Below are positions 1-20,644 of a DNA stretch of 20,644 nucleotides, piece by piece. The position numbers and the translations under genes are program-made. Each line of letters begins with the position of its first letter. The first letter of the stretch is position 1. The notes beneath the pieces were generated by a model. The model saw nothing but the letters and a program-made list of their open reading frames with translations. It had not been told where the DNA came from and did not search any database. Source of the DNA: Paraphysomonas bandaiensis (lineage: Eukaryota; Protista; Chrysophyceae); contig CBFFRP010000332.1 of NCBI GenBank assembly GCA_965644295.1, positions 1-20,644 on the forward strand, written 5' to 3'.

Positions 1-191
1 TCATACAGGAGCAGCAAGCGTCTGCCTCTATCTGACAGCACGTCCTTAAGATACGGTGATTTGGAGCTATATAAAGAACCAAAAGATGTGGTTAAACTAA
101 TAACATGGTTTGAACATATGACAGATGGGCAACCATGTATCATGTCATCATCGTACTGCTTGGGTTGTACATATTAGCCAGAAAATGTATG

Positions 192-406
192 CTATATTAT
201 CGTGTTGAACGGTCCAACATATCGTGCCAAAAACGAATGAGGATACACCACATTAGAACACTGCATAACTGAGGTTAGAGTATATCCCTGCTGTACTAGT
301 ACAGACAAATTATACATATGAATTTATTCAAAGTCTAATTGAATTAGAAACGGCATCATGTCCATGAGTAGTAAATCATTGGTATCGAGGTTTCCATCAC
401 TCTTTT
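192..406. repeat. Copy 1 of a ~215-bp direct duplication (last ~26 codons plus 3' UTR of the ankyrin gene)
   Basis: 192-406 aligns to 654-869 (offset ~462): ctata(t/a)tatcgtgttgaacggtccaac...gaggtttccatcactctttt. By eye there are 5 substitutions and one 1-nt deletion (gtaaatc vs gtaaaatc). Confidence 0.95.
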
Positions 407-653
407 CTCTAGTTAAATGTATGCTTTTTTACGCGTCCTCTCATAGACCACGCATTAGTATCCGCTCTATTTACGAGGTTTTTTACAAATGAAATTGAGA
501 TTCGGATTAAATATCCTGTACATTCATATCAGTAGTTTATTTTGAGAGAGTGAGCTTAATTAACTTAGTTGTGACTAAAATATGACAAAAAATTAATTAA
601 TTGAAAGTAAACATGTAGCGCAAATACAACACTGGATGCTAGTTACACTCATA

Positions 654-869
654 CTATAATATCGTGTTGAACGGTCCAACATATCGAGCCAAAAACGAAT
701 GAGGATACACCACATTAGAACACTGCATAACTGAGGTTAGAGTATATCCCTGCTGTACTAGTACAGACAAATTATACATATGAATTTATTCAAAGTCTAA
801 TTGAATTAGAAACAGTATCATGTCCATGAGTAGTAAAATCATTAGTATCGAGGTTTCCATCACTCTTTT
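654..869. repeat. Copy 2 (source copy) of the ~215-bp duplication, overlapping the ankyrin gene stop codon and 3' UTR
   Basis: Same alignment. This copy is continuous with the open reading frame that ends at 790. Confidence 0.95.
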
Positions 870-2349
870 TTCTCCACGCAGGGAATTTCGGCCACAAGGT
901 TTTGATGCGCAATCTTTTTTCAGGTCTCTTTAACCCATTATTCGATTGCACACCCCTCTCAAATCCACAATTTTCACGTTGTTCTGCCGTTTCGACAGTT
1001 GTCATGCTAGTTGTTGACACGATTGTTTCGTCGTCGTTGAGTGATGGCGAGTCGTCAGCTGCTGAGTCACTGTCATCAATGGAAAGGTTTTCCCCAACTT
1101 CCAACATGAAGCTGCTATCTGTAGTACTCATCGTCTTTACAAAGCTTTTAGAAATACATTCAGCATTCTGAGAAATCGTTCTATCACTACGGCTGATGTC
1201 ATTTGCCCCCATCAGCAAAAGTGACAGGCGACGTGTGTATCGAAGATAGCGATTCACTGGAGAAACTGACACATCTTTCGGTCCAATAGAAGTTTCGACG
1301 GGAACACACGCCGTAAGGCTCGCACCATCCTTTCTACTGTCTTCATCGTCGGCAGGGCGGGTTGAAGGAGATGATGTATCAATAGACAAGTGTTGGGTTT
1401 GTTCAACAATGGGAGAGCAAATGTCCTCTGGTCTCTCCCATTCTAGACCGCACGCGGCAATACTTTCAGCAGTATCTTGCCGAGCTGAGGATACCGTTAT
1501 CGTAGTCGACGTAGGTGGTCGAGGAGAAAACGATAATGATACGTCCATTGATCTCGGAGAACAAGGCTCTGGAGAATTTTCATTGGCTCCAGGAGTATGA
1601 GTCAGAGATATCGTTTGAAGAGTGAGCGAATCGCAGTTCATGTGTACTATCTCATTATGGTTCTTTTCTCCAAGCTGCGAAGTACTCGTATCTGTAGTCG
1701 ATTTTAACAGCGCAACAGATCCCTCTTCCCTATCTGAGTCCACACATATACCATGGACCAGGTGGGTATCAAAGAATGATGCAGCAGTTATGCCGTAAAC
1801 GTCAGCTATGTGTGCATTGGTTGTGATTGGACGGAGAAACCGATACACAGTCACATGCTTGTTTCTACCTGCCCAATGCAATGCCGTACGACCCAGCTGT
1901 ATAAATATTAAGTATATTTTTCAAGATATGATATCAACGACAACGAACTTACATGGTCTAATTTGTTCGGTTCGAAGCCATGTTTGACAAGTATTTCGAC
2001 TGCACAAAAGTTACCCTTCATAGCTGCTATATGAAGTGGTGAAAGGCCATTCTACAAAAAGTTAGAGTTTTGATCATCTTTTTCAAAAACAAACCTTCCA
2101 GGAAATGTCAGAAATATCTATTGGTGCTTCACGGATTGCTGTTTCAAGAGCATCAGGTTCACCTGCCACTACAAGATCGAATACCGCCTTGATAGCATTC
2201 TTTTCTGCTTGTATCAGATCATTGAGTGTCATGTCACCACATCCATTCAACCCTGATCTTTGACGACCATCATATATCATAGTATTTTGTGGGGTTTTGT
2301 TAGTTGGGGATGGGGTCAGGACGCAACACGAAGACAGTTCAGAACCCAT
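790..2349 (-). CDS. Ankyrin-repeat protein (~486 aa) with a predicted N-myristoylation/palmitoylation N-terminus and a long Ser/Thr/Asp-rich disordered C-terminus; 3 exons
   Basis: Exons 2349-2095, 2051-1953 and 1896-790, joined by phase-0 GT-AG introns of 43 and 56 nt. The spliced product reads ...ISWK|NGLSPLHIAAMKGNFCAVEILVKHGFEPNKLDH|LGRTALHWAGRNKHVTVYRFL, matching the ankyrin G-x-T/S-P/A-L-H-x-A consensus twice. It starts MGSELSSCC. Confidence 0.88.
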
Positions 2350-3053
2350 GACAGTCAGAATTAAAAGTACTATTATAACTTTTTAGGGTTCATGCATTGT
2401 ATATTTATACAAACAACTGTAGAGTTGGTCAGTTGAGTCTGATAGACGACACTTTCGACTGTGACTGATCGACACTACAGAAACGACATATGCTGGGCCT
2501 AGCATCGTGAATAGATAGGCGGATATCTGCGATGAGATAGCAGCACCGTAGAGTAGAGGCTTTCTGCTGTGGACTTGTTTCATACCTCGGTAATGTGTTA
2601 TCACTAGAAGGGATTGAGTAGATTTATAATGCGCAAGATACTGCCTGGAACAAGTACTGCCTGCCTCCTGCTCCTGTGGGTGGGTGGTATACCTGGTATA
2701 CGCACCGTGTACGGTGTACTCTACTCGTGCTGTAGACAGCGCTATATTCTGATGTATACAGAGTACGTCGACTCCACACTACAACAAGATTTTGGTCAGC
2801 AGCAGCAGCACCATCTAGAATACGTTGCCTACCTGCTATATGGGCGGCTAGCCAATAAAAACCCTACACCAGACCCGGCTATGTGAAAGAAGGAACGAGT
2901 ATTCCTTCCACCATCATAAGTGCTGATCGTGCAGTACAATCAACCCGGCTATCTATATATTGAGTGACTTCCAGTCTAACTGCCTTCCAGCTGCATTCAT
3001 TCAACCAGATATTCATTCCAGTGGGTATCTTTTCTATCATATCGACTAGTAAG

Positions 3054-6000
3054 ATGCACCAAATGAAGCAATCAAAGAGATCTAGTAAGGGCTTGGAGAA
3101 GCCGAGTAGAGCAGATAACTGGAAGGAACTCCTCATGGATTTATTTTATATTGCATTTCTCATCAAATTGGGTGATGGGTTTCTCTATTGTGAACTAACT
3201 GTGGAACAATTTGTTTTCGCTGTGTCTCGATTTATGGGCATGTATATGGCGAAATTCGAAATGGATCAGTACTTAAACAAGTTTGCAAATAAAGATTTTG
3301 TACACACCGTTTTTATTCTTCTGTATGCCTTTGGGATATTTGTCATGATTTTGAACATCAATGACACCTCAGAGGTTTGTGTATGAGTTATTACGTAGTC
3401 GATAATATTTTTACGCCACATTCAGTGGAGCGGAGATGAGAAGGTTCCTACGAGCTGCCCTGCTTACCGTCCATACATATTTGGATACACTGTTGGGTGG
3501 CTAATGACGAGAGGGATCATAGTATTCATGTACACCTGTGTAGCTTACTTTGTGCGACCACAAGGAGTATACACAATCGTTACCAAGGCTCCGATTCTTT
3601 TGATGAGTAAGTTCTGGGATATATCGAAGAGGCGGCAGCAGTATAAATATTGCAATACATATATTTGTTTGCGCGTCATTTTATTCCATGGATAATATAG
3701 TGCCTTGCGTGTTATGGATTACTGATATTTCCTCTTCGTAACCTGTCCGACTCCTTAGCTTCTGTTGTTTTATGTAGGTATTATTATAATTTCCATCAAC
3801 TTTTATTGGCCGGAGAATTCGGCAGTGGATCGGAGTCACAATCACTCGTACTTTGTTCTTGCGGCTTCACTAGTCGAGTACATAGGGTGAGTGGCTATGC
3901 TTCATAGATCCTGAGATGAATAATGTTGATATACACTTTTCTAACGACGATGTGACTCCTGCAGATTTGCGCTGTGGCAAGTAGCGATAATCGGAACATA
4001 TATTCAGCAGCATGTTGGTGTCAAGTAAGTCGCGTGACCTTATTAGTACGAATTTTACTGCATATATCATTGTAATACCACAAGTTTGTGTAAGTGAGGT
4101 GCCTTCATAGCCCACATATCACTTTCGTATGAGCATATTTCATGGACTAGTAATAACACTAGTTGCACGAACACAGAGCTTTTATCCCAGTGAATATCAA
4201 CCATCAAGTGGGGCGCACTTCTACTTTTGTGCTCAGCACTTTCGGTGAGTTCTAATGTATATTAGTACTGTCTAATTGCTGTCGGTGTATATGTTTTCTT
4301 TGGTGTATTTTTGTGAGTTGTAGTGACATATAACAGGTGTGAGTTTCATTGAGATTATGACTCCAGTATTAGACCCGAGCACTACGTATTATGTATCTAT
4401 TTCTCTTGGGTTTGGGCTATTGATGCTGATGGCACTCGCGGTGTGTTTTATTAGTTTTTTACTGCTTGAATCCTAAGCGCTAATTTATGCGAATGCTTGA
4501 CATGAGTTCCAAAATTTACAACATTATGCGTGTTATATATGTATATAATCGTTCAATATTGTAGTACTTTGATGTAATACCTTCGAAGAACAGCACTCAT
4601 GCATTGGGGAAATCGAGATGTTCAGGTTTGTTTTGTATTGCATATGAATTTGGTGATATTAGAGAGTACATTAATGTGTTGTGAATTGTATGTGCAGTTT
4701 TCAATTTCTTGAAGTTCTTTTATTGCCAACTCTGCTGGACGTTGTGTATGTGTCTTCTGGTGTGCTGCTTCTAACATTTGTGCCTTCAGGAACGACGTGG
4801 ATTATGCTGAACCCGATTTATTCATTCTGTATATTTGGTACGTGTGCTTACCAGTCATTGGCGAGGCAGCGGAAACACCCATTGCTCGATATTTTGTTGA
4901 TTATGTTTCTGTTTACAGGGACAGGGGTTTCAATTAAACTCTTACTTAGCGATTACTCGAAGGTAAGTGATAGGCCCGTGAGTTCTGTCTATGTAATACT
5001 TTGCAGGTGTCACCCAGCTACCATAGATTTATGCTGGGGATATTTATTGGGCTTTCCGCGTTTTCTGTTGTCTGCATCCGCCTCACTCATAAAGGTGTTC
5101 CTCTCACTATGTTACCGAAAGTGATGTTGTTTGAATGGGTTATTTTGTAAACTTTCTCTTCGTACTTTGTTGCTGTTTTGTTGTGAACTATAAACCACAT
5201 AATAGTGTCTATTTCAGTACTGCTAAGTATGGGCGGAAAGATATCTATATTTCTACGTTGTTGTGTAGCTGTTTCCCACATGTAAGTTTTTTATTGATGT
5301 TGCTTTTGCGTACATTCATTTTATTGCTTCTCTCCCTGGACTATACTTCATTGCAGTGTTGTTGCTGTGGACTCGTTGTATCGTGAGCATCAAAGAAACA
5401 CTGTTGTGCTCGCTGTTCACCTCGCTCTCAGGTGAGTCATAGTGTAGTGTACAGTATGTGTTTGACTTGCGTCTTTGAAGTGCTGTGTTTGTATGTATCG
5501 ATTCATACAAGTATCGACAATTAGACATGTTTCACATGGCGGGAGCTTTGCAACAACTCAATAAGATGTCATCGAGAAATTTTTCATTTGGTTCGTCATT
5601 TGATGCAACGGATGCTCTTGAAGGTCCCACATATGTCCCAGCAGAGCGTAGTGCGAACTGGGCTAATGTATTGGAGGAAATCGGCAATCGTGGCACCACA
5701 ACCGTCAAAAGAGTTTCCAAAAAAGGTTTGGGCAGTCGCACGTTTGTCTCTTCGGATAATTTGGTTGCTGCGATGACTGATGATGAAACTAAGCCCATTG
5801 TTTTATCAAAGCAGTTTCATTCCACAAGTCGAATATTATCCAGAGGATCTCAAGATCAATTCGTTGTCGACAGTGCGATACATGGGGCTCGCACTTCGGG
5901 AGTGCGACGCATGCTGAATGCAGATGGTAAGTTAGTGAAAACGAGTAGTTTGGATACCAAGTATGCTGGCGGGGTGCCAGATAACGTCATCCTTGCCAAG

Positions 6001-6528
6001 CGTGGTCAATCTGCTGCCCAGCTGAAAGGTTATGGCCGCCTATCTAATCCTCCTCCAAGTATTCCATCTGAGCGTATAGAACTAAAAAAGCACCTGTCCG
6101 CGGCTCACATATCCACCCTGCTGTCCACCGGGAAAGGAGATGGCGATATCCCACGCAGAATCGTTGTCCGTCATCCTTCTAAAACGAAGGATATGCAGGC
6201 CGATTCTCCAGTGCTTGATTCTTCAGGTGGTGGAACGATTACAGTTCGACGTCGACAGTCACATTCTGGTGTTTCTGGGAGGACAGAACCTCACAGTGTA
6301 CTTCAGAAAGTTATTGTGCGACGGCGGAAATCTGAGTCGAAACCTGCGTCACCGGATCGCGTAGGTGCAGCAGCGGCAACTTCTGAAGAGACTGTTGAAA
6401 ACAATGAAATAGCTCATAACGCATTTACTATTCAAGAGGAAAGTGGTGAGGGAGCAATTCTGGAGAAGCCAGATGAAGAAAGTGGAAAAGATGAATTTAT
6501 ACAGCTGAAGCGTTCGACGAAAATGTAA
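3054..6528 (+). CDS. LtrA-like (low temperature requirement A family) multi-pass membrane protein, paralog 1 (~756 aa, 13 exons)
   Basis: Exons 3054-3374, 3426-3606, 3778-3886, 3965-4024, 4177-4244, 4337-4440, 4565-4625, 4790-4837, 4919-4962, 5007-5094, 5218-5281, 5357-5431, 5481-6528. All introns are GT-AG and the total is 2271 nt in one frame. LtrA-like motifs: WKELLMDLFYI, YLNKF..KDFVH, YFDV....THALGKSR. Exon chain cross-checked against the paralog at 8111-11664. The start codon is the least certain part. Confidence 0.8.
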
Positions 6529-8110
6529 TTTCGGTGTCCCAGATTTTATATGTACTGAGCCTTATCGGACTGCAAGTTCGTGATGTAACATCTTGCAGCT
6601 ATTAGATAAAGCTTGGTGGAATTTTGATGTAGGGTGCTGATGGATAACTGAGCAATTAAAAGATGTAGTGGTTTCATTTTTATTATATGTTAGTGTTACT
6701 GCTGTGGACAGTAGGTACCGCACCGTATCGCTGATTCAGTTCTTGGATTGTGGGTAATAATACATTTTTCATCCAGCTGAGTGAAATGATTAGTACTGCA
6801 ATAAGCTGTAACATTGTAAATATTCTTTAGTTCCTATTACCTATCGCTACATGGACTATTCTATTTGAACTATGGAATTATTAATTCCATTCATATCCAG
6901 TAAGCTTTCGCACTTTATTGGTACCGCAGACCAGGTTGTTGTTGTAACTTACGGCAGTGCAATAAAGTCCCTTGCGTATAACATACTTTCGGTCCAATGC
7001 AATGTGTACTATAATATTTAACCAGTATCAACTAAATACAAGTTCTGTCCATTGGAATATTGAAGAGTGCAAGCGATAATGTTTAACATAATCTGCTGCA
7101 AGTATAGTATAATATCGAAATTTTACAAGACGTTATATTGGGAAACTCGTTTCGCCAAATGACAACTTGTAGTAACAACGTTGCGGAACATCGTCTTATT
7201 TTCAGTATAGGACAGATGTAAAATACTTATAATGCCATTATATCTGATAGGCACACGATTAACACTGAATTGTCCTTCATTCTCTCATAGTGCAACAACT
7301 GCACTGCACCACTAGCGTCAGTATGCTCTTTTCATTTCTCCGATAAAGCTACATTCCAATCCGAATAAACGTGATAACCTGTCTTGAAAAAGATTCCGCA
7401 TGTGGCACATGTGTGGAGTTGAGCGGTGTGCCGAAGTCAACATGTCATTCCTGCAAACGAAAGAATCCGTACACAACTGTGTGTGTCAGGTGATGGTCGA
7501 TCACAAACATTGAATCATATTCATTTCATTTCTTCATGATGGACGAGAATACTAACTCCAAGGATGGATATATCATACAGTTCACTACGACGTACTCAGG
7601 AACTCGAGCTGGAAAAATCCAACATTTATATTTTCATACTCCAGAAGATCCTGAATTTTTAATTTCAGAATTCGAAATACTGACAGAATTATGAGAATTC
7701 CGAATACAGTATTGGGGAATTCTGAATTTGTAGAGTATACAAAAATTTGTTGAGTGGAATACACCATTAAATACATTGTATTTCAGTCGGAAGTGGCATA
7801 ACGGCAGACTCACAACTTTGATAGAGTACATACCGCATACCATACATGGCATACGGCGTACATACAGCAGTACTTTATCACTGCAGAGCCCATTCCAGAA
7901 CAAATACTGATTTTTGATCCAGCCTATACCATCATCCTACACAGTACACAGATAGTGTACAGCTCTATAGTAATCTATATATGCATGTTGTTTCATGTAA
8001 TTTAATAGTATCCACTTATTCGTGTATACTGTATATAGATAGTCTGAGAATTATTTTCACAACTGAAGTTAATCTCCCCCCTCTAGACTAATATCTCTAC
8101 TCGTAGAACA

Positions 8111-11100
8111 ATGGCAGATCATGCCGAGGAGAAGGTCGCCCCCACACTGGATGGGCATCATAAGAGAGAGAGAGTTAAGAAATATTTATTTAAACGCCCT
8201 CTACCATTGAACACATGGGAAAAGCAAGAGCATCGCTCTGAAAGTTGGATGGAATTGTTCATAGATTTATTCTATGTTGCTTTTTTTCTTAAACTGGGTG
8301 ATATCATGCACACCTGTGGAACCAGCGCTGATATTATCACATACGTGGCAAGTGTATTTCTGGGTGTCTATATGGCGAAGTTTGACTTCGATCAGTACAT
8401 GAATAAATTTGTGAGCGAAGATTTAGTTCATAGAGCCTTCTTTTGTGTGTATTCTGTGGGTCTTGTTGTGATGATCTTAGATGTCAACGAGTCTTCGGCG
8501 GTGAGAGTTGTCTATGTGGAATTATCGTATGAAATAAAAGTGTAACATTTTTGGTCAATAATATGTATATGTATAATTGTGGTGTCACTATGATATATTG
8601 CCGTATGATAGTCTGAAATCTGTTCGTTGTACAGTATGGAGACAATGATGAAAGTGGCAGCTATCATGACGATGCTCCATATGATGACGATCACCGCCGT
8701 CTCGCTGGCGGGCCCGTTGGTGATCTGCCCCTCCATTGTCCAGAGGTCTACTCCTATCTGGCAGGGTTCACTGTAGGATGGCTAATCACACGGATGTCCA
8801 TCCTTGTAATGTACTGCATTATATACATATACGTGAAACCACAGGGACCCTATGTATTTGCATCCAAGGCCCCAATTCTGTTAACAAGTAAGTGATGCGG
8901 TGTTTTGGAACGCTAGCAATTACAGCTGCTGGAATTTCAATGGTAGTTGTATTACGCTATAGTATTACAAAGCAAATGCTGCTGCCATAGCGTCATGTAA
9001 TTGTTTGATATTGTCAGGCATGGCCATCATGTGCAGTAACTACTTCGTTCCAACGAGTGATTTATACACTCATACATACATAATCATGGCAGCTTCATTA
9101 GTTGAGTTTTTAGGGTGAGTGTTTTTTTGCACTATATCATGTCAAGAATATTCTGTAAGTCCCAAACGATAGCTATCTTACTGTGCAAAACTGATACTTC
9201 AGTTACTGTGATCTATGCGATAATTCGTTTTATTAGATGGGCGGTATGGGAAGTCTTGGTGTTTGGTTCATGGATCATTAAGAACGTTGGACGCAGGTAT
9301 GTACCGTGAGTTCGTAAACGGAAGTTTGGGTTGTAATCATAAATTATTACTCGGCAGTGCACTGATTCCAACTAATGTTCATCATCATGCATCAAGAACT
9401 GGTACCTTTGTCATGCTTGTGCTCGGTACGACATAGTGTTCCATATCATGATCTGCGTCTCAAGTGGATCTATGTTTTACAGGCGAGGCTGTCATTGCGA
9501 TCCTGACCCCAACACTACTTAACTCTGGTCGAATTTATGCATTTACCCTTCTTGGCTCGCTTCTTATTTTTTTTCTGGCTGTGCTGGTATGGTTGTTATT
9601 ATTTTCGTTATGGGTGTACTCTTGCATATATTTTTATGTGACTACTAATTTGGTTTTTAGTACTTCGACGTCCAACCACAGCAACATGCAGCTCATGCCT
9701 TGGGAATATCTCGAAGCAAGGGAATGTTATGGATATGTCTCCATCCATTTTTATCATATACGTTATTTGGTAGGTTTGCCAAGATTGACCTATATATGAA
9801 ATGCGCGACATTTGTTTTCCACTTGATGTTATGTATATTATACACTTCTTAAAATATGCTGCTGTATGCATGCATGCGCGAATTTACTGTTTTATTGCAG
9901 GCGTCGGTGTCTCGATTAAGCTTATATATGAAGATTTACGCTTGGTTTGAATTATATATGCGTTATTATTTCGAATTAACATTTAAATTCAGCATGAACA
10001 TGACGACCAAAACCAAGTTATGCTCAGTATATTTTTGGGATTGTCTATTTTCCTAATGACTCTTATTAGAGGCTCTCATAAGAGTAAGCGACAAGTTATG
10101 AGCTTCTGAATTACTAGTGCTGACATATTATTATTATTGACAGCTCATTTCACAGACGGCGGCATATTTACTCTGTGTCTTCGATGTACAATTGCTTCTT
10201 TACATATGTACGTGATCGCTTTGGTTGTGTATTTGATGGTGTATTGTAAAGTGGTAATATTTCTTTGGGTTGTGTACAGAATCTTTGGAGTGGCATTTTC
10301 GGGAAGTGTGAGATTTTACAATGATGAGACTACCTTGTCAATCCATCTCTTTCTAGTGTAAGTATTTATGTGATATGCTATGGGCCTTTTACTGTGATCT
10401 TGGAATGTGTGTTTTGTAGTGTGTAATGATAGCTGCACATGGTAGGTTCATCACCCTGATTGTTGATACACTTAAGTATCGTCACCTGGAGACACGCCCT
10501 GCAACCACCCCCAGAATGTCCGTTCCTGCCATTCGTTCTTCGCTTCCCACTCGAAAGCCTACGTCTACTGCCTCCACTAACAACCTCTACGGGTCTAGAC
10601 GCTCTCTACAGGGATCTGTCCAGGGTGCTGCAGAGATAGTTGATAGGGTCCCCTTACGTAGAGCATCGAGCGGTACGGACTCTCCAACTACTATGGCAAT
10701 GAAAACGATAATTGACAGCAAACCTGGGGCAAAAATACGCCAAATTCGTCGCCGTAATTCATTAAACGAACTGGACGTCATAAGGTCCGCTGAGGATATG
10801 GAGTCTAAGGACGGCACGAAGTCACCTTTCGGGTTAAATCGTAGTCCAGTAGCCCCCCGTCCAATGTCTAGTCAGAGGGGTGTGGGTTATCACAGTCGTA
10901 GCAAATCTGATCGTGTTATTTCGTCCGCAAGGAAGGGGAGCGGTCGTCGTCCAGGTGGTCATGGACTCGATCGATCCCCTCATTCCCAATCGCCTTCGCA
11001 GCGTTGGCCGATGTGGAGTCGTTTATTGCCATCTATAAGCTCCAATTCGATTGATGCAGACGATCTGGGTACACCGCCTAGCGAAGGGCCGAAGAAACGG

Positions 11101-11664
11101 CGATCCACAAGCACAGGTGATACGGCCTTGTATGAAAATAAGAGTATCAGCATGAGTGAACTCTCTGCCGACAAGAATACGTTAGATAAGAAGCTATCCC
11201 CTCCGTTACAAAATTCGGACACACCTACTCCAGAGGAAGCACAGGAAAAAGAAATGGATGAACCTGGTTTAAGTATGAGTGAGTTAAGTATTTCCCGTCC
11301 ACCGGAAGGTGTGCAGGCTGTGATGTTAGGGGATGATGAACGTACAGAGAGACAGTCAGAGCATATGGTACCGGTTCCAGAAGATGAGGTTTTGAATGGC
11401 GATGAAATCATTCAGGAGGGTGCATATCAAAGTTTGCCTCCTGAAGAGTTTGAAGATGCCTTAATGTATGAAATTGACGAAAATAACCAGTTGGTGGAAG
11501 TTCAACACACAGGAACTGATGAAGACGACTACTATTACGATGAGCAATACATTGAGGTGGTGTATGAGGACGAAGGGGATGATGACTACAGTGAGGATGA
11601 AGAGGTTGAAATTGTCATCGAAGAAGAGCCTGAGGAAATCGCTTCCCATATCACATGGCTCTAG
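8111..11664 (+). CDS. LtrA-like multi-pass membrane protein, paralog 2 (~858 aa, 12 exons), with a highly acidic C-terminus
   Basis: Exons 8111-8500, 8635-8887, 9018-9114, 9237-9296 (alternative in-phase donor after 9305), 9358-9425, 9483-9586, 9661-9769, 9901-9944, 9993-10083, 10144-10207, 10280-10357, 10446-11664; total 2577 nt in frame. Motifs: SWMELFIDLFYVA, YMNKFVSEDLVHR, HHASRTGTFVMLVLGEAV, YFDVQP...HALGISR...WICLHP, which resemble LtrA W-x-ELF-x-DL, (E)R-x-G-x-F-xxxx-LGE and YF...H motifs. Confidence 0.85.
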
Positions 11665-12807
11665 TTTTTGTTACTAATTATCGAGTTCCACTTGTGAAAG
11701 CATTACAGCAAGTGTATATCCGTATTCATGGGGCACATTTACAGATATCGACTGTTTGTGTTTGTAATAATTTGATTGCTCTATTAGTTTTACACAACTA
11801 TGTACACGCTTTTATGACTACAACAACATGGAATAACTAAATAGCAGCGCATACTAGTACCTCTTTATCGTGTGTGCATGTCGGCACATGTGCGGCGGCT
11901 ATGTACTGCATATTTGAACATTGTTAACGTGTTTCTTCTGAAACAACTAAATTAGAAAATAAATCATATCACCCTGAGAGATGGTGTTAACTACGTAGTA
12001 TTAGCATTGCTGCCAGAGATACGTTTTTGTTTCTAAAGACAGGGTGCTAAGAAATTCCAAGCAGTGCCAAGTGTCAGATGCTTCATTGCTGTCATGTGAA
12101 CAGCATGGAAAAAGGAAACATCTCGAAATTTTTGACATTGCTTGTGATTTGTCTGTGCCACTTCTTGCATTTGAACCGCCTGTCCAATTATTAGAAATCT
12201 GTGCGTGAATGGTGTTTCTGTCACCGTCCTCTCTCATATTGCATCGTACAATCGCATATACGACACAGAACAAGGTGAATGTACATCATCGAAGATGCTT
12301 GTCCTCTGATAGGGCCGTGGCTTTCACTCAGACCAGGTTCACCAGGACTGTCAGATCGCTGATTATATTGTCACAAGAAAAGAGCTCTTGACAGCAAACT
12401 GATTTGTATAAATCCATCTCCAGTTATGTAGAGCAGTTGTTTGGTCGAGATTCATGTCAGTATGATCCACAATGTTCACTGTTTCTTATCACCTTAAGAT
12501 ACGTTCATGTCCTCATCCATGTGGACCAGATCCGAAATATGATATATACGAGTACGAGTAGTGGTACATTAGTACGTTAGTACAGCGGTATCAACCAACA
12601 ATGCGAGCGACAGTAGTACTACAGTACATATACAGCAGTACATGTCAAACGAGTACCTGATCATCACTTCGTATCCACTTTCTTGCTGTGCTATCCTGCT
12701 GCCTCACCTGGCTGGAAGCAACCATCACACCACAAGAAGCAGCGTGTACACTAGGCATCAGTGTACAATCGTATAACAAAGCCGTGTATCGAATAAGTTA
12801 ACGGGAC

Positions 12808-15734
12808 ATGGCGGCTATTAATGAAACGGAACAGATGCGGTGAGTGGAGGAGTGGATATATATATGTATTGACCGCTCCGCTCTTATGACTCTGTGAATA
12901 GGACTGTCGAGCAATCCGTGACGAAGGTAAAGGAACAAGCATTTTTTATGAAGCGAGCCATGGTACTTCGACAGCACTGTGTGGTGAATGGTATGATGTA
13001 ATTGTCTGTGTACAGGATGGGGATAACGTGAAGCTCGCACTAGACCACGCGACTGAAATGCTCAGAGAGTTACGTACAAACCAACTGGCCCCCAAGCATT
13101 ATTATGAGCTTTATATGAAAGTTCTAGATGAGATGAGAGAAATGGAAGAATACTTTTCAACTCTGCAGCGAAATGGACACAAGATTCAAGAGCTATATGA
13201 AAAAGTTCAATCGTGTTCCCAGGTACTTCCCCGCCTGTATTTACTCTGCTGTGTGGGTGGGGTCTATATTGACTCCCAGGAAATTCCTGCAAAGGATATT
13301 CTGAAGGATTTAGTGGACATGATCAAAGGGGTACAGAACCCGATGCGTGGACTCTTTCTCCGCAACTACCTTAGCCATGTGACCAAAAAGCGTCTGCCTG
13401 ATACAGGTTCCGCTTTCGAAGGGGTCGGTGGAAATGTACAAGATGCCTATAATTTTGTCCTCCAAAATTTTGAACAAGCCAATCGCCTCTGGGTGCGACT
13501 GCAAAACCAGGGGGCAAAAGAAGACCGTAAAAAGCGCGAAAAAGAACGTCAAGACCTACGCATCCTAGTAGGTACGAATTTGGTTCGACTGAGTGAACTA
13601 GAGGGTTTGGATTTGCAAGAGTATCGAGTAAATGTTCTTCCTAAGATCCTGGAGCAAGTAGTCTTGTGCAAAGATACAATCGCGCAGACATATCTCATGG
13701 ACTGCACTATACAGGTGTTTCCTGACGAATTCCATCTAGCCACTCTTGAACCTTTTTTGCATACATGTGTTAATCTCAAAGAAAAAGTCAATGTACGATC
13801 TATTCTAGAGGCCATGATGGATCGCTTAGCTAACTATGCAGCCAACAACACCGGTCAGATCCCCTCCGAGATTCATGCGTTCAAAATGTTTAACGACTGC
13901 ATTACAACTCTCATTGAAAATCGAACGAATTTGACACTCACAGAAACCTTGCGGCTTCAAACGGCTCTCACTAATTTTTCATTGAAGTGCTACCCCAACA
14001 AGCTCGACTATGTTGCCCACTGTCTGGCTGCTAGTGTGGCACTTATAGAAAAAAGTGACTTTCAAACATCCCTGGCTGCTGAAGGAGAGCATTCGACAAC
14101 GAAGTCCCTTCGTGACACAACAGCACAGATTGAGCAACTACTCTCAGTCCCCCTATCCTCTCTTGCCCTCAAGGTTCTTGATCTTCAGCAATATGCCACT
14201 CTTATGTCTTTCCTTCCGTGGGGAAATTGGAAAGACGTTGCTGTTTCCCTTCTGCGCAGCGTGGTTGCACGGAACGCCCCACTGACAGAAGTGGACCAGG
14301 CGGAACAATTGTTTGCAATCATTACCCCACTTCTGAAGGACCCCGACGGAACCACAAGAGAAGCTGATGAGGACGGCACGGAGCCACCAGTTGATGACCA
14401 ATTTAAGGAAGAACAAGTGCTTGTCGCCAAAGTTGTGCATTTAATGCAGAATGATGATACCGATGTACTGCTTCGCATATATGTGGCAGCACGTTCCAAA
14501 TTCATTAACGGTGGCGCTCAGCGCATTCAATTCACTCTCGTCCCTCTCGTATTTGCCGCATTGTCCTTGGCGAAGAGGGTACTTGCAAAAGAGAAAGCGG
14601 CTGAAACGGAACAGGACGTCGCCCCTCAGTACAGTTCCCGAAAGGTGTTCCAATTTGTTATCGAGATTGTGACCGCCATGGCCACTTCTCATCCAGAAAT
14701 TTCAATGAAGCTTTTTCTTCAAGCGGCACAGGTATCATGATAAACTGACTATTTGACAAATATCCGTATACCGTTGATGTGTGTTGTTTTATACTTGCTT
14801 GCATTATCAGGCGGCGGATGCATGCAATTTTTCTGCTATTGCGTATGAGTTCGTAAAAGAAGGATTATTGATTTATGAGTGTGAGATTAGTGAGAGCAAG
14901 TCTCAGGTGCGAGCTCTGACTGCTATCGTTGGGACGCTTTTGAACTGTCGCAACTTTCCCACGGAGGACTATGAGGCATTAATTACCAAAACAGCGCAGG
15001 TACACGGAGTCTTATCCTTCATTATACAGTGTCAATTTAGTTTATTTCTTGTCGTATAGTATGCAAACAAGCTCTTGAAGAAGCCCGATCAGTGTCGCAT
15101 GGTTACTCTATGCTCTCATTTGTTTTGGCCTAAGGACCCACCCATAGTTGCTGATGGTGAAGAAGAGCCAGCTGTACACGGAACTAGATACGCAGATTGC
15201 GACAGGGTGTTGGAGTGCATGCAGCGGTCACTCAAAATTGCATCCGTGTGCAATCCCAATATATTTGTTGAAATCTTGGACAGGTTGGTAATTGTTATAT
15301 ATTGGACTATGTGTTTGTGGTAGTCTGCATATCATATGTTATTCTTATCAGGTAATATGACCTAACGAATTTGACAGATATATTTTCTACTATGAAAACA
15401 ACAACCCTCTTATCCACGTGCGGTACTTGAGCGGTTTAATCGCGCTTATCAACGAACAAATAGGGTCTGAAGACGGAGGACAGGCAATGGGATCAGCAGT
15501 AAAAGCTCACTATCGTAATACCCTTGGTCAGTATGCTTTTCCTTATCTGTATTACTAAATTGTGATGGAAAATAAAGTAGTATCTTACGGTATTGTGTAT
15601 ACCACTGTGGTCTTATTTTGACAAGTTTGTTCACGTGATCTGTTACCTTATCTGCTGTTCCATTGACAGAGTACATTCGTAATCGCCAGAGGTCTCCTGA
15701 AACTAGTGAGAAATTTTCTGCGATTCAGTTGTAG
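12808..15734 (+). CDS. VPS35: Vacuolar protein sorting-associated protein 35 (retromer cargo-recognition subunit), ~811 aa, 7 exons
   Basis: Exons 12808-12839, 12902-12962, 13016-14731, 14811-14999, 15060-15283, 15378-15526, 15670-15734; total 2436 nt. Diagnostic PRLYL motif, plus ELRT..L.PK.YYELY, GVQNPMRGLFLRNYL, LVGTNLVRLS, QVFPDEFHL, LLKKPDQCR, CSHLFW and RVLECMQRSLKIA. Confidence 0.97.
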
Positions 15735-16323
15735 TGGTCTATATTATATCAACTCGAGCCTTTCTGAAAATATCTAAAATACCACGGGATGAATCAAAGA
15801 TTATATAGGTACCTGTGTTGCGTTATTGCATAATAGTGATATGCGCGGGCTAAGTAGTGCATTGCTTCACAGGTTGATTTGTGCATGTGGTATCATGCAT
15901 GGAGTAGATAAATAAGATGCAGCACTGATATGGTATTTGAGCAGGTGCAATCATTTCTGTCTCAACACATTTGTTATACTTGTCTTTCCCATTCCGCCAT
16001 CGATTCAAATTGATTGTTATGTGGGTTTTAAAGTATTATATAGACAACCTCTTGACATATCAGAACTCAAATCGGACGACTCAATCGTTATAATTTTTAT
16101 AGTTTGAGTGGTAAATTAATAAGTTTTCTGCAGCATCGTTCAAATATTTATTTTATTATTGCGTTCACAGCACTAAGCTAATGTAGTCTGTACTAGCATT
16201 GTAAATGACTTAACGCCTAGCAGGCAGTCTCTAACATCTTGTCTTCAAGTGTTACTAAAACCTAAAACGTATGGATCAATGGTAATAGCTATTATTCAAT
16301 ATTATGAAAGCATACACAACATT

Positions 16324-17526
16324 TCAAAAAAGTGACAACAGGAATGTATAACTTCTCCCAACAACATGTAAAGCCCACCTACGCATGCTATTCAAAATTG
16401 TAGTATCAACTAATTCTCCAACACTCCATACACCTTCATACACTTCACCATTGAAATATGTCATACGACCGAAGCCTTCAATACTATTACTACTGAACTG
16501 ACCTTCATAAACAGCACCATCCGTGAACTCCATTCTACCAAAACCGTGTCGCTGATTACTTTGCCACATACCAGTATAAGATTCCGAATTAAAAGTCATT
16601 GTACCATGACCATGAATGTTGTTTTCCACCCACTCTCCTGTGTATACAGCTCCATCGGCAAATTTCATAATACCTATGCCGTGCATTTTATTGCCTTTGA
16701 ACTCTCCTTCGTAGATGGATCCGTCAGTAAGTGTCAGTGTACCATGACCAGATTTCTTGTTGTGATAGTAATTTCCATTAAATACTTTCCCGTCAGGATA
16801 TGTCATAACCCCGTGACCATGCATGCTATCATCTGCCCAATAACCGTCGTACACTTTGCCACTGTAAAAATGCATTGTTCCTTTTCCATGCTTAACTTCG
16901 TCCTGTGCATATTATTATCAAACATCAATGTAATCCTACATTCAAAGAACCTTCCATGAGCCCTCATACATATCACCAGAGGGGTATTTCATCGAGCCTA
17001 ATCCATTGATACGATTGTGTTTGTGCTCGCCATTGTATACGCTGCCGTCAGCAAACTGAATTGTACCACGTCCCTCTCTAGCATTTTGATAAAACTCTCC
17101 AGTATACTTTGTTCCGTCGCTGAACACCATCACTCCATGACCATGCATTTTACTATCCACGAAATCACCCTCGTATATCTTTCCGTTGGCGAACACGTAC
17201 TTACCCTTCCCGGTGACCTTCCCATTGCTGAACTGGCCCTCATACACAGACCCATCAGGATAAGTGTACTTTCCATAATTATGTATTCTGCCCTCTTGAA
17301 CTTCTCCTTCATAAGATGCCCCATCTGCAAACACTAATTTACTGTGTATCCCTGTCTCTGTCTCTGTCTCTGTGTGAGGGTCTGTGGATATATAGGAGTG
17401 TGTATCTCTGCATGTGTCTGTATGGGCGTCATTAGACTGACCCCTCACTGCTGCTGTCGTATAACAGCTCGAGGTGATAATGCATGCAACAATAAGTACA
17501 TGCATATCTGTTACTGACAGATCCAT
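16324..17526 (-). CDS. MORN-repeat protein (~384 aa, 2 exons) with an N-terminal hydrophobic signal-like segment and a hydrophobic C-terminal tail
   Basis: Exons 17526-16951 and 16902-16324, joined by a 48-nt phase-0 GT-AG intron (16950-16903): YEGSWK|DEVKHGKGTMHFYSG. It carries about a dozen 23-aa repeats of type Y-x-G-x-F/W-xx-N/G-xx-H/x-G-x-G-x-M-x-F/Y-x-D-G. Confidence 0.9.
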
Positions 17527-17573
17527 GCATTGCCATCTATGCGTATGGCCGCTTCAAATAGAGGAGAATATGG

Positions 17574-17777
17574 CTGTACCTGTACACCTGTACCTGCGCA
17601 TCTGTCGTACCTGTGCATCTGTTCTATACACTTGTACCTGTGCATCTGTCGTACCTGTGCATCTGTCGTACCTGTGCATCTGGTATACAAGTACTACGAC
17701 AACATTTCTTCTTGTCGTGTGAGCCGATAGCAGATGCACAGGTACAGGTGTATAGGGACAGATGCACAGGTACAGGT
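17574..17777. repeat. Foldback-like array: five direct copies of GTACCTGTGCATCTG followed by two inverted copies
   Basis: Forward units at 17590 (1 mismatch), 17607, 17634, 17651 and 17668. Inverted units CAGATGCACAGGTAC at 17731 and 17759. Confidence 0.9.
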
Positions 17778-18783
17778 AAGATCTCAGTGACACTCACGAG
17801 AGAGTGAGAACAGAACTATCATGACATTCTTCCCACTCAACTCTACTCTCAGCAGCATTCCCAGTACAGGATATATGCTTTGTAGAGCGATAGCAGGTGG
17901 AAGCACTGCATGAGCTGATTAGCTGTTGAATCAGTCGATGGTGTTGAGTCTCCATCACGAAACGAATTACTATCATCCGTTTGAGACGACTATAGCACTG
18001 CGATCCTGATATGGAAGCCAACATGATAGATCATTGTCAACTTTTTTATTATAGTCTACACACTCACAGCCTCTGCTTCTTACAATCCGATTGTTGCAGG
18101 TAGCAGTGTGATTTGCTGGTTAGATTTTGTTGTGACCTAATAACTGTATAACAATATGAGTATGTATGGGTATGGTTGAATATATTGCAGGTGCATATTT
18201 AGCTATAAATTAATGCAATAACCATTATGGAATAATAGTAGATCCACCCTCTACTAAGTCGTAGTAGCACCACGTCGTGGTGTTTCCGGGATAAGTACCA
18301 GAATTTGTTTTCTGAGAAACTAATATGTACCGAATTTGTAGCTAGCATGCACTATTCTCCCCACTCACCACTTGTGTTTCTTTTGTAAATGTATTGGGGC
18401 CTGCAATAAATATGCATCTGGAGTTTAGAGTTGCTTGCATTAGTCGATCATCCGGGATAGCTATAGACTTCTAAATTGAGAAAATATCGCTCAGGCTTAT
18501 TAATTAATATTTTGCTTGAGTTATAGATGCATGAGTTTACATTTATCGGCATCTGCTGGGCCAATGTAATGTGAATACAGTGCTATGTTTTACCATACTC
18601 TACTATCTACTATCTAGTCTTGTTTGCTCCTGACTCAGCTCATTGAGATTATAACAAAGATCTGACACTATTCTTCAAGCAAATTGCATTTGTAATATCT
18701 ACGTCTTCCTCAGTAGGATTTATTTGAGCAAAACTGTGTTAGAATTTATCTTACCTACTTTTGATACATATCCTACCTGACGA

Positions 18784-19479
18784 CAACACCCCGGCCATCA
18801 CCAGTAGTGGCGCCCATACAAACGAGGCCCGGGCGTTGTCGTGACTGAACAGGGTTTGCTGCTCTTGCGGGCCGGGGGCAATCTCACCCCGTTCGGCGGC
18901 GCGCTCGGCTTCGGCCATAGGGCCAAAGTCTAGTTTCTTGAAGGCGATCAGCGGCACTATGGCCACCGCCAGCACGGCATAGAACTGGAACGGAATGGCG
19001 GCAATAAAGGCTTCCCAGTCGGTCAGCGGCAGCGCAAGGGCGGTAAATTCCTTTTGCAGCAGACCCATGATGTACACGCCCCAGCCGATAAAAGGCACCA
19101 TAATCGCCACCGGCGAGGCGGTGGAGTCGATGATGAAGGCCAGTCTCTGGCGCGACAGCGTGAGCTTGTCGAACAGCGGCCGAAATACCGGGCCGACGAT
19201 CAGCGGCGTGCCGAGATCGGAAAAGAAGATGACGATACCACCCAGCCAGGCTGCCACCTGGGCCCGGCACTTGGTGCTGACCCAGTGGGTGACCTTGCGG
19301 GCAAAGGCCTGGCCACCACCGGACTGTTCCATCAGCGCCACAAAGCCGCCGATAAATACCAGCAACACCAGTACGCCGGCGTTATAGCTGTCGGTCAACT
19401 GACCGACCAGATGGTCTTTGACCAGAATGCCGAAGTTGTCGGGCGGGTGCAGCCAGTCGTTCAGCATCACCACGCCACT
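18784..19479 (-). pseudogene. Internal fragment of a bacterial Na+/H+ antiporter NhaC-family (ion transporter superfamily) membrane protein
   Basis: LVFIGGFVALMEQSGGGQAFA, AWLGGIVIFFSDLGTPLIVGPVFRPLFDKL.LSRQ.LAFIIDSTASPVAI..PFIGWGVYI and IPFQFYA...DFGPM are motifs I recognise from NhaC-family transporters. It is truncated at both ends. Confidence 0.85.
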
Positions 19480-19833
19480 GGCGAGTTCCACGCCCAGCTC
19501 GTCGAGGCCCAGGGTTTCAAACGGTGTCTGTTTCGCCTTCATAATATTGGGCAGCGACGCATAGCGCGGTTCGTTCAGCCGCAGATCCGTAGTCACCACC
19601 GCCGGCAGCGTCAGCGCCAGGGTCTGCAGGCCGCCATCCACCTCGCGAGTGACCTGCACTTCGTCGCCCTGTCGCTCGATGCGGGAAGCGAAGGTTTCCT
19701 GCGGCCAGTCGGTGAGCGCGGCCAGCATCTGCCCGACCTGATTGTTGTCGGTGTCGATGGACTGCTTGCCGAGCAACACCAGGCCGGGCTGTTCCCGCTC
19801 AACCAGTTTGGCCAGCAACCTGGCCACCGTGAC
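19471..19833 (-). pseudogene. etfB: Internal/C-proximal fragment of bacterial electron transfer flavoprotein beta subunit (ETF-beta/FixA family); lacks the N-terminal ~95 aa and the last ~35 aa
   Basis: LVLLGKQSIDTDNNQVGQMLAAL..PQ.TFAS...VTREVDGGLQTL.LTLPAVVTTDLRLNEPRYASLPNIMKAK matches the ETF-beta signature. There is no native start or stop. The sizes of the missing parts are estimates from typical ETF-beta length. Confidence 0.92.
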
Positions 19834-20115
19834 ACACACAAGCAGCTTTCGCAGCGTTAGATAATTGGATATCAGAGTTAAGCACTGACTCTTAAACGCC
19901 TATTGCTAATGTAATATCAATATATTGATATCGGCATCATCTAATTCAATCATAAGTCCAATGTTCCTGATAATCTTCTCATTGGAGAATTCAGCCGTTG
20001 GTGGATCATTCTCCTCCAGCCGTAGTGTGTGTGTACAACAATAATGGACTAGAAGCATCGGACAGCCAAACTTATCATTCTTATTTATTCAACAGGATGG
20101 CATCCAATGAACAAA

Positions 20116-20531
20116 TTTGATGATTTAATTCGTCAGTACCCTGGTATAAAATTCACCTGGGTGCAGACGCGGAAATTGTTCAAAATGCAGATTTCGAGAG
20201 AGCAGTAGTCAAAATTCAGCGCGGTAGGGAAGAAGAACTGAACTGCGCTGAAAAGCACAGGTGCGACGCTTTTTTTAAATGATGTACCTTCACACGAAGG
20301 TGAACTTGATGTGAAGAGAAAGATGAGGAGGAGGAAGACGAGGCCATTCGTTTACTTAAAGACAACCAAAAGCGCCGTAAAGCACGCATCAAACTTCCAA
20401 CACGGTATCGTTGCATGAAGAATATTTGTATAGCACTACCAATATTTGTGAGAGGTTGTTTAGAAGAGCTAAGATTGTTATGACTAGATTTTCCTAGACA
20501 CCATGAAATGTTGAATTTTCTGCGTGAAAAT
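20116..20531 (+). mobile_element. Degenerate hAT-like DNA transposase, C-terminal part (dimerisation-domain region), several frameshifts
   Basis: Piecing frames together gives FDDLIRQYPGIK/HLGADAEIVQNADFERAVVKIQRGREEELNCAEK...RRKARIKLPTRYRCMKNIC/STTNICERLFRRAKIVMT/HHEMLNFLREN. This resembles the T-S/T-N-xx-ERLF-x-x-A-x-xxxT...EMLxFLxxN end of hAT-like transposases as I recall them from stramenopile genomes. It is absent from the ORF track. No terminal inverted repeats were identified. Confidence 0.72.
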
Positions 20532-20644
20532 GTTAATATTTCTTTAATATGAGATTATAGTCCAGAAAGTTATTCTAAAATCTATCAGTAAAAGTAAAGG
20601 TAATTAATTGGCAATATGCAATGCAATGCTTGATTAATAATAAC

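Follow-up and report, generated by a model that had tools for sequence, protein, structure and literature searches.

A chimeric fragment of two bacterial genes in the nuclear DNA of a bacterivorous chrysophyte, probably prey DNA joined into a chromosome break

Embedded in the DNA of a Paraphysomonas-like flagellate is a 1.05-kb bacterial island in which part of etfB, the gene for the beta subunit of electron transfer flavoprotein, runs in frame into part of an NhaC-family Na+/H+ antiporter gene. We read it, with a probability of about 0.78, as a recent and non-functional insertion of prey DNA into the nuclear genome of a bacteria-eating chrysophyte, captured when a broken chromosome was repaired by end joining. 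An Oceanisphaera bacterium near O. sediminis, most likely one that had been eaten, would have supplied two unlinked chromosomal pieces, 347 bases long for etfB and about 700 bases for the NhaC-family gene, and end joining would have ligated them to one another and to the ends of a break in repeat-rich intergenic DNA; the common orientation of the pieces and their in-frame joint would be chance, at odds of about 1 in 6. The stretch of DNA analyzed, hereafter the window, is 20,644 nucleotides long and is a whole assembly contig (C332), carrying Vps35 and MORN genes as well as the island. The island and its parts are as follows.

18779 to 19832, minus strand: bacterial island of 1054 bases, GC 0.621, delimited by the GC profile, blastn to Oceanisphaera loci and Logan contig boundaries
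18751 to 19839, minus strand: chimeric open frame of 362 codons, with a GTG start in host sequence and a TAA stop 28 bases past the island
19486 to 19832, minus strand: part of etfB, covering residues 96-210 of the 249 in electron transfer flavoprotein beta (Pfam PF01012, NCBIfam, blastn)
18784 to 19484, minus strand: part of an NhaC-family Na+/H+ antiporter gene, covering residues 33-265 of the 501 (Pfam PF03553, blastn)
19485, minus strand: one filler base between the pieces, matching neither gene and keeping the frame (compared ungapped with three loci of each gene)
18779 to 18783, no strand assigned: left junction, five unmatched bases that are either filler or eroded bacterial bases (Logan contigs, ungapped comparison)
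19829 to 19833, no strand assigned: right junction, about five bases (CGTGA on the plus strand) that fit the etfB end and the host repeat alike

The initial annotation of this DNA had described an abrupt GC step at both ends of an etfB-NhaC chimera, with joints at 18781, about 19475 and 19833. The GC profile bears out the step, 62% in the island against 38% in the flanks (0.382 in the left 1 kb and 0.376 in the right 812 bases), and blastn finds the three positions correct to within about 10 bases. Nowhere else in the window does a 1054-base stretch exceed GC 0.492. The boundaries of the Logan contigs fall at 18778/18779 and 19828/19829. Within these limits the sequence would be specific to the island-bearing allele.

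Comparison with bacterial loci by blastn likewise upholds the description of the chimera: each of the two genes lacks both of its ends, and what remains of them is fused in a single frame. The etfB piece (347 bases, window 19832-19486) corresponds to gene nucleotides 286-630, and the NhaC piece (about 700 bases, window 19484 to 18788/18784) to gene nucleotides 98-794. PF01012 (ETF) matches residues 4-113 of the open frame with an E-value of 1.5e-21, spanning profile positions 76-179 of 181, while the NCBIfam model of full-length ETF beta is missed (score 60 against a cut-off of 445); the N-terminal third and the C-terminal arm are absent, and a full-length protein of about 250 amino acids would have that arm and an N-terminal nucleotide-binding part. 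The match to PF03553 (Na_H_antiporter) has an E-value of 6.3e-10, and the NhaC piece, with under half of the transporter, does not reach the complete membrane-helix set (about 500 amino acids). Amino acid identity is 89-92% to Oceanisphaera EtfB for the first piece and 94-97% to the 501-residue Oceanisphaera proteins for the second (97% to P0001). The island thus differs from bacterial ETF beta and NhaC-family antiporters in that its halves are incomplete and fused.

Both halves point to one bacterial clade. In both gene trees the island is sister to Oceanisphaera sediminis (support 100/98 and 87/94) and nested inside Oceanisphaera (Aeromonadaceae, Gammaproteobacteria), so that the halves share a donor taxon, a point on which the initial annotation had called for a comparison. 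The two are unequally diverged from O. sediminis: the NhaC half has 97.99% nucleotide identity to locus L125 (14 of 696 positions differ, or 2.0%), and the etfB half has 92.5% identity to locus L038 (7.5% divergence). Two related donors, or one mosaic donor genome, may lie behind this difference. Their proximity in the donor genome had also been raised, and in all five Oceanisphaera-type genomes the two genes prove to be unlinked, lying on separate contigs at least 39-52 kb apart. An intact bacterial fusion, which had been named as an observation that would count against a transfer, was not found: there is no fused etfB-NhaC protein among 5.8 billion clusters and no fused locus in the five Oceanisphaera-type genomes, and an exact-pattern scan of JGI metagenome contigs gave zero matches to the inner joint.

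These searches bear on the possibility that the pieces were already joined before they reached the host. The joint might have arisen in the donor itself, by rearrangement or deletion, or on a plasmid or inside a vesicle or gene-transfer-agent particle, and the pair would then have arrived as one 1.05-kb insert. We consider this unlikely. In its favor, the pieces share orientation and frame and come from one clade, but the shared orientation and frame is a 1-in-6 chance, the joint is missing from the five genomes, the protein collection and the JGI metagenome contigs, and such a joint would ruin two housekeeping-type genes. Moreover, eukaryotic end joining typically leaves blunt joints of this kind, with a single filler base.

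The three joints are consistent with capture during break repair, which the first inspection had raised as a possibility: all are blunt, and they show either 1-5 bases of filler or some five bases of microhomology. On the left, 18778 is the last host base common to the presumed other allele and 18784 the last base of clear NhaC homology. On the right, the etfB alignment reaches 19832, and GGTGACG precedes the end motif in other copies of the host repeat, so the five or so shared bases are probably microhomology. The island-specific Logan contig stops at 19858, which indicates that the 30 bases 19829-19858 recur in another read sequence. In the comparison with the bacterial loci and with the repeat copies, neither a target-site duplication nor terminal repeats belonging to the island were seen. 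End joining at a chromosome break is accordingly our candidate for the insertion route.

The surroundings of the island are host DNA rich in repeats, with the nearest gene on the same strand.

16324 to 17526, minus strand: exons of the nearest host gene, encoding a MORN-repeat protein (Pfam PF02493, E-values 4e-35 and 9e-31)
18226 to 18729, plus strand: left flank, an old degraded repeat copy with 64-76% identity to the first roughly 660 bases of a dispersed host repeat of about 1.2 kb
19837 to 19910, plus strand: right flank, the end motif of a high-copy host repeat (depth 7000-15000, copy comparison)

The right-flank motif has at least 14 other copies with three mismatches or fewer. The conserved sequence that precedes it in those copies is absent here, and the island occupies that place. 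A position between a truncated old repeat copy and a bare end motif fits loss of host sequence at a break, and host repeat sequence was probably lost at the insertion site.

Repeats on both sides could also suggest that the island was captured as cargo by one of the flanking repeat families and moved with it. Fragments of dispersed repeats do flank the island, and the right-hand motif forms inverted pairs elsewhere, in several arrangements. The flanking fragments are, however, truncated and do not constitute a matched pair of ends, no target-site duplication is seen, and the island is present at one locus only, as two overlapping contigs, in 62.6 Mb of assembly. We regard transposon cargo as highly improbable.

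The island is physically linked to host nuclear DNA. A second contig, C193, overlaps window positions 9003-20644 at 98% identity, with 94 SNPs plus indels, and carries the island unchanged; these two overlapping contigs form the sole island locus in the 62.6 Mb assembly. Independent data come from the Logan contigs of four public runs (X1, X5, X8 and X10), which bear four organism labels and derive from four studies of 2019-2025. In all four, Logan contigs cover the island with 0 differences, apart from one SNP in X5 (18818 A>G), and the flanks carry run-specific SNPs. Record 19 of X5 (1110 bases, depth 65) spans 18749-19858 and thereby takes in all three joints, the two with host DNA as well as the inner one. 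The initial annotation had asked for sequence spanning the host-insert junctions and for a comparison of depth with the host: Logan contigs from the four runs cross the junctions, and island depth, at about half that of the host locus, tracks the host and not a co-assembled bacterium. The second contig and the four runs together support the integration of bacterial DNA that it had proposed.

With these data, the reading that bacterial sequence came into a host contig during assembly, through chimeric reads, mis-joining or bacterial contamination, is largely refuted, and we hold it to be extremely improbable. It draws on the facts that the source cultures were xenic, that the window is a short contig redundantly overlapping another, and that X5 and X8 contain high-depth bacterial contigs with short etfB-like stretches, with loose ends at 19621 and 19532/19583. 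Against it, the junctions and the inner joint recur in separately built contigs from four runs with 0-1 differences and strain-specific flanking SNPs, and both assembly contigs agree on the island. Moreover, the nearest known bacterium is only 92-98% identical, and the assembly holds no fuller donor sequence: beyond the island's two fragments it has no matches to donor-type loci of 9.2 kb and 6.5 kb (15.7 kb tried).

The same contigs bear on whether the insertion is fixed. Island depth is 36-62% of flank depth in all four runs, a deficit to which GC bias may contribute, and the Logan contig graph forks exactly at 18778/18779, where record 11 of X10 continues for 265 unlike letters past 18778. 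The 29-mer ahead of the fork is unique to the island locus in the assembly. Depth and the graph fork in these read-derived contigs suggest that an allele lacking the island exists, and the insertion probably still segregates with it in the heterozygous state. Its presence on both overlapping assembly contigs is awkward for heterozygosity unless the contigs are mosaics or the strain is homozygous; polished long-read contigs can be haplotype mosaics. A reading of the two contigs in which both haplotypes carry the island is uncertain given the depth and the fork. An exact-pattern scan of JGI metagenome contigs for the host 29-mer adjoining the island gave no match, and among the other copies of the flanking repeats, from which the empty site might have been rebuilt, no single one was collinear across it.

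One half of the island matches a living species at 98% identity, and on that measure we take the insertion to be recent in evolutionary terms. Of 31 island-derived changes, 18 are GC to AT and 8 run in the reverse direction, and residues invariant across all compared bacterial sequences are replaced (G>D, G>E, K>T twice, L>P); dN/dS to the sister sequence (0.18-0.23) also exceeds that between bacteria (0.02-0.16), all of which suggests some decay inside the host. Amino acid replacements among the island-derived changes number 10, however, against 19.7 expected under pure neutral decay (P about 1e-4), which argues that most of the divergence from O. sediminis arose in an unsampled bacterial donor, and for that reason the time of residence in the host is poorly datable. 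Dating by neutral decay was set aside as unreliable, since bacterial changes under selection and neutral changes in the host are mixed, and a decay figure of about 1% is a rough mixture estimate.

That the host uses the chimera as a gene, or is beginning to, seems to us very unlikely, whether it would encode a new membrane protein or contribute an exon or a regulatory element to the downstream MORN gene. In favor of this reading, the 362-codon frame remains open, the MORN gene, on the same strand, starts about 1.25 kb downstream of the island, and the dN/dS of the island is below 1. In random sequence of the island's composition, 351 open codons would have a probability of about 4e-5, but a long open frame needs no selection here because each piece is read as in its bacterial gene, and one joint in three would be in frame by chance. 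The dN/dS to the sister sequence is 0.18-0.23, compared with 0.02-0.16 between bacteria, and its low value reflects divergence inside bacteria. Further points tell against a gene: the first ATG of the frame is codon 39, with no host-type start or intron found; the ETF piece has lost the N-terminal third along with the C-terminal arm, and less than half of the transporter is present; invariant Gly, Lys and Leu residues are replaced; a fraction of 0.00 of the words of the stretch occurs in RNA-labelled runs under the same species labels, and only 0.07-0.08, counted across the whole stretch, in two further runs; and the island is seemingly absent from one allele. An earlier suggestion that the chimera is raw material for a new membrane protein is therefore disfavored, as the frame offers no ATG upstream of codon 39 and neither protein is complete. 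A complete coding sequence with a host-type start, the mark of a functional bacterium-to-eukaryote transfer, is lacking, and the island is in all likelihood a fragment that was dead on arrival. It would be a further stretch to suppose that the chimeric frame is transcribed from repeat or MORN-gene promoters as a proto-gene for a membrane protein.

The label of prey, one of two offered for the source at the outset, is apt for this host: its Vps35 exon has 99% identity to one MMETSP transcript and 92% to a MMETSP1103 Paraphysomonas transcript, which points to a Paraphysomonas-like bacterivorous chrysophyte. We infer that the donor DNA came from prey, rather than from free DNA, a vesicle or conjugation.

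Organelle DNA is reportedly captured at nuclear double-strand breaks by end joining, giving rise to NUMTs and NUPTs (Ricchetti et al. 1999; Hazkani-Covo and Covo 2008). Break repair and plastid-to-nucleus transfer have been treated elsewhere (PMC12181080). The island resembles such inserts in being a non-functional fragment made of non-adjacent source pieces, with filler or microhomology joints and no target-site duplication, in an intergenic, repeat-rich site; young NUMTs and NUPTs also show presence/absence polymorphism, to which the probable segregation of the island may be likened. Whereas those inserts come from a resident organelle, the island comes from a free-living bacterium that was probably prey, so the supply of source DNA would be occasional and not permanent.

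Lateral transfers of bacterial DNA into eukaryotes, such as those from Wolbachia into insects and nematodes, are likewise said to be mostly dead on arrival (Dunning Hotopp et al. 2007). Transfers of DNA from bacteria to eukaryotes have been reviewed (PMC4958254). Like the island, Wolbachia inserts are integrated and fragmentary bacterial DNA; they are germline inserts, un- or barely transcribed, and decay neutrally. Their donors are intracellular germline symbionts, whereas the donor genus of the island is a free-living marine heterotroph and the insert a 1-kb mosaic of two pieces.

In phagotrophic protists, a 'you are what you eat' ratchet of gene transfer has reportedly been proposed (Doolittle 1998). 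The scale of horizontal gene transfer has been addressed in the phagotroph Monosiga (PMC4046809). Here the host is bacterivorous and the donor a plausible food bacterium, and the island would show what enters the ratchet in its raw form. The cases in the literature are for the most part old and fixed genes that have introns, are expressed and were inferred from phylogeny; the island, by contrast, is recent, truncated, chimeric and apparently polymorphic. A broader reading, that it is a still-segregating prey insertion in natural flagellate populations and one example of a steady influx of bacterial DNA through break repair, is doubtful at present; if true, the input rate of the ratchet could be measured directly by counting islands per genome or strain.

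Most claims of bacterial genes in protists concern old fixed genes, disputable phylogenies or contamination. Here a foreign fragment appears to have been caught early, with truncated genes, two unlinked loci stitched together and junctions that can be read in several independently sequenced strains. It would illustrate how foreign DNA can be end-joined into a break and how raw and mostly useless the incoming DNA is, and it offers a worked example of separating real integration from contamination. Taken alone, it would be one dead 1-kb fragment without a phenotype.

Two minor features complete the neighborhood. A high-copy 76-base piece lies at 18606-18681, inside the left-flank repeat copy; it was considered as a tRNA and ruled out by the tRNA scan, and Rfam and tRNA scans of the window gave no matches. 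To the right of the end motif, another dispersed host repeat runs to the end of the contig.

20020 to 20644, plus strand: dispersed host repeat reaching the contig end, with 941 candidate copies at 77-92% identity

The stretch at 18779-19832 on the minus strand (hereafter, the island) is best read as a real, recent and probably non-functional insertion of bacterial DNA, and the horizontal transfer proposed in the initial annotation is supported in this form. The window is the entire contig C332 (20,644 bases), one of 669 in a 62.6 Mb assembly, and is ordinary eukaryotic DNA of ~41% GC overall.

Features of the window
13028-14740: Vps35 exon (Pfam E 2e-190)
16324-17526, minus strand: MORN-repeat exons (Pfam)
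18226-18729: left flank, old partial copy (64-76% identity) of a ~1.2-kb dispersed repeat, corresponding to its first ~660 bases
18751-19839, minus strand: chimeric open reading frame, 362 codons, spanning the whole island
19484-18788 (18784 with some loci), minus strand: NhaC-family fragment, nucleotides 98-794, residues 33-265 of a 501-codon gene (blastn)
19485: single base between the two pieces, matching neither gene
19832-19486, minus strand: etfB fragment, gene nucleotides 286-630, residues 96-210 of 249 (blastn)
19837-19910: right flank, end motif of a high-copy repeat
20020 to contig end (20644): further dispersed repeat

Paraphysomonas is a colourless, bacterivorous chrysophyte with silica scales, and, judged from Vps35, the host looks like a chrysophyte of this type. 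The Vps35 exon shares 99% amino acid identity with one MMETSP transcript (proteins P0313 and P0361 are the matches compared) and 92% identity over 570 residues with the MMETSP1103 transcript (NCBI taxon 36769, genus Paraphysomonas). After these, the closest named organisms among the 120 matches listed are chrysophytes (Chromulina, Ochromonadaceae), and no named diatom was found.

The GC content of the island is 62.1%, against 38.2% in the adjoining 1 kb on the left and 37.6% in the 812 bases on the right, confirming the step noted in the initial annotation; elsewhere in the window no 1054-base stretch exceeds 49.2%. Comparison with bacterial loci by blastn resolved two ungapped blocks, whose edges (18784/18788, 19484-19486 and 19832) agree to within about 10 bases with the coordinates first proposed. 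The single open frame, in which both proteins are truncated at both ends as had been described, matches ETF (PF01012, E 1.5e-21, residues 4-113) and then Na_H_antiporter (PF03553, E 6.3e-10). NCBIfam returns the same families with scores far under all full-length cut-offs; the island falls below the full-length criteria of ETF-beta and NhaC and is thus not a family member in a working sense. Each piece keeps its native reading frame, and the frame happens to continue across the joint, a chance of 1 in 3, or 1 in 6 counting orientation.

Both pieces, searched separately, lead to a common donor taxon. The transporter half shares 97% amino acid identity with a Logan protein and 94% with Oceanisphaera proteins, and the ETF half 89-92% with Oceanisphaera EtfB. 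At the DNA level the closest genome is Oceanisphaera sediminis JCM 17329 (97.99% identity for the NhaC piece, 14 differences/696; 92.5% for etfB, 26 differences/347), and maximum-likelihood trees of both halves place O. sediminis as sister to the island, with support of 100/98 and 87/94. The unequal divergences of 2.0% and 7.5% suggest either that the donor genome was a mosaic or that there were two related donors. In 5/5 Oceanisphaera-type genomes the two genes lie on separate contigs, at least 39-52 kb apart judged from positions within contigs, upholding the suggestion that two loci were joined. No match across both halves was found in any of these five genomes, no chimeric ETF-NhaC protein among 5.8 billion clusters searched with each half, and no match to the inner-joint pattern in JGI metagenome contigs. 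The source would most economically be a food bacterium, because the host is Paraphysomonas-like and bacterivorous.

The island lies in the host chromosome, and the decisive evidence is provided by contigs built separately from sequencing runs. Logan contigs from X1, X5, X8 and X10 (four public runs with four organism labels, from four studies, 2019-2025) match the island with 0 differences, apart from one SNP in X5 (18818 A>G) that shows a separately evolving island copy; the flanking DNA in these runs has variants of its own (17830, 18031, 18157 and others). One X5 contig (record 19; 1110 bases, depth 65, 18749-19858) reads through both host junctions and the etfB-NhaC joint between them, and a second contig of the assembly, C193, carries an island with 0 differences from that of C332. 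When donor-type loci (9.2 kb and 6.5 kb) were searched against the assembly, no donor DNA beyond the two fragments was recovered, so that no co-assembled donor bacterium was available for mis-joining. High-depth contigs at 19532-19700 in X5 and X8 (to about 1,650 in X5) have just 50-80 bases in common with the etfB part before diverging; they show that these cultures are xenic and contain other bacteria with a conserved etfB stretch, and since their match to the island breaks off so soon, the island does not come from them.

The end of C193 (G000:C193:49088-60842) is, in reverse orientation, 98.0% identical to 9003-20644, with 94 SNPs and 137 indel bases between them, and this dovetail is either unmerged haplotypes or redundant assembly. 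SNP density in the overlap is very uneven, with stretches of about 1,000 bases lacking any SNP. The contigs differ by a 14-base indel at 18742 (near 50990 in C193), 37 bases from the left edge of the island. If they are true haplotypes, recombination or gene conversion very near the island is needed, because the indel is so close, yet the 1054-base island is identical.

The depth of the island is 36-62% of that of the left flank in the four runs.

Depth of the island and of its left flank
X5: island 65.5, left flank 180.8
X1: island 24-29, left flank 57
X8: island 2-2.6, left flank 4.9
X10: island 3.9, left flank 6.3

For X5, the contig of the flank stops at 18778 and that of the island begins at 18749, an overlap of exactly 30 bases, as expected of a 31-mer graph at a fork whose branches part at base 18779. 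Within the assembly, the 29-mer preceding this fork occurs at this locus alone, so the other branch is sequence absent from the assembly and no copy of a repeat. An X10 contig (record 11) matches 18547-18778 and continues with 265 letters unlike the window. An island-free allele with other host sequence at the site, probably repeat interior, is thus probable; no simple 18778-to-19829 joint is listed at the expected depth in X5. The reduced depth may in part reflect GC bias, and the presence of the island on both overlapping assembly contigs fits a presence/absence polymorphism less readily.

Repeat debris surrounds the island, and the MORN gene starts about 1.25 kb downstream of it. The ~1.2-kb repeat to the left of the island is non-coding and occurs at L106:994-2189 (G000:C426) and about 100 other places; its copies are 96-99% identical, so that it was recently active, and young copies share 97%. 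At L106 the 13 bases ATGAGGCACACAC are present at both borders. The motif on the right has a summed contig depth of 7,000-15,000, against 57-180 in single-copy flank, and at least 14 other copies with ≤3 mismatches; the conserved stretch that precedes it in other copies is absent here, with the island in its place. This 50-75-base motif, also present at loci L119, L120 and L123, forms inverted pairs 120-830 bases apart elsewhere, an arrangement that resembles a family of miniature transposons with terminal inverted repeats.

At the junctions neither terminal repeats of the island's own nor a target-site duplication was seen. On the left, five bases (18779-18783) have no clear match to either partner. 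On the right, the X5 island contig ends at 19858, so the reads must contain a second sequence with the 30 bases 19829-19858; taken with etfB homology to 19832, this leaves about 5 bases (CGTGA) compatible with either partner, which constitute microhomology. Such blunt ends, with filler bases or short microhomology, are typical of end joining, by which the foreign DNA may have been joined as filler during break repair.

Nothing suggests that the chimeric frame functions: each protein is incomplete, an early ATG is lacking, and conserved residues are altered. The frame starts with GTG inside host sequence, its first ATG is codon 39, its TAA stop lies 28 bases beyond the island, and no host-type gene start or intron was found in it. 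RNA-labelled runs with the same species labels contain 0.00 of the stretch's sampled words, and two others 0.07-0.08, possibly from flanking repeats.

Changes polarised against O. sediminis and five outgroups number 31 on the island branch versus 9 on the O. sediminis branch. Of the island-derived changes, 18 are G/C to A/T and 8 the reverse, an excess that fits residence in a 38-41% GC genome, and some replace residues that do not vary in any of the bacterial sequences compared (two Lys, two Gly in ETF and, in the transporter, a Leu changed to Pro). The dN/dS of the island versus its sister is 0.18-0.23 (bacterial pairs, 0.02-0.16), and 10 replacements are observed where pure neutral decay, given the mutation classes, predicts 19.7 (P about 1e-4); selection in a bacterial donor that has not been sampled therefore accompanied most of the divergence. 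A crude mixture estimate puts post-insertion divergence at roughly only 1%, and the open frame needs no selection, because so few changes rarely make a stop codon.

In mechanism the island behaves like NUMTs and NUPTs, and it also resembles the dead Wolbachia inserts of insects, being mosaic, truncated and decaying foreign DNA that probably served as filler in break repair; unlike all of these, its donor is a free-living bacterium and its host a free-living phagotroph. The uptake of bacterial genes by phagotrophs is accepted in reviews and genome surveys (PMC4046809; PMC4958254). In a narrow literature search, neither this island nor any young bacterial fragment in a chrysophyte that joins two loci and may still be segregating was found described. 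Its value would be greater if the presence/absence polymorphism is true and if it is one of many genome-wide.

Elsewhere on the contig, an open reading frame at 8111-8545 weakly resembles the LtrA family (PF06772, E 1.4e-5, under the Pfam cut-off) and may belong to a host gene for a membrane protein, as one of its exons. Imperfect short tandem repeats form a block (17560-17800) immediately upstream of the MORN gene start; X1 and X5 contigs skip 34 bases of it (17633-17668), and its length therefore differs among strains.
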